DNA of 64,000 bases from Myxococcota bacterium. GTDB taxonomy: Bacteria > Myxococcota_A > Polyangia > Nannocystales > Nannocystaceae. The stretch spans positions 128,001-192,000 of the forward strand of contig JBCCHT010000003.1 in assembly GCA_039028615.1 (NCBI GenBank), written 5' to 3'. Below the pieces are notes generated by a model. The model searched no databases, had not been told where the DNA came from, and worked only from the letters and a program-made list of their open reading frames with translations. Shown piece by piece: positions 1 through 64,000 of this stretch; within the stretch, counting starts at the first letter, position 1; each line of letters opens with the position of its first letter. The position numbers were made by a program, and so were the translations under genes.

Positions 1-582
1 CACCGAGTTGAAGCGGGGCTCCGTGCCCAGGTTGCCGTGGCCGCCCAGATACAGCAGCAGCGGCTCGGGGCCGCCGGCCAGCGCGTGGTCGAGGGCCTGG
101 ATCACCCCCTGCGCGGTGGCGGGCTCGGCCGTGTCCAGGGCGGTCGCGCGGTAGCGGAGGTCTCGGCCGCCTCGCGGAGCGAACAGGTCGCCGAGGGCCG
201 CCACGACCGGGTCGGGCTCGCGACCGGGGGCCAGCACCTGCACCGTGGCCGTGCCCGGGCCCGCGCCGAAGAGCACCCGACCTCCCGGGCCGAGGACCTC
301 GGCCGCCAGCGCGATGTCCTGCTCGAGCGACACCTGGTTGAGCTCGGGGATCGCCCCGCTGGCGGCGGCGATCCAGCGCGGCGGCACGGCGGGATCGAAC
401 GGGGGCAGGGGAATGGGAGCCGGGGGGGCAGGGACCCCGGGCAGTCGCACCGAGGGGGGCACGGCGGGAGCCGGCGGGGGCTCTTGGACGGCGGGCGTGG
501 GGGCGCTACGCGGCCGACTCTGGGTCTGGCATGCACCGACCAGGCCGACGACGAGGGCGAAGAGCGGCCGAACGCGGAGCAC
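1..582 (-). CDS. Partial (runs off window start) lipoprotein, probable caspase-like/peptidase C13-C14 fold
   Basis: Not in ORF track. The minus frame from GTG 582 reads MLRVRPLFALVVGLVGAC (lipobox), a Pro-rich linker, then ...PLLLYLGGHG..., a strand-His-Gly motif typical of clan CD proteases. Confidence 0.55.
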   Translation of the reverse strand, partial: MLRVRPLFALVVGLVGACQTQSRPRSAPTPAVQEPPPAPAVPPSVRLPGVPAPPAPIPLPPFDPAVPPRWIAAASGAIPELNQVSLEQDIALAAEVLGPGGRVLFGAGPGTATVQVLAPGREPDPVVAALGDLFAPRGGRDLRYRATALDTAEPATAQGVIQALDHALAGGPEPLLLYLGGHGNLGTEPRFNSV

Positions 583-764
583 GTGGGGGCAGCGTAGCAG
601 CCCAGCTCCACCTGTAAGGAGGTTCAGGCAGATCGCGTGCGTGAATGTCGCGGAGGGATTTCTCGAATTTTGGGTGCGACAACGGCCGATCGCGCTCGTC
701 CTGTCCCACGCAGCCGGACGCGGCCCATCGCGACGCTGCCCCCACCCACGAAGGATTCCCACCG

Positions 765-1436
765 ATGACCAAGACCGCCACCACCCTCTGTGCCCTGTTC
801 CTGCTCAGCGCCGCCGGCTGCGACGACAAGAAGGGCGACGACAAGAAGGAAACCGCCGCCAAGGGCGACAAGGCCAAGGGCGACGCCAAGGCCAAGGGCG
901 GCGGCGATGCCAAGGCCGAGGAGAAGAAGCCGGCCGAGCCCCCCGCTCCCAAGATGGCCGCCGCCGAGATCAAGGAGTGGCAGGTCAAGCTCATGCTGCC
1001 CGAGGGTGCCGCGGTGACCGAGCTCGAAGAGGGCGACGCCGACATGGAGATGCCCGACAGCGCCACGGTCACCACCGAGAAGGCCTGCGGCTACGACATC
1101 GACCTCACCCGCCACTGGAAGAAGAGCCTCGACAGCATGTACGAGAACTCCAAGAAGGCGGCCGACGGCCTGACCGAGATCGAGTTCCTCAAGGACGAGA
1201 AGACCGACACCGGCTACACCGTGCACTACAAGGGCAAGGCGCCCCTGGGCGACATGTACGGCGCGAGCACGGGCGTCGTGATCGGCGACCGTCTGGTGCT
1301 GTGCGACTCGGGCCTGGGTCGCCAAGAGAAGCACGAGGCCGCCTGCGTGCTGGCCGTGTGCAGCACCGTGGCCGGAGCCGAGGCGGGAGCCCCCGCCGAC
1401 GCCAAGGGTGACGCCAAGGCCGACAAGGCCGGCTGA
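765..1436 (+). CDS. Hypothetical lipoprotein with Lys/Ala/Asp-rich linker
   Basis: ATG 765, MTKTATTLCALFLLSAAGC lipobox; high GC3; similar to 29566..30183. Confidence 0.8.
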   Translation: MTKTATTLCALFLLSAAGCDDKKGDDKKETAAKGDKAKGDAKAKGGGDAKAEEKKPAEPPAPKMAAAEIKEWQVKLMLPEGAAVTELEEGDADMEMPDSATVTTEKACGYDIDLTRHWKKSLDSMYENSKKAADGLTEIEFLKDEKTDTGYTVHYKGKAPLGDMYGASTGVVIGDRLVLCDSGLGRQEKHEAACVLAVCSTVAGAEAGAPADAKGDAKADKAG

Positions 1437-1548
1437 TCTCGTCGGCACAGTTTGGGCGTCGGTTTGGGCTTAGTGGGGACGAGGCTCGATCCGGCGTCCG
1501 TTTATTGGTTTTCAGCACGCGCGCGCGAAGCTGGGTACTCTGCCTCGC

Positions 1549-2373
1549 GTGAGCACCCCTCGTAAGCACGGAGAGCCGCGCGGCTCGGCCCCTCGCCAAG
1601 AGCCCCTCTACGATCTGGGCATCCCCACGCCCTCCCACGCCGAGCGGGCTCGCACGCTCGTCGCCAGCGCGACCAACGGCGTGCTCTCCACCCACGCCGT
1701 CGAGCTCGACGGCCACCCCTACGGCTCGCTCGTGATCTTCGCCGTTCACGACGGCGCCCCCATCTTCCTCGTCAGCGAGCTCGCCGAGCACACCCGCAAC
1801 CTCCGGGCCTCGTCGCGATGTTCCCTGCTCGTCACCGAGATCGGCCCCGACAACCCCCTCGCCCTCGGTCGGCTCACCTTGGTCGGCACCTGCGAGCCCA
1901 TCCCCGACGCCGAGCGAGCCGCCGCTCAGGCCTCCTTCCTCGAGCGTCACCCCCCCGCCGAGTACTACGCCGATTTCGAAGACTTCAACCTCTGGCGCCT
2001 CACCGTCACCGGCATCCGCTACATCGGCGGCTTTGGCCGCATGTCCTGGGTCGACCTCGAAGCCTGGAACGAAGCCACCCCCGATCCCATCGCTCCCAAC
2101 GCCACCGGGATCATCACCCACATGAACGACGACCACGCCGACGCCCTTCGCCTCTACTGCGAAGCCTTCAGCAAATCCGGCCCCGTCCCCCAAGCCACCA
2201 TGACCGGCGTCGACCGCTACGGCTTCGAAATCTCCGCCGAAACCAAGTCCGGCCCCCGCCCCGTCCGCATCGCCTTCGACGAGCCCGTCACCACTTCCAC
2301 GGAAGTCCGCCAACAAATGGTGACCCTAGTCAAACGAGCCCGCACCCAACTCGGCGTCACCAAACCCACCTGA
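1549..2373 (+). CDS. HugZ-like heme utilisation / pyridoxamine 5'-phosphate oxidase family protein with C-terminal DUF2470-type domain
   Basis: G.PYGSLV, SELAEHTRNL, YIGGFGRMSWV, IITHMNDDH, GVDRYG motifs. Confidence 0.85.
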   Translation: MSTPRKHGEPRGSAPRQEPLYDLGIPTPSHAERARTLVASATNGVLSTHAVELDGHPYGSLVIFAVHDGAPIFLVSELAEHTRNLRASSRCSLLVTEIGPDNPLALGRLTLVGTCEPIPDAERAAAQASFLERHPPAEYYADFEDFNLWRLTVTGIRYIGGFGRMSWVDLEAWNEATPDPIAPNATGIITHMNDDHADALRLYCEAFSKSGPVPQATMTGVDRYGFEISAETKSGPRPVRIAFDEPVTTSTEVRQQMVTLVKRARTQLGVTKPT

Positions 2374-2616
2374 CGCCCCGCGCTGCCCACCACGGGTCGC
2401 TGTCACCCAAAAGCCCCCGCGCCCCGAGCGGATGGGCGCCATTGGCTGGAAATTCGAGGTGGCCCCGACCGTCACGCGCTGGCCCAGTGGGGGCGAGTTC
2501 ATTCGCCAGGATTGCTGCTCGAAGGACTCCGAAGAGGTCGCTAAGCCGCAGATGAGCAGCCTCCAGGTCGCGCCCGACGGCGGCGGCACCGAGGCCCCAG
2601 ACGACGTCGAGGGCTA

Positions 2617-2776
2617 AAGCTCATCTCAAAAACCCTCGCGAGGCGATAACGCGGCCCCGTCGACGAGGGCCGCGTTGCCAATTCTTGAAGTACGCCCAGT
2701 ACGCCTGCGAATTGGCGCCTTGCCCTCGCCGACGCTGACCACGTTCTCACCCCACGAGGGTTTTTGAGATGAGCTT
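2617..2776. mobile_element. Non-autonomous MITE-like element, 160 bp
   Basis: Perfect 22-bp TIR AAGCTCATCTCAAAAACCCTCG (2617-2638 / 2755-2776), TA on both flanks (2615-16, 2777-78), no transposase inside. Confidence 0.8.
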
Positions 2777-2815
2777 TAGAACAGTGCACCTGAGCCGCCA
2801 AGGGCAGCGGGTCCG

Positions 2816-3073
2816 TCAACAACTTCCCGACGGCTTGGCGCCGAGCTCGTTGCACAGGCCGAGCAGGGCGTTGCGCTCGACCAACGGCGTGCCCCGATTC
2901 ACCGTGAAGTACTCGTGCCAGGTCGAGAATCCGGGCGGAGTGAAGCACTCAAAGCAATCTTCCAAGACCGCGTCCTCCTCTCCGGAGGGGATCTTCACCG
3001 TGCTCGCTCGGTTGCCGATCCGCCCTACCTTGAAGTCCTTGTTCTGACGCGCCTTCTTGCTCCCCCCGGACAT
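2816..3073 (-). CDS. Short hypothetical ORF or gene remnant
   Basis: Codons are GC3-biased in the EEDAVLEDCFEC...GAKPSGSC frame; no recognisable family. Confidence 0.3.
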   Translation of the reverse strand: MSGGSKKARQNKDFKVGRIGNRASTVKIPSGEEDAVLEDCFECFTPPGFSTWHEYFTVNRGTPLVERNALLGLCNELGAKPSGSC

Positions 3074-3257
3074 CGGGACAAGCCCGCGGAGGGGGCGTGC
3101 TCGGCGGAAGGCTCCCGCCGAGTCCGTTGCGCTTCGTGATCGTTCAATCCTGGGTAGCTTCATGGCGTGGGCTCCTGTTGATCGTCAGGCCTGACCGACC
3201 GATGGGCTACCCCCCGATGCAGGGGGGTCTTGGCGACGATGAGTCCAACCCAAAGCG

Positions 3258-3470
3258 TCACCGTTCGCCCAGCACCGCCCCTGCCGCCAGCGACCGCGCC
3301 CCGCCTACCGCCATCATCACCGCGATGTCGTGCTTCTTGCGACGCACCAGCAAGCTGGCGATGAGCGACGACGCGGCCACCACCACCATCAAGCCCAGTA
3401 CCAGCGACGGCGGATAGACCGCTCGAGGTCCGATGCAGATGGCAGCAGGCCCTCCACCCGAAGCCATCAT
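3258..3470 (-). pseudogene. Possible fragment of an FtsX/LolC-E-type ABC permease
   Basis: TM helix followed by SLLVRRKKHDIAVMMAVGG resembles the permease 'V.E...EIAIL.A.GA' motif; truncated by a stop. Confidence 0.3.
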
Positions 3471-3658
3471 TGATGCGAGCCAAGGGCGCGGCTGACCCCG
3501 CGTAGCCAGAAGGGGCCCCCGGTCGCGCGGAGACGGCGACTATTCGTAGGCCGAGCGCTCGATCCCCCAATTCGCCGTCGAGCACGTCCGGGGTAGCGTC
3601 TGGCGTCAACAGGGGAAGCCGTCTCCGAAACCAGCAGAGCCTTCGCCTCCCCACACCC

Positions 3659-4537
3659 TCACCCCCGCCCCCGCATCACCTCCACCAACACCTCCAAAAA
3701 CACCCGAGTCTTCGGCGGCACAAACTTCCCCGATCCCCAAACCGCATGAATCGGCACCTCCCCCCCATGCCACCCGGGAATCACCCGCACCAACCTCCCC
3801 GCCTCAATCTCCCCCCACGCCAACGACCACGGCACAAACCCCACCCCAACCCCTTCACTCAACAAATAAACCAGCGAACTCGACGAGTTGAGCACCACCT
3901 TCCCGGGCGTCTCCAGCTCCAACCGCTCGTCCCCCGGCCCCACGAACCGCCGCCGCGTCGGCAGCTGAGAATGCACCACCCACGGCACATCACTCAGCTG
4001 CTCCGGCCTCTCGATCTCCCCCAGCCGCCGCGCAAGCTCCGGTGAAGCCACCACCACATCCCGGTCCACTCCAAGCCGCCGCACTCGAAGATCCGAGTCC
4101 ACCAGCGGCCCCACGCGAATCGCAAGATCGAACTCGTCCTCGATCAAGTCTCGGTTCGAGTCCGACAGATCGAGCCGCACCGACAGCCGCGGGTACCGAG
4201 CCGTCATCCGAGCGACCGCGGGCGTCACCAACCAAGCATCCACCACCGACGACGCCGTGACCCGCAGGGTACCGACCGGCTCGCCCATCGCCGCCCGCAC
4301 GTCGCGGAGCCCTTCGCTCCACGCCTCCGTCATCGCGCGCGCCCGCGGCAGGAAGCGCTCGCCGATCTCCGTCAGTCGCTGACGCCGGGTGCTGCGCTCG
4401 AGCAGTCGCGCCCCGCAGACCTCCTCGAGCTCCTTGAGGTGAGCACTGACCACGCTCTTCGAAAGCCCGAGCCGCTTCGCCGCCGCGGTGATCGAGCCGC
4501 TCGCCACGATCTCCACGAACACCGCGGCCCGGGGCAT
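3659..4537 (-). CDS. LysR family transcriptional regulator (CrgA/DmlR-like)
   Basis: HTH GSITAAAKRLGLSKSVVS, LLERSTRRQRLTEIG, DLIEDEFDLAIRVG, PPKTRVF; ATG 4537 or TTG 4564. Confidence 0.92.
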   Translation of the reverse strand: MPRAAVFVEIVASGSITAAAKRLGLSKSVVSAHLKELEEVCGARLLERSTRRQRLTEIGERFLPRARAMTEAWSEGLRDVRAAMGEPVGTLRVTASSVVDAWLVTPAVARMTARYPRLSVRLDLSDSNRDLIEDEFDLAIRVGPLVDSDLRVRRLGVDRDVVVASPELARRLGEIERPEQLSDVPWVVHSQLPTRRRFVGPGDERLELETPGKVVLNSSSSLVYLLSEGVGVGFVPWSLAWGEIEAGRLVRVIPGWHGGEVPIHAVWGSGKFVPPKTRVFLEVLVEVMRGRG

Positions 4538-4553
4538 GTGCCATAGCGTTGAT

Positions 4554-4595
4554 TGTTCGCTCAAGGCGGACAGTGTATCCGTTCGACGCTGGATA
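4554..4595. promoter_or_regulatory. Putative LysR binding dyads in the divergent promoter
   Basis: TGTTCGC-N5-GCGGACA (4554-4572) and TATCC-N10-GGATA (4576-4595) between divergent LysR and SnoaL genes. Confidence 0.4.
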
Positions 4596-4684
4596 GTCGC
4601 ATTGGGTTTCTCATTGTAGAACAATCTCGAGCCGGGGCGTGCCGCTCGGCTCCCACCGAAAACCCCGTTCGGAAGACGAATCCA

Positions 4685-5476
4685 ATGATCGATCACGAGA
4701 ATCAACCGCGCCTGCGCAACGCCATTGGTCTGTATCTCGATGGCATTCGAGACGGGCATCCACGCGAGGCCATCGCCCGCTACACGGGCGCCCGCTACAC
4801 CCAGCACTCCACGGGAGTCGCTGACGGTCGCGAGGGGTTCATTGCGTTCTTCGAGCCGTTCCTCGCCCGCAATCCCGACCGCGACATCCAGGTCATCCGC
4901 GGCTGGGAAGACGGGCAGTATGCGTTCGTGCATGTGTTCCAGTCGCTCAACGGCGGCGAGGCGCAGTGGGTCACCGCGGACTTCTTCGACACCGATGCCG
5001 ACGGCAAGATCATCGAGCACTGGGACGTCATCGCGGAGTACGCCGACTCCACGCCGTCGGGTCACACCAGCATCGACGGCCCCACCGAGATCGTCGACCT
5101 CGACAAGACCGAGGACAACAAGCAGCTCGTCCGCGACATGATCACCGACCTGCTGATGCGCGGCGGCGACGTGAGCCGGGCCGACCAGTACATCAGCCGG
5201 GACACGTACATCCAGCACAACCGCGAGGTCGCCGATGGCTTCGAGGCCTTCAACGCGCTGCTGCAGGCCGAGCCGCGCCCGCTGTGGTACGAGCGGATCG
5301 TGCTGCTGGTCGGTCGCGGCAACTTCGTGGCCACGCTGTGCGAGGCGAAGTGGGAAGGCCAGCCCTACGCCCAGGTCGACATCTTCCGCGTCGAAAACGG
5401 TCGCATCGTGGAGCACTGGGACAACGTCGAGCCGTGTCCTCCGCCCGAAGAGCTGGCCAATAGCGGCAAGTTCTAG
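4685..5476 (+). CDS. Tandem SnoaL/NTF2-like domain protein
   Basis: Two repeats of Y.QH..GV.DG..(G/A)F ... D.FR...G.I.EHWD. Confidence 0.88.
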   Translation: MIDHENQPRLRNAIGLYLDGIRDGHPREAIARYTGARYTQHSTGVADGREGFIAFFEPFLARNPDRDIQVIRGWEDGQYAFVHVFQSLNGGEAQWVTADFFDTDADGKIIEHWDVIAEYADSTPSGHTSIDGPTEIVDLDKTEDNKQLVRDMITDLLMRGGDVSRADQYISRDTYIQHNREVADGFEAFNALLQAEPRPLWYERIVLLVGRGNFVATLCEAKWEGQPYAQVDIFRVENGRIVEHWDNVEPCPPPEELANSGKF

Positions 5477-5491
5477 CCCGTTCGGTCGGGC

Positions 5492-5545
5492 CCGAAAAAC
5501 GAAGGGGCACGCGCGGTCGACCGCGGCGTGCCCCTCGTCGTTCGG
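5492..5545. terminator. Hairpin between convergent genes
   Basis: GAAGGGGCACGC...GCGTGCCCCTC inverted repeat with A-run on the left side. Confidence 0.6.
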
Positions 5546-5559
5546 CGCGACGTTCGAGC

Positions 5560-7035
5560 TTACGGGCAGTCGTGCACGCCCAGGCCGCTGAAGTCGTCGA
5601 TGCCGAAGCTGCTCCACTGGGCGGAGGGATCGAACTCGTCCGTACCCTCGGGGTCACCGGTCTGCACGGAGCAGTCGCGGCGCATGCCCGAGTTCAGGGT
5701 GCTGACGCCGTCGACGTTCCACTGCGCGCCGGGGTCGAAGCCGATCTGGCCGATGACGTCGAGCGCGACGCCCTCGCAGCGCAGGACCACGGTGTCGTCG
5801 CCGTTCCAGAAGTTCTGGCCGTTGACGATGTCGCAGGGGGTCGTGTCGTCGGCATTGTCGTCGCAGAGCACCGCGACGCCGCCGGGCTCGATGGCCCCGG
5901 AGAGCGCGATGGTGTTGCCCACCGCCGGGTTGCCGCCGCGGTAGATCTGCACGGAGCAGTCGTCGAGGTCGAAGTCGACGGCAGTGGGGTTGTAGATCTC
6001 GACCGCCTTATTGAAGAAGGTGCCCTCGACGTACTCGCTGAAGTACGGGGTGCGCAGCGGCCAGCCGGTGGGCTCGTCGACGTAGACCCACAGGGCCTGC
6101 CCGGGCTCGACGGCGAAGTTGGTGCCCCAGTCGGGCGCGAAGAACTGCTCGGTCTGCTGCCCGCCGAGGTCCCACTGGTCGAGCTGGGTGATGCTGGGCT
6201 CGCGGGCGGCCAAGCCCTGGGCATCGGTGGCGGACATCGACAGCGGCACGGTGGCGAGGTTCTGGCCCTCGGCGAGGGTCCGCGCGATGTCGGTGGCGAC
6301 GGGCACGGTGCCGGTCTGGGTGTAGCTGGTGCCCGCGCTGCCGTCGGTGCGCACGGCGACGGCATCGCCCGCGTTCCACGAGAAGTTGGGCGCGGCCCAG
6401 GCGGGGTCGGGGTGCCCGGGGGCGTAGAAGACCTGGTACGGGAACCAGCGCTTGACCTCGATGACGCCGGGGATCTCCGCGGCGAGGCTGGCCGCGTCGA
6501 GGCTGGCCGTGTCGAGCAGCGGGAAGCCGAGCATGGTGTAGCCGTCGGAGCTCAGCGGCTGCACGAACTTGCCCGCGATGGTCGACAGATACTCGTCGGG
6601 GCCGTCGGTCTCGATGCGGTAGTAGTAGCTGGTGGTGTCGTTGCCGCCGACGTCGGTGAAGCTGGCGGTGGCCAGGTCGTCGCTCAGCAGCACGGAGCCG
6701 GCGTCACCCGGGAAGAAATAGGGATCGGTGGAGCGCCACACGTCGTAGACGAAGTCGCCGCCTTGGTCGGTCCAGGTCAGGTCGATGTCGGCGCCGGCTT
6801 GGGCGATGCCGAGGTCGAAGCCAGCGACCTGCGCCACGGTGGGCAGGGGGCTGACGAGGTCGTCGGCACCCGCCTCGATGCCTTCGCTTTCGTCCTCGAT
6901 CCCCAGCTCACCGAATCCATCGTCGGTGACGCTCGAGCAGCCGGCCAGCGCAATGGCGGCCACCACGATGTGGCTGGCGCGAAGAGAGGAGAAGGAAGCG
7001 GAGCATCGGGACGTGAAGTTGCGCATATCGAACAT
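5560..7035 (-). CDS. Secreted lipoprotein with C-terminal lamin-tail domain
   Basis: IALAGC lipobox; FSEYVEG..FNKAVEIYNPT...DL and NGDD.V.L....DVIG LTD motifs; start 7035 or 7026. Confidence 0.8.
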   Translation of the reverse strand: MFDMRNFTSRCSASFSSLRASHIVVAAIALAGCSSVTDDGFGELGIEDESEGIEAGADDLVSPLPTVAQVAGFDLGIAQAGADIDLTWTDQGGDFVYDVWRSTDPYFFPGDAGSVLLSDDLATASFTDVGGNDTTSYYYRIETDGPDEYLSTIAGKFVQPLSSDGYTMLGFPLLDTASLDAASLAAEIPGVIEVKRWFPYQVFYAPGHPDPAWAAPNFSWNAGDAVAVRTDGSAGTSYTQTGTVPVATDIARTLAEGQNLATVPLSMSATDAQGLAAREPSITQLDQWDLGGQQTEQFFAPDWGTNFAVEPGQALWVYVDEPTGWPLRTPYFSEYVEGTFFNKAVEIYNPTAVDFDLDDCSVQIYRGGNPAVGNTIALSGAIEPGGVAVLCDDNADDTTPCDIVNGQNFWNGDDTVVLRCEGVALDVIGQIGFDPGAQWNVDGVSTLNSGMRRDCSVQTGDPEGTDEFDPSAQWSSFGIDDFSGLGVHDCP

Positions 7036-7333
7036 CTCTGACGGGGCGCGGGTCTCGGGGGACCGGGCGCGAGCGAGGAGTCGTCGAGCCTCGCATGTCA
7101 GACGGAGCGAAAGGCGACCGGTCGCACGAAAAAATCAGTGTTCGTAGCGACTTCGCGCGGCCATGACGTGCTGCAACTCTCACTACTCAACGGGCGCGCG
7201 ATCGTGGCCGCGCGGTCCCGTTCAGGTGGCAGTTTCGGCCGGCGAAAATGGCCGGCGCGGCGTGGGGGCGACGCCGCGCCGCGCGGGCTCGCACGGCCCG
7301 GCAGGGAGACTCGCGTCGGCGAGCCGTCGAGGT

Positions 7334-7720
7334 TCAGCCTTCGCTCGCGGGCGGCTGCCACAGCTCGAAACGGTTGCCGTCCGGATCCATGGCCCAGCCG
7401 AAGCGACCGAACTCGCTCTCTTCGATCTTGTCGTCGACGGTGACGCCCGCTTCGCGAAGCTGAGCTAGCATCGCATCGAGATCGTCGACCCGGTAGTTGA
7501 CCATGAAGGGGGCCGGGCTCGGTTCGAAGTACTTGGTGTCTTGAGCGAAGGGCGACCACACCGTCGAGCCCTTGCGCTCGGGCTCGTCGGGGCGCCGCCA
7601 GTGGAACACCGCACAGCCGTGCTCGTGCTCGATGCCCAGGTTGTCGCGATACCAGTCGAGCAGCGACTTGGGGTCACGCGACTTGAAGAAGACTCCGCCG
7701 ATTCCTTTGACTCGTTCCAT
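7334..7720 (-). CDS. VOC/glyoxalase family protein
   Basis: MERVKGIGGVFFKSRDP, FMVNYRVDDLD, DPDGNRFELWQP. Confidence 0.9.
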   Translation of the reverse strand: MERVKGIGGVFFKSRDPKSLLDWYRDNLGIEHEHGCAVFHWRRPDEPERKGSTVWSPFAQDTKYFEPSPAPFMVNYRVDDLDAMLAQLREAGVTVDDKIEESEFGRFGWAMDPDGNRFELWQPPASEG

Positions 7721-8042
7721 TGAACCGCCTCGTGTGGGAAGGTGGCTCAGTTTCGCATTGCGCGCGGGGTCGACGGAGCCGAGTTCGGTCCGCGTCACCT
7801 CACGAACGATGCGCGCGTAGGCTGAAACCCCAACTCCTTTTCGAGATCCATCGTCGTGGCTGCGAGGAGGGTCTATGGTCGGGTCGATCGCGGAATGAAT
7901 CGCTTGGCAACCGGTTCGGCTCCAGCGTCGCAACGCTGCGGTCCGAGCACGTGCCCCCCACACGTCCCCGGATGCGCCGCGTCGCGACCGTACGCCCCAA
8001 CCCCCGTCTGTTCCGCCCCTGCTCGAGGAAACGAAACTCCCC

Positions 8043-9938
8043 ATGAAGCACGAGTTGTTGACCGCTGCATTGCTCGTAGGACTCGGCGTCGGCTGCAAGC
8101 CCACTCCCGCCGACGACAAACCGGCCGCCCCCGCCTCGAAGTCCGACGACGGCGACGACGCGTCGCCGATGGGCCTGCCGCCCTTTGCCAAGTTCTTCAC
8201 GTCGGGCCTCGACAAGCCCGGTCCCTACGAAGAGCCCCGCGAGTCCGAGAACTACGAGGACGGCGCGGCCCATCACCTGGTGCTCGAGCTGAGCGGCACC
8301 ATCGGCGAGGTCCAGTCCTTCGACATGTTCGGCGGCGGCGAGGTGACCAAGCCGCTGCGCGAGCTCACCGATGGCCTGAAGAAGGCGTCTGCCGACGACA
8401 ACGTGAAGGGCCTGGTGATTCGGTCCGCCAACGTGGCGATCGACATGGCCACCGCCGAGGAGCTGCGCGGCCACCTGCTGGCGTTCAAGGGTGACGGCGC
8501 CAAGAAGGTGCACTGTCACGCCGAGGTGGCGAGCAACGCCACGTACTACCTGCTGACCGCCTGCGACCAGCTCGTGCTGGCGCCGCTGGGCGAGCTGGTG
8601 ATCCCCGGGCCCGCGGCCACGCCCGTGCACGTCAAGGGCTTGATGGACAACCTCGGGGTGAAGGCCGACTTCCTCCACGTGGGTGCGTTCAAGGGCGCGG
8701 CCGAGCCGTTGACCCGCGAGGAGCCCTCGCCGCAGATGATGGAGGTGCTCGGCACGATCGTCGATCGCAGCTACCAGACCCAGCTCGACGGCATGGAAAA
8801 GGGCCGAGCGATCGACGAAGCCGGCGCCAAGGCGGCCATCGACGAAGCCATGGTGCTCGGGCCCCAAGCAGTCGAGCGCAAGCTCGTCGACGGCATCGCG
8901 ACCTGGGAAGACTTCCTCGCCAAGGCCACCGACGGCCAGGCGTGGAAGAAGTGGCGCAAGGCCAAAAACCCCCTCGCCGACTTCGGCGCCCTGCAGCGCT
9001 TCTTGGGCATCCTGCCGCCCGAGCGACCCTCCGGGCCCCACGTCGCGCTGGTCTACGCGGTCGGCAACGTCATCGACGGCAAGGGCGGCGGCACCGTGGG
9101 CGCGCGCCAGGAAATCGCCTCGCGCACCCTGGTCTCCGCGCTGCGAGCGATGGCGGCCGACGACTCGATCAAGGCGGTCGTGCTGCGGGTCAACTCCCCC
9201 GGCGGCAGCGCGCTGGCCTCCGAGCAGATCTGGCACGCGGTGGCCGAGGTCAAAAAGCACAAGCCCGTCGTCGTCTCCATGGGCTCGGTGGCCGCGTCGG
9301 GCGGCTACTACATCTCCACCGGGGCCAACGAGATCTTCGCCAACGCCAATACGTTGACCGGCTCCATCGGGGTCGTGGGCGGCAAGATCGTCGTCGGCGA
9401 TGCGCTCGAGTCCATCGGGGTGAAGACCTACGAGGTGCACCGCGGCGAGCGGGCCCTGATGGGTTCCCCGATGCAGCCCTGGAGCGACAGCGAGCGCGCC
9501 ATGATCCAGGGGATGATGGAGCACACCTACGAGGAGTTTCTCGTCCACGTGGCCGACGGCCGCAGTATGGAGCGAGACGCGGTCCACGAGATCGCCCAGG
9601 GGCGGGTGTGGACCGGCGTCGACGCCAAGGCCCACGGCCTGGTCGACACCATCGGCGGGCTCGATGACGCCCTGGCCCGCGCCCGAGAGCTCGGCGGCGT
9701 GGGCGAGGACGCGGACCTCGAGGTCTACCCGGGCGAGCCCACCGTTCGTGATCTGATCACCAGCTTCGGCCCGGTGCAGAGCGGGGTCCGCTCGATGCGG
9801 TGGAAGGCCGCGATCGAGGAGCTCGCCGCGGTGGCCGGCCCCCAGCACGCCCGCACGGTCTCGGCGCTGTTGCAGACGGTCACCGACCTTCGCGATGCGC
9901 GTCTGTGGGCGGTGAGCTGGGTTCCGCCGCTGCGCTGA
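8043..9938 (+). CDS. sppA: Signal peptide peptidase SppA (67K-type, S49), lipoprotein
   Basis: [52 protein letters not shown]. Confidence 0.93.
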
Positions 9939-10056
9939 GCCTGGCGCCGCCCCCGGGGTAGGTCCCTGTCCGCCCGCGACGGTCGCGTCGTCCTGCAATT
10001 TGCCCCACACTGGACCGTTGGGTCGGCGGGGCATTTCTGCGAAAATACGAGGGCAG

Positions 10057-11811
10057 ATGTCGGACGTCGCGGTAGACCTCGGAATTCAACGGGCACTCGT
10101 GCCTGTTTCCGAGCGCCCGCGGTCGGTGGCGCTGTATCGGATCCCGGTGACGCTGATGTTGCTGGGCCTGTTCATGATGGCCCTGCAAGCGGGGCAGCCC
10201 CTGCTCGGCCTGGCGATGCTGATGACGGCGGCCACCACCACGCTGGGGTGCGCGCGCTGGAACCACGCTCGCCAGGGCTCGGTGGCGCTGTCGTTGCGGG
10301 ACCAGGCCGATCGCAAGCTGGTGAGCGGTCGCTACGGCGAGGCTCGGGCGCTGTACGAGCGGGCACTGGCGCTGAGCGAGCGCGAGCTGCCGCCGGCCGC
10401 CCCCGAGCTGCTGCTCAACTACTACAGCCTCGCCGCGGTCAACTCGATGCTGCACGACAATGCTCGGGCGGGCCGCTACCTCGAGGAGCTGCTGTCGGGG
10501 CTGGGCGATCGGGTGCCGCGGCCGTGGTCGGGTCACGTCGCGTGGCTCATGCGGAGGGTCGCGCACCACCATTCGCTGCGCGGGCATCACGTCGAGGCGG
10601 AGCGCCTGTGCCGACGGGCGCTCGAGCTGGTCGGCGATGCGCCCGGGGCCGATGACAACTCGGTGCGCAGCCTGGTCGACGACCTGGCCTGGGTGATGCA
10701 CCACGGCGGCAACTACGTCGAAGCGGAGCGGCTGTTCCGCGAGGCGCTCAGCATCCACGAGCAGTTCCGCGACGTGGCGCTCGAGCTGGCTCAGCGACCG
10801 CGGCCGGGGGCCAAGCCGGGGCGCTCGCCCTACCGCGAGCCGGGCCCGGCCACCGCTTCCACCACCGGAGGTCTCGATCGCGCGGTGGCCTTCAGCCTGC
10901 TCGGCCTCGGCTGGACGCGCTACGAGCGAGGCGACTACGGCGAGGCCCAGCGCTGCTTCGAGCGGGCGCGGCTCATCGCCAAGCGGCTCTCCAACGGGAC
11001 CCGAGGCGAGGCCAAGGGCAACGGCGGGCTGTGGCTCGAGGTCCTGCGGGCCGTGGCCGCGGTGGCGGTGACCCGCGGCGAGTACGACGAGGCCGAAGCG
11101 CGCTACGAGCAGGCCCGCCACTTCAACGCGACCGACGAAGGATCGATCCCAGACGCCGCGCTGCTGGTGGACATGAGCTGGCTGGCCCGGTGTCGCGAGC
11201 GCTGGGACGAGGCCGAGGCCATGGCCCGCCAGGCGCAGAGCAAGGTCGACGAGTCGAGCGAAGAGATGGCGACCATCGCCACCGCGCTGCACGAGAGCAT
11301 GGCCGAGCTGCGGCGTCGGCAAGGTCGGGCCCGCGAAGGGCAGCGGCACATCGGCACCGCCCAAGAGCTGGCGTCGCGTTGCCTGGGCGTGGAGCACCCG
11401 CGCATGGCCAGCATCCTGGCGGTGGCGGCTCGTCTGCACGTGCAGCGCTCCGAGCATCCCGAAGCCGAGCGATGCGCTCGCCGGAGCCTGGCGCTGCTCG
11501 AGTCGGGCGTGGGCGCCGAGCACCCGCGCAGCGCCGAGGCCTACCTGGGGCTGGGCGAGGTGCAGCTGGCGCGAGGGCAATGGACGCAGGCCGAGCACAG
11601 CCTGGGCCTCGCGCTGCGGCGACGCGAGCGGGCGCTCGGAGTCGAGCACCCCGAGCTCGTGGATATCCTCGAAGCCCAGCAAACGTTGCTACGGAGCATG
11701 GGTCGCGAGGACGAAGCTCGCCCCGTCGCCGACCGGCTGGCCCGTCTCCGCGCCTGCAGCGAGCCGCCAGCGCGGACCGCTGGCGGTGATAGCATCCCCG
11801 CCCAGCCATGA
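10057..11811 (+). CDS. Membrane-anchored tetratricopeptide repeat protein
   Basis: Two N-terminal hydrophobic segments; kinesin-light-chain-type TPRs (EA..LY.RAL, LG.EHP). Confidence 0.8.
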   Translation: MSDVAVDLGIQRALVPVSERPRSVALYRIPVTLMLLGLFMMALQAGQPLLGLAMLMTAATTTLGCARWNHARQGSVALSLRDQADRKLVSGRYGEARALYERALALSERELPPAAPELLLNYYSLAAVNSMLHDNARAGRYLEELLSGLGDRVPRPWSGHVAWLMRRVAHHHSLRGHHVEAERLCRRALELVGDAPGADDNSVRSLVDDLAWVMHHGGNYVEAERLFREALSIHEQFRDVALELAQRPRPGAKPGRSPYREPGPATASTTGGLDRAVAFSLLGLGWTRYERGDYGEAQRCFERARLIAKRLSNGTRGEAKGNGGLWLEVLRAVAAVAVTRGEYDEAEARYEQARHFNATDEGSIPDAALLVDMSWLARCRERWDEAEAMARQAQSKVDESSEEMATIATALHESMAELRRRQGRAREGQRHIGTAQELASRCLGVEHPRMASILAVAARLHVQRSEHPEAERCARRSLALLESGVGAEHPRSAEAYLGLGEVQLARGQWTQAEHSLGLALRRRERALGVEHPELVDILEAQQTLLRSMGREDEARPVADRLARLRACSEPPARTAGGDSIPAQP

Positions 11812-12995
11812 GCGTGATCGAATCCCAACCACGGGGCCACCGACGTCGATGGCCCCCGGCGACCGCGTTTGCGGCATGTCTGGTCCTGCTCGGCCTCGGT
11901 GGCCCGGGATGTTCGAAGCAGGACGAGCCGAAGCCTTCCGAGGCATCGTCCGCTTCGAGTCCGGCAGCCAAGCCCGAGGCCCCGCCGCCCGCTCCCCCCG
12001 TACGGGAGCCCTCGCTGCTCGACGGCATCATCGATCGTGCCATCGAGTCCCCGCCCGACGGTGGTAGCACCTACCGCGTCGATGCCTACGTGGGCGCCAT
12101 CGTCACCGAGCAGCTCCGCGGCAGCCCGCTGCCCTTCACCGCCTGGCGCAACGACACCGGAGACACGGCGCAGCCCGAGGCCGGCTACCGGGTGGGCCCG
12201 CTGCAAGCCGACGACCTGTGGACGCGCCTGGGCCTGAAGGAAGGCGACATCATCCACGAGCTCAACGGGGTGTCGACCAGCGACGAGGACTGGATCGCCC
12301 AGGCCATGGATCGCGGCGAGAACCGGGTCACGGTCAGCATCTTCCGCGACGACGTCACCTCCGTGCTCAGCTATCGGCTGATGGGAGGCATGGCCTGGGA
12401 GGGTCTGCGGCTCTCCTTGGCCCCGCCCGCCCAGATGGTGCTGGCCGAGACGCCCGAGCCGGAGCCCGAACCCGAGCCGGAGCCCGAGGTCGCCGAGCCC
12501 ACCACGCCGCCCCGCGGCAGCGGTAGCGGCGGTCGCTTGCCTCGTCGTCCGCCCGCTCCGCCCAAACCGTCGAACTCGGGGGGCTCGAGCAGCTCGGGCG
12601 GCTCGACGCCGCCGAGCTCGGGCAGCGGGTCCCGATACCCCCGGGGCACCAAGATCGTCGCCAACTGCACCAGCGACACCCGCTGCACCCTGAAGAAGGC
12701 CTACTTCGACAGCGTCGTGCGCAACCCGTCGAAGCTGCAGTCGCAGGCCAAGATCGTGCCCGCCATTCGCAACAACGTGCATAGCGGGTACAAGCTCAAC
12801 AACGTCAAGCCCGGCAGCGCGATCGACCAGCTCGAGTTCAAGTCGGGCGACAAGATCACCCACGTCAATGGCCGCGACCTCACCAACGACTTCGAGGCCA
12901 TGCAGGTCTACATGAGCTTGTCCAGCACCCGGCGGTTCAAGGTCCGCTATGTGCGTGGCGGCTCCGCCCGCACCAAGACGATCGACATCGTCTAA
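11808..12995 (+). CDS. GspC-like protein with two PDZ-like domains and a Pro/Ser-rich linker
   Basis: LGLKEGDIIHELNG and GYKLNNVKPGSAIDQLEFKSGDKITHVNG; lipobox-like GPGC. Confidence 0.7.
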   Translation: MSVIESQPRGHRRRWPPATAFAACLVLLGLGGPGCSKQDEPKPSEASSASSPAAKPEAPPPAPPVREPSLLDGIIDRAIESPPDGGSTYRVDAYVGAIVTEQLRGSPLPFTAWRNDTGDTAQPEAGYRVGPLQADDLWTRLGLKEGDIIHELNGVSTSDEDWIAQAMDRGENRVTVSIFRDDVTSVLSYRLMGGMAWEGLRLSLAPPAQMVLAETPEPEPEPEPEPEVAEPTTPPRGSGSGGRLPRRPPAPPKPSNSGGSSSSGGSTPPSSGSGSRYPRGTKIVANCTSDTRCTLKKAYFDSVVRNPSKLQSQAKIVPAIRNNVHSGYKLNNVKPGSAIDQLEFKSGDKITHVNGRDLTNDFEAMQVYMSLSSTRRFKVRYVRGGSARTKTIDIV

Positions 12996-14281
12996 TGGCA
13001 CGCCGTCGACGCCCCAAAAAGCGCGGTCGCCTGCGCGTTTTGTTTCGCGTGGTGCTCGTGCTGGCGGTCATCTCCGCCGTGCTCGGGGGCATCGGTGCCG
13101 GGGTGTTGGCCTTGGTCGGGATGCCGACCTACGAGGCGCCCTCGGTCAGCTTCGAGCTGCAGACCAGCCCCGAGCACGTCGCCCGCGGCAAGCGTCTGGT
13201 GAGCATGCTGTGCAATCGGTGCCACTTCGACGGCAAGACCGACACGCTCAGCGGGCGCTCGCTCGACGACATCACCTCGCGGCTCGGGGACCTGCGCGCG
13301 CCCAACATCACCCGCGACCCGGAGTTCGGAATCGGCTCGTGGACGCCGGGCGAGCTGGCCCTGCTGCTGCGGACGGGGCTGCACCCGAAGACCGAGCTGC
13401 TCATCATGCCGCCGGTCATGCCGCGCTGGCCCAAGCTCGCCGACGACGATCTCATGGCGATCGTGGCGTTCTTGTACTCGGACGATCCCTGGGTCGCGCC
13501 CACGCAGTCGGAGCCCGAGGCCACCGACTATTCGCTGCTGGCGACCCTGCGCTCCTGGGTCACCTGGTCGCCGCTGTCGTACCCGCGCACGCCGATCGAG
13601 GCGCCGTCGCGCGACGGGCTCGAGAAGTACGGGGCCTACCTGGTCGACGACGTCTTCCACTGCGCCATGTGCCACACCGACGACTGGACGGGTCAGACCG
13701 GACCGGAGCTGCGCTCGCTGTCGAGCTACATGGAAGGCGACGTCATCTTCCTCGACGTCAACGAGGTGATCCTCCGCTCGGCCAACCTCACCCCGCACGA
13801 GACGGGCCTCGCGGGATGGACGGGCGATGCGATGCACAGGGCCTTGGTCGAGGGCTTCGACCCCGACGGCAACCTCGTGCGCTGGCCGATGCCGCGCTAC
13901 CCCGGGCTGTCTCGCTCGGACTCGGAGGCGATCTTCGCGTACCTCCAGACGGTGACCCCGGTCGAAAACGAGTGGGACCCGAGCCCGCCGTACCGCATCA
14001 TCGGGCGCAAGGCGGCCCCGGGGCGGCACCTATACATGACAAACGGGTGCCACTACTGCCACGGTGACCGCGAGAAGGGGCACGAGGGCCTGGCCGATCT
14101 ACGGGGCATCCCCGAGGAGCGGGCCACGGTCGAGGCGTGCACCGCCTTCGTCAAGAATCCCCGCGCGGCGGATCCATTTCATCCGATGCCCGCGTGGGAA
14201 GGGGTGATCGCCGAAGACGAGTACCCGGACCTGTGCGAGTACGTGCTGTCGCTGGGAAAACGCGCACCGATCGGCAAGTAA
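12995..14281 (+). CDS. Membrane-anchored triheme cytochrome c
   Basis: Three CXXCH motifs (CNRCH, CAMCH, CHYCH); APNIT.D...GIGSWT and ANLTP motifs; N-terminal TM. Confidence 0.88.
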   Translation: MARRRRPKKRGRLRVLFRVVLVLAVISAVLGGIGAGVLALVGMPTYEAPSVSFELQTSPEHVARGKRLVSMLCNRCHFDGKTDTLSGRSLDDITSRLGDLRAPNITRDPEFGIGSWTPGELALLLRTGLHPKTELLIMPPVMPRWPKLADDDLMAIVAFLYSDDPWVAPTQSEPEATDYSLLATLRSWVTWSPLSYPRTPIEAPSRDGLEKYGAYLVDDVFHCAMCHTDDWTGQTGPELRSLSSYMEGDVIFLDVNEVILRSANLTPHETGLAGWTGDAMHRALVEGFDPDGNLVRWPMPRYPGLSRSDSEAIFAYLQTVTPVENEWDPSPPYRIIGRKAAPGRHLYMTNGCHYCHGDREKGHEGLADLRGIPEERATVEACTAFVKNPRAADPFHPMPAWEGVIAEDEYPDLCEYVLSLGKRAPIGK

Positions 14282-14527
14282 ACCCGCGGGGTGGCTCGTC
14301 TACCGGGCAAGAGTTGTTGCCACGACCACCGCGGCGATCGGCCGCCCATCGGCGACGTTCAATAACGAGAAGAGGCATCCACGGGGGTGTACGCGGCCGA
14401 TCCTGCCGATCGGCGAAGTTGGCCGTCGGGCGATCGCTCGACGCGCGCACCGATTTCGATCGATCGTCTAAGTGTTTGAAATGACGTAGCCTTCGGTTTC
14501 GGTACCTCGCATGCACATTACGCAGGC

Positions 14528-15211
14528 ATGCTCGCCACCAGCCCCCGAACGCGCGTGAGTGACAAGGCCTCCGATATCTCCGATTTTCAGCTGCTCGAGC
14601 AGTGGCGCGGAGGCGATCAACGCTCGGGGGCGATGCTCGTGTCGCGGTACATGGCCGTGCTGAGCCGGTTCTTCCGCAACAAGCTGCGCAACCCCGACGA
14701 TGCCAACGACCTGGTGAGCGAGACGATGCTCGCCTGCACCAAGGCCCGCGACATCATCGAAGAGGTCGACTTCCGCCGCTACGTGTTCGGGGTGGCCTTC
14801 AACCAGCTTCGCAAGCACTACCGCCGTGGGGTGAAGCGGGGCCGCGAGCACGACGACTTTTCCGACATCTGCGTGGGAGAGCGGGACAACCCCGCCTCGC
14901 CGGTCACCCTGATGGCTCGCCGCGGCGAGACCCGGCTGCTCGTGCGGGCCCTCCGTCGGATCCCGCTCAACCAGCAGCTCGTGCTGGAGATGTCCTTCTT
15001 CGAGGGCATGAGCGCCCCCGATATTTCGGAGATCATCGATATTCCGACGTCCACCGTCTACACCTGGCAGCGGCGCGGCAAGCTCCGCCTGGCCGAGGTG
15101 ATGCGAGAGCTGGCCGACGATCCGGCGCAGTACGAGTCCACGATGTCCGATCTCGAGTCCTGGGCCGCCCAGGTTCGCGCCCACTACTCGCGACCGGCCG
15201 CTTCCGCATAG
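14528..15211 (+). CDS. ECF sigma-70 factor (myxobacterial type)
   Basis: D..LLEQWRGGD, RFFRNK, DLVSETMLAC, ALRRIPL..QLVLE region 4 HTH. Confidence 0.88.
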   Translation: MLATSPRTRVSDKASDISDFQLLEQWRGGDQRSGAMLVSRYMAVLSRFFRNKLRNPDDANDLVSETMLACTKARDIIEEVDFRRYVFGVAFNQLRKHYRRGVKRGREHDDFSDICVGERDNPASPVTLMARRGETRLLVRALRRIPLNQQLVLEMSFFEGMSAPDISEIIDIPTSTVYTWQRRGKLRLAEVMRELADDPAQYESTMSDLESWAAQVRAHYSRPAASA

Positions 15212-15221
15212 ACTCCACCTG

Positions 15222-18140
15222 ATGGTGGACGAGCGGACGCCGGCCGGAGTCTCGACGTTGCCGGGCTCGGAAGAGCCCCTGGCCGCACCCGAGGGCGTGG
15301 GCCTGTCCACCCTCGATCACGACGCCGCCCTGGCCAAGGTGCTCGGGGGGATGTTCGACGCGGACGTCGTGGCCGAGATGGTCATGCCCGGCGTCGGGCG
15401 CTTCGAGATTTCTCGGCGCATCGGATCGGGGGGGATGGGCAGCGTCTACGAGGCTCGCGATCCCGAGCTCGATCGTCGCGTGGCGATCAAGGTGCTGCAC
15501 GCCGACGCGGGCGCGCCCGACCGCTTGGTGGAGGAGGGCAAGGCCATGGCCCGCCTCAACCACCCGAACGTCGTCACCGTGCACGAGGTGGGGCGCTCCG
15601 ACGGCCGCATCTTCGTGGTCATGGAGCTGGTGGAGGGAGACACCCTCCGCCGCTGGCAGCAGGCGCGCGAGCGCTCGTGGGGCGAGCTCGTCGAGATGTA
15701 CCAGGACGTCGGGCGCGGCATCGCGGCCGCGCACCAAAGCGGGCTGGTGCACTGCGACCTCAAGCCCGACAACGTGCTGGTGGGCGACGACGGGCGCCCG
15801 CGGGTCACCGACTTTGGTATCGCTCGGCTGCATCGCCCTGAGCTGCGGGTCACCGACGACGGGTTCGACGAGGACGAGGCGGTCGGCAAGAACCAGACGC
15901 GGCTGGCGGGGACGCCCCGGTACATGTCGCCCGAGCAGTACTCCGGGGGGGTCATCGATCATCGCGCCGACCAGTTCGGCTACTGCGTGATGCTCTGGGA
16001 GGCGCTGTACGGCAGCTCGCCCTTCGCGGCGACGAGCGTGGCCGCCCTGGCCATCGCGATCACCCACGGGGACATCGAGGCGCCGCCCTCTGGGAGCGCG
16101 GTGCCGCCCTGGCTGCGGCGGATCTGCGAGCGCGGCTTGTCCCCGGACCCGGCCGAGCGCTGGCCGGACATGCCCGCCCTGCTCGAGGCGCTGGCCGCTG
16201 GCCGGGGCCGCGCTCGACGACGACGCATCGGCTGGGGGCTGGCGGCGGCGGGGTTGCTCGGGGCCGCGGGCTACGGCGCGCACCAGCTGCGCCAGTCGCA
16301 GATCGAGCAGGGCTGCGAGAGCGAAGGGGCGGCCATCGAAGAGATCTGGGGCGCCGAGCGGGCGGCCGAGGTTCGAGCCGCGATGGTGGAGGTCGGCGGC
16401 GAGCCGGCGAAGAGCACCGTCGATCGCGTGGAGCGGTGGCTCGACGAGCGGTCGGGGCAGTGGCGCGAGGTGGCCACCGAGACCTGCCTGGCGCGCGAGC
16501 TGAACCCCTCGACCGACACCGATACGCCGGAGCGCATCGCGTGGTGCCTGGCCGATCGCAAGGCCGAGCTCGAGATGACCGTCGAGCTGCTGCGCGAGCC
16601 CACGCGCTCGCTCATCGAGCACGCGGTGATCCTCGCCAGTCAGCCCTTCGACATCGAGGGGTGCACCGACGAGGCGGCTCTGTCTCGCATCGAGCTGCCG
16701 CCGCCAGACCAGCGGGAACGAGTCCGCGAGATCCACCGCGAGCTGATGCGGTCGGAGTCCACCGAGGCGGCGGGAGACCGAGCCGCGGCCGAGGCCATCG
16801 CGGCTCAGGCCCTCGAGGACGCGGAGGAACTCGGGTGGCCGCGGCTCGAGGGCAGGGCGCGCGGGACCTTGGCGTCGACCCTCGTGCAATCGGGACGCAC
16901 GGACGAGGCCCGAGCGGTGACATCGGAGGCGTACTTCTCGGCCGTTACGCAGGGCGACTTGCGGACGGCCAAGTACGCGGCCGAGCGCATGATCTACATC
17001 GAGGGCGAGCTGCGCGGAGAGCTCGAGCCGGCGCAGCTGTGGGCGCGGCTCGCCGACGTGTTGATCGAGCAGCTCGGTGAGCGGGGGACGGTGGGGGAGG
17101 TCTATCGGCTCGTTCGCTTGGCCGAGGCGCTGCGCTTCAAGGGACGTCGGGACGAGGCGCAGCCGCTCATCGAGCGCGCCCTGGAGATCACCGCCAATAC
17201 CCTGGGCACCGAGCATCCCCGCTACGTCTTCGTGCTCGGGGCGCTGTCCACCAACTTGCGCGAGCGAGGCCAGGTCGACGAGGCGCTCGTTCACCTGAAG
17301 CACGAGATCGAGATCAAGGAGCGGGTCTTCGGCCCCGACAGCCAGCAGCTGGCCACCTCGCTGCTGGGCCTCGGCGCCGCCCACAGCCAAGCGGGACGCA
17401 ACGCCGAGGCCAAGGAAGCCCTCCAGCACGCCCACGAGATCTTCCTGCGCACGGTCGGGCCACAGAGTGGTCGCGTCGCGTCGGTCTTGCTGAACCTGGC
17501 CGGAGCCGAGCAGGCGCTGGGCAACGAAGACGAGGCCATCGAGCTCCTTCGCAAGGCGCTGGCCGGGTTCGAGCGGGTGCTCGGGCCGCGTCACATGCGG
17601 GTGGGCATCGCGCTGAACAACCTGGGCAACGCGCTCAAGGACGCCGGGCGTCACACGGAAGCGCGGGATGCCTTGCTGCGGGCGCTCGAGATCTTCGAGA
17701 CCGAGCTGGAGTCCGACTATCCCCATGTGGCGTTCGTGGCCAACAACCTGGGGGAGCTGGAGTCCGTACTCGGCAACAAGAAGACGGCGGAGAAGTATCT
17801 CCAGCGCTCGTTGGCCATTCGTGAGCGCGAGCTGGGACCGGAGCACGTCCGCTGCCTCAATCCTCTGGTCGCGCTGGGCAACATCCGCCTCCATCAGGGA
17901 GACATCGAGGGGGCGCGGGCCTTCGCGGAGCGAGCCGACACGATTGCCCATGAAAGCCCGCCCTCTCACCGCATGCTGGCGACGATGCTCATGGCCAACG
18001 TGGTTGGGCTCGAGGACCCGGAGCGAGCGCGGGCACTGGTGCTGGCCCTGCGCGAAGAGTCGGTGAATGCGGGCGCCGACGGCACGGTCGCGGTCGAATA
18101 CGCCGATAACTGGCTGGCGGATCACCCCGCGCCGAAGTGA
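15222..18140 (+). CDS. Ser/Thr protein kinase with TM and TPR region
   Basis: GSGGMGSV, VAIK, HCDLKPDN, DFG, GTPRYMSPEQ, DQF; C-terminal TPRs. Confidence 0.93.
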   Translation: MVDERTPAGVSTLPGSEEPLAAPEGVGLSTLDHDAALAKVLGGMFDADVVAEMVMPGVGRFEISRRIGSGGMGSVYEARDPELDRRVAIKVLHADAGAPDRLVEEGKAMARLNHPNVVTVHEVGRSDGRIFVVMELVEGDTLRRWQQARERSWGELVEMYQDVGRGIAAAHQSGLVHCDLKPDNVLVGDDGRPRVTDFGIARLHRPELRVTDDGFDEDEAVGKNQTRLAGTPRYMSPEQYSGGVIDHRADQFGYCVMLWEALYGSSPFAATSVAALAIAITHGDIEAPPSGSAVPPWLRRICERGLSPDPAERWPDMPALLEALAAGRGRARRRRIGWGLAAAGLLGAAGYGAHQLRQSQIEQGCESEGAAIEEIWGAERAAEVRAAMVEVGGEPAKSTVDRVERWLDERSGQWREVATETCLARELNPSTDTDTPERIAWCLADRKAELEMTVELLREPTRSLIEHAVILASQPFDIEGCTDEAALSRIELPPPDQRERVREIHRELMRSESTEAAGDRAAAEAIAAQALEDAEELGWPRLEGRARGTLASTLVQSGRTDEARAVTSEAYFSAVTQGDLRTAKYAAERMIYIEGELRGELEPAQLWARLADVLIEQLGERGTVGEVYRLVRLAEALRFKGRRDEAQPLIERALEITANTLGTEHPRYVFVLGALSTNLRERGQVDEALVHLKHEIEIKERVFGPDSQQLATSLLGLGAAHSQAGRNAEAKEALQHAHEIFLRTVGPQSGRVASVLLNLAGAEQALGNEDEAIELLRKALAGFERVLGPRHMRVGIALNNLGNALKDAGRHTEARDALLRALEIFETELESDYPHVAFVANNLGELESVLGNKKTAEKYLQRSLAIRERELGPEHVRCLNPLVALGNIRLHQGDIEGARAFAERADTIAHESPPSHRMLATMLMANVVGLEDPERARALVLALREESVNAGADGTVAVEYADNWLADHPAPK

Positions 18141-18144
18141 CGCT

Positions 18145-19104
18145 TCAGGGGACCCAGGGGTCGCTGGGGTGCGCGGCGCGGTGCTCCGAGCGACCGGCCT
18201 CGATCGCCTCGAGTCGCGCCTGCAGGCCAGGGAAGCGGGCTCGAATGTGCTCGGCCTGGCGAGTCAGCCCCTCGGCGTCACCGCGGGCGGCGAGTAGCTC
18301 GGCTCGCAGGAGGGCGGCCTCGGGCTCGAGGGACGACCCCAGCCGCTCGAGCACGTCGAGGTCGAGCGTGCTCAGCAAGGCTCGCCGATCGCCGAGGTGA
18401 CGAAGCAGCACGTGATAACGCAGCGGATCGTCGCGGCGCAGAGAGGGCGGGCTCGGGTCCGCGGGCGGTAGCGCGGTCCAGCGGCCCCAGGTCCGCACCT
18501 GATCGAGCTCGGGCTTCAGCGCGGCGAGCTGGGCTTGCTGTGGTGGGGTGGGGGCGAGCAGCTCGATGGAGACCGGCGGCTCGGCGTCGGTGGGAGCGGC
18601 GATGAGCTGGTCTTCGTCGGCGTAGCGGATGCGCAGCTGGTAGGGACCGGGCGCCAACCCTTCGGGCAGGGCGATCGACGCGTCGAAGAGCAGGCGCCGC
18701 TGCTCGCCCGGGCGCAGGTCGAAACCGAAGAGGCCGAGCTCTTCGTCGACCATGGGGTTTGCAGCGCGGTGCGCGGCCGGCTCGGTCTCGCCGCGGCGGG
18801 TGAGCGTGACCTCGACCCCGGCCAGCGAATCGAGGCCCGGCAAGGGCAGGCCGTTGACGCTCGCGCGCGAGTCCTTGGCCTGTACGGTCAGGCCGACGAG
18901 GAGCGGGAATCCGAGGACGTGGGTGGGGGCGACATCGACCTGCTGCACGCCGACTCCGGTTGGTTGCGAGGGGGCCGAGCCGTTGGAGGCGGCGGGGGGC
19001 GTCGCGGGGGTCGCTGCTCCGCCCCCGTCGGTGGACGCCGCCCCGTGGCTCGAGCACCCCGACAGGGCGAGGGCGAGCATCGTCCCGAGTGTCGCGAGTC
19101 TCAT
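18145..19104 (-). CDS. Hypothetical lipoprotein, paralog of 19101..19961
   Basis: ATG 19104 overlaps the upstream TGA (ATGA); MRLATLGTMLALALSGC lipobox; VLGFP, NGLPLP motifs. Confidence 0.8.
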   Translation of the reverse strand: MRLATLGTMLALALSGCSSHGAASTDGGGAATPATPPAASNGSAPSQPTGVGVQQVDVAPTHVLGFPLLVGLTVQAKDSRASVNGLPLPGLDSLAGVEVTLTRRGETEPAAHRAANPMVDEELGLFGFDLRPGEQRRLLFDASIALPEGLAPGPYQLRIRYADEDQLIAAPTDAEPPVSIELLAPTPPQQAQLAALKPELDQVRTWGRWTALPPADPSPPSLRRDDPLRYHVLLRHLGDRRALLSTLDLDVLERLGSSLEPEAALLRAELLAARGDAEGLTRQAEHIRARFPGLQARLEAIEAGRSEHRAAHPSDPWVP

Positions 19105-19961
19105 GGGGTGGGCCGATTCATGGTGCGAGCGAACTCCAGCTCGCCGCCCGTGGTCTCGAGCTGGGTCATCCACCAGCCGAGCCCCGGGTAGTTGCTGCGC
19201 ACGGCCTGCACCTGGGCGGGTGCGGCGGGGTCGACGAGGGCATCGAGCAGCTCGGCCTTCCACGCCGCCGCGTAGGGGGCGTACAGCGGGTCGGGCGGGT
19301 CGAGCAGCGCGGGATCGAAGTGCTCGGGCGGCACCGGGCCGAACTTCAGCTGCCGCACCGTCTGGAGGTACTGAAGCCCGGCGATGCCGTGGGTCGGAGG
19401 CTGAGTGCGCGGGTCGTCGACGATGCTGGTCCCGAGCGCCGCCGCCCACTTCGACCACGAACCCGCCGGCCGAAGCTCGGGCGCCAGCGTGTTCCACCGT
19501 TGCGACTGGGCCTGGTCGGGCTCGCGGATCTCGAAGGTCGCGCTGCGCTCCTGGGTGCGCATGTCATCGCCATCGTAGTACAGCGACAGCGTGTAGGTGC
19601 CCGCGGGAGCCGAGGCGGGCACGACGTCGGCCAGATCGAGCATGACGTCGCGAGGGTCGTGAGGTCCCAGGCGAAACAGCGGTGAGCCGAGATGGTCGTC
19701 GGCGATGGGGCGGGCGACCCGGCGGACCAGGAGACGGCGCTCGTCGTCGGCCGACTCGAGGGTCAGCCCGATCGCGTCGGCCCAGTCGAAGAGCGTGGGC
19801 AGGGGCAGCTCGTTGATGCGCGCGGCTCGGGGCACGGGCGCCAGCGAGAGCGTGATGTGCATGGGAAAACCCAGCACGTACACGGGCTGGGTGGTGAGCT
19901 CGAGCAGCTCGACGCCGGCTTCGGGCACCACGGGCGGCGGAGACTGGGCCTGGTCGGACAT
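19101..19961 (-). CDS. Hypothetical protein without signal peptide, paralog of 18145..19104
   Basis: VLGFP, NELPLP, GTYTLSLYY, LAPEL...WSKW motifs shared with the downstream gene. Confidence 0.8.
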   Translation of the reverse strand: MSDQAQSPPPVVPEAGVELLELTTQPVYVLGFPMHITLSLAPVPRAARINELPLPTLFDWADAIGLTLESADDERRLLVRRVARPIADDHLGSPLFRLGPHDPRDVMLDLADVVPASAPAGTYTLSLYYDGDDMRTQERSATFEIREPDQAQSQRWNTLAPELRPAGSWSKWAAALGTSIVDDPRTQPPTHGIAGLQYLQTVRQLKFGPVPPEHFDPALLDPPDPLYAPYAAAWKAELLDALVDPAAPAQVQAVRSNYPGLGWWMTQLETTGGELEFARTMNRPTP

Positions 19962-19967
19962 GGTGGC

Positions 19968-22019
19968 TCACCAACCCAGGGCTCGGAGGCCGCCGTTGTC
20001 TTCGAGATGCACGCGTCGCACCTCCTTGAGGTGGCGGCCGCACATGTTGGGGCCGATCTGGCCGCTCGTGCCGGGCGTGGGTTGCCGGGCGGCGTTGAGC
20101 ATCCAGACGTTGCTGTAGTTGAGGTGGCAGGTCTGCTGGCGCGGTGTTCGGTAGTCGAAGTAGCCGCACTTGTGCGGCATGCCGAACGCGTGCACGAACT
20201 CGTGGGCGAGGGTCTGCACGACCTTGGCGGTGTAGGAGCCGTGCGGGAGCCCGGTGGTTCGGTTCCGATAGGCGCCGTGGTGGGTGAACACGATGGTGCG
20301 CCCCGCGAAGAACCGACCCGCGGCGGTGTTCTCCGTGGGGCTGATGCCCGACGTGTAGAAATCGCCCGGCTCGGTGATCGTCGCGTGCACCGTGTTGGGC
20401 ATGCCGTAGCCGGGCGCGGTGAAGTTCGTGCCGTCGTAGCGACCTCGGGGATAGAAGTACAGCCGCGTGGCGTAGGCGTGGGCCAGCGAGCCATCGCCCG
20501 CCGTGAAATCGGGCTGGATGTCGTGGGGCTGGATGCGGATGCGGGTCTTGGGCGTGCCCGAGTCGTCGAAGGGCACGGCCGAGCGCACGCCGAACCCGAC
20601 GGTGGTGGTCCCGAAGCGCAGCCGCATGTAGTCGGCCGTGGGGTGGGTGCCGGGGATGTCGAAGTACTCGTAGTTGTTCACCCGCTGGAGGGTCACGTTG
20701 CCGGCGTAGAGCTGATTGCCGCCTCCGCCCGGCGGCAGCGGGTAGGGCATCATCGCGGCTAGGAGCAAGAACCAACCCGCGTCGTTGGCGTGGGTGAAGT
20801 TGGCGTTGAGGTAGGCCCCGGCCTGCGTCGACAGGCCGTTGTCCGAGGTGGCCAGCGGGTCTTGATCGGCCAGATCGGCTTCTTGGTGGAAGTTCAGCTC
20901 GGCGCGGGCCTGCTCGAAGTAGGGCGGGATGTCGGCCACGGGGATGTCGAGCGCGCTGGCCATCTTGCGGTACTCGACGTCGATGCGGTGGAACATCGTG
21001 ATGATGCCCGTCTGCGCGTCGAAGACCTCGACCCCGGCGGCCGGCTCGATGGTGGCCCGAACCACGAGGTTGTCGCCCGCGACGTTGGGGCAGTGAATGA
21101 CGACCTTGCTCTGGTCGTTGGTGATCTCCGTCTCGGCCTCGGTATCGGAGATCACGGTGAGCGTGTGGCCGCCCGCCTCCTCCCAGCGCGGGTTTTGATC
21201 GGGAGTGCCCTCGTTGTCGTTGGGATTGGCCCCGCCCGGAGCCGCCCCCGGGTAGTCGTTGCCATCGATATAGGGCGCCCATTGGCGGTGGACCTCCGGG
21301 TCGTTGTCGAACTGATCGTCCGGGTCGAGCAGGGTCCAGCGGATCTTGGTGTCGGGGGGCAAGGCGCCGCGGCGCGGCACGACGTCGACCGTGACCTCGA
21401 TGCACTGCACGTCGCGCTGGTAGTTGCCCGCCAGGTCCATGTTGAGGAACGCCCGCCCCAGGTGGTCTTCGCTGCGATAGCCCGGGCATGGCTCGCTGCG
21501 CTTGGGGTTGGTGACGCCGGGGGGTACAAAGCCGGGCTGGTAGAGGCCGCGGATCTCGGAGAATTCCAGCACCACGGCCGGGCGCGCGCGCAGGGTGGCC
21601 TGGGCTCGTTGTCCCGCGCGATTGGCCGGCACGCGGGCGCCTGCCCGAGCGGGGGGCACACGCCGGGTGATGACCTGGAACTCGACCTGCGTGTTGGTGC
21701 CTTCGGTGCGGGTGCCCTGCAGCCAGGGGGGGTCGACGGTGGTCTCGATGCGCGTCAGCGGCACGGGGGCATCGTCGCCGCGGTCGTCCCACAGCTGGAT
21801 CACCACGGGAATCGCTTCGGTGGCCTCGGCCTCGACGTCGACGGTCCACGGCTCGCTCTGCCCGGTGAGGTCGAAGTCACCCGCGGCGGTGATCAGGCTG
21901 CTGCGGCCGAGCGCTCGCGTGCCGACCTGCCCCAGGGCGTAGACCTGCTGGGTGCCTGCCAGCAGGGCGGCCGGGATGCCGACCAGCTTCGTGATGTTGA
22001 TGGTGACTAGCGATTCCAT
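19968..22019 (-). CDS. Putative metzincin-type zinc metalloprotease with N-terminal C2-like domain
   Basis: LAHEFVHAFGMPH = HEXXHXXGXXH, followed by CHLNY and MCGRHL; no signal peptide. Confidence 0.75.
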   Translation of the reverse strand: MESLVTINITKLVGIPAALLAGTQQVYALGQVGTRALGRSSLITAAGDFDLTGQSEPWTVDVEAEATEAIPVVIQLWDDRGDDAPVPLTRIETTVDPPWLQGTRTEGTNTQVEFQVITRRVPPARAGARVPANRAGQRAQATLRARPAVVLEFSEIRGLYQPGFVPPGVTNPKRSEPCPGYRSEDHLGRAFLNMDLAGNYQRDVQCIEVTVDVVPRRGALPPDTKIRWTLLDPDDQFDNDPEVHRQWAPYIDGNDYPGAAPGGANPNDNEGTPDQNPRWEEAGGHTLTVISDTEAETEITNDQSKVVIHCPNVAGDNLVVRATIEPAAGVEVFDAQTGIITMFHRIDVEYRKMASALDIPVADIPPYFEQARAELNFHQEADLADQDPLATSDNGLSTQAGAYLNANFTHANDAGWFLLLAAMMPYPLPPGGGGNQLYAGNVTLQRVNNYEYFDIPGTHPTADYMRLRFGTTTVGFGVRSAVPFDDSGTPKTRIRIQPHDIQPDFTAGDGSLAHAYATRLYFYPRGRYDGTNFTAPGYGMPNTVHATITEPGDFYTSGISPTENTAAGRFFAGRTIVFTHHGAYRNRTTGLPHGSYTAKVVQTLAHEFVHAFGMPHKCGYFDYRTPRQQTCHLNYSNVWMLNAARQPTPGTSGQIGPNMCGRHLKEVRRVHLEDNGGLRALGW

Positions 22020-22034
22020 GGGCGTGATTCGGGC

Positions 22035-23936
22035 CTAGGGAGCGTCGTGGGCGGCGGCCAGGGCGTTCTGCGTATCTTCGTCGTAGTCGCCCGTGGGATC
22101 GAAGCCCTCGAGCGACTGGAAGCGGGCTACGGCCTCGCGGGTGAGCTCGTCTTCTTCGTCGGCGGGCGCTCGGAAGTCGATGGCCAGGTTGCGCAGGCGC
22201 TCGCGCGCACCCACGAAGGTCTCGATCTCACCCAGCGGCCCGAGGCTGATGTCCCAGGCGAACACGCCCTGGGTCTCGGTGTCCTGCACGTGCAGGTCGG
22301 CCGCACCATCGCCCAGCGGCACGTCGTGCTCGATGGTGGAATTCGCGTCGAGGTCGCCGCGGAACACCAGCCCGCCCGCGCGCAGCTGGTACTCGAAGGG
22401 GTTGTCGATCTCCATGTCGATGATGACGTGGACCTTGCGGCTCTCGAAGCGACGGACTTCCTTGGCCCGGGCCCGCCACTCGGGGTACTCGGCCGAGCCT
22501 CGCGCCGAGATGTCACCGCCGGGGGCAGGGAGGATGCCCGTGCGCCCGTCGAAGAAGAACAGCTCGACGCGTCGATCGCCCTGGTCGTGCTGACCGTCGG
22601 CCGCGTCTTCGTCGATCTCTTCGCCGCTGCGGTCGAGCGGGAAGTACTCGCCACAGCCGTGCGTGGTGAGCTCGACGTCCTCGGGCAGCGTGGTCTCGTC
22701 GTGGTTCATGTAGTCGCCCACCAGCTGGGCGCGGGTGAGCGGACCGATCGAGCCGTCGTCGTCGAGCTGCTCCCAGTTGGCCGCCCGGGCGTCGGCGGCC
22801 AGGGCGTTGTGCCACTGCTGGTAGGAGCGGGTGTGGTTGGCCCCGAGCACCAAGCCGCGCGAGGCGGCCAGCGACTCGATCATCAGGCCGTCTTCGTTGC
22901 GCCCCCAGCGTTTTTCGTAGGAGACGCCGGAGTCGTACCACTCCATCCACGCGTCGATGTCGTCCTTGAGGTAGGCCGCCATCGCGTCGGCACGCTCGAG
23001 GGAGAGCGTCTCGTTGTACTCGTCGTCGCCGCTGGTGTCGGTGTGGCCGACGAGCAGGAGATCGGCCCCGGGGTGCTCGTCGTACCAGGCCGTCATCGCG
23101 GTGAGGCTGGGCATGGCGGTGGGCAGCACGAAGCACTTGTTGGTCTCGAAGAATAGCCCCACCAGCTCGGCCAGGCGCACGTAGGGCTGGATGCTGACCC
23201 GCTCGGTCTCGTTGTGCGAGACCCGAAACTGCCGCCCGATGAGGCGCTGGTCGTCGGCCGGGTCGGTCTCGAGGAACACGACGGTGACGTCTTGCCCTTC
23301 GATGAGCACGTCGGCCTCGCGATCGGTCACGCGCGGGGCGTTAGTCCATAGGTCGACGGCCGACTCGCGGATCGAGTTGACGCCGTCCTGGTCGGCGAGG
23401 CGGACCCACGCGGTCGTGGTCCCGCCCCGGATGTCGAGCACCGCCAGGCCATTGCCGTCGGTGGTGACGCGCTCGGTCTGCCCCTCGTAGTTGAACAGGA
23501 CGTCGAAGGCCTGGCCGGTGAGGGGGTCACCGAATTCGTCGGTGAACTGGATCTCGAAGTGCAGGTCCTGGAGGTCTTCGGCCGGGGTCGGCTCGGGTTC
23601 CGGGGCCAGCTCGCTGAGGTCGACCGCGGGCGGGGGGCTGAACACGGTGCCGCTGAGGCGCGGCTGGGCCCGCAGCACGAAGCCCCGCTGCGACAGCCGC
23701 TGCCACAGCTCTTCGGTGTCGCGGGCGGAGAGGGGAGGCGTGAGGTCGGCGGGCAGCGTGCCCGGGCACTCGGCTCGAATCCGCCGCACGAAGGCCGGAT
23801 CGGCGAAGGCCTCGGCGAGGATGGAGTGCAGCAGCCCGTGCTCGACCCTGGTGTAGCCCGGCGCGCTGGCTTCCTCGGGCGATGAGACCAGGACGTAGCG
23901 GAGTCCGTCCCACCCCACGAATTGGAACTGAGCCAT
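22035..23936 (-). CDS. OmpA-C-like domain protein with peptidoglycan-binding domains
   Basis: LLVGHTDTSG..EYNETLSLERA, GCGE..P, DRRVELF; DGSIGPLT and TREAVARFQ...PTG.YD..T PG-binding motifs. Confidence 0.82.
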   Translation of the reverse strand: MAQFQFVGWDGLRYVLVSSPEEASAPGYTRVEHGLLHSILAEAFADPAFVRRIRAECPGTLPADLTPPLSARDTEELWQRLSQRGFVLRAQPRLSGTVFSPPPAVDLSELAPEPEPTPAEDLQDLHFEIQFTDEFGDPLTGQAFDVLFNYEGQTERVTTDGNGLAVLDIRGGTTTAWVRLADQDGVNSIRESAVDLWTNAPRVTDREADVLIEGQDVTVVFLETDPADDQRLIGRQFRVSHNETERVSIQPYVRLAELVGLFFETNKCFVLPTAMPSLTAMTAWYDEHPGADLLLVGHTDTSGDDEYNETLSLERADAMAAYLKDDIDAWMEWYDSGVSYEKRWGRNEDGLMIESLAASRGLVLGANHTRSYQQWHNALAADARAANWEQLDDDGSIGPLTRAQLVGDYMNHDETTLPEDVELTTHGCGEYFPLDRSGEEIDEDAADGQHDQGDRRVELFFFDGRTGILPAPGGDISARGSAEYPEWRARAKEVRRFESRKVHVIIDMEIDNPFEYQLRAGGLVFRGDLDANSTIEHDVPLGDGAADLHVQDTETQGVFAWDISLGPLGEIETFVGARERLRNLAIDFRAPADEEDELTREAVARFQSLEGFDPTGDYDEDTQNALAAAHDAP

Positions 23937-24093
23937 GACCGACCCAGCGTACCGTGTGGGTGGGGCGGGGCAACGGGTTTGTCGACGTGCGCGGATCGTG
24001 AAGCGCCGAGTGATGGGCGTTAGCGAGCAGGACCATCGTTCCCGGGCCGCGGTGCCCGTTCGTCATGCGGCTGAGTGGCCGGTGTGTGCCCCG

Positions 24094-25200
24094 TTAGAAC
24101 CACCGCGCCTTGGCGGTCTCGGCCGCCGTCGTGCAGCCTCGTTGCAAGGCCTGCTCTTGGACCCTGAAAAACTCCTCGGTGCTATCGGGCCCCTTCACCA
24201 AGACTTCGAGCGTCTCGGCGTAGCGAGCCTGGAGCAGCTCGGCGTGGGGCGTGCCTGCGTACACGTCGGCGATGCAGCCCACCGCGCGGGCGTAGACGCC
24301 ATTGCGTACGCGGTACATGGACCAGCCGATGATCTCGACCAGCTCGAAGCGCATCTCGTCCTTCGGGTCTTCGGGAAATTCGATGGTCTGACCGGCGATG
24401 GGCAGGTATGCGCGAGGTGGTCGACCGGCGGAGGACGCGGGTATCTCGGCGTCGAGAATGTCGAAGGCGGCGGCAAACGACTCGCGATACAGAAGGCCCG
24501 CCGCGCGCCAGATCTTGGTCTCGCGGTGCAGCGCCGGGTCGTCGAGGGCCGCGGCGATCTGCACCGCTTCGTCGGCGAGCGGGAGAATCTCGCTCCACGT
24601 ATGGGCGTTGTGCAGCAAGCCACACGCGACCATCAAGGCCCCGGCCAGCTCGGGGCTGCCGGGGGCGTACATGCGAGCGTGGTCGATGAGCTGGCGGGCG
24701 GCGACGAGGTCGTGGCGCTCGTACTTGAGGATGAAGAGGCGACCGGCGATGACCCCGGGGGCACCCACGGGCGCGTCGAAGAGGCCGCGGTCCAGCCACG
24801 CGATGAAGGGCTCCCACCGGGCTTTGCTCTCGTCCCAGCCCTCATTCGAACCGTAGGTGGACAGGCGCCACTGTTCGAGGTCGGGCTGGAGCTCGTACAG
24901 GCGCCCGATGACGCCGGCTGGCGCACCCGCATCAGTGGGGAGGTTCTGGACGTAGGCATCCCAGGCCGGAATGTCGCCGCTCAGCATGGCGGGCAGCGGA
25001 CCGGCGAGTTCGGGCGGGGGCGGCGGGACCTCGACCGGGGGAGGAGGCTCGGCCGGGGGAGGAGGTTCTGCCGCCGGAGCGGGCTCGGTCGCCGCGACGG
25101 GCTCGACCGCGGGCGGTGCTTCGGGGGCCGGCTCCGCTGGTGACTTCGTCGCGCAGGCCGTGGCGAGCAGAGCGACGAGTGCGGTCGTATGACGAGTCAT
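24094..25200 (-). CDS. Hypothetical helical lipoprotein
   Basis: MTRHTTALVALLATAC lipobox; Pro/Glu/Ala linker. Confidence 0.7.
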   Translation of the reverse strand: MTRHTTALVALLATACATKSPAEPAPEAPPAVEPVAATEPAPAAEPPPPAEPPPPVEVPPPPPELAGPLPAMLSGDIPAWDAYVQNLPTDAGAPAGVIGRLYELQPDLEQWRLSTYGSNEGWDESKARWEPFIAWLDRGLFDAPVGAPGVIAGRLFILKYERHDLVAARQLIDHARMYAPGSPELAGALMVACGLLHNAHTWSEILPLADEAVQIAAALDDPALHRETKIWRAAGLLYRESFAAAFDILDAEIPASSAGRPPRAYLPIAGQTIEFPEDPKDEMRFELVEIIGWSMYRVRNGVYARAVGCIADVYAGTPHAELLQARYAETLEVLVKGPDSTEEFFRVQEQALQRGCTTAAETAKARWF

Positions 25201-25270
25201 GGTCAATCCAGACTTCGAGTTTTGACCGACAATCTCGACGATCGCAACTCGGCTTGTCGGCCGGGCGACG

Positions 25271-25768
25271 CTAGCCCTGCTCGACGAACGATGTCGCGGC
25301 ATCGAAGAGTCCGTCGTCCAGATCGCCTTGCAGGGCTTCGGTGCGCTCGCCGATGAGCCGCACCAGCTCCGTACGGGCATGCGGATGGCTGACCCAAAAC
25401 GAGCGACGCCCGATCACCAAGCGCAACAGCCCCGTCCCGAAGCTGGCCCCGATGTCGGCCCGCAGCGTCTCCAGGATGACCGGCCATAGCCAGTGCAGCT
25501 CGGAGCCCTGGGTGATCAACATCTCTAGCTCTCGCACGTCCAGCTGACCGATGGGCTTGGACGTCGCCGTTTGATGGCGGCCGATGAGTCCGCCTCCGCC
25601 GTCGCTCGGCTGCGTCGGCGTCCAGCCCTCGAGCTCGGCCAGGCTCCGCGCCAGGTCCACGTGGTAGGGCCGCGCGTAGACCTTGGGCTTTTTTTCTCGC
25701 CCGCTGGGCTTCTTGCCGCGGCGCGTTCGCTCGCCCTCGATCCGCTTCGACTTGCTACGTCTCGCCAT
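25271..25768 (-). CDS. CdiI-like (contact-dependent inhibition) immunity protein, orphan
   Basis: SLAELEG..W and KPIGQLDVRELEMLITQ...L..L...ILETLRAD resemble the CdiI_3-type pattern KPL..F..EDLR..I.Q..GL..L.P.A...L..D. Confidence 0.6.
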   Translation of the reverse strand: MARRSKSKRIEGERTRRGKKPSGREKKPKVYARPYHVDLARSLAELEGWTPTQPSDGGGGLIGRHQTATSKPIGQLDVRELEMLITQGSELHWLWPVILETLRADIGASFGTGLLRLVIGRRSFWVSHPHARTELVRLIGERTEALQGDLDDGLFDAATSFVEQG

Positions 25769-25776
25769 GGGGACCC

Positions 25777-26721
25777 TCAGCCGTCGACCACCCTGGTGGC
25801 CAGAGCCGTGAGCCCCTGGCGGAGCGCCTCGCTCTCCGCTTCGGTCAGCATCGCCATGCGCCGCCCGAAGATCGACTCGAGGTCCACCCAGACGTCGAGG
25901 ACGATCTCGTCGAGCACGGCCTCGACCTCTTCGCCGACCTTCGAGCGTGCGCTGGCCGCCCGCATGGGGTTGACCATCGCCTTGGCCCACTCCAGCAGGC
26001 CATCGACGGGAAGGTGGGCGTCGGCATCGAAAGGGCGGCTCTCGTCGAAGCGGCAGTCGTCGAAGTCGGGGATCTTGAACTTCACCACCGGCCGTCCCGA
26101 CGCGGGCAGCTCGACGTCCGGCTTGAGCACGAAGCCCTCCGCCACGTTGCCCGCGAGCTTCGGCAGGCCCAGTCTCGCGGCGACCTTGCTGTCGTAGCGG
26201 ACGGGCAGGCGCTGCAGCTCTTGTCGGGTGCCCACGCCGAGCCGCGGGGGCGTCATCAACCCGACCTCTTCCGCGAGCGCTTCCAGCTGTCGATGGGCCA
26301 TGAACACGGCGTCGCCATCGTTCACCCGCAGGATGTCGAAGACCGCGTAGCGCAGGTCGGGCGCGTACCAGATCCCCGTCTGCACTGCGCCGATGCCCGG
26401 CAGCGCGGGCACGTCGTCGTGCGGATAGCGGCCGCCAAAGAGCTCGCCGTACAGGAACACGGGGCCCGTGGCGCCGAGCGTCCGATGCACATGCTGCACG
26501 CGGGCGCTCAGCTCGTTGCGCAGCATCTGCCAGCCGAAGAACGCCTCGTCCTCCTGAAGCCAGGCCTTGCGCTTGCCGATCTGCACGACCTGCCCATCGG
26601 TCGCCACCACCAGCTGCGCCCCGTGGATCTTCTCGGTCGCGACCCAACGCCCGCCCATGACCGCGTCGTCGGCCAGCGCGGTCGGGATCTTCGGGAAGGG
26701 GCGATGCTCCATGCCCGGCAT
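25777..26721 (-). CDS. RNA ligase, Rnl2 family
   Basis: Nucleotidyltransferase motifs WVATEKIHG (I), YGELFGG (III), VFDI (IIIa), AEGFVLK (IV), VKFK (V); VQTGIWY.P as in Rnl2. Confidence 0.85.
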   Translation of the reverse strand: MPGMEHRPFPKIPTALADDAVMGGRWVATEKIHGAQLVVATDGQVVQIGKRKAWLQEDEAFFGWQMLRNELSARVQHVHRTLGATGPVFLYGELFGGRYPHDDVPALPGIGAVQTGIWYAPDLRYAVFDILRVNDGDAVFMAHRQLEALAEEVGLMTPPRLGVGTRQELQRLPVRYDSKVAARLGLPKLAGNVAEGFVLKPDVELPASGRPVVKFKIPDFDDCRFDESRPFDADAHLPVDGLLEWAKAMVNPMRAASARSKVGEEVEAVLDEIVLDVWVDLESIFGRRMAMLTEAESEALRQGLTALATRVVDG

Positions 26722-27402
26722 TTACCCCGGGTCGGGCACCGGATGCACGCGCAGCATGCCCCGGATGGTCGCGGCGAGCGTGTCGATGAGCTCCGCCTCG
26801 AAGTCCACCCGCAGCGGGGCCATCTCGGGTCGCGTGAGCACCTCCGCCACGACCGGCGCGGGGTCGGCCATCTGCCGCAGGCCCACGACCAGCGCGTGCA
26901 GCCGCAGCAGCACCTTTGCTCCGCTGCCGGGCGGGAGCCCGGGAATCGCCTGCTCGACGCCCAGCGCCCCTTGGCCCATCTTCTCGAGCAGCATGCGCTT
27001 GAAGGAGACGGCGGTGTCCTCGTCGATGTTCTGCTCGAGCACGGTGTGCAGCAGCGGCAGCAGCACGGTGAGCGTGCCTCGCTGCACCAGGTTTTGCGTC
27101 ACGGCGGTGGCGAAGCGTTGCGGGGCATCGCCATCGGTATCCGCCGGGAGCTGCTCGAGCGCCTCGGTCACCGAGTCGAGCCACAGCGCCAGTTCGTCCT
27201 CGAGCGCGGCGAGGAACAGCTCTTCCTTGCTGCGGAAGTACAGGTACAGCGTGCCCTTGGCCAGGTTGCAGCGCCGGGCCACCTCGGCCATGGTGATCCG
27301 CTGGTACGGCTGACGCGCCAAGAGCCGGGCCGCCACCGCCAAGATGGCGCGGCGGCGGGCAGCCTTGTCCTCGTCCTTGCGAGCCCGTTGTTTTACGGCC
27401 AT
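26722..27402 (-). CDS. TetR family transcriptional regulator
   Basis: ITMAEVARRCNLAKGTLYLYFRSKEELFL. Confidence 0.92.
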   Translation of the reverse strand: MAVKQRARKDEDKAARRRAILAVAARLLARQPYQRITMAEVARRCNLAKGTLYLYFRSKEELFLAALEDELALWLDSVTEALEQLPADTDGDAPQRFATAVTQNLVQRGTLTVLLPLLHTVLEQNIDEDTAVSFKRMLLEKMGQGALGVEQAIPGLPPGSGAKVLLRLHALVVGLRQMADPAPVVAEVLTRPEMAPLRVDFEAELIDTLAATIRGMLRVHPVPDPG

Positions 27403-27415
27403 GGGCGAGCGGGGA

Positions 27416-28858
27416 CTACCCGATGAGCTTGCGCAGCAGGCCCATCTTGCCTTCGTAGGGCGGGTACTTGACCGAGGGATCGAGGAAGTTGGCGGTCTTC
27501 ATGATGCCCTTTCGGTGCGAGAACACCTCGAAGGAGTGATGACCGTGGTAGGCCCCCATGCCGCTCTCCCCGATGCCGCCGAAGGGCAGGTCGGGGTCGC
27601 CCAGGTGGACGATGGCGTTGTTGATGCAGCCGCCGCCGAAGGAGATGCGCTCGACCACCTTGCGCTCGTCGTCGCGGTTGGTGGTGAACAGGTACAGCGC
27701 GAGCGGGTTGGGCCGCTGCCGCACCGTCTCGATCGCCTCGTCGAGCGAGTCGATGCGCAGGATGGGGAGGACGGGTCCGAAGATCTCGTCCGCCATCACC
27801 GGGTGATCCATGGTGATGTCGGTGAGCATGGTGGGCTCGATGTAGAGGTCGTCGACATCGTGGTGCCCGCCGTGGGCGAGCTTGTCTTCGTCGATGAGCC
27901 GCGTGAGCCGCTGGTGGTGCCGCGTGTTGATGATGCGACCGTAGTCGGGGCTCTGCTGCGGGTCTTCGCCGTAGAACTTGGGGATGGTCGCCTTGAGCCG
28001 GGAGACCAGGCCGTCGTGCACCGAGCTATCGACCAGGACGTAGTCGGGCGCGACGCAGGTCTGCCCGGTGTTGGTCCACTTGCCCCACGTGATGCGCCGC
28101 GCGGCGACGTCGAGGTCGGCCGAGGCGGTGACGATGGTGGGGCTCTTGCCGCCGAGCTCGAGGGTGACTCGCGACAGGTGCTCGGCGCCGGCCTTGGCCA
28201 CGATGCGCCCGATGTTGGTGCCCCCGGTAAAAAAGATGTGATCCCAGCGGCGCTGGAGCAGCGCTTGCGACGTCTCGATGCCGCCTTCGATGAGTGCGAC
28301 GAGTTCTTCGGGGAATGCCTCGCGCACGATCTCGGCGGACACGGCGGACGATGCGGGGGCCAATTCAGAAGGCTTGATTAGGGACACATTGCCCGCGGCA
28401 AGTGCCCCAATTAGGGGCGCAAACAGCAGTTGCACCGGGTAGTTCCACGGGCCGATGATCAGGTTCATGCCCAGCGGCTGATAGTGGATGTAGCTTCGCG
28501 AAGGCGCGACGGCGATGGGCGAGAAGCTCGCATCGGGCTTCATCCACTTCCCGATGTTGCGCAAGGCATGCTTCACCTCAGCCGTTACGTAGCCGACTTC
28601 GGTGACATAGGCTTCGGCCGTGCCTTTGTGCAGATCGGCATGTAGCGCATCGAGGATGAGCTTTTCCTTCGTTTGGAACGCATGAAGAAGCGCTCGCAAC
28701 GACTCTTCACGCGAGCTGCGTGAGAGGGTCTTTCCCGCCTCGAAGTGTTTCTTTTGCGCTTGGTACAGTTCGTCGACTCGGTCGGTGAGAGCCTGACCGT
28801 GAAGCTCGGGGGGACCCGCGGGAGTGGTGACCTTGGAAGCCGGAGCGGAACCGTCCAT
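27416..28858 (-). CDS. Aldehyde dehydrogenase (ALDH3/fatty aldehyde type)
   Basis: PWNYP, KPSE, FFTGG, LELGGKSP, GQTCVAPDY, EIFGP, PFGGIGESGMG. Confidence 0.94.
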   Translation of the reverse strand: MDGSAPASKVTTPAGPPELHGQALTDRVDELYQAQKKHFEAGKTLSRSSREESLRALLHAFQTKEKLILDALHADLHKGTAEAYVTEVGYVTAEVKHALRNIGKWMKPDASFSPIAVAPSRSYIHYQPLGMNLIIGPWNYPVQLLFAPLIGALAAGNVSLIKPSELAPASSAVSAEIVREAFPEELVALIEGGIETSQALLQRRWDHIFFTGGTNIGRIVAKAGAEHLSRVTLELGGKSPTIVTASADLDVAARRITWGKWTNTGQTCVAPDYVLVDSSVHDGLVSRLKATIPKFYGEDPQQSPDYGRIINTRHHQRLTRLIDEDKLAHGGHHDVDDLYIEPTMLTDITMDHPVMADEIFGPVLPILRIDSLDEAIETVRQRPNPLALYLFTTNRDDERKVVERISFGGGCINNAIVHLGDPDLPFGGIGESGMGAYHGHHSFEVFSHRKGIMKTANFLDPSVKYPPYEGKMGLLRKLIG

Positions 28859-28868
28859 GATGTAGGGG

Positions 28869-28897
28869 AATGTAAATGACCAAGGGTCACCTGTCAA
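28869..28897 (-). promoter_or_regulatory. Sigma70 promoter with TetR-type operator in the spacer
   Basis: Minus strand TTGACA (28897-28892)-N17-TACATT (28874-28869); palindrome TGACC-AAG-GGTCA at 28877-28889. Confidence 0.75.
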
Positions 28898-28913
28898 TGC
28901 GGTTGGACCCTGC

Positions 28914-29549
28914 GTGGCTTCACATGAGACTCTCGAAGACATCGTGAAAAGCGCACCGCGCCGGCACGATCCCGAGGGTTCGAGGGCCGCAATCCTTGAT
29001 TCGGCCGAGCGTCTGTTCCTGGCGCGTGGCTTTGCCGGCACCTCGATGAGCGAGATTGCGAAGGCGTCGGGCGTCACCAAGAGCCTGATCCACCATCACT
29101 TCGGCTCGAAGCAGGCCTTGTGGCGCGAGATCAAGCGCCGCCGTTTTGCCGGCTATTTCAAGCAGCAGATGGCGCTATTCGATCGCGGTGGTCCCAGCGC
29201 CGAGCTGCTGCGCGAGTCGATGCAGGTCTACTTCCAGTTCCTGCGCGACAACCCGGACACCGTGCGGCTGATGTCGTGGTTGCAGCTCGAGGGCGATCGC
29301 GATCTCACGGAGATGGTTCAAGAACTCCGTGATGCGGGCATCGAGCATGTGCGGGTAGCCCAGGAGATCGGCGTGCTCCGCAAGGACGTACCGGCGCCCT
29401 TCGTGTTGATGACCTTCCTCGGGCTCATCAACGCATGGTTCGCCGACCCGTCTCACGACCACGAGCCCGAGACGGCCGCCGAGTATCTCGACACCGCCTG
29501 GGCCCTGTTTTCTTCGGGCGTGCTGCGGACTCGAACTCAGTCGGCCTGA
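28914..29549 (+). CDS. TetR family transcriptional regulator (divergent)
   Basis: GFAGTSMSEIAKASGVTKSLIHHHFGSK. Confidence 0.9.
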   Translation: MASHETLEDIVKSAPRRHDPEGSRAAILDSAERLFLARGFAGTSMSEIAKASGVTKSLIHHHFGSKQALWREIKRRRFAGYFKQQMALFDRGGPSAELLRESMQVYFQFLRDNPDTVRLMSWLQLEGDRDLTEMVQELRDAGIEHVRVAQEIGVLRKDVPAPFVLMTFLGLINAWFADPSHDHEPETAAEYLDTAWALFSSGVLRTRTQSA

Positions 29550-29565
29550 GTCCACCGCCAGGTCA

Positions 29566-30183
29566 CTACTTGGTGACCTTGATCGACTGACACGCCTCGA
29601 GGATCGTTCGGATCTGCGAGTCGCTGTACAGGCGCCCGGTGGGCGTACGGCAGCCGCTCTTGAGCGCACCGATGGGCTCGAGGTCGAAGTTGAGGCTATG
29701 GCCTTCGCCGCCGAAGTACTTGCCGTGCTGAATGACGTAGCCGTCGCCCTTTTCGGTGATCTTGGCTCCGTCGAGCAGCGAGTCGCCGGCTTCGATCTTC
29801 TTGATGACTTCGGCCGTCTCGAAGATCGTGGCGACCTCGACGGCAAAGACCTTCTCGTCGGTTGCCACCGTGAAGCCGCCGGGCTTCTGCGAGAAGGTGA
29901 CGCCCTCGGGGAGCTTCATCTCGATCTTGGTGCCTTCGAAGCCGGGGAAGAACGAGCTGACCTTGGCCGTGATGTCCTGCGAGACCAGAGTCAGGGGGGC
30001 TTCTGCCGCCTTCTCGGGCTCGGGGGCTTTGTCTTCGGCCTTGGCGGCATCACCCGACTTGGCTTTGTCGTCGGCCTTGGCCGACTTTTCGGGCGTGGCC
30101 GACTTCTTCGCCTCCTTGTCGCCGTCGCAGCCGGCCACGGAGAGGAGGAGTGCCACGGATACGATGGTGGTCAACTTGGTCAT
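29566..30183 (-). CDS. Hypothetical lipoprotein, similar to 765..1436
   Basis: LLSVAGC lipobox; Lys/Ala linker; KLPEG, GYVI, terminal Cys pair. Confidence 0.8.
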   Translation of the reverse strand: MTKLTTIVSVALLLSVAGCDGDKEAKKSATPEKSAKADDKAKSGDAAKAEDKAPEPEKAAEAPLTLVSQDITAKVSSFFPGFEGTKIEMKLPEGVTFSQKPGGFTVATDEKVFAVEVATIFETAEVIKKIEAGDSLLDGAKITEKGDGYVIQHGKYFGGEGHSLNFDLEPIGALKSGCRTPTGRLYSDSQIRTILEACQSIKVTK

Positions 30184-30237
30184 GCGGGGACAAAAGACGC
30201 ACCGTCCCCGAGGTTGTCGCGCAGCCGATGTAGAAAA

Positions 30238-33200
30238 TCATCGGACGGGGTGTACGAGCCCCAGGTTGGTCCGTTCACCACCACGTAACATCACGAAGGG
30301 TCGATCTTCGAAGTGCACGTCGCCCATGCCGTCGTGCTGCAAGACCTGGACTTTGCCCATCGAGTAGCCGCTCGGTCCGCTGTTCATGTAGTTGACGAAG
30401 AGCCGATAGGGATGGCGACGCGGCTGGTCGATCTCGAAAGACTCGGGGCCGAAGCCGGTCCGTACGTCTGCAGAGAACTCGCCGCCGAGGCCGACGGGCT
30501 GGGACGCGGACACCTGGACCCCGTCGGCATCCGAGATGAGCAGGTCGATGTCGGTGGCGTCCGTCTCCCAAGTGAGCACGAGCCGCATGGACGGCGTGTC
30601 GGCTTCTCGGGTCCCCAGGTCGTGGAGCTTGTCGCGGATGGCAGCCGTCTCGGCCGGCCGCTGCGCCATCCATACCGAGCCGATGAGCCCCAGGTCCTGG
30701 CGCATCAGGTCGGGCACACCCTCGAAGCGACCCTCGGGGTAGGGCCGGTCGATGCCCGCCGCGAGGACCTCGAAGGCCTCGTCGGCGTGCCCCTGGCGGA
30801 GCAGGGCCATGGCGAGGTTGCGGTGGCTGCTCGGGTGGTCGGGCCGCTGCGCGAGCGCCTTGCGGTAGGCGTCCACGGCCAGGTCGAGCGCCGCTTCGTC
30901 GAGCGACTCGAGGTGTGCCGCCGCGCCCCGCAGCATCTCGGCGCGCGAGGGATACAGGTCGATGACGGACCCGTAGGTCCGCGCGGCGATGTCGGCTCGC
31001 CCCACGTGCCGGGCCACCTGCCCCAGCGTCAGCAGGGCCAGCAGATCGGAGGGGCTCGCTTCACGCCACGCCCAGGCTCGCGCCCACGCCCACTCCGTCT
31101 TCCCGCGCCCGACGGCCTCGAGGATCTCGTTGCGGGCGTTGGCCCAGGGGTCCGGCGGCGTCGGGCTTCCCTCGAGCAGCTCTTCGTCGTCGAACCACCC
31201 GTGCGGGGCACCGTCGTTGGGGCGGAAGACCAGCGTCTGGGTGATCGTGGTGCGCTCGGCGTAGGAGCCGGATACGTCGAAGCGCCAGGTCTCGATCTCG
31301 TCGTTCAGGCACTGCAAGAACTCTTGCTCCTCCAAGCCGGTCTGGCGGACGCGGCGGATGTCGACGGCCTTGCCTTCCCGGTCGAGCTTGAATTGCACGG
31401 TGAGACGGCCCCGGAAGTAGGGGTCCTCGAGCAGCTCCGTCCAGAAGCAACCCTCGATCTCTCCCCAGTGCGAGCGGATTTCCGAGCGGACGGGGCGTCG
31501 GCCCATCGGGCCCTCGACCTTGGTCTTGCGGAACAGGACCCGCGCATAGCGACGCTCGGTGCGGCCGCTGAAGTGGGCAGCAGCGGAGTGGGAAATGTTG
31601 GCGCCTTCGATCGTGAACTTCGACTCTGCGCCCGTGGTCCCCGCCAGGCTGATCCCCACCGAGTCGTGACTCGCGGTGGGCGTGGCATCGACGATGGTGG
31701 TGAACTCGCGCTGGTCCATGTCGATGGTTGGCGTCTCGACGAATTCCTGGACGATGGTCGCGCCCACGGTCCCGTAGGCAGGGTCATCGACCGGCGGTGG
31801 CGGCGGAGCGGCGGCAGGGGCCTCGGCCGGGACGTTCATGCGCTCGTTCACCATGTCGTCCACCGTGGGCCGCGGGCGGCGAATGGGCGTGGTGACCAAG
31901 CGAGTGTCGAGCCTGGTCGTCGTGCGGCTCTCCAGGGGGCGCGCCTCGACCCTGATGACCCGCCGGAACTCGTTGTCCGGGTTGATGCGGAAGTTGGCGC
32001 GGAACTTGGCCCCGCCCGGCAGCTCGACGACCTTGGAGACGTCGGCCTGACCGGACAAGACCTGGATCGTGTAGGTGCCCGGGGGAAGGTCGCGGAACGC
32101 ATAGATCCCGCGGTCGTTGGTCATGGTCTCGCGATGACCCTCCAGGCAGGCGCACTGCAGCACGACCAGCGCCTCCATGCGCTCGTTGGTCTCGGTATGC
32201 GTGACGACCCCCGAGATGGAGCCGAAGCCCTTGCGCGACGGCGGTCGGCGGGGTGGTCGCGACGGCAGCTCCTCGACCTCGACGGCGGGCTCGATGTACC
32301 GCGACAGCGCTTGGACCCGACCGTCGCGGACGACCATGATGTCGCTCAGCGAGCGTCGCTCGAGGCCGAAGCGCTCGTAGTCGGCCTCCGTCTCGAGCAC
32401 CAACAGCGCGGTGAAGTCGTTGAAGATGCGGTGCCGGACCGACAGTTCGATGACCGTGTCTCGGAGCGATCTCCACTTCGTCTCGTCGGCGATCGAGGCC
32501 AGCGTGCTCACCAGCCCCTCGATGCGTGCGCTCATCCATGCGCGGGAGACCAGCGGCGAGGACACCTCGTGCAGGGGAATGTCGATCGAGCGATGCAGAG
32601 GCCCCGACAGCTGGACTTCCATCGGGTGGCCTTCGGGAAGGTCGGCGTGCACGAGCACGTGGTCGCCGGGCTGGACGCCATCGAGCACGGTGGGGCTCCA
32701 CCAGCGGGCCCCGGGAACGTCGACGCGGAGGCCGTCGAGGGCAGGCCGGAGGAGGCGCTGCACGGCACGCCCGAGGTCTTCGGAGGGCTCGAGCAGGACC
32801 CCGGAGTCGGGGAGCGAGCCGGTCACCAGGCGGCGGAGTCGGGCGTCGTCTCGTACCGAACCGACGACCAGGGCATCGATGCGGCGCAGCCCGTGGCGGC
32901 GGAGCTGGCCGAGCTTCTTGCGGAGGTCGGCGTTCGAGTCGGGCCCAGCGGAGATCAAGCCGTCGCTGACCAGGAGCACGCGGGGGTGCTCGCCCTCGCT
33001 CAGGCTGTCGAGGGCCGCACCCAGGTTCGAGGCTCCGAGAGCACGTCGGCGGTGCAGGGCCGCGAGTTCGGCCGCACCCATCCCCGCCAGCGTGCCCTGA
33101 TAGATGTCGACCACGCTCTGATCGAAGGCCTTGATGTCGACCTGGGTCGTGGCCGACTGGCGGGCCAATGCGCGGAGCAGCGCGCCCAGGCCATCGATGG

Positions 33201-34068
33201 TCGCGTCGAAGTCGAGCGCGCGAGAGGCCGAGGTGTCGACGAGCACGGTGAGCCGCTCGAGGGGCTGCGCCGGGCCGAGCTCGCGCCCGGCCAGGGGCTC
33301 GATGCGCGCGATGACGTGCTCCTCGTCGCGAATGCCCATCGTCGACGCGCCGTCCCGTCGGATGACGAGGTCTTCGGTCGGGACCTCGTACTCGAGGTGT
33401 CGCCCTTGCTCCCGCGGGGGCTCACCCGGGCGATGGACGGTGGAGTTCAGATCGAGCCGCTCGAGCTTCGGTAGGCCCTCGAGCGCGAGCCGGTAGGGCG
33501 TGGTCGGGTCGGGAAAGGTCTGGGTATAGGTGAGCAGCAGTCGCTTGCGCTCGAACGGCGCGATGGGGAACACGCGGGCCCGGAAGCGATTGCCGGTGTC
33601 GCGCTCGAGCAACGCCGGGTCGCGATTCATGTGCAGGAAGACCTCGTAGGTCCGGCGTGCGCGCTGCTTCTCGACGATCTCGGCCTCTTGCCACCGCCCG
33701 CCGATCTCCATGGCGAAGCGGGTGACCCGGGCGCCCGGCGGGAGCTCGACCGTGAAGCGCCCCTCCATCGTCTCGCCGCGCGGGTTCTCGAACGTGAGCT
33801 CCAGCTGCGTCAGCGCCAGCGGGTCGCGGATGATCGCCTCCGCTTCGAGCGAGACGAGGCTCAGGCCGGTGCCGTCCGAGGCGGTCAGCGAAAACGGAGG
33901 GGCCCCGACCGGCTCGAGCTCGGGCTCGGGCGCGGGTGCGGGGCGGCGGGGCTCGGACGCAGACTCGGGGACCAGCGGGGTCAGGTTCGGCTCGATGCGG
34001 CACGAGGCGAGCACGATCCCGAGCAGCAGCCACACGAGTCCGAAAGAAGGGACGACAGATCGAGCCAT
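30238..34068 (-). CDS. VIT-vWA multidomain lipoprotein with carboxypeptidase-regulatory-like, AgmX/TonB-C-like, TPR and YfaP/DUF2135-like domains
   Basis: FENP...EGRF, RDPALLE, FRARVFPI (VIT); VLVDTSAS, LVSDG (vWA); LTWETDATDIDL, GFGPE (YfaP-like). Confidence 0.85.
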   Translation of the reverse strand: MARSVVPSFGLVWLLLGIVLASCRIEPNLTPLVPESASEPRRPAPAPEPELEPVGAPPFSLTASDGTGLSLVSLEAEAIIRDPLALTQLELTFENPRGETMEGRFTVELPPGARVTRFAMEIGGRWQEAEIVEKQRARRTYEVFLHMNRDPALLERDTGNRFRARVFPIAPFERKRLLLTYTQTFPDPTTPYRLALEGLPKLERLDLNSTVHRPGEPPREQGRHLEYEVPTEDLVIRRDGASTMGIRDEEHVIARIEPLAGRELGPAQPLERLTVLVDTSASRALDFDATIDGLGALLRALARQSATTQVDIKAFDQSVVDIYQGTLAGMGAAELAALHRRRALGASNLGAALDSLSEGEHPRVLLVSDGLISAGPDSNADLRKKLGQLRRHGLRRIDALVVGSVRDDARLRRLVTGSLPDSGVLLEPSEDLGRAVQRLLRPALDGLRVDVPGARWWSPTVLDGVQPGDHVLVHADLPEGHPMEVQLSGPLHRSIDIPLHEVSSPLVSRAWMSARIEGLVSTLASIADETKWRSLRDTVIELSVRHRIFNDFTALLVLETEADYERFGLERRSLSDIMVVRDGRVQALSRYIEPAVEVEELPSRPPRRPPSRKGFGSISGVVTHTETNERMEALVVLQCACLEGHRETMTNDRGIYAFRDLPPGTYTIQVLSGQADVSKVVELPGGAKFRANFRINPDNEFRRVIRVEARPLESRTTTRLDTRLVTTPIRRPRPTVDDMVNERMNVPAEAPAAAPPPPPVDDPAYGTVGATIVQEFVETPTIDMDQREFTTIVDATPTASHDSVGISLAGTTGAESKFTIEGANISHSAAAHFSGRTERRYARVLFRKTKVEGPMGRRPVRSEIRSHWGEIEGCFWTELLEDPYFRGRLTVQFKLDREGKAVDIRRVRQTGLEEQEFLQCLNDEIETWRFDVSGSYAERTTITQTLVFRPNDGAPHGWFDDEELLEGSPTPPDPWANARNEILEAVGRGKTEWAWARAWAWREASPSDLLALLTLGQVARHVGRADIAARTYGSVIDLYPSRAEMLRGAAAHLESLDEAALDLAVDAYRKALAQRPDHPSSHRNLAMALLRQGHADEAFEVLAAGIDRPYPEGRFEGVPDLMRQDLGLIGSVWMAQRPAETAAIRDKLHDLGTREADTPSMRLVLTWETDATDIDLLISDADGVQVSASQPVGLGGEFSADVRTGFGPESFEIDQPRRHPYRLFVNYMNSGPSGYSMGKVQVLQHDGMGDVHFEDRPFVMLRGGERTNLGLVHPVR

Positions 34069-34214
34069 GAAAACTCCCGCGGGGGCGGGCCGCAGTGCGA
34101 CCCCCCAACGGGGGGCGCGAGCACCGGCTTACACGTCGTGGGACAAAGGGCAGAAACGACGACGCCCCCCAGCGCATGCGCTGGAGGGCGTGGGGTCGAA
34201 CCGCGCTCCCTGGC

Positions 34215-36005
34215 TCAGAAGGTCGGGGGCGGAGGCGGCGGGCAATTGACGCCAACGATCGTGATGTCGTCGATATTCCAGCCCGAGCACGTGAAGACCG
34301 CTTCGTTGCCGAGGTTGTAGCCCACGCGGATCTGGAGGTTCGGGTTGGCAAAGGCCGCGATGTCGAACTGCTGCAGGGTCCACTCCGGGTCCTCGATGCC
34401 GGGGGAGGGCCCCGTCTCCCAGATGGTGACCCAGGTGGCGCCGTCGTAGACCTGCACGCGGTTTTGCATGTAGCGGGTGTAGTCGCTGTTGAGCCAGCGC
34501 CAGAACTCGAGCTGCAGGTAGCTGAAGCCGTCCGCGTCGATCACCGGGCTGGTGAGGTAGTAGAAGTCGTGCAGGGTCTCGATCACGTTGCCGCCGATGA
34601 CCGCCCCGGCCAGGCCGTTGTCGTCGGTGGGGGTGTGGTCGAGCCCGGGGTCGCCGTTGCCACACGAGCCGGGGGAGGGGCTCGCGATGGCGGCCCCGAT
34701 CTCCCACTCGGGGTCGAGGGTCCAGCCCGCGTCGTTGTCCGCGAAGTCCTCCTCGAAGATGATGCCGCCGGGGCAGAACACGCAGCCTTCGAGGCACTGG
34801 GTGAAGGTGTTGCCGTCGTCGCACTCTTCGCCCGCGGTCACGTTGAGCAGCGCGTCGCCGCAGACGGGGGTGGTGCAGTCGATGTCGCAGGTCCCGGACT
34901 CGCCCGAGTCGTCGCAGTCCTCGCCCGAGGTGATGTTGGTGATGCCATCGCCACAGGTGGAGATGCTGCAGTCCGCGTTGCAGCCCGCCGACTCGCCACC
35001 GCCGTCGCAGGACTCGCCCGCGGTGAGGTTGGTCGTGCCGTCGCCACAGGTCACCAGCGTGCAGTCGGCGTCGCAGCTCGCGCTCTCGCCCGAGTCGTCG
35101 CACTCCTCGAGGGCGGTGAGGTTGGTGAAGCCGTCGCCACAGACCGCGGTGGTGCAGTCGGCGTTGCAGGCGACCGACTCGCCCGAGTCGTCGCACTCCT
35201 CGCCCGCGGTGATGTTGGCGAAGCCGTCGCCGCACTCGGCCGGCGTACAGTCGGCGTCGCAGCCCTTGGTCTCACCCGCCTCGTCGCAAATCTCGCCTGC
35301 CGCGGCATTGAGCGTTCCGTCGCCGCACTCCACGAAGGTGCAGTCGTCGTCACAGGTGGGTGAGTCGAGCCCCTCGTCGCACAGCTCGCCCGCGTTGGGG
35401 TTGTACAGGCCGTCGCCGCACTCGGAGAAGGTGCAATCGTCGTCGCAGGACAGAGACAGCCCGCCGTCGTCGCACTGCTCTCCGGCTTCCACGTTGGTGA
35501 CGCTGTCGCCACACATCGCGCTCGTGCAGTTGTCGTTGCACAGGTCGCTGCGCCCCGCGTCGTCGCAGGTCTCGCCCGCGAGGTTGTTGACCGTGCCGTC
35601 GCCACACTCGGCCGCGGTGCAGTCCGCATCGCAGGTGGCCGACTCGGCTCCGTCGTCACAGCTTTCGCCGGCCGCCGCGTTGACGATGCTGTCGCCGCAG
35701 GCCGCCGCGGTGCAGTCCGCGTTGCAGGTCTCCGACTCGCCCGCGTCGTCGCAGGCCTCGTCGCCTTCGATCATCCCGTTGCCGCACATGGGCTCGGGCG
35801 GCGCGTCGCCGGTCGAGTCGTCGTCGGGCGTCGCGGCGCTCGTCGATCCTTCATCGGGGCCCGTTGTACTGCCCGTGGTGCCCGACGTGCTCTCGTCGGA
35901 GGCATCGGTCGTCAGGGTGGGCGTGTCGTCGGCGGGGCAGCCACTGAGGGCCAGCGCACCGAGGATGGAAAGGCTCAAGGAAGCGGGGATCCGTTGAATC
36001 GACAT
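34215..36005 (-). CDS. Cys-rich repeat (DUF4215/Myxococcus Cys-rich type) lipoprotein with C-terminal beta-sandwich domain
   Basis: LALSGC lipobox; 11 CGDG..N...GE.CDD....C..DC repeats; EEDF...GW and GWNIDDI motifs. Confidence 0.88.
   Translation of the reverse strand: MSIQRIPASLSLSILGALALSGCPADDTPTLTTDASDESTSGTTGSTTGPDEGSTSAATPDDDSTGDAPPEPMCGNGMIEGDEACDDAGESETCNADCTAAACGDSIVNAAAGESCDDGAESATCDADCTAAECGDGTVNNLAGETCDDAGRSDLCNDNCTSAMCGDSVTNVEAGEQCDDGGLSLSCDDDCTFSECGDGLYNPNAGELCDEGLDSPTCDDDCTFVECGDGTLNAAAGEICDEAGETKGCDADCTPAECGDGFANITAGEECDDSGESVACNADCTTAVCGDGFTNLTALEECDDSGESASCDADCTLVTCGDGTTNLTAGESCDGGGESAGCNADCSISTCGDGITNITSGEDCDDSGESGTCDIDCTTPVCGDALLNVTAGEECDDGNTFTQCLEGCVFCPGGIIFEEDFADNDAGWTLDPEWEIGAAIASPSPGSCGNGDPGLDHTPTDDNGLAGAVIGGNVIETLHDFYYLTSPVIDADGFSYLQLEFWRWLNSDYTRYMQNRVQVYDGATWVTIWETGPSPGIEDPEWTLQQFDIAAFANPNLQIRVGYNLGNEAVFTCSGWNIDDITIVGVNCPPPPPPTF
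34780..35787 (-). repeat. Eleven tandem ~93-bp (31-aa) Cys-rich coding repeats
   Basis: Counted from the translation, CGNG to CGDA. Confidence 0.85.
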
Positions 36006-36315
36006 CGAGACCTCTTCAAGGGGTAAGCACCAACTGCGGCTGTCGCCGAGAATCGGAGACGGCCCAACGCGGACGACGGTATCACGTGCCGATCCGTTGA
36101 ACGTTGGACAACGACATGCCGACGGGCTCGATACGAAACGACAATCGACGTTTGGGCGGTCGAAGAATTGTCGATCGATCGATGTTCGACGCCGACGTGC
36201 CGACAATGTCAGTTTCGGTCGCTTTGACGCGTGGCAGAATCGAAGGTCGGCGAGCCTGCCGCCTTACGATTCTACGACGTTGCGTTTTTTCGACGAACCG
36301 TTGCTCTACGGTTTC

Positions 36316-37374
36316 CTAGGCCTCGCCGCGATCGCTCAGCCACGTGTGCACTTCGGCGTAGAGGTCTCGGGTGGCGGTGCCGCCGGCCGCGAAGGCGTCG
36401 CGGGCGAGCTTGGCCAGGTCGAGCATGCGTTCTTCGTCGCGGCCGAGGGCGTGCAGGGTCACCGCCATCGCAAAGCGGACGCGAGCCAGCTCCGCAGACG
36501 TGGCCCCGTGCGAGCGCAGCAGGGCATGGGCTCGCTCCAGCGCTCCGAGGGCGGTCGGTGCTTGATCGAGCGCGAGTTGGCACCGACCGAGGTGCGCCAG
36601 CACGTGGCCCGTCTCGCGAGGGGGACGACGCGACTGCGCCTCGTAGATGGCCAGCGCTCGGCGGTGACACTCGAGCGCCTCTTCGTACTCGCCCTTGTCC
36701 TGCAGCGCGGCCCCGAGCGAGTCGAGGATCGACGCCACCGCCGGGTGCTCGGCCCCGAATTTCATCTCGCGAATCTCGAGCGTGCGTCGGTAGGCGGAGA
36801 TGGCCGCGTCGTGCTTGCCTTGCTTGGCGTAGACCTTGCCGAGGCTGTCCATCGTCGCGGCGAGGTTGTCGTAGCTGCCGCTGAACTTGTCCGACGAGCT
36901 CCGCTTCACCGGCACGGGGGCGTTGGGATCGCGCTTCGAAACGCCGCCCGAGGAGCCGCTCGATCTCGCGGGGTCGCGAATGGGTTCACTGACGCTCGAG
37001 TCGTCGTTGTAGCTGTAGCGAAAATCGAGCGTCGCCGACTGGCCGATGCGAATGCGGTCACCTTCGCGCAGGCCTTCCGCGTGGATCCGTCGACCGTTGA
37101 TGTAGGTGCCGTTGGTCGAGTCGAGGTCGACGAGCTTGGCGCTGCCGTCCGCGTCGCGAATGATCCGAGCGTGGCGACGCGAGACGCCGTCGTCTTGCAG
37201 CTGCACTTCGAGGCTAGGGGTTCGACCGATGAGGCTCGTGCCCATGCCGACCTGGAAGACCGTTCCGACGGACTCTCCGGTCAGGACGGTGAGGTACGCG
37301 GGACCGGTACGAGGGCCTCCCCGTTGGGATCGCGTGCGCTGGATGACCGTCGATTCATCTTGACCCCCCTTCAC
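36316..37374 (-). CDS. FHA domain + TPR protein
   Basis: IGR, GVSRRHA, DLDSTNGTYING FHA motifs; TPRs (FGAEHP); GTG 37374 start uncertain. Confidence 0.85.
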   Translation of the reverse strand: MKGGQDESTVIQRTRSQRGGPRTGPAYLTVLTGESVGTVFQVGMGTSLIGRTPSLEVQLQDDGVSRRHARIIRDADGSAKLVDLDSTNGTYINGRRIHAEGLREGDRIRIGQSATLDFRYSYNDDSSVSEPIRDPARSSGSSGGVSKRDPNAPVPVKRSSSDKFSGSYDNLAATMDSLGKVYAKQGKHDAAISAYRRTLEIREMKFGAEHPAVASILDSLGAALQDKGEYEEALECHRRALAIYEAQSRRPPRETGHVLAHLGRCQLALDQAPTALGALERAHALLRSHGATSAELARVRFAMAVTLHALGRDEERMLDLAKLARDAFAAGGTATRDLYAEVHTWLSDRGEA

Positions 37375-37486
37375 TCCCACCAGGATATACGGGTCCGGCG
37401 CTGTCGAGCCCTCGAATTTGAAGGAAGGACCCACAAATCGCGCGATCGGCGGGTGAAGGCCGGCTCGTCGGGTACGATCGCGCGCC

Positions 37487-37918
37487 ATGACCGACCTGAG
37501 CGGACGTTCCACTCGGACCCTCGCGTGGTTGGGCGACGTGGAATTCGAGCGCGAGGTTCGTTATCGCCTGGCGCGGCGAGGCGACTACCCCACCGATCGC
37601 CTCGACACGATGAAGACCCGCATCGTGCGGGCCGAGGCGCAGGCGGAGCTGCTCGACAGCGTCCTGCCCCTGCTCCAGCCCGATGAGCTCGCGGTGGTGC
37701 AGCGAGGGCGCAACGCGGCGCCGACCGGTTCCGCCCGTGGGGCGCGACGCAAGACCGAGGCCTACCGCGGCGCGACGGCCCTGGAGGCTCTGGTGGCGGT
37801 GTGGTGCTTCGACGAGGGCGAAGGTCGGGCGCGCTTCGAGGAGGTGCTCGGAGCCCGCCTCGAGGCAGCCATCGACGCAGCCCTGGCCGCGGACGCCCGC
37901 CGACCCAGACGCGGCTGA
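37487..37918 (+). CDS. mrnC: Mini-ribonuclease III
   Basis: LAWLGD, V.AEAQA, E..VV.RGRNA, YR.AT.LEAL; 143 aa, no dsRBD. Confidence 0.78.
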   Translation: MTDLSGRSTRTLAWLGDVEFEREVRYRLARRGDYPTDRLDTMKTRIVRAEAQAELLDSVLPLLQPDELAVVQRGRNAAPTGSARGARRKTEAYRGATALEALVAVWCFDEGEGRARFEEVLGARLEAAIDAALAADARRPRRG

Positions 37919-37935
37919 GCACGACGCCCTTCGAA

Positions 37936-37971
37936 ACGAAGAAGGCCCGCCGATTCGGCGAGCCCCTTCGT
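37936..37971. terminator. Hairpin between convergent genes
   Basis: ACGAAG..GGCCCGCCG-ATT-CGGCGAGCC..CTTCGT. Confidence 0.55.
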
Positions 37972-37994
37972 GATGGGCCGGGTGCGGCCCGGTC

Positions 37995-38933
37995 TCAGGC
38001 GGCCTGCTGCTGCGAGGGCAGCAGGTGGGCGTTTTCCTCGGGCTCGGAGCCGGCCTCGTAGATCCGCTTGGGCGGCTCGCGAATGTCCCAGACCAAGCCC
38101 ACCACCGACAGTGCCTTGAGGGTGTAGTAGGCCATGTCGACCTCCCACCAGAAGAAGCCCTGGCGACAGGAGTTCATGTGGTGGTGGTGGTTGTTGTGCC
38201 AGCCCTCGCCCAGGGTCAGCAGCGCGAGCACCCAGTTGTTGCGGCTGTCGTCGCTGGTCGCGTAGCGACGCTTGCCCCACACGTGGGCGAGCGAGTTGAT
38301 GGTGAAGGTGGAGTGCCACACCACGAAGGTGCTGAAGAAGAACCCGATGAACAGCCCCCACACGCCGAGGGCCATGAAGCAGGCGACGCCCAGGATGATG
38401 GGCGGAGCGAGCCACAGCTTCTCGAGGATGACGAGCTCCGGGTACTTGGTGAAGTCCTTGACGCGCTTCCAGTCGAACTGGTCGTTGTGGTCGTAGATCC
38501 AGCCCGCGTGCGAGTGCCAAAAGCCCCAGCGGATGGGCGAGTGAACGTCGCGGTCCTCATCGGAGTGCTTGTGGTGGTCGCGATGGTGAGCGGCCCACCA
38601 CAACACGCCACGCTGCGCCGTGCTCATGGCCAAGAACGCGAGCAGGAACTGGAACACGCGGCCGGTCTTGAAGGTGCGATGCGAGAAGTAGCGGTGATAG
38701 CCCGCCGTCACTCCGAACATCCGCGCCCAGAACAACACCAACGCGCAGATCCACGCCGAAGCGGGAGCGCCCATGAAGATGCCCGCGATGGCCCCGATGA
38801 CGCCGAGGACCTGAACGGCGAGGAAGGGCGTCATGCCGGCCCACTCGTAGTCTTTCCACGTTCGAGCCTGACGACCACTTTGACGCACTGGCGGTGCAGA
38901 CGGGATCTCGAGGATCTTCATCAGGGGGAGCAT
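37995..38933 (-). CDS. Acyl-CoA (delta-9-type) fatty acid desaturase
   Basis: His boxes GYHRYFSH, HHRDHH, GEGWHNNHH; NSLAH. Confidence 0.93.
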   Translation of the reverse strand: MLPLMKILEIPSAPPVRQSGRQARTWKDYEWAGMTPFLAVQVLGVIGAIAGIFMGAPASAWICALVLFWARMFGVTAGYHRYFSHRTFKTGRVFQFLLAFLAMSTAQRGVLWWAAHHRDHHKHSDEDRDVHSPIRWGFWHSHAGWIYDHNDQFDWKRVKDFTKYPELVILEKLWLAPPIILGVACFMALGVWGLFIGFFFSTFVVWHSTFTINSLAHVWGKRRYATSDDSRNNWVLALLTLGEGWHNNHHHHMNSCRQGFFWWEVDMAYYTLKALSVVGLVWDIREPPKRIYEAGSEPEENAHLLPSQQQAA

Positions 38934-39081
38934 GGCTCGGCTTGGCCCTCGTGTGGGTCATTGCTCGGTCGAACTTGGTCATGGTTTTGTCACGGACTTC
39001 TGGACCGTGAACGGCCTTGCACGGTGTTTCGTGCGGTTGCTCGCGAAATTGAGCGAGCTTGCTACACTGCGAGGCCCCCAC

Positions 39082-39957
39082 GTGGCCGCCGTGCCTTCGC
39101 CCCCCAGCCTCGAATCCGAATCGCTCCGCGATCGGCTCTACATCATCATCTTCGAGGCGGAGACGCCTTGGGGAAAGCTGTTTGATGTCGCCCTGTTGTG
39201 GCTGATCATCGCCAGCGTCGTCACCGTTGCGATCGAGAGTGTCGACACCGTCGCCGAGCGCTACGGCACGCTGCTGCGAGTTCTCGAGTGGCTCTACACG
39301 GCGGCCTTCACCGTCGAGTACGGCCTGCGCATCTACTGCGCCCGCCGCCGTTTTCGCTACGTGCGATCGTTCTTCGGCGTCATCGATCTTTTGGCGCTGC
39401 TGCCTACGTATCTGAGCTTGGTCTTCACCGGGGTGCACACCCTACTGGTCATTCGTGCCCTGCGGTTGCTGCGAGTGTTCCGGGTGCTCAAGGCCGTGCG
39501 CCTGATGGGCGAGGCCCACAGCTTGCTCTCCGCGGTGCGGGCCAGCTTGCCGAAGATCTCCGTGTTCGTCGGCACCGTGTTGGTCACCGCTCTCATCGTC
39601 GGCGCCGCGATGTATCTCATCGAGGGTCGAGACGCGGGCTTCACCAGCATCCCGCGCGCGATGTACTGGGCCATCGTCACCATGACCACCGTTGGTTACG
39701 GCGACATCGCCCCGGTCACCGAGCTCGGCCAGTTCTTGGCCGCGGTGTTGATGATCATGGGCTACGGGGTCCTGGCCGTGCCCACGGGCATCGTCTCCGC
39801 CGAGATCGTCACCCACGATCGCGACGACCACGAGACCGTCGACCCGGAAGAAGAGCACGTCGACGACGACCACGAAGCCGTCTGCCACGCCTGCGGCGCC
39901 CACGGACATCCCGAGGGCGCCAACTTCTGCTACGTCTGCGGTACCGCGGTCGACTAG
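39082..39957 (+). CDS. Voltage-gated potassium channel (ion transporter) with C-terminal Zn ribbon
   Basis: S4 RALRLLRVFRVLK, pore TMTTVGYGD, CHAC...CYVC; start approximate. Confidence 0.92.
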   Translation: MAAVPSPPSLESESLRDRLYIIIFEAETPWGKLFDVALLWLIIASVVTVAIESVDTVAERYGTLLRVLEWLYTAAFTVEYGLRIYCARRRFRYVRSFFGVIDLLALLPTYLSLVFTGVHTLLVIRALRLLRVFRVLKAVRLMGEAHSLLSAVRASLPKISVFVGTVLVTALIVGAAMYLIEGRDAGFTSIPRAMYWAIVTMTTVGYGDIAPVTELGQFLAAVLMIMGYGVLAVPTGIVSAEIVTHDRDDHETVDPEEEHVDDDHEAVCHACGAHGHPEGANFCYVCGTAVD

Positions 39958-40015
39958 CCGAGCGTCGAACGCCGCTCCCGTGCGTCGGAGCGGCGTCCTT
40001 CATGGGTGGTGGACG

Positions 40016-40810
40016 CTAGGGCGCGATGGCGCCGAGCTTGTAGCCACCCGTGGCGCCGAGGAAGCCGCGGCTGGCTTGGGCTCGCCAGTCGCCCGCGCCC
40101 AAGGTGTACGAGACGCTGCGGTAGCCGGGCAGGATTCCGGTGTTGCCCCAGACGTCGCCCGGGTCGTCGTTGTTGTAGAGGTAGTGGCTCATGCCAGGCG
40201 AGGTGCCGCCCGTGATCGAGTAGTTGCACACGTGCGAGACATGGCCCGAGGCATCCACGGAGGGGGTGTTCTTGTGCCACGGGAAGCTATTGCCGAACGA
40301 GCCGCTGAAGTACCACTTCCAGTTCCAACCCAAGGAGTCGGCGAGGTCGTCGAACCAGGGGCCGTCGGAAGCGTAGGCGCAGCTGGTGGCGTACTCCCAG
40401 CCGACGGTCGAGCGAAACTGCATCGGCTGGGTGCTCAGCGTGCGCGGGGCATCGTCCGTGACGTCGCCGTGGTGGAGGCGAAGGGCCTCGGGAGCGGCCT
40501 GCTGTGGGGCGAGCGTGGCGAAGATCTCGAGCGGCGTGGCGTGGTGCTGCACGGCGAGGAAGGTCAGCGCGGAGGCCTGCTCGGCTGGGCCCACCTCGGA
40601 CACGACCAACTCTCCGCTGGCCAGCTCACGGAATTCCACGGCCACGCCGCCATCGAGTTCCACCCGCGCCACGAGGTCGGTCAGGTCTTCGGTCTTCTGC
40701 TCTAGCGCGTCGACATCGGAGGTGCCGTCTTCCGGGGCATCACAGGCGACCAGAGCGGTCGATCCGAGGGCAGCGGCGATGAGGGACTGGAGGGCTCTAG
40801 TTTTGTTCAC
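40016..40810 (-). CDS. Hypothetical lipoprotein
   Basis: GTG 40810, ALGSTALVAC lipobox; GC3 bias. Confidence 0.7.
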   Translation of the reverse strand: MNKTRALQSLIAAALGSTALVACDAPEDGTSDVDALEQKTEDLTDLVARVELDGGVAVEFRELASGELVVSEVGPAEQASALTFLAVQHHATPLEIFATLAPQQAAPEALRLHHGDVTDDAPRTLSTQPMQFRSTVGWEYATSCAYASDGPWFDDLADSLGWNWKWYFSGSFGNSFPWHKNTPSVDASGHVSHVCNYSITGGTSPGMSHYLYNNDDPGDVWGNTGILPGYRSVSYTLGAGDWRAQASRGFLGATGGYKLGAIAP

Positions 40811-41019
40811 ACCCGTCTCGTGCCCGACCAAACTGGGCCGGATCACGGGCTCGTCGAGAAAATCGGTGGTTGCCTCGCGTTTGTCGATCCGTGCCGAGGG
40901 GGCGCGGGCGCGATTGTGCGCGACGAGCTCGCGACCGCTCGTCGACACCCAACCACCGTCCGTCGATGAGTGGCCGCCCGATGCTTGCTGCGTCGGCGTC
41001 GCTGCTTCATCACCACTTC

Positions 41020-42171
41020 ATGTTGCATGGCCTACTCGCCCTCGTCGTCGCCTGGAACCCGGAACTGACCACACGAGATGTGCTGCCGTCCTTCGGCGGC
41101 CAGCAGGTGGAGACCTGTGGTTTCCCCAGCGTGGTGGCGGTGGCCGACGACGTCGATGCGTACTGTAGCGGCACCCTGGTGGCGCCCGATGTGGTGCTCT
41201 TCGCCGGGCACTGCATCCTGGAGCTCGGGGACATCCCGCCCACGCGCATGCTCTTCGGTGAGAGCGTGACCGCCCCGGCTCGGTCGATCCCGGTGACCGA
41301 TTGCGCCTACCACCCCGAGTTCACCACGCCGAACCAGCAACCGAACCACGACGTGGCGTACTGCCTGCTGGCCGAGGCGGTGGAGGACGTGCCCATCATT
41401 CCCATCGCGGCCGGCTGTGAGCTCGAGGGGCTGGTCGAAGGCATCGAGGGCACCGCGGTGGGCTTCGGCGCCGACAGCATCGAGGGCTCGGGTTTCGGGC
41501 TCAAGCGTCAGGTGAGCTTCGAGATCTCCGAGGTCGACACCGCGGACGGGGGGCTGTGGGGCATGGGGGCGGACCAAGACACGCAGGGGATCTGCGGAGG
41601 CGACTCGGGGGGACCGCTGTTCGCCCGTCTCGCCGATGGTCAGCTGCGTCTGGTCGGAGTGGCTTCGCTGGGCAGCTGTGGAGATGCGCCCGCCGGCCTC
41701 AACGATTCGGGCTACGCCATGGTGGCGCCGGACATCGAGTGGCTCGAGAGCGCGTCGGGACGCGACCTGACCCCGTGCTTCGACGGCGACGCGTGGGCGC
41801 CGACGGAGGCCTGTACGGGCTTTGCCCTCGATCCCGAGATCGCGGCTGGGACCTGGGAGCGGGGCTGCATCGGTGGCGGGCAGCAGGTCGACGTGCAGAC
41901 CTGCGCCGAAGCGGGGGCCGATGAGAGCGGCGGGCCGGGCGAGTCGTCGGGAGGCGACGATGCGTCGGCGTCGACCTCGGGCGGCGACGTCGGGGAGCAG
42001 AGCAGCACGGGCGACGGCAGCAGCGACGGCACGGGCTCGCCTCAGGCCGAAGGCGGCGTGGGCACCGAGGGCTGCAGCTGTCGTAGCGACACCGAGGCTC
42101 CGTCCGCCTGGTGGATGCTCCTGCTATTGCCCGTCGTCCGACCCCGCCGTCGGATCCGAGTCTTCGTCTAG
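41020..42171 (+). CDS. Trypsin-like (S1) serine protease with MYXO-CTERM-like sorting tail
   Basis: CSGTLV, FAGHC, DVA, CGGDSGGP; C-terminal GCSC...WWMLLLL...RRR. Confidence 0.9.
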   Translation: MLHGLLALVVAWNPELTTRDVLPSFGGQQVETCGFPSVVAVADDVDAYCSGTLVAPDVVLFAGHCILELGDIPPTRMLFGESVTAPARSIPVTDCAYHPEFTTPNQQPNHDVAYCLLAEAVEDVPIIPIAAGCELEGLVEGIEGTAVGFGADSIEGSGFGLKRQVSFEISEVDTADGGLWGMGADQDTQGICGGDSGGPLFARLADGQLRLVGVASLGSCGDAPAGLNDSGYAMVAPDIEWLESASGRDLTPCFDGDAWAPTEACTGFALDPEIAAGTWERGCIGGGQQVDVQTCAEAGADESGGPGESSGGDDASASTSGGDVGEQSSTGDGSSDGTGSPQAEGGVGTEGCSCRSDTEAPSAWWMLLLLPVVRPRRRIRVFV

Positions 42172-45100
42172 GCGGATGCGGTACTTCACGAGCCAGTCTT
42201 CGAGCTGAGCGAGCGTCTCTTTGTCGTCGCGCTCGATGAAGGTTCGCTTCGCCCGGCGAGCGAGCTGCAGCGCTCGCGGACGGTCGTGCCGGGCCCCCGG
42301 CTGCATCAGGACGCGCGCCATGAGCAGCTCGAGCTGAGCCTGGCGATCGGGGTGGCCGTTGGCCTTGCGAAGGATCGCCAGCGCTTGCTCTGCTCGCTCG
42401 AGGGCCGCGTCGAGGTGCCCCTCGTCGGCATCGAGGGTGGCGAGCTCCTGCAGGCTGCTGGCGGTCATGAGGTTGTCGGCGCCCAGGCTCTCCTGCCGGA
42501 TGGCCAGGGCATCCTCGAACAGGGCGCGGGCGGAGCTCAGCCGCTTACGCTCGTACTCGATCTTGCCCAGGTTGTGGATCGGGAACGACAGCGTGGGGTG
42601 CCGGGAGGGCAGGGTGGCTCGACCCACGCGGATCGCCTCGTTGTAGGCCCAAGCTCCCTGCTCGTCGTCGTCCCGCCCGCGATGGGCGGCCCCGAGGTTG
42701 ATCAACACGGGCAGCAACGAAGGATGACTGGCGCCGTGGCGCTCGACGATGCGGTCGTAGGTCGCCTGCAGCAGCTTGGACGCGCGCTCGTGGTGCCCTT
42801 GGCTCACCAGCAGGCCGCCCAGGGTGGAGCTGTTGGTGGTGTCGTCGGGATCGATGGCGACCACCAGCTCGAGGATCTCGATGGCTTCCTGCCGATTGCC
42901 CTGCTTGGAGAGCACGCTGGCCAGGCTCTGTCGCGCGGCCAAGGTCCAGGGGTGTTCGGGGCCGAGGCTCCGCTGACACAACGCCACCGCTTCGCGAGCC
43001 GCGTCGAGGCCCCGGTCGAGCTTCCCCAGGCTGGCCAGCAGCGTCGCCACGTTGGTCAGCGCGCGCGCGACGGAAGGATGCTCGGGCCCGCGAACCCGAC
43101 GGACCCGCTCCAGCTCGCGCTCACTCCACTCCAGCGCGGTCTCGTAGTGCCCCTGCTTTTGCTGCACGGTGATCACCGCCGAGCGATGCGTGCCGATGCG
43201 AGGGTGGTCGGGGCCGAACTTCGTCACCGCCAGCTGCAAGGCCGTGTCCGCGTGCCCCTTGGCTTGTTCGTAGTCGCCGCGAGCGATGGCGATGAGCGCC
43301 TTGGCGCGGTGGTAGCCCGCGGTGTCCTCGAGGGCGGGACCCTCGGTTCGCGTCGCGTGCATGCCCGCGTGGGCCAGCCAATCGGAGGCGATCTCGGGGC
43401 GCTGCAGCAGGTTCGCCTCGACGCTGGCGATCACCATGGCGAGCCCGCGAAGCTCTCGGGTGTCGCCCAGCTCTCCCCAGGAGAAGTAGCCCCGACGGTA
43501 GGCATCGACGCCCGCCTGGTAGTCGCCCTGGCGCACCAAGATCGCACCCTGGGCGGTCTCGAGGCGGGCGATGGACACGGTGTCCCCCAGGGCTTGGGCG
43601 TCCGCGAGCGCGGCATCGATGCGAACGCGGGCGGCGGGGATCTGTCCGGCACGCCACATCATCTCGGCTCGGACCGCCTCCTCTCGCAGCGCGATGGCGC
43701 GTTCTTGCTGAGACCCGGTGGGCGCTCGCCAGGCGGAGAGGAAGGCGTCGTCGGTGCAGGTGTCGACGGCGGGCAGCGAGTACACCGAGGTGTCGGACTC
43801 GATCACCACCTCGAGCTCGGCCTCCGAGAGCACGGAGATGAGCGATTGCAGGGCGGCCCGGCGCTCGGTCAAGCAGCTGGTGGCGGCGGCACCCCGCTTG
43901 GCGTCGAGCTGGTGGTCGACCCGCTGTGCTTCGCAGGTCGACAGCCGCGTGTCCTTCCACTCCTGCACGTAGTCGTCGATGCCATCGCGGACCCGGTTCC
44001 AGCTCTCGCTGGCAAAGGGCATGTCGTGGGACAGCAGCGCCTGCTCCACCCGTTGGCGGGCGTCGTCGTCCCAGTCGGCATCGATCGCGGCGCTCTGGGT
44101 GGCGCACTCGAGGCGGGCGCGGTTGAGCGTCCAGGCTCGCGCGCCCCACAGCCCGGCCGCGAGCGCGACGGCCCCGCCCGCCAGCAGCCACCGTCGGCGT
44201 CGCCGCGATGGATCGGCCTGCAGCGCGTCGAGCAGCGCGAGCATGGACGCATGCCGCCGCTCGCGTTCGGGTCGGAGCCCGACGAGCAGCACCCGCCTCA
44301 GCCATCCCGGCACCGAGCTGCGACGCGGCGCTTCGCTGATGTCTCCGGCGATGACGTTGAGCACCAGCTCCTCGTACGAAGCACCGATGAAGGGGCGCTT
44401 TTCGTAGAGCGCCTCGTACAGCGCGACACAGAAGCTGAATTGATCGGAGCGAGCGTCGAGCGGGGTGCCTTGCAGCTGCTCGGGGGACATATACGCGGGC
44501 GTCCCCATGATCGCGCCAAGGCGCGTCTGCGTGGTCGCAGTGGGGTCGCCGATGGCCCCGTCGCCGTCCTTGGCGGAGCGCTCGGGCAGCGCCTCGCCGC
44601 CCTCGAGCGGTCGCACCAGGCCGAAGTCCAGCACCCAGACCCGCCCTTCGGCGCCCACCATCACGTTCTCGGGCTTGAAGTCGCGGTGCAGCAGCTGGGC
44701 CTGGTGCGCGGCCCATAGCCCACGGCCCGCCTCGATGAACACCTCGAGGATGCGCTGGGGATCGCGGGGCTCCGCCTTCAGCCAGTCGCGCAGCGTCTGA
44801 CCTTTGATGAACTCCATGGCCACGAAGATTTCGCGCTCGTGCTCGCCCACGTCGTGCACCGCGGCCACGTTCGGGTGGGCGAGCTTGGCCATGGCCTGCG
44901 CTTCGCGGACCAAACGCTGGCGGCCCTCGGTGCCCGCCGGATCGCGATGCGGATGCAAGACCTTCAGTGCGATCTTGCGATCGAGCTGCGGATCGTAGGC
45001 GGAGTACACGACCCCCATCCCGCCCGCGCCCAACGTGCCGAGGATGACGTAGCGCCCGACTCGGTCGCCCTCTTGGCGCGGCATGAAGAAGTCGCGCGAC

Positions 45101-45183
45101 GACGGCTCGGAGTCGGGGCCCGCGATCGTCGCTTGCATCGAAGGCCGCGACGGCTCGGGCGAGTCTGGGTCGGGGGCGGACAA
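42124..45183 (-). CDS. Ser/Thr protein kinase with TM and TPR region
   Basis: GAGGMGVV, ALK, HRDFKPEN, DFG, GTPAYMSPEQ; TTG 45183 or ATG 45138. Confidence 0.93.
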   Translation of the reverse strand: MSAPDPDSPEPSRPSMQATIAGPDSEPSSRDFFMPRQEGDRVGRYVILGTLGAGGMGVVYSAYDPQLDRKIALKVLHPHRDPAGTEGRQRLVREAQAMAKLAHPNVAAVHDVGEHEREIFVAMEFIKGQTLRDWLKAEPRDPQRILEVFIEAGRGLWAAHQAQLLHRDFKPENVMVGAEGRVWVLDFGLVRPLEGGEALPERSAKDGDGAIGDPTATTQTRLGAIMGTPAYMSPEQLQGTPLDARSDQFSFCVALYEALYEKRPFIGASYEELVLNVIAGDISEAPRRSSVPGWLRRVLLVGLRPERERRHASMLALLDALQADPSRRRRRWLLAGGAVALAAGLWGARAWTLNRARLECATQSAAIDADWDDDARQRVEQALLSHDMPFASESWNRVRDGIDDYVQEWKDTRLSTCEAQRVDHQLDAKRGAAATSCLTERRAALQSLISVLSEAELEVVIESDTSVYSLPAVDTCTDDAFLSAWRAPTGSQQERAIALREEAVRAEMMWRAGQIPAARVRIDAALADAQALGDTVSIARLETAQGAILVRQGDYQAGVDAYRRGYFSWGELGDTRELRGLAMVIASVEANLLQRPEIASDWLAHAGMHATRTEGPALEDTAGYHRAKALIAIARGDYEQAKGHADTALQLAVTKFGPDHPRIGTHRSAVITVQQKQGHYETALEWSERELERVRRVRGPEHPSVARALTNVATLLASLGKLDRGLDAAREAVALCQRSLGPEHPWTLAARQSLASVLSKQGNRQEAIEILELVVAIDPDDTTNSSTLGGLLVSQGHHERASKLLQATYDRIVERHGASHPSLLPVLINLGAAHRGRDDDEQGAWAYNEAIRVGRATLPSRHPTLSFPIHNLGKIEYERKRLSSARALFEDALAIRQESLGADNLMTASSLQELATLDADEGHLDAALERAEQALAILRKANGHPDRQAQLELLMARVLMQPGARHDRPRALQLARRAKRTFIERDDKETLAQLEDWLVKYRIRLDEDSDPTAGSDDGQ

Positions 45184-45257
45184 CGGCCCGACCCTAGCAA
45201 GTCGCGGCCGGCGGTGCGCCCGGGGCGCAGACCGCGAAATCAGCCGTTCTTTCCGCC

Positions 45258-45286
45258 TTGACGGTCTCTACGCTATAGCGTATTTG
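45258..45286 (+). promoter_or_regulatory. Putative sigma70 promoter overlapped by a perfect 14-bp palindromic operator
   Basis: TTGACG (45258)-N17-TATTTG (45281); TACGCTATAGCGTA at 45269-45282. Confidence 0.6.
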
Positions 45287-45295
45287 TTTTTCGCC

Positions 45296-45862
45296 ATGAT
45301 TGACGGGGCACCGAATCTCGGCGCGGCGATGCGCCGACGGCGAAAGGCCAAACAGCTCACGCTCGAGGTTCTGGCCGAGTCCAGCGGGGTCAGCGTGACC
45401 ATGCTGTCCGAGGTCGAGCGCGGGGTGAAAAACCCGACCGTGCGGCTGGCCTATCACATCGCCCGTGCCCTGGGCTGCACCCTGACCGACCTGCTCGAGG
45501 ACGAGGAGCGGCCCCCCAACAACCTGGTGCGCGCCAAGGGGCGGCGGTGCCTGCTCGACGAGGAGTCGGGGGTCGAGCGCTTCGGCCTCACCCACGAGCT
45601 GATGCGGCCCGGCGTGGAGCTGGTCTGGTACACGATTCCGTCGGGCTCGAGCGCAGGAGAGATGGTGCCCAACCGGCCCGGGGTCGCCGAGATCCTGACC
45701 GTGCTGCAAGGCACGCTGACGCTGCGATTGGGCGACGAGGTCCACGAGATGGGGCCGCGCGACACCATCGCCTATGGCGCTCAAGTCATGATGGAGTACC
45801 GCAACGAAGGCGACGATCCCTGCGAAATCCTGCTGGTCTGTGATCGCGGAGGTCGCCCATGA
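45296..45862 (+). CDS. XRE-HTH + cupin transcriptional regulator
   Basis: LTLEVLAESSGVSVTMLSEVERG..NPT; cupin E...VLQGTL...GDE. Confidence 0.9.
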   Translation: MIDGAPNLGAAMRRRRKAKQLTLEVLAESSGVSVTMLSEVERGVKNPTVRLAYHIARALGCTLTDLLEDEERPPNNLVRAKGRRCLLDEESGVERFGLTHELMRPGVELVWYTIPSGSSAGEMVPNRPGVAEILTVLQGTLTLRLGDEVHEMGPRDTIAYGAQVMMEYRNEGDDPCEILLVCDRGGRP

Positions 45863-46800
45863 GCCGTCGCATTCGCGTGGTCGACAGCCACACCGAAGGT
45901 GAGCCGACGCGAGTGGTGATCGAGGGCGCGCCGGACTTGGGTCCGGGCACGGCCCGCGAGCGAGCCGAGCGCTTCCGCCTCGAGCACAATGGCTTTCGGA
46001 CCGGCCTGCTCGGCGAGCCGCGTGGGTTCGACGCGATGGTCGGCGCGCTGTTGCTGCCGCCCAGCTCCGAAGACGCGGTCGCGCAGGTGCTGTTCTTCAA
46101 CAACGTCAGCACGCTGCACATGTGCGTGCACGGCATGCTGGGCGTGGGCCGAACGCTCGCCCACCTGGGCCGCGTGGGCGCCGGGGTGCATCGGGTGGAG
46201 ACCCCGGTGGGCGACGTGTTCGTCACCCTCGACGAGCAGGGGCGGGCCTCGGTGGAGAACGTGCCCAGCCGTCGCGCGACCAAGAACATCGAGCTGCAGA
46301 CCCGCGATCACGGTCGCGTGGTCGGTGACGTGGCCTGGGGCGGCAATTGGTTCTTCTTGGCGCACGAGCACGGCCACGAGGTCAGCTCGGGCAAGATTCC
46401 CGAGCTGACGGCGCTGAGCTGGGACATTCGTCGGACCCTCGAAGCGCAGGGGATCACGGGCGACGATGGCCTCGAGATCGATCACGTCGAGGTCTTCGGT
46501 CCGCCGCAGCGCAGCGATGCCGACAGCAAGAATTTCGTGCTGTGCCCGGGGGGCGAGTACGACCGCTCTCCGTGTGGCACGGGCACGAGCGCCAAGCTGG
46601 CGTGCCTGGCCGCCGACGGCCGCCTGGCGCCGGGTGAGCAGTGGCGCCAGGAGAGCGTGATCGGGAGCGTATTCGAGGGCAGCTATCGTCGGGTCGAGCG
46701 TGGCATCGTGCCCACGATCCGCGGCGGGGTATGGATTACCGCCGAGACCACTCTGATCATCGAAGACGATGATCCCTACGCCGAAGGGATCGTGTTGTGA
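45859..46800 (+). CDS. lhpA: 4-hydroxyproline 2-epimerase (proline racemase family)
   Basis: DSHTEGEPTR, MCVHG and DRSPCGTGTSA catalytic Cys pair, DVAWGGNWF; operon context. Confidence 0.88.
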   Translation: MSRRIRVVDSHTEGEPTRVVIEGAPDLGPGTARERAERFRLEHNGFRTGLLGEPRGFDAMVGALLLPPSSEDAVAQVLFFNNVSTLHMCVHGMLGVGRTLAHLGRVGAGVHRVETPVGDVFVTLDEQGRASVENVPSRRATKNIELQTRDHGRVVGDVAWGGNWFFLAHEHGHEVSSGKIPELTALSWDIRRTLEAQGITGDDGLEIDHVEVFGPPQRSDADSKNFVLCPGGEYDRSPCGTGTSAKLACLAADGRLAPGEQWRQESVIGSVFEGSYRRVERGIVPTIRGGVWITAETTLIIEDDDPYAEGIVL

Positions 46801-47936
46801 CCTCCAATTACGATGTGGCCGTCGTCGGGGCGGGCATCGTAGGGGCGGCATGTGCCGAGCGTTTGGTCCAACGAGGTCTGTCGGTGGTGATCGTCGATCG
46901 AGCGTCGCCCGCGGGCGGGGCGACGGCGGCGGGCATGGGGCACCTGGTGGTCATGGACGGGAGCGAGGCTCAGCTCGAGCTCACCGCGATGTCCCGGCGG
47001 CTGTGGGCGGAGCGCGTCGGGCAGCTGCCGACCGAGGTCGAGCACGAGCGCTGCGGCACCCTGTGGGTGGCGGCGGACGACGAGGAAATGGCGGAGGCGG
47101 AAGCCAAGCGGCAGGCCTACGAAGACCACGGCGTGCCGGCCGAGATCCTCGATGCGGCCGCGCTCGCGGAGGCGGAGCCCCTGTTGCGCGACGGCCTGGC
47201 CGGGGCGCTGCGGGTGCCGGACGACGCGGTGCTCTATCAGCCCAATGCCACCCGCTGGATGCTGCAAAACGCGGTGGACGGCGGCGCGACCCTGCACACG
47301 CACGCGCCCGTGCGCTGCGTGGGGGACGGCCGTGTGGAGCGAGCGGACGGCTCGACCATCCACGCCGAGCACGTGGTGGTCGCGGCGGGAGCCCATAGCG
47401 CGGCCATGCTCGAGACCCGCGATTTCGACGAGGCGATTCGCCCTCGCAAGGGCCACCTGGCGATCACCGATCGGGCTCCTGGGACCTGCCACCACCAGCT
47501 GGTGGAGCTGGGCTACATCAAGAGCGCCCACGGCAACGACGCCGAGTCGGTCGCGTTCAACCTCCAGCCGCGTCGCACCGGGCAGATCCTGGTGGGCTCG
47601 TCGCGGCAGTACGGGGTCGATCACGATCGGGTGGAGCCCGAGATGATCGGGCGCATGCTGGCCCGCGCGCTCGAGTTCATGCCCGCGCTGGCCGACATCG
47701 CGGTGCTGCGGACCTGGTCCGGATTTCGCCCGGCGACCGACGACGGCATGCCGCTCATCGGAGCGCTGCCCGACGACACGCGCACGCTGCTCGCGGCGGG
47801 ACACGAAGGGCTGGGGATCACGACCTCGCTGGGGACGGCAGCGCTGGTCGAAGCGATGGTGATGGGGGAGGCACCCCCGATGTCGGTGGCGCCCTTTGCC
47901 CCGAGTCGGGTGTTGGAGGGCATGGCCCATGGCTGA
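46797..47936 (+). CDS. lhpB: D-hydroxyproline dehydrogenase, FAD (DAO-type) subunit
   Basis: VVGAGIVG, GATAAGMGH, PRKGHL, GFRPAT.DG.P, GHEGLGITT. Confidence 0.82.
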   Translation: MTSNYDVAVVGAGIVGAACAERLVQRGLSVVIVDRASPAGGATAAGMGHLVVMDGSEAQLELTAMSRRLWAERVGQLPTEVEHERCGTLWVAADDEEMAEAEAKRQAYEDHGVPAEILDAAALAEAEPLLRDGLAGALRVPDDAVLYQPNATRWMLQNAVDGGATLHTHAPVRCVGDGRVERADGSTIHAEHVVVAAGAHSAAMLETRDFDEAIRPRKGHLAITDRAPGTCHHQLVELGYIKSAHGNDAESVAFNLQPRRTGQILVGSSRQYGVDHDRVEPEMIGRMLARALEFMPALADIAVLRTWSGFRPATDDGMPLIGALPDDTRTLLAAGHEGLGITTSLGTAALVEAMVMGEAPPMSVAPFAPSRVLEGMAHG

Positions 47937-48183
47937 GCGGCTTCGCATTCGCATCGACGGGGTCGAGCACGAGGTCGCGGCGGGCACCAGCGTGGCCGCC
48001 GCGCTGTGGAACGCGGGCGCACGGGGCTTTCGGCGCTCGGTGGGCGGCCAGCTCCGCGCACCCCTGTGCGGCATGGGCACGTGCTTCGAATGTCGCGTGT
48101 CGATCGACGGCCGCGGGGGGCTTCGCAGCTGCCAGACGACCTGCCGTGAAGGCATGGAAGTGAGGACCGCGGATGCGACGTGA
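47929..48183 (+). CDS. D-hydroxyproline dehydrogenase 2Fe-2S subunit
   Basis: PLCGMGTCFECRV...SCQ. Confidence 0.85.
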   Translation: MAERLRIRIDGVEHEVAAGTSVAAALWNAGARGFRRSVGGQLRAPLCGMGTCFECRVSIDGRGGLRSCQTTCREGMEVRTADAT

Positions 48184-49450
48184 AGCAACCGAGGTGCTCG
48201 TGGTGGGCGGAGGCCCGGCCGGCTTAGCCGCGGCAGAGGCAGCGGCGACGGCGGGTCGCCGGGTCTGCATGCTCGACGACAACCCCGCGCTGGGCGGACA
48301 GATCTGGCGTCGAGACACGCGCAACGCCGAGGCCCGCGGCAACCAGCACGTCGATCGCCGACGCGCTGCGCTGCTCGAGGCGGGCGTCGACATTCGCTCG
48401 GGTACGGCGGTCGTCGATGCCCACGGTCCCGATGCGCTGTGGGCCTACGACGGCGACGCGCTGACCCAGTGGCGAGCCGATCGGGTGATCCTGGCCACGG
48501 GAGCCCGAGAGCGCACGCTGCCCTTCCCCGGCTGGACGCGTCCCGGCGTGTTCGGGGCGGGCGGGCTGCAGGCGCTCAGCAAGGCGGGCCTGGAGGTCGA
48601 GGGTAAGCGCGTGGTGGTGGCGGGCACGGGTCCGCTGCTGCTGGCGGTGGCGACGAGCTTGCAGCAGCGGGGCGCGAAGGTGCTCGGGGTGTTCGAGCAG
48701 GCCTCGCACGCACGCTTCGTTCGCTTCGGCCTGGGTCTGTGGGCTCAGCCGGCCAAGCTGCTGCAGGGCATGGCCTTCGGGGCTCGCCTGCCGCTGCGCC
48801 TGGGCTCGTGGATCGCCCGCGCCGAAGGGGATCCCGCGCTGACCCACGTCGTCGTCTGCAATGCCCGAGGCCGCGAGCGAACCCTCGAGTGCGACCTGGT
48901 CGCGTGCGGCTTTGGCCTCGTCCCCGAGACCCGCCTCGCCCGCTTGTTGGGCTGCCGCGTCGAAGACCACGTGGTCGTCGACGAGCTCCAGCGCACGGAC
49001 GCCCCCGGGGTGCTCGCGGCGGGAGAGCCCTGCGGCGTCGGTGGTGAAGACAAGGCGCTATGCGAGGGCCGTATCGCGGGCCTGGTGGCGGCCGATCGCG
49101 CCGACGAGGCTCGCCCCCTGCTGGCGCAGCGCGATCGCTACCGTGCGTTCGCCCGCCGCATGGCCCGGGACTTCGCCCTGCGCGAGCAGCTGCGCGAGCT
49201 CCCCGAGCCCGACACCCTGGTGTGTCGCTGTGAAGATGTCCCGCTCCGTGCTCTCAACGGATTCGACCGAGCCCGCGCCGCGAAGCTCGGGAGCCGTTGC
49301 GGCATGGGGCCCTGCCAAGGCCGCGTGTGTCAGCCGGCCATTCGTTTCTTGCTGGGGCACGGCCACGACCGGCCGCGTCCTCCGCTGGTTCCGCTACCGC
49401 TCGGCGTGATGGCCGAGCTGCAATCCATCAACCAAGGATCTTCGTCATGA
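48173..49450 (+). CDS. D-hydroxyproline dehydrogenase FAD/NAD(P) subunit with BFD-like Fe-S
   Basis: GGGPAG, LATGARER..PFPGWT.PGV, CRCEDV, RCGMGPCQGRVC. Confidence 0.85.
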   Translation: MRREATEVLVVGGGPAGLAAAEAAATAGRRVCMLDDNPALGGQIWRRDTRNAEARGNQHVDRRRAALLEAGVDIRSGTAVVDAHGPDALWAYDGDALTQWRADRVILATGARERTLPFPGWTRPGVFGAGGLQALSKAGLEVEGKRVVVAGTGPLLLAVATSLQQRGAKVLGVFEQASHARFVRFGLGLWAQPAKLLQGMAFGARLPLRLGSWIARAEGDPALTHVVVCNARGRERTLECDLVACGFGLVPETRLARLLGCRVEDHVVVDELQRTDAPGVLAAGEPCGVGGEDKALCEGRIAGLVAADRADEARPLLAQRDRYRAFARRMARDFALREQLRELPEPDTLVCRCEDVPLRALNGFDRARAAKLGSRCGMGPCQGRVCQPAIRFLLGHGHDRPRPPLVPLPLGVMAELQSINQGSSS

Positions 49451-50355
49451 CCGTCGTCTGGAATGGCATCATGCCCGCGATTACCACCCCCCTTCGCGAG
49501 GACGGAGGAGTCGACCACGACTTCCTCGTCCGTCACGCGCGATGGATGGCCGAGGCCGCCAAGGCCACCGCCATCATTCCCCTGGGGTCACTCGGCGAGG
49601 GGCAAACCCTCGTCTTCGAAGAGAAGCAGGCCATCATCAAGAGCCTGGTCGATGGCCTCGACGGGCTCGCGCCCGTCGTGCCCGGCATCGGCGAGGCGGC
49701 CACCCACCGAGCGGTGGAGCTGGCTCGCTACGCCCAGCAGGTGGGCTGTGGGGGGCTGATGGTGCTGCCGCCCTACGTGCACAACGGGGGCGACCGCGAG
49801 CTGCGGGCGCACTTCGACGCCGTGATCTCGGCCACCGAGCTGCCCTGCATGCTCTACAACAACCCCATCGCCTACGGGGCGGACATGAAGCCCGAGGCCA
49901 TCGCGGCCCTGGCCGAGGCCCACCCCAACCTGCTCGCGGTCAAGGAGTCGAGCGGAGACGTGCGGCGAGTGACCGCGCTCGAGGCCCTGCTCGGCGATCG
50001 CCTCACCCTGTGCGTGGGCCTCGACGACATCGTGGTCGAGGGCGTGCGCGCGGGCGCCACGGGCTGGGTCGCCGGCCTCGTCAACGCGCTGCCCGAGGAG
50101 TCGGCGCGGCTGTTCAACCTCGCCAAGGCCGGCGAGACGAAGGCCTGCGACGAGCTGTACGCCTGGTTCTTGCCGCTTCTGCGCCTGGACGTCGTGCCCG
50201 AGTTCGTGCAGCTCATCAAGCTCGTGCAGCAAGAGGTCGGCATGGGCGACGAGCGCGTTCGCCTGCCTCGCCTCGCCCTGGCCGGGGCCGAGCGCGAGCG
50301 TGCGATGGAGCTCATCCGGGCTTCGCTCGCGCAGCGCAGCGAGGTCGGCAAATGA
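49447..50355 (+). CDS. lhpC: DHDPS-family enzyme, probable 1-pyrroline-4-hydroxy-2-carboxylate deaminase
   Basis: GSLGE, LYNNP.AY, VKESSGD; operon context. Confidence 0.82.
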   Translation: MTVVWNGIMPAITTPLREDGGVDHDFLVRHARWMAEAAKATAIIPLGSLGEGQTLVFEEKQAIIKSLVDGLDGLAPVVPGIGEAATHRAVELARYAQQVGCGGLMVLPPYVHNGGDRELRAHFDAVISATELPCMLYNNPIAYGADMKPEAIAALAEAHPNLLAVKESSGDVRRVTALEALLGDRLTLCVGLDDIVVEGVRAGATGWVAGLVNALPEESARLFNLAKAGETKACDELYAWFLPLLRLDVVPEFVQLIKLVQQEVGMGDERVRLPRLALAGAERERAMELIRASLAQRSEVGK

Positions 50356-51902
50356 GCCTCGGACGCGGTCAATCGATCGCGGGGGCGTTCGAGACCGGGG
50401 TCGGCGAGTCATTCTCGGCCGTCGATCCTCGTGATGGGTCGACGCTCGCGGGCTCGTTCCACGAGGCCACCGCCGACCAGATCGATCGGGCGCTCGAGGC
50501 CGCCGCGGCCGCTCATCGGCAGTGGCGGCGGGCTCCGCGAGAGCGTCGGGCTCGGCTTCTCGAAGCCATCGCCGCCGGCCTCGAAGGCCTGGGGGACACG
50601 CTCATCGATCGGGCCAGCGCCGAGAGTGGCTTGCCCAAGGCCCGGATCACGGGCGAGTGCGGACGCACCACCGGGCAGCTGCGGCTGTTTGCCACGGTCG
50701 TGCGCGAGGGCGCCTATCTGCAGGCCCACATCGATCGGGTCGCCCAGGATCTACGTCGCATGGAGATGCCCGTGGGTCCGGTGGTGGTGTTCGGGGCGAG
50801 CAACTTCCCGCTGGCCTTCTCGGTCGCGGGGGGGGACACCGCCTCGGCTCTGGCCGCGGGGTGCCCGGTGGTGGCCAAGGCTCATCCCGCGCACCCCGGT
50901 ACCTCCGAGCTGGTGGCCGAGGTCATCGCCAAGGCGGTGGCCGAGGTCGAGGCCCCGCCGGGGCTGTTCTCGTGCGTGCAGGGCCGCAGCCACACCGTGG
51001 GCGAGCGCTTGGTCATGCATCCGGCCGCGCGAGCGGTGGGCTTCACCGGTTCGCTCGCGGGAGGCCGGGCGCTGTACGCCCTGGCCGCGGGACGACCCGA
51101 GCCGATCCCGGTCTTTGCCGAGATGGGCAGCATCAACCCCGTGGTGTTGTTGCCGGGCGCCTTGGAGCGCGACGCGGTCGGCGAGGCCGAGGGGCTCTTC
51201 GGTTCCTTGACCATGGGGGTGGGGCAGTTCTGCACCAATCCCGGGCTGGTGCTCGTGCTCGCGGGGGCCTCCACCGAGGCGTTCCTGACCAAGTTGACGG
51301 CGCTCGCGACCGAGGCGCAGCCCGCCACCATGCTGCACTCGGGCATCGCTCAGGCCTACACGCGGGGGATCACCTCGTTGGCCGGGGCAGGGGCCAAGGC
51401 GCTGGTCGATACGGCGGTGGTGCAGTCCGACCACGCGGCGGTGCGACCGGTAGTGTGGCGGGTTTCGGCCACCGACCTGTCGACCACGGAGGCGCTGCGT
51501 GAGGAGTGCTTCGGCCCCTCCACCGTCGTCGCCGTCGCCGAAGACCAAGAGCAGCTGCTCGCCGCGGTGCAGTCGCTGTCCGGTCAGCTCAGCGCGACCC
51601 TTCATGCGACCGAGGCCGATCAGGCGCTGGTCGACACGCTGCTGCCCGAGCTGGAAGAGCGGGCGGGGCGGGTGCTCTTTGGCGGCATGCCCACGGGGGT
51701 CGCGGTGGTGTCCGCCATGCAGCACGGCGGGCCCTGGCCCGCGAGCTCGGACGCCCGCTTCACCTCGGTGGGCACGGGCGCCATCGCTCGCTTTACGCGT
51801 CCCGTGTGTTGGCAGGACGCCCCCGCTGCTCAGCTCCCGGTCGAGCTGCGCGACGAGAACCCGGGCATCCCCCGACGCGTCGACGGCAAGCCCGAGGCGT
51901 AG
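50352..51902 (+). CDS. NADP-dependent aldehyde dehydrogenase, alpha-ketoglutaric semialdehyde dehydrogenase type
   Basis: FGASNFPLAFSVAGGDTASALAAG, EMGSINP, GQFCTNPG, HGGPWPAS. Confidence 0.9.
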   Translation: MSLGRGQSIAGAFETGVGESFSAVDPRDGSTLAGSFHEATADQIDRALEAAAAAHRQWRRAPRERRARLLEAIAAGLEGLGDTLIDRASAESGLPKARITGECGRTTGQLRLFATVVREGAYLQAHIDRVAQDLRRMEMPVGPVVVFGASNFPLAFSVAGGDTASALAAGCPVVAKAHPAHPGTSELVAEVIAKAVAEVEAPPGLFSCVQGRSHTVGERLVMHPAARAVGFTGSLAGGRALYALAAGRPEPIPVFAEMGSINPVVLLPGALERDAVGEAEGLFGSLTMGVGQFCTNPGLVLVLAGASTEAFLTKLTALATEAQPATMLHSGIAQAYTRGITSLAGAGAKALVDTAVVQSDHAAVRPVVWRVSATDLSTTEALREECFGPSTVVAVAEDQEQLLAAVQSLSGQLSATLHATEADQALVDTLLPELEERAGRVLFGGMPTGVAVVSAMQHGGPWPASSDARFTSVGTGAIARFTRPVCWQDAPAAQLPVELRDENPGIPRRVDGKPEA

Positions 51903-51921
51903 TCCGAAGATTGGCCACGGC

Positions 51922-51972
51922 TCCCTGTCCTTCGTCGATCGCGAGATCGGCGGGGGGCAGGGATTCGTTTTT
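51922..51972 (+). terminator. Intrinsic terminator of the hydroxyproline operon
   Basis: Long stem with GCGA tetraloop followed by TTCGTTTTT. Confidence 0.75.
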
Positions 51973-51989
51973 CGAGGGAGCGCCGAGCC

Positions 51990-53000
51990 TCACTCGCAGT
52001 CGTAGGTGATCTCGGGGACGCTCGAGCGGTCGTAGACCAGGTGGGCCGAGAAATTGAAGTCGGCGCCTTCGACCACGACGTGCAACTCGCCGTCCATGGT
52101 GCGCCCGCTCGTGAGCTTGAGATCAACCTCGGTCACGCGAAGCTCCTGCTCGAGGTCATCGCGGACGGCACTGAGCTCGAGATCCAGGGGTACCCGGCGC
52201 GTGTTGGAGTACAGGCCGTCGGCCTCGATCCCGGACAGCTCGACGTTGGAGTTCACCGTCGCCACCGTGGGCTGCGCGTCGTGATGGACGATGGCATCCA
52301 CCCGCAGCTCGGTCAGCTCGTAGCCCAGGTCCTCCCAGTCGTCGCTGCCCTCGTCGAGGGTGAGCACCTCTGGCGGTTGCGGGCCGTAGCCCAGCAGCTC
52401 GGCCAGGGGTCCGGGCCCGTCGTGGCGGAGTCGGACGCGGCGCGTGCCGTCGGAGTTGTCGGTGATGACGACCCGAGGATCGAGCAAGTAGGTCTCGAGG
52501 TCGAAGAGGTCCTGGGTCAGCAGGGCGCCGTCGGGCGCGAACTCGAAGGGCCGGGTCGTACGGAACTGAGCCTCGAAACGACTCGAGGGCGACGAGGGGT
52601 CCGCCTGGTAGCGGTAGGTGCCCTCGCCGTCGCTGCTGAACTGCTCGGGGAGCGCATGGTGGTCGGGATCGAGCACCATGGCGTAGAGCCCTTCGGTCAG
52701 GCCCCGGGAGAGGGTGCCGACCTGACCGACGAGCAACGCCAAGTCCCGGTTGCTCGACACTACGTCATCGACGATGGCGATGCGTTCGCGTCGCTCGCTC
52801 TCGCTGAGGTGTGATGCGCAGCGATCGAGACTCTCCAGGCCTACGTCGGGTTCTTCATCCGGGTTCCAGTCGTCGCCGCCATCGCCGGAGTCGTCACCGC
52901 AACCCCCCAGGCAACGGGGGAAACAACCGGCGCTGGGCAAGCAGAGGGCGGCGAGCACGGCCGCGGTGGCCAGGGAGTGGGGCAGGTCGACAGAGGCCAT
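51990..53000 (-). CDS. Hypothetical lipoprotein, paralog of 53027..54010
   Basis: LPSAGC lipobox; GEGTYRY, YLLDP, GPGPLAELLGYGP. Confidence 0.8.
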   Translation of the reverse strand: MASVDLPHSLATAAVLAALCLPSAGCFPRCLGGCGDDSGDGGDDWNPDEEPDVGLESLDRCASHLSESERRERIAIVDDVVSSNRDLALLVGQVGTLSRGLTEGLYAMVLDPDHHALPEQFSSDGEGTYRYQADPSSPSSRFEAQFRTTRPFEFAPDGALLTQDLFDLETYLLDPRVVITDNSDGTRRVRLRHDGPGPLAELLGYGPQPPEVLTLDEGSDDWEDLGYELTELRVDAIVHHDAQPTVATVNSNVELSGIEADGLYSNTRRVPLDLELSAVRDDLEQELRVTEVDLKLTSGRTMDGELHVVVEGADFNFSAHLVYDRSSVPEITYDCE

Positions 53001-53026
53001 GGTGAACTTTGAAAAAGAGGGGCGAG

Positions 53027-54010
53027 CTAGCGGTGACAGGTGATGGTGCGCAGCGGTACGTCGAGCCCCGCTTGGAGCATGGGGTACTCGAGGTGCACGG
53101 AGACCTGGGCCTCGTCGCCGGGGATGACGGCATTGATGGTCCCGATCGTCGCGTGGTAGCCGAGGCTCCATTCCATGTCCCAGGCCTCGATCTCGAGCTG
53201 CAGGCCGTGGGCTTCGTGGGTCGCGGTGGAGTCGAGCAGCTCGAAGGTCACCGGGAGGTCCACGCCGATGGTCTCGGCGAGCAGGGGCTCGGTCAGGGCG
53301 TCGTAGGTGACGGAAAGATCGCCCGTGGTGTGTGCGGCGCTCATGGCCGCCCGCACCTCGAGCTGGCGAAAGCCGTGCTCGAGGTCGGAGATCTCGGCCG
53401 TGGTGAGCACGAGCGGATTGGGTGGGTTCGGGCCGTACCCGAGCAGCTCCACCAGAGGGCCGGGGCCGGCGTACTCGATCGACAGGCTCGCCGGATTCTC
53501 CTCGTCGGGTTCGAGCAGGCTGGGTTGGGGGTCGAGCAGGTAGCTGCTCATCACGAACAGGTTGTGCGTGATGCGGTCGCCGGGACCCCCAAACTGGAAG
53601 TTCTCGGTCAGGTAGACCTCGATGTCCGTGGTGCTCCTCGGCGCGGCGAAGCGATAGCGGCCCTCGCCTTCGTAGGTGAGATGAGCGGGCAGGGTGTCGT
53701 GGTCGTGACGGGCTCGACCCTTGGCGCCGTCGATCAATGGGACGCGCATGTCCTGCAGCGCGCCGCCGGCCCACTCGAGATCGTCGACCGCCTGCACGAG
53801 CTGCTCGACCAGCGCTTCGCGGGCGGCAAGCTCATCGGGCTCGAACAGATCCTCGCAGGCGATCGTTGGGACGCCCGTCCCCGAGTCCTCGACGCTGCCC
53901 GTGGTGTCGGTGGCGTCGACGCGATCGGACCCGCCCAAGGGCCCCAACAGACACCCCGGCAGGAGCGGAAGCGCGATAGCCGCAGTCAGGAAAAGGCCTA
54001 GGCGAGCCAT
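53027..54010 (-). CDS. Hypothetical lipoprotein, paralog of 51990..53000
   Basis: LLPGC lipobox; GEGRYRF, YLLDP, GPGPLVELLGYGP. Confidence 0.8.
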   Translation of the reverse strand: MARLGLFLTAAIALPLLPGCLLGPLGGSDRVDATDTTGSVEDSGTGVPTIACEDLFEPDELAAREALVEQLVQAVDDLEWAGGALQDMRVPLIDGAKGRARHDHDTLPAHLTYEGEGRYRFAAPRSTTDIEVYLTENFQFGGPGDRITHNLFVMSSYLLDPQPSLLEPDEENPASLSIEYAGPGPLVELLGYGPNPPNPLVLTTAEISDLEHGFRQLEVRAAMSAAHTTGDLSVTYDALTEPLLAETIGVDLPVTFELLDSTATHEAHGLQLEIEAWDMEWSLGYHATIGTINAVIPGDEAQVSVHLEYPMLQAGLDVPLRTITCHR

Positions 54011-54160
54011 GCGAGCGGGTAGTGCCGGCCCCAGAGCAAACGATCAACCGCCGCGAGCTTTTGTGAGCCCTTGGGGACAGCTCACCGAGGAGCCGTTCTT
54101 TTTTGACAACGCGAAACAATCTCCGTCGGATTTGTCGGCGGGCCGGCCTAGAGCCGATTG

Positions 54161-54349
54161 ATGTCACTGCCCCTGCGCCACGCTCTCGCCGCTTCTCCCC
54201 TCGCGCTCGCACTGTGGACGGCCTTCCCCTCGGTCGCCCACGCCCGCCGCGGCTTCCCGCTGTTCATCCTCATCAGCGACAACCCGTTCCTCATGGTCCT
54301 CGGACTCGTGCTGTTCGGGGTCTGGGCGTATTTCCGCTTCGCCGACTGA
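54161..54349 (+). CDS. Small membrane protein
   Basis: Signal-like AHA motif plus C-terminal TM helix; GC3-biased codons. Confidence 0.5.
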   Translation: MSLPLRHALAASPLALALWTAFPSVAHARRGFPLFILISDNPFLMVLGLVLFGVWAYFRFAD

Positions 54350-54425
54350 CGGGTCCGTAAACGCCCCCAGCGGCGCCCGGCCCGTACCTTTACGCCCGGG
54401 GCCATCGCGGGCATGGTGGCCGCCC

Positions 54426-54995
54426 ATGGACGACGGAGCACTCCTGCAGGCCTGGTGCGACGGCGACGATGCGGCCGGCGACCAGCTGCTGCAGAGCGTC
54501 TTCCCTCGCGTCTACCGGTTTTTGTTCAACAAGCTCGGCGACGACACCAGCGAGGTGCTCCAGCAGACGATGCTGGCCTGCGTGGAGCACCGCGAGCAGA
54601 TGCGGGACTGCGTCAACTTCGACGCGTACCTGCTTCGGATGGCTCGCAACAAGCTCTACGACTTCTTGCGCAAGCGGCATCGCTCGCGCGAGGAGCTGCC
54701 CGGCGAGCTGCCCTCGGTGCAGTCGATGGGCACCTCGCCCGCGAGCCTCATGGGTCGGCAGGCCCGCGAGGCCCAGGTGCTCACTACCCTGCGCTCGCTC
54801 CCGCTCGAGCTCCAAGTCGTGCTCGAGCTGTTCTACTGGAGCGAGCTTTCGACCCGCGAGATCGCCGACGTGATCGAGACGCCCGTGGGTACGGTGAAGA
54901 GTCGGCTCCGACGCGCGCGCGAGCAGTTCGAGGCCAAGCTCGAAGAGCCCGAGGGCGCGGCGTTGCTCGAGCTTCTGTCGACGGTTCGGCCCTGA
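54426..54995 (+). CDS. ECF sigma-70 factor
   Basis: LLQAWCDGD, RFLFNK, QQTMLAC, LELFYW.EL, P.GTVKSRLRRAR. Confidence 0.9.
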   Translation: MDDGALLQAWCDGDDAAGDQLLQSVFPRVYRFLFNKLGDDTSEVLQQTMLACVEHREQMRDCVNFDAYLLRMARNKLYDFLRKRHRSREELPGELPSVQSMGTSPASLMGRQAREAQVLTTLRSLPLELQVVLELFYWSELSTREIADVIETPVGTVKSRLRRAREQFEAKLEEPEGAALLELLSTVRP

Positions 54996-55140
54996 GGCCC
55001 GAGCACTCGCGAAAACGCAGCGGGCGGAGATCTTCCGCTCGCGATTTGTGGCTGCCCGGGTGATCCGCACGGCGCCGGGGGGGAACGGGAGCAACGAGGC
55101 CGGGATCGATCCCGTCGCCTCGTTCTTGCCGGAGCCCGCC

Positions 55141-58100
55141 ATGCACAAGACGATCGCCCTGTTGTTTCCGATATTGACCGCGTGTGCGCTCGATGCCGCC
55201 GCCCCCGTCGAGCTGGTCCCCGAAGATTCGGCTGACCCGCGCGAACCCGAGGCCGGCGACACGCTCGCCGCCGCGCCCGACACCCAGGAGTTTTGTGTGG
55301 CGAACTGCAGCCCGATGGCCGACACCGTGGCCGCGTTCGCCGTACGCAACCAGCAAAGCGTGGGCTGTGCCAACTTCGGCGCCCGCTACTTCAACTACGA
55401 GGATGAACATTTCCGCCGCGCCCAAGACTCTCGTGGCCCCGACTTCAACAGCTCTTTGGAGGACTGCCTCGACGGCTACTACGCCAGCTATCCGATGTGG
55501 TCCAGCGAGGACCAAGAGCGCTTCGGCCCCGTCCCGAACTCGGCGATTCGCTTCCTGAGTTCCAGCTCGATGGTCGAGCCCGTGCGGCTGACCTTCAACG
55601 GCCAGTTCGACGTCCAGGCCTGTAACGTCGAGATCCAGCCCCTCGTCGACGGCGAGCGGTTCGGCAAGCCCTTCATGATCTCCTCGAACGCGCGGCTTCA
55701 GACCGTGGCGTATTCGTGGTTCGTGCCCGTGGGCGAGGGGATGCACACCGCGTCGTTCCAGTGGAGCACGGATGGGTGCCCCGAAGGCAGCGGCCCGACG
55801 CTGCGCAACGTCACCGTGCTCGCCGAAGCGGCGGCCCGTACCGCGGTCGGCGATGCGATGGCATCGACCGCCGTGGACAAGAACCCTCTGTTCGTCTCCC
55901 AGCCGGAAGGCGGGGACTCGGGCTGGGTCGACCTGCCCCTCGACCTCGATCCGCTGGGCATCGTGCTCGAGCAGGCGGGTCCGCTGGCCATCGAGCTGAG
56001 CGGCCTGTGGAAGACTCACGACGAGATGTTCGTCGAGGCTCGCGCCCTGGTCGACGGCATGGTGATCGGCGAGCTGACCCTGGTCGATCAGGATCTGGAC
56101 GAGAGCAGCCCCTTCGTCGGCGAGCTGGCGGTGACCCGCCCCCGCACGGTGACCTTCGTCGACGACTCGGTGTCCGCCGGGCAGCACGACATCGAGGTCC
56201 AGGTACGGATGGTCAACTACGGCAACGATGGCAACAAGGAGTTCGCGCTGGCCGACGCCCACGTCTCGGCGATCGCTCGCAGCTCGCCCCACGTGCCCAT
56301 GGCCGTCGAGAGCTTCGCTCCCGCCACGCCGCTCGACTCGACCACGTGGGTGGAGCTTCCCCAGCCGAACACGACGCTGGTGATGCCCGTGGGCGGTGAG
56401 CTCATCGCGACCGCGACCCTCGACATCAGCCAGGACTATCCCGATCCGGGCGGCATCCCCTACGGGCCCACCGCCAACATCGAGGTCGCGCCCGTGATCG
56501 ACGGGGTGATTCGCGAGGAGCTGGCCGTGCGCTACTCCGGGCCGCGATTCGAGCGGGACAGCAACCAGTGGACCTTCTCCATCAAGGACGTGCCCGCCGA
56601 GCCCAAGTCGGTGGGCCTGGCCTATCGACGCACGGTGGGTGAGCTCGGCACCGTGGTGCTCGAGCGCGGCACGCTGGTGGTGGAAGGGCACGCGTTCGTC
56701 GGCCCGGACCTCGGTCTCGGCCCGCGGATCGGCCACGGGTCGATGCCCAAGCCCGGCCGACCCCCGCGTCGCGACTCTCGGCTCGAGCCGGGCCCCGTGG
56801 GCGAGAACTACCCGCTGCTGGCGGTGCTCTTCGACGACAAGCGCACCACGTGCGACGGTCCCAACCCGGTGGGTCCGGACTTCAACAACGGCCCGTGGGC
56901 GAACTGCGTGGGTGCAGGGCAGCCCAATCACCCCACGGCCACCGCCTTCGACCTGTGGATGCTGCTGTATCGCGATCCGACCAACGTGGCCGGCTACCTG
57001 GAGGCGGCCAACCGGGGCGTCGCCGAGCTGACCGACATCGGCGTCTACGACGTCGCGACCGCCAACGCCCCCGCGCCCGACTCGAGCAACGACTACACCA
57101 TCCAGGGGTGTACCTGCGGGCTGGGGTCCGACCCGCAGTATGTCTCGGCGCGCCAGCGGATCATCGCCGAGGCGATCCTCGGGGCCAAGGACCAGGGCAA
57201 CCTCGACTACTCCGACTTCGACCACAACGGCGACGGCGCGCTGAGTCCCGACGAACTCAATATCTTCGTGGTCACCCCGGAGAGCGACTTCATTACTGGC
57301 TCGCGAGCGCAGGCGATCCCCGCGGCGATCCGGCCGCTGTGCAAGGACTACGACACCACCCCGAGCTGCGATGGATCCGAGATGCTCGTCATCGACGGGG
57401 TGACCTTCGAAAACGTGGTCGTCTGGCGCGGAGACATCTCGGCCCCGCGCAACCTCGAGGACGCCTACATCGCCACGCACGAGCTGCTGCACGTCATCGA
57501 GAGCATGGACGACGCGTACGTCTCGGGGCTGCCCAACTCCGATCCGGGCGTCTTGGACATCATGTCCTCGAACTCCGTGGCGGGGAATGGGCTCGCCGAT
57601 TCGTTCCAGCGGCCGTCGGGGGTCACCGCGCTCGCCGAGGGCTGGGTCGATCCCCTCTATCCCGAGGAGGGCGATGGGCTCTACACGCTCGAGGACGTGG
57701 CGTTCGGCAACCAGGTGATGATCCTGCCGCGCCTCGATGGGCCGACCCGCGAGTACTTCCTGCTCGAGGTGCGCCAGGATCGGCCGCCCACCGTCGACCT
57801 GGACGCGTACGACTACAACCTCAACGACAGCGGCCTTGCGATCTGGCACGTGATCGAGCCGAGCGACGAGTGCGTCGACGACGACTGGAGCGACTGCGAG
57901 GCGACCTTCCCCGAGTTCTGCCCGATGGACGGCTGGAGCTTCTACTCCGACGACAGCTACGCCCGCTACATCGCGCGGATCATTCAGCCCAACCTCACCT
58001 ACGAGACCAACACGATGCGAGGGACGCAGATGACCCCGGAGCTGCGGCTGTGGAGCGCCGCGGGACAGTCGGTGTCCGGCGTCCCCGGTAGCGGCCTCTG

Positions 58101-58248
58101 CCCGGGTGGATCGATCAACGACCAGAGCACGGGGGTGCCCGAGCTGCAGTGGTCGGATGGCAGCCCCGCGCCCTATACCTTGTCGAACTTCGTGTACGAC
58201 CAGACCATGGGCACGGTGAGTTTCGAGCTGCTGGCGCCGAACTTCTAG
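55141..58248 (+). CDS. Large lipoprotein with C-terminal M6 (immune inhibitor A)-like metalloprotease domain
   Basis: ILTAC lipobox; DFDHNGDG, THELLH, DIMS, EYFLLEVRQ, SGLAIWHV. Confidence 0.78.
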   Translation: MHKTIALLFPILTACALDAAAPVELVPEDSADPREPEAGDTLAAAPDTQEFCVANCSPMADTVAAFAVRNQQSVGCANFGARYFNYEDEHFRRAQDSRGPDFNSSLEDCLDGYYASYPMWSSEDQERFGPVPNSAIRFLSSSSMVEPVRLTFNGQFDVQACNVEIQPLVDGERFGKPFMISSNARLQTVAYSWFVPVGEGMHTASFQWSTDGCPEGSGPTLRNVTVLAEAAARTAVGDAMASTAVDKNPLFVSQPEGGDSGWVDLPLDLDPLGIVLEQAGPLAIELSGLWKTHDEMFVEARALVDGMVIGELTLVDQDLDESSPFVGELAVTRPRTVTFVDDSVSAGQHDIEVQVRMVNYGNDGNKEFALADAHVSAIARSSPHVPMAVESFAPATPLDSTTWVELPQPNTTLVMPVGGELIATATLDISQDYPDPGGIPYGPTANIEVAPVIDGVIREELAVRYSGPRFERDSNQWTFSIKDVPAEPKSVGLAYRRTVGELGTVVLERGTLVVEGHAFVGPDLGLGPRIGHGSMPKPGRPPRRDSRLEPGPVGENYPLLAVLFDDKRTTCDGPNPVGPDFNNGPWANCVGAGQPNHPTATAFDLWMLLYRDPTNVAGYLEAANRGVAELTDIGVYDVATANAPAPDSSNDYTIQGCTCGLGSDPQYVSARQRIIAEAILGAKDQGNLDYSDFDHNGDGALSPDELNIFVVTPESDFITGSRAQAIPAAIRPLCKDYDTTPSCDGSEMLVIDGVTFENVVVWRGDISAPRNLEDAYIATHELLHVIESMDDAYVSGLPNSDPGVLDIMSSNSVAGNGLADSFQRPSGVTALAEGWVDPLYPEEGDGLYTLEDVAFGNQVMILPRLDGPTREYFLLEVRQDRPPTVDLDAYDYNLNDSGLAIWHVIEPSDECVDDDWSDCEATFPEFCPMDGWSFYSDDSYARYIARIIQPNLTYETNTMRGTQMTPELRLWSAAGQSVSGVPGSGLCPGGSINDQSTGVPELQWSDGSPAPYTLSNFVYDQTMGTVSFELLAPNF

Positions 58249-58275
58249 CGCTGCGGCGGTCGCCGAGCGACCGTG

Positions 58276-58315
58276 GCCCTCGCGTTGCCCTTCGGCGGCG
58301 CGAGGGCTTTGTATT
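58276..58315 (+). terminator. Intrinsic terminator
   Basis: GCCCTCGCGTTGCC-CTTC-GGCGGCGCGAGGGC followed by TTTGTATT. Confidence 0.7.
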
Positions 58316-58330
58316 GGGTGTAGCTTGGAT

Positions 58331-58362
58331 TGCAATGTGATTGCACTTGCATTTTGATTGCG
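58331..58362. promoter_or_regulatory. Tandem Fur-family-like operator
   Basis: TGCAAT-GTG-ATTGCA (58331-58345) and imperfect TGCATT-TTG-ATTGCG (58348-58362), AT-rich, just before ATG 58376. Confidence 0.6.
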
Positions 58363-58375
58363 TTAGCGTTCGCGC

Positions 58376-59518
58376 ATGTCGAAGCTCGACTGGGTCGTCG
58401 TCGGGGGTGGTCCCCACGGGGTCTGTACCGCGCGGGCGCTGCAGGCCACGGGAGCCGACGTGCGCATCGTCGATCCCAGCGGGTCGCTGCTGCATCGCTG
58501 GTCCAGCCGGGCGGAGGCGGTCGCCATGACCTGGATGCGATCGCCGGTCAGCCACCACCTCGACCAGCACCCCACCGAGCTCCACCACTTCTTGCACGGC
58601 CGCGAAAACGCCGACGTGGCGAACTTGGCTCGCCCGTACCTGCGTCCGATGCACGCCGCGTTTCTCCGGCAGACGCAGCACCTCATCGCCCGCGACCGCC
58701 TGCAGGAGGCCGTCGTTGCCGGCCGGGTCGAGTCTCTGCACGAGGACGGAGGCAACCTCGTGGTCGAGGGGCCAGGGGTCTCGCTCCGAACGCGTCGCGT
58801 GCTCGTGGCCACCGGCTCCAACCAAATGCGGATCCCGGACTGGGCGCGACGCCTCCGAAACGAGGGGGCCACCGCCGGTCACGTATTCGAGGCCGACGCC
58901 GAACTCTCGACGGACATCGTCGGCGGAGGCATCTCGGCCGTACAGCGGGCCATCGAGGTCTGGCGGCGGACCAAGGAGACCGTGCGGCTGTGGGTGCGTC
59001 GCCCCATCCAGGTCGCCGAGTTCGACTACGATCAGTCGCTGGCGCGGGCCCGGTTCGTCCGTCGCTGGTCGCGGCAGGACGAGGCGCAGCGGCTGAACTT
59101 CCTGGACAAACACAGCGCCCGAGGGAGCGTGCCTCCCGGGCTGTGGGGGCGCTTGTCCAACGCGATGCGGCGGGGGCGGGTACGCCTCCATCAGGGAGCG
59201 TTGCGAGTCGAGCGACCGGACGCGAGCGGGCGGCTCATCCTCACCGGGGCCGAGGGATCGGTGGAGTCGAACGGGCTGACGTTGGCCACTGGCTTCGAAC
59301 CCGAGGCGATCGGCGGCTGGCTCCGTACGTGCGCCGACCGGCTGGGGCTGGCCGTGCGAGGGGGCCTCCCCCGCCTCGAGGACGACATGCACTGGGGTCG
59401 CGGCGTCTATGTGTGCGGCCCGCTGGCGCGCCTGCGCTTGGGGCCGATCGCGGGCAACCTCGTGGGGGCGCGCTGGGCCGCGTCATTGCTCCCCGGCGTC
59501 CGCATGCAGCCCTACTGA
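58376..59518 (+). CDS. FAD/NAD(P)-binding oxidoreductase (lysine monooxygenase-like fold)
   Basis: VVGGGPHG, MRSPVSHHLD, VATG, VGGGISA, LATGF, LGP.A.NL.GAR. Confidence 0.85.
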   Translation: MSKLDWVVVGGGPHGVCTARALQATGADVRIVDPSGSLLHRWSSRAEAVAMTWMRSPVSHHLDQHPTELHHFLHGRENADVANLARPYLRPMHAAFLRQTQHLIARDRLQEAVVAGRVESLHEDGGNLVVEGPGVSLRTRRVLVATGSNQMRIPDWARRLRNEGATAGHVFEADAELSTDIVGGGISAVQRAIEVWRRTKETVRLWVRRPIQVAEFDYDQSLARARFVRRWSRQDEAQRLNFLDKHSARGSVPPGLWGRLSNAMRRGRVRLHQGALRVERPDASGRLILTGAEGSVESNGLTLATGFEPEAIGGWLRTCADRLGLAVRGGLPRLEDDMHWGRGVYVCGPLARLRLGPIAGNLVGARWAASLLPGVRMQPY

Positions 59519-62218
59519 GGCCGGCTCCGCGTTCTTGGACGCGAGGCGTCGGCACCCGGGCGAGTCGTCGTCGGCACAGGCCGTCAGCGCTCGTCGCCGT
59601 AGCTCGGGCAGGTCCGGGATCTGGGCGCCTGCCGCCTCGGCCTCCACCATGATGCCCACGGCGCGCGCGAGCCGGCCTGCGCTCGGCGAGGGCCCGAGGT
59701 TGTCGAGCGTCGCTCGGAGGTGACGAACGGCCTCGTCGGGTCGCTCGCGTGCCAGCAACAGCTCCGCCAGCTCTCGCTCGGCGCTGGCGCGCTCGCGGTC
59801 GCCGTCGGGCCACACCCGCCGCCCGCTGGAGACCGCCGCCTGCAGGTGGGTCTCGGCGCAGGTCAGCTGTTCGCGATCCAGACAGACTCTGGCCAGCCCT
59901 CGGAGCAGCCGCACGCGAAACTGGTCGTGCACGTCGCCCATGGCGGCCAGGCCTCGCCAGTAGTTGTGCTCTGCGCCCTCGAGGTTGCCGAACAGGTGTT
60001 GGTTGTAGCCGAGGTTGAGGTACGCGGTGGCGGTGCGCGGGCTCAGCCGGCCATAGCCGCGCTCGGACTGCTGCACGGCGGTTTCGAGGTGCTCGATGGT
60101 GCGTTCGGGGTGTCCCTGCTCGCGGGCGATCCGAGCCAGCACCATCGAGATCCTGGCGCGACGCGGATGGGAGGCCCCCAGGGTGCGGATCGTTCGCTCG
60201 TCGAGGCGCCGGGCTTTTTCCAGCGCGACGTCGAACTCGGATGCACCCATGTGGGTTTGGAGCAGGGCGGCGCCGGCCAGCCACGCGAGCTCGTCGAGCT
60301 CGGAGCGGCTCTCGTCGATCTGCGCGAGGATGCCTTCGAAGGTCTCGGTGGCCGCCGCCCACTCGTGGCGCCGCTGCTGAAGCAGGCCCCGCACGTGCTG
60401 CCGGGTGAGGACCTGCGCGTCGTCGGGGTGCCGACGCAAGCCCGCGTCGGCGTGTCGGAGCCACTCTTCGGCTTCGTCGGGGGCCTCGGCGTAGGCGTGC
60501 TGCATGGCCAGCGCATTGGCGTGGCGGGCCAGCTCGCGGCCATCGGTGAGCTCGGCCGACAGGTAGTACGCGGACTCGAACGCGGCGAAGCGACGGGGGT
60601 CGCCCAGCTCTCCCCACGCGATGCCGGCCGCCGCGTAGGCATCGGCCGCGAGCGTGCCCAGCTCGGCCGCGGCGGCTTCGGCTGCGAGCGTCTCCGCGGC
60701 GGCGGCGGTCTGCGCGTAGTGGCCCGCCGCGAGGTCGGCCCGGACGATGGCCAGGCGCTTGCTCAGCGAGCGATGGAGCGGCGAAGCGGAGTCCGCGGGC
60801 ACCGCATCGGAGTCGCACCGCGCGGGCGAGGGCAACGAGCGCACCGCGGCGATGGCCCGGGCCACGGCGGGGGTGTCCGGCGTCTCCAGGCGGGCGAGCA
60901 GGGCGGACAGCGTGCTCAGGCCATCGCGGAGGCACGCGGCGCGGGCATCGAAGCGAGCGTCGTCGATCGATTCGTCCACCCAGCGGGCGCGGCATGTCGC
61001 CAGGTCCTGCTCGACCCAGGCATCGGCGTAGCGCTCCACTTGCCGCTCGATCCGACCGACGAGGGCCGCGGCCCCGTCGGCGTCTGTCGCCTGCAGGCTC
61101 GCCTGCAGCGTGCTCCGTCGCGCGGGACTCCAGACGGTGGCGAACCGAGCCCGGGCCGTGTCTTCGTGACACGTCACGGGCGTGACGCTCGGCGCGGTGG
61201 TCCAGCCCAGGCCCAGCGCACCCGCGGTGACGACGGCGCCCGCGAGCACCCACCATCGGCGGGGCGTAGGGCGTCGCTTCAGCGCTCGTCGCAGCTCCTG
61301 CATCGAGGCGAAGCGGGCGGCGGGGGTGGGCGAAAGGGCGCGACGCAGCGCCCGCGTGAAGGGGGCGGGCACGAGGGAGGACTCGGGCTGCTCCTGCGGT
61401 CGCAGGTCGGGATCCTCGGCGAGATCCAGCGGGCTCACCCCGGCAAAGGGATGCTCCCCGAACACCAGCTCCCATGCCGTCACCGCGAAGCCGAACTGGT
61501 CGCTCGCCGCGTCCACCGGGTCGCCGCGCAGCTGCTCGGGCGACATGTAGCGGGGCGTGCCCGCAATGCGGGTCATCGACATCGAGGGGTGGCTCCAGCC
61601 GGAGACGAGCGAGTCGCCGGGGTTCGCCCCCGCCCGCGCGAGCCCGAAGTCGGCGACGCGAACGCGGCCGTCGTTGCCCACCAACACGTTGGCGGGCTTG
61701 AAGTCGCGGTGGATGAGCCCTCGTTCGTGCGCGGCGGCCAGGCCCGCCGCCGCTTCGTCGAGGATCGTGCACACGCGATCGAAGCGCTCGCGGCCGCCTG
61801 GTGGGTGCTGCTCGGCCCACTGCGCGAGCGTAACCCCGCGGACCAGCTCCATCGCGATCCACAGCTGCTGTTCGTGCACGCCCGTGTCGAAGACCTCGAC
61901 CACGTGCGGGTGGCTCAGCCGTGCCAGCGACCGCGCCTCGCGGAGCTGCGTCGGCGGCCGGCTCGCCTCGCCGTGCTCGGGCGACAAGAGCTTGAGCGCC
62001 ACGGTCCGCCGCAGCTCGCCGTCCTCCGCCTCGAACACCCGCCCGTGGGCGCCTCGCCCCAGCAAGCGCAGCAGCCGAAAACGGCCGATCTGGACGGCGG
62101 AGGGGCGACCGAAGAGCTGCTCGCGGAGCTGGGCCAGCGCGAGCCGAGCGTCGAGCTCGTTCGCGTCAGGGCAGCCCTGCAGGGTTTCCCGCCAGCCGCG
62201 TTCCTCGTCGTCGCTCAC
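59483..62218 (-). CDS. Ser/Thr protein kinase with TM and TPR region
   Basis: GRGAHGRV, VALK, HRDFKPAN, ADFG, GTPRYMSPEQ; GTG 62218 start. Confidence 0.92.
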   Translation of the reverse strand: MSDDEERGWRETLQGCPDANELDARLALAQLREQLFGRPSAVQIGRFRLLRLLGRGAHGRVFEAEDGELRRTVALKLLSPEHGEASRPPTQLREARSLARLSHPHVVEVFDTGVHEQQLWIAMELVRGVTLAQWAEQHPPGGRERFDRVCTILDEAAAGLAAAHERGLIHRDFKPANVLVGNDGRVRVADFGLARAGANPGDSLVSGWSHPSMSMTRIAGTPRYMSPEQLRGDPVDAASDQFGFAVTAWELVFGEHPFAGVSPLDLAEDPDLRPQEQPESSLVPAPFTRALRRALSPTPAARFASMQELRRALKRRPTPRRWWVLAGAVVTAGALGLGWTTAPSVTPVTCHEDTARARFATVWSPARRSTLQASLQATDADGAAALVGRIERQVERYADAWVEQDLATCRARWVDESIDDARFDARAACLRDGLSTLSALLARLETPDTPAVARAIAAVRSLPSPARCDSDAVPADSASPLHRSLSKRLAIVRADLAAGHYAQTAAAAETLAAEAAAAELGTLAADAYAAAGIAWGELGDPRRFAAFESAYYLSAELTDGRELARHANALAMQHAYAEAPDEAEEWLRHADAGLRRHPDDAQVLTRQHVRGLLQQRRHEWAAATETFEGILAQIDESRSELDELAWLAGAALLQTHMGASEFDVALEKARRLDERTIRTLGASHPRRARISMVLARIAREQGHPERTIEHLETAVQQSERGYGRLSPRTATAYLNLGYNQHLFGNLEGAEHNYWRGLAAMGDVHDQFRVRLLRGLARVCLDREQLTCAETHLQAAVSSGRRVWPDGDRERASAERELAELLLARERPDEAVRHLRATLDNLGPSPSAGRLARAVGIMVEAEAAGAQIPDLPELRRRALTACADDDSPGCRRLASKNAEPASVGLHADAGEQ

Positions 62219-62353
62219 GTGGCGGCAGTGTAGCCAGCTCGCCGCCGTCGTCATTGGAATTTCGGTCGCCGTGATCCGCCGCGGCGGCTCGGACGTCTGT
62301 CCCGACGAGGGGAGGTCCGTGCCGGGCTCGTCTATACTCTCGCCACCAAGGCC

Positions 62354-63118
62354 ATGAGCGAAGCCGACCTCTACCACGCCCTCGTCATGCTGCTGTTCGC
62401 CATCGCGGGGGTGGTCTTTGCCGTGCTCGGCTTGGTCAGCGCGCCCTATGGGCGTCACGCTCGGCAGGGCTGGGGCCCTCGCGTGGGCGAGCGCGTGGCG
62501 TGGATCGTGATGGAGGCGCCGTCGTCGTTGCTCTTCGCGTGGATCTTCTTCCAGGGTCCGCGCGCCTTCGATCCGGTGCCGCTGGTCATGCTGGGCCTGT
62601 GGCAGGCGCACTACCTGCACCGCGCGTTCATCTACCCGCTTCGCAAGCGCAGCCGACCCGGCCAGACGATGCCCCTGGTGGTCATGCTGATGGCGTTGGT
62701 GTTCAACGTCCTCAACAGCTACCTCAACGCGCGGTGGCTGTCGGCGATGGGGCCCGAGTATGCGCTGCGGTGGTTGCTGACCTTCCGCTTCCTGTACGGG
62801 GCGATGCTGTTCATCACCGGGTTCGTCATCAATCGCTGGGCCGACGCTCGGCTCCGCACGCTGCGGCGCCCGGGAGAGAGCGGCTACTCGATCCCCCGCG
62901 GGGGCTTGTTCAACGAGATCTCGTGCCCGAACTACTTCGGTGAGCTCGTGCAGTGGGTGGGCTGGGCTCTGCTCACCTGGTCGCCGGCCGGCATGGCCTT
63001 CGCCGCGTTCACGGCCGCCAACCTGGTGCCGCGGGCGGTGACCCATCACCGTTGGTACGAGCGCACCTTTCCCGGCTACCCGCGGCGTCGCAAAGCGATC
63101 ATCCCTTACGTGCTGTGA
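62354..63118 (+). CDS. 3-oxo-5-alpha-steroid 4-dehydrogenase (steroid 5-alpha-reductase) family protein
   Basis: APYGRH, AW.VME.PS, HY..RAFIYP, YSIPRGGLF..ISCPNYFGE, NLVPRA..HH.WY, RKAIIPY. Confidence 0.92.
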   Translation: MSEADLYHALVMLLFAIAGVVFAVLGLVSAPYGRHARQGWGPRVGERVAWIVMEAPSSLLFAWIFFQGPRAFDPVPLVMLGLWQAHYLHRAFIYPLRKRSRPGQTMPLVVMLMALVFNVLNSYLNARWLSAMGPEYALRWLLTFRFLYGAMLFITGFVINRWADARLRTLRRPGESGYSIPRGGLFNEISCPNYFGELVQWVGWALLTWSPAGMAFAAFTAANLVPRAVTHHRWYERTFPGYPRRRKAIIPYVL

Positions 63119-63265
63119 CCCCGTCGGCCGGTCTGAGGGCCGGTCCGTTCATTTTGGGCCGAGCGTTTTGCATCTTTTTGAGCAGCGCACGTCCTAGGTG
63201 AACGACGGGAGCACACGCGCTCCCGGGATCGCCCTGTGTCCGCCGTCATGGCGCCGCCACAGGGG

Positions 63266-63279
63266 TGACATCGATGTCA
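63266..63279. promoter_or_regulatory. Candidate upstream activating sequence for a sigma54 enhancer-binding protein
   Basis: Perfect palindrome TGACATCGATGTCA ~120-130 bp upstream of the -24 element. Confidence 0.5.
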
Positions 63280-63395
63280 GGGACTGACGTCCGTGCGGGG
63301 GCCAAGTCGGACTTTTGCGTCATGCTGCTAGGGCAGAACGCGGCGATCTCGCGCCTGTGACGAAATTTCTTCAATGATCTCAGGTGGCGACAGGA

Positions 63396-63411
63396 TGGCA
63401 CGGTGGCTGCA
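63396..63411 (+). promoter_or_regulatory. Sigma54 (-24/-12) promoter
   Basis: TGGCAC-GGTGG-CTGCA matches TGGCAC-N5-TTGCW with invariant GG and GC correctly spaced. Confidence 0.72.
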
Positions 63412-63421
63412 ACTATTGTCG

Positions 63422-63997
63422 AGCGTCGGCGGGGTCGGTCCCAACCTCAACCTCGCAGGCCTCTTACTCTGGCTTGTTCTTGCATCCCTTCCTTTAGCTT
63501 ACTTGCTCCTTAGTTTGATTCGCTTGGCTTAGTGTCTGACTTGGACTGTCACTTTTCTCGACTTGGCTTAACCGACCGTCCTTGGCTTACCTGTTCGACC
63601 CCTTGGCTTGATCGATTCTCTTTGCGCGTCGCTTCGTTTCGTCCCCTTTGCGTACGCCTTGATGTCGCGCCGTTGGCCCTCGCCCCCTGAGGGCCCGGCT
63701 CGCGACTGCGGGCCCGGTGGAACCTGTGCACGTTCCCTGCAGGCATCCCCGATTCCCGGCCCGCCACGATTTCCCTCTGTTAGTCCGTTAGTACTTAGAC
63801 TTGACTTGGTTTGATTCTGGTCGCGTTGGAAAAACTAGTAGTAGTGCGTTAGTCGAACGATAGTTGCCCCACTTAGTCTTAGCTTAGGAATACTCGACGT
63901 TTCGAGTCGTCGTCCCGGAATCGGTGCCCCGGGACTTCCACTCCTTGGTCCGTCACTCCGATTCGAAAGCCCGGGCTCATTCGAGCCCGGGCTTTCG
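63422..63997 (+). ncRNA. Candidate ~575-nt repeat-rich non-coding RNA
   Basis: No credible ORF; lies between sigma54 promoter and terminator; 10 TTAG and 4 CTTGGCTT motifs in U-rich tracts separated by GC-rich hairpins. Confidence 0.6.
63964..63997 (+). terminator. Terminator-like hairpin
   Basis: Perfect 15-bp stem CGAAAGCCCGGGCTC-ATTC-GAGCCCGGGCTTTCG; downstream tract cut by the window end. Confidence 0.75.
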
Positions 63998-64000
63998 TGT

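What the first reader, a model, noticed from the sequence alone, without database searches (positions are those of the whole stretch)
63266..63997. Candidate sigma54-driven long repeat-rich ncRNA (possible protein sponge with UUAG / CUUGGCUU motifs)
Seen: a complete transcription-unit layout with no gene in it. It has a perfect palindrome TGACATCGATGTCA (63266), a sigma54 promoter TGGCAC-N5-CTGCA (63396), ~575 nt of unusually T-rich, A-poor sequence, and a perfect 15-bp hairpin (63964-63997). CTTGGCTT occurs at 63523, 63562, 63581 and 63602. TTAG occurs at 63494, 63510, 63529, 63780, 63788, 63795, 63849, 63873, 63879 and 63884, although it is rare elsewhere in the window. The motifs form two low-structure clusters around a GC-rich stem-loop core (~63665-63765), with two more hairpins near the 3' end (63892-63907, 63912-63935). 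Known: CsrB/RsmZ and the sigma54-dependent CrcZ titrate RNA-binding proteins through repeated short single-stranded motifs, Myxococcus Pxr sRNA is sigma54-linked, and UAG is bound by some RRM proteins. These motifs are neither GGA nor AANAANAA, and I see no resemblance to Pxr, 6S, tmRNA, RNase P or SRP. Inference: an undescribed myxobacterial sponge RNA for an RRM- or cold-shock-type protein, controlled by an enhancer-binding protein.
Basis: partly seen in the sequence, partly recalled or inferred. Interest (0 to 1): 0.85.

Follow-up and report, generated by a model that had tools for sequence, protein, structure and literature searches.

The report
Repeat-rich regulatory RNA of Nannocystaceae
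This stretch looks like the gene for an undescribed long regulatory RNA, kept with a sister copy across one family of myxobacteria, whose many short repeats probably soak up an RNA-binding protein, although neither the transcript nor its partner has been observed.

Summary
The unit is conserved. I compared 57 homologous units from Nannocystaceae, including this locus's orthologs (A, 25) and a paralog beside argC (B, 31), which this genome also carries. The bodies (214-598 nt) share no ORF and no stable overall fold. They keep one thing: repeats of CYURR/YURRCUU, replaced by GUUGG in one genus. UUAG is a local variant. There is no Rfam match, and it is not Pxr (positive control run). GGA is depleted, so it is not CsrB-like. 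Rho (0/73 genomes), Hfq, TRAP and HutP (this genome) were not found, cold-shock domains are patchy (25/73), and RRM proteins are near-universal (72/73). Lipoprotein genes with the same enhancer carry the motif near their starts. Best reading: a sigma54-activated sponge RNA wired like CrcZ, with a new motif and probably an RRM partner (about 0.6). Transcription and partner are untested.

The parts
62354..63118 (+). Upstream neighbour: 3-oxo-5-alpha-steroid 4-dehydrogenase-like gene (context, not part of the RNA)
   Evidence: ORF; Pfam PF02544 E 4e-54; same neighbour in same-genus orthologs
63266..63279 (.). Enhancer site 1 (palindrome GACA-N4-TGTC), inferred binding site of a sigma54 enhancer-binding protein
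   Evidence: nearly invariant in 7 A orthologs; paired pattern in 30 of 73 and, relaxed, 64 of 73 family genomes
63308..63323 (+).
63362..63381 (+). AT-rich spacer, possible IHF bend site (weak here)
   Evidence: IHF-like consensus (recalled) matched at this position in 17 of 39 units, all B-type, not in this one
63396..63411 (+). sigma54 -24/-12 promoter
   Evidence: a box scoring 16-19 in 39 of 39 family units, 120-125, 129-136 or 140-144 bp from the enhancer; 16 non-family matches of the enhancer pattern score 11-15
63422..63999 (+). Predicted ncRNA, about 578 nt (start inferred from -24/-12 spacing, end from the terminator)
   Evidence: No gene call, no conserved ORF, orthologs
63423..63456 (+). 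5' stem-loop (predicted)
   Evidence: Centroid fold; orthologs show a short GUCC..GGAC hairpin at this place (by eye)
63469..63611 (+). 5' repeat cluster: 7 YURRCUU and 9 CYURR, including four CUUGGCUU
   Evidence: the densest YURRCUU cluster of the 12.3-Mb genome (7 in 300 nt)
63544..63552 (+). Conserved nonamer GACUGUCAC, role unknown
   Evidence: In 5 of 15 A-type RNAs
63665..63765 (+). GC-rich stem-loop core; dispensable, absent or different in orthologs
63780..63887 (+). 3' repeat cluster, here mostly the UUAG variant
63892..63907 (+). 6-bp hairpin
   Evidence: Sequence
63912..63935 (+). Hairpin presenting an invariant UCGGUG loop on a covarying stem
   Evidence: 7 sequences; 6 of the 7 stem pairs have one sequence changed on both sides. 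The hexamer lies in the last 150 nt of 6 of 15 A and 25 of 31 B RNAs
63946..63956 (+). UGGUC-containing element before the terminator (sits in the terminator loop in B-type RNAs)
   Evidence: GGUC in the last 60 nt of 12 of 15 A and 30 of 31 B RNAs; predicted unpaired in B
63964..63997 (+). Perfect 15-bp hairpin, intrinsic terminator, probably bidirectional
   Evidence: single copy in the genome; a NUDIX gene converges directly on the terminator in 24 orthologous loci

Best explanation
A Nannocystaceae-specific protein-titrating ncRNA. (1) An unidentified enhancer-binding protein binds two GACA-N4-YGTC sites and activates sigma54 polymerase at 63396 (inferred from conservation and phasing; strong). 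(2) A roughly 580-nt untranslated RNA is made and ends at the hairpin (inferred; not observed). (3) Its 18 CYURR units, often paired at 5-nt spacing as YURRCUU, bind many copies of a single-stranded-RNA-binding protein (inferred from the repeats being the only universal feature). (4) The partner is most likely one of the glycine-rich single-RRM proteins (by elimination and analogy; about 0.4 overall); ribosomal protein S1 paralogs are the next candidate. (5) Titration frees mRNAs that carry the same motif at their start, among them lipoprotein genes under the same enhancer, giving a feed-forward loop like CbrB-CrcZ (weakest step). The paralog beside argC does the same job redundantly.
For: Promoter, enhancer pair and terminator are conserved around a body that cannot be aligned and varies from 214 to 598 nt. 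YURRCUU: 103 against 9.5 expected in 15 A RNAs (15 of 15 above the 95th percentile of their own shuffles) and 228 against 26 in 31 B RNAs (30 of 31). The commonest CYUR spacing is 5 nt (245 cases). Bodies grow by tandem expansion of the unit (L031, L033, L150). The two densest YURRCUU clusters not antisense to a gene in this genome are exactly loci A and B. Motif bases are more often unpaired than the rest in 34 of 38 bodies, 0.54 against 0.47. No conserved ORF. RRM proteins are in 72 of 73 family genomes, six in this one. Rho 0 of 73; Hfq, TRAP, HutP and CSD not found in this genome. The cyanobacterial RRM Rbp3 has predicted UUNGN sites (UUAGG, UUCGG, UUGGU), one supported by mutation (PMC12232666, passages); UUNG is enriched in all three groups. 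Thirteen enhancer-plus-sigma54 exported-protein genes average 1.31 CUURR in their first 110 nt against 0.28 for 1039 lipoprotein start regions (p 8.5e-5).
Against: No transcript data, and no binding data of any kind. Motifs are only modestly unpaired and are not shown in hairpin loops as in CsrB. The ten A orthologs of one genus have GUUGG instead of CYURR (CYURR 17 against 10 expected; UUGG 77 against 22), so either the partner differs or only UUGG matters. Genome-wide leader enrichment is weak. The first test (93 sense against 28 antisense) was inflated by signal-peptide coding sequence. Stricter versions gave 52 against 31 (p 0.03) and 64 against 29 (p 4e-4) for YURRCUU, and nothing for UGGCUU, CUUGG or CUUAG. 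The 13 regulon genes are not independent (10 are homologs), several were noticed by eye, 4 have no CUURR, and one has a non-canonical promoter. RRM gene leaders lack the motif, so there is no sign of autoregulation. UUNG exceeds chance in only 5 of 15, 4 of 10 and 17 of 31 single RNAs. RRM ubiquity is not specific evidence.
Confidence: 0.6

Rival explanations
1. Precursor of a short base-pairing sRNA. The long RNA is trimmed, as Pxr-XL is to Pxr-S, and the 3' piece pairs with mRNAs through the UCGGUG or UGGUC element; the repeats are nuclease or chaperone sites.
For: Invariant loop on a covarying stem in this genus; UCGGUG in 25 of 31 B RNAs and GGUC in an unpaired terminator loop in 30 of 31. 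Hfq-independent pairing by Pxr is reported in M. xanthus (bioRxiv 10.1101/2025.09.11.675593, passages).
Against: UCGGUG is near the 3' end in only 6 of 15 A and 2 of 10 GUUGG-type RNAs, and is predicted paired in B (unpaired probability 0.2). Its complement is not enriched around start codons (96 against 104), and the complement of CUUGGCUU is depleted (4 against 16). These counts cannot exclude a few targets.
Confidence: 0.17
2. Architectural RNA. The repeats do not merely titrate but nucleate an assembly or condensate with RRM proteins through their long Gly/Arg/Tyr-rich tails, storing or localising mRNAs for exported proteins.
For: Four of six RRM proteins here have RGG/GGY-rich tails; the RNA is long, multivalent and no more folded than shuffles (median z about 0); Rbp3 is linked to mRNA localisation at membranes.
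Against: Nothing here separates this from plain titration; some orthologs are only about 215-260 nt.
Confidence: 0.1
3. A real promoter and terminator enclosing a functionless slippage-prone spacer, or repeats that act as DNA.
For: Bodies do not align and expand by tandem repeats.
Against: The same strand-specific motif is kept at two unlinked loci across most genera, starts after the predicted start and stops before the terminator.
Confidence: 0.06
4. 5' leader or attenuator of the next gene, or a small-protein gene.
For: In this genome a lipoprotein-like gene on the same strand starts about 115-160 nt after the hairpin; a 68-codon TTG-start frame exists.
Against: In 24 orthologous loci the next gene is a NUDIX gene pointing the other way; B is also followed by a convergent gene. 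No ORF is shared among 11 bodies examined, and the 5-nt repeat spacing breaks any reading frame.
Confidence: 0.03
5. Sponge for CsrA, a cold-shock protein, Rho, Hfq, TRAP or HutP.
For: CsrA is in 63 of 73 family genomes; the 5-nt period resembles TRAP/HutP sites and pyrimidine-rich RNA resembles Rho sites (recalled).
Against: GGA is depleted (57 against 85 in A, 87 against 146 in B); CSD 25 of 73 and none here; Rho 0 of 73; Hfq, TRAP and HutP not found here (genome 96.7% complete, controls rang).
Confidence: 0.04

Closest known systems
CrcZ/CrcY (CbrB- and sigma54-driven sponges for Hfq/Crc, Pseudomonadaceae)
   Same: Stand-alone ncRNA from a sigma54 promoter activated by an enhancer-binding protein, present as redundant paralogs; the same activator also drives protein genes (PMC8871633, passages).
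   Different: No AANAANAA in any of 38 bodies; no Hfq here; pyrimidine-rich CYURR repeats; no activator gene adjacent; different phylum; no Rfam match.
CsrB/CsrC/RsmY/RsmZ
   Same: Long, poorly alignable RNA whose conserved content is many copies of a short motif (recalled).
   Different: GGA depleted; motifs not in a series of hairpin loops; sigma54 promoter; best Rfam hit of that clan is RsmW at 18 bits against a cut-off of 52 and lies upstream of the promoter.
Pxr sRNA (RF01812, Cystobacterineae)
   Same: Myxobacterial ncRNA from a sigma54 promoter with an upstream enhancer region.
   Different: Pxr is about 110 nt in three stem-loops next to pxrR. Real pxr loci score 114-129 bits; ours give no hit. 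The ten pxr promoters lack GACA-N4-YGTC, Pxr has 0-1 CYURR, and PxrR's best matches here are generic, 43-52% identical.
FopS/GibS sRNAs with the RRM protein RbpB (Bacteroides); Rbp3 (Synechocystis)
   Same: Paralogous ncRNAs bound by a single-RRM protein in bacteria without a working Hfq; RRM preference for single-stranded, U-rich pentamers (passages).
   Different: FopS act by base pairing through a shared seed, and RbpB titrates the RNA rather than the reverse; they are not tandem-repeat RNAs and not reported as sigma54-driven.

Membership tests
Pxr (RF01812) | Match to the Pxr covariance model | tested here: not met
   No hit; positive control 5 of 5 pxr loci over the cut-off. One search had no ringing control and is not used.
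Pxr (RF01812) | Directly downstream of pxrK-pxrR | tested here: not met
   Neighbours are a steroid reductase-like gene and NUDIX (A), argC and an unknown gene (B); no clear PxrR ortholog
Pxr (RF01812) | sigma54 promoter | tested here: met
   (sequence only)
CsrB/RsmZ | Repeated GGA/ANGGA motifs | tested here: not met
   GGA below shuffle expectation in A, GUUGG-type and B sets
CsrB/RsmZ | CsrA homolog in the host | tested here: met
   One here, 63 of 73 family genomes; not found in six genomes that carry the RNA
CrcZ/CrcY | Repeated A-rich AANAANAA motifs | tested here: not met
   0 in all 38 bodies counted
CrcZ/CrcY | Hfq in the host | tested here: not met
   PF17209 not found, control rang in 5 of 14
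CrcZ/CrcY | sigma54 promoter with upstream activator sites | tested here: met
   (different site sequence)
Protein-sequestering sRNAs (functional class) | Many copies of a short motif as the only conserved content | tested here: met
Protein-sequestering sRNAs (functional class) | Motifs single-stranded | tested here: inconclusive
   0.54 against 0.47 unpaired, 34 of 38; prediction only
Protein-sequestering sRNAs (functional class) | Same motif at the start of target mRNAs | tested here: inconclusive
   Enriched in 13 co-regulated genes, weak genome-wide
Protein-sequestering sRNAs (functional class) | Abundant transcript that binds and titrates a protein | not testable with these tools
   No RNA run listed; no binding assay
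Any Rfam 15 family (6S, tmRNA, RNase P, SRP, riboswitches) | Score at or above the gathering threshold | tested here: not met
   Window 62500-64000, 16 loci, 12 loci

The most novel reading that the evidence does not exclude
The first bacterial sponge or architectural RNA for RRM proteins. In a family that appears to lack Rho and Hfq and often cold-shock proteins, one sigma54 activator turns on two multivalent RNAs that capture glycine-rich RRM proteins, possibly as a condensate, and so switches translation or localisation of mRNAs for exported lipoproteins; in one genus one copy has changed its motif.
Probability: 0.3. Interest if true: 0.85.

Novelty: new variant of a known kind. Interest (0 to 1): 0.72.

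Why it matters
Known sponge RNAs target very few proteins (CsrA/RsmA, Hfq/Crc, RapZ; recalled). A family-wide pair of such RNAs with a new motif points to an unrecognised global post-transcriptional regulator in myxobacteria. It also gives a direct handle, an RNA bait with a defined repeat, on the open question of what bacterial RRM proteins recognise and how they are controlled. Cultured members exist (Paraliomyxa miuraensis, Enhygromyxa salina; named records), so the test is cheap. The enhancer also defines a small sigma54 regulon.

Tried and rejected
Expression: no RNA holder listed for window 62354-64000; this is no evidence either way, and no reads were laid. Pxr: I first suspected a Pxr relative from the G-run of B-type RNAs; primer tables, ten pxr loci and Rfam rejected it. 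(Pxr model, 121 genomes) rang nowhere, controls included, and shows nothing. A TTAG-dense region on contig C1 is AT-rich coding DNA, not a paralog. Other CTTGG-dense regions are antisense to Lys/Pro/Ala-rich genes. The loose 3'-end pattern matched 72 of 73 genomes mostly by chance; I used it only to pick six loci to read. The first leader-enrichment test was confounded by signal peptides (against 48, 49). The C35 lipoprotein was not found in 5 relatives, so its leader could not be tested for conservation. RNAalifold on B 3' ends gave no stable consensus because the stems were misaligned. The activator was not identified: 30 candidates, none next to A or B. No autoregulatory motif in RRM leaders. 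Four look-ups of earlier findings returned nothing.

Full report
1. Observation. The window is G000:C3:128001-192000. In the predicted 578-nt body, CTTGGCTT occurs 4 times (twice elsewhere on the + strand). TTAG occurs 10 times (9 in the remaining 63.4 kb; 2.0-2.4 expected from dinucleotide shuffles). U is 30% and A 13%, against 16% and 15% in the window, so 'A-poor' is overstated. The fold is not unusually stable (z -1.62), and the repeat clusters are only moderately open. My gene caller (9352 genes, 87% coding) calls nothing between 63118 and about 64114-64156. The unit is single-copy in the genome at the DNA level. Rfam gives no hit near any gathering score.

2. Conservation. BLAST found the promoter and/or terminator in 5 of 5 same-genus genomes and 1 of 35 other relatives. 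Reading them showed a second enhancer site, window 63308-63323. A pattern of the two sites matched 30 of 73 family genomes with no reversed-pattern control hit. A relaxed pattern matched 64 of 73, with control hits in 10; some of these matches lie in coding DNA and not all were read. Among 401 genomes drawn from the phylum, another relaxed pattern matched three family members and two others, which I did not read further. A scan of one genome per species gave 55 matches. Named ones with the full unit include Paraliomyxa miuraensis, Enhygromyxa salina and Nannocystis sp., which places the family as Nannocystaceae. After removing duplicates, 39 of 39 family units had a sigma54-like box scoring 16-19 at 120-125, 129-136 or 140-144 bp from the enhancer, steps of about one helical turn. 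The 16 other matches scored 11-15 (consensus recalled, score ad hoc). An IHF-like word lay before the box in 17 of 39, not in this one.

3. Two loci. Locus A (this one) lies near a NUDIX gene. That gene was found in 30 of 73 genomes; the unit lay beside it in 26, was missing in 3, and one had no flanking DNA. In one search I read 18 of these (14 with, 3 without, 1 no DNA); the other 12 come. In 24 the NUDIX gene converges directly on the terminator, which rules out a leader. Locus B is divergent from argC (or a neighbouring arg gene) in many genomes and is followed by a convergent unknown gene. This genome has it at C5, about 35460-35130 on the minus strand. One genome has a third copy near a phoU-like gene (L015; gene name from reading the frame by eye).

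4. What is conserved. I cut 57 bodies from predicted start to terminator, ends set by hand: 15 A, 10 A from one genus with a G-rich body, 31 B and the third copy; L043 was dropped because its contig ends. YURRCUU: 103 against 9.5 expected in A (15 of 15 above the 95th percentile of their own shuffles), 228 against 26 in B (30 of 31), 9 against 0.5 here. CYURR: 15 of 15 and 30 of 31. UUAG: 5 of 15 and 8 of 31, so it is a local variant. The G-rich ten have UUGG instead (77 against 22, 10 of 10) and no CYURR excess. GGA is depleted, and AANAANAA is absent from 38 bodies. The commonest spacing of CYUR is 5 nt. Related genomes are not independent, so the z-scores overstate, but the per-sequence counts do not depend on that. 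No ORF is shared among 11 bodies. Bodies without terminator fold no better than shuffles (median z -0.2, 0.75, 0.0; 12 shuffles each). Smaller conserved elements are a hairpin with an invariant UCGGUG loop in this genus and GGUC near the 3' end. Genome-wide, the three densest YURRCUU clusters are A, B and one stretch antisense to a Lys/Ala-rich gene.

5. Partner. Here: six RRM proteins, four with long Gly/Arg tails; one CsrA; 16 S1 domains; no CSD, Hfq, TRAP, HutP or Rho (genome 96.7% complete; controls rang). Family: RRM 72 of 73, CsrA 63, CSD 25, Rho RNA-binding domain 0. Synechocystis Rbp3 has predicted UUNGN sites, one supported by mutation (PMC12232666, passages). UUNG is enriched in all three sets in sum, but in only 5 of 15, 4 of 10 and 17 of 31 single RNAs. 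This is elimination and analogy, not evidence of binding.

6. Targets. The enhancer with a sigma54 box also precedes exported or lipoprotein genes here: C9 with both sites; C7, C22 and C35 with one; C13 with closer sites and a non-canonical box. It also precedes 9 of 30 C9-family loci read, the C9 gene included. These 13 genes average 1.31 CUURR in the first 110 nt against 0.28 in 1039 lipoprotein start regions (p 8.5e-5; four patterns tried; 10 of 13 are homologs; 4 have none). Genome-wide the signal is weak. The first test (93 against 28) was inflated by signal-peptide codons. Stricter tests gave 52 against 31 and 64 against 29 for YURRCUU and nothing for UGGCUU, CUUGG or CUUAG. Complements of the repeat and of UCGGUG are not enriched around starts (4 against 16; 96 against 104).

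7. Mechanism. Shown by sequence comparison: a conserved enhancer pair, sigma54 box, non-coding repeat body and terminator, at two loci. Inferred: transcription (about 0.9), titration of a single-stranded-RNA-binding protein (about 0.6), an RRM partner (about 0.4), and a feed-forward loop on lipoprotein mRNAs (about 0.3). Rivals are a processed base-pairing sRNA (0.17), an architectural RNA (0.1), a neutral spacer (0.06), a sponge for a known protein (0.04), and a leader or peptide gene (0.03). No RNA run was listed, which is no evidence.

8. Known systems. It works most like CrcZ (sigma54 activator, paralogous RNAs, activator also driving protein genes; PMC8871633, passages) and like CsrB in logic (recalled), but fails the motif and partner tests of both. 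It is not Pxr: ten pxr loci fetched with a published primer score 114-129 bits on RF01812 (5 of 5 tested) and lack this enhancer; seven yielded a PxrR, with no clear ortholog here. No Rfam hit at gathering score in 28 homolog-locus scans.

9. Literature seen. PMC10217877: part 1 of 5 and passages. PMC5568312: part 1 of 6 and its supplement. PMC5684412: parts 1 and 3 of 4. bioRxiv 10.1101/2025.09.11.675593, PMC11697453, PMC8871633, PMC12232666: passages. All others: search listings only. Searches for a prior description returned no title or abstract describing this RNA. The library omits most subscription papers, and the preprint supplement holding M. xanthus MXnc1 was closed, so novelty is likely but not proven. 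A published M. xanthus ncRNA survey is recalled, not seen.

10. Verdict. A real, conserved, apparently undescribed ncRNA family; a new variant of the protein-sequestering kind. Interest 0.72.

Noticed in passing
73 family genomes: Transcription terminator Rho was not found in any of 73 Nannocystaceae genomes (PF07497; control rang in 9 of 14). With no Hfq here, patchy cold-shock proteins and several RRM proteins per genome, the RNA-binding toolkit resembles that of cyanobacteria. One literature search found nothing relevant.
   Followed up: partly
G000:C5:35619-35130 (-), L138: Paralog B of the RNA, divergent from argC; an RRM gene lies about 8 kb away (C5:26802-27014).
   Followed up: yes
L034, L036, L037, L040, L070, L161, L163, L165, L167, L177: In one genus the locus A RNA has switched to G-rich GGUUGG/GGUAGG repeats under the same promoter, while its B paralog keeps CUUGGCUU; possible partner switch or G-quadruplex-like element.
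   Followed up: partly
B-type 3' ends, e.g. L008, L012, L014, L026: A run of six or more G just before the terminator in 18 of 31 B RNAs; it can form a small alternative hairpin overlapping the terminator's 5' arm.
   Followed up: no
G000:C9:562-1584 (-) and 62 other genomes: Multi-copy acidic, Cys-containing lipoprotein family with a weak EF-hand match, often under a sigma54 promoter with the same enhancer; several have the start codon within a few bases of the predicted start (leaderless sigma54 mRNAs).
   Followed up: partly
G000:C44:13342-13491 (-), L102: csrA lies directly after a Fis-type helix-turn-helix regulator gene and before a gene that looks like fliW (by eye); CsrA is kept in 63 of 73 genomes and no GGA sponge was looked for.
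   Followed up: no
L096-L099 upstream regions: Leaders of the four glycine-rich RRM genes are purine-rich and U-poor with recurring ACGAGA/GACGAA words, the opposite of the ncRNA's composition.
   Followed up: no
L015 (G052), G051, G042: Extra copies of the enhancer pair: a third RNA near a phoU-like gene in G052, three pairs in G051 and G052, and a duplicated A-type enhancer in G042.
   Followed up: partly
G000:C1:~168800-190400: AT-rich island with foreign-looking genes (integrase-like, pentapeptide-repeat, FAD-dependent; by eye).
   Followed up: no
G000:C52:91-300 and C47 (about 60 kb in, minus strand): Tandem repeats of several tens of bases in intergenic DNA seen output; not characterised.
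   Followed up: no
window 59483-62218 (-), 54426-58248 (+): Ser/Thr kinase with TPR-like repeats; ECF sigma factor followed by a 1060-aa secreted protein with an HELLH metalloprotease-like motif (by eye).
   Followed up: no
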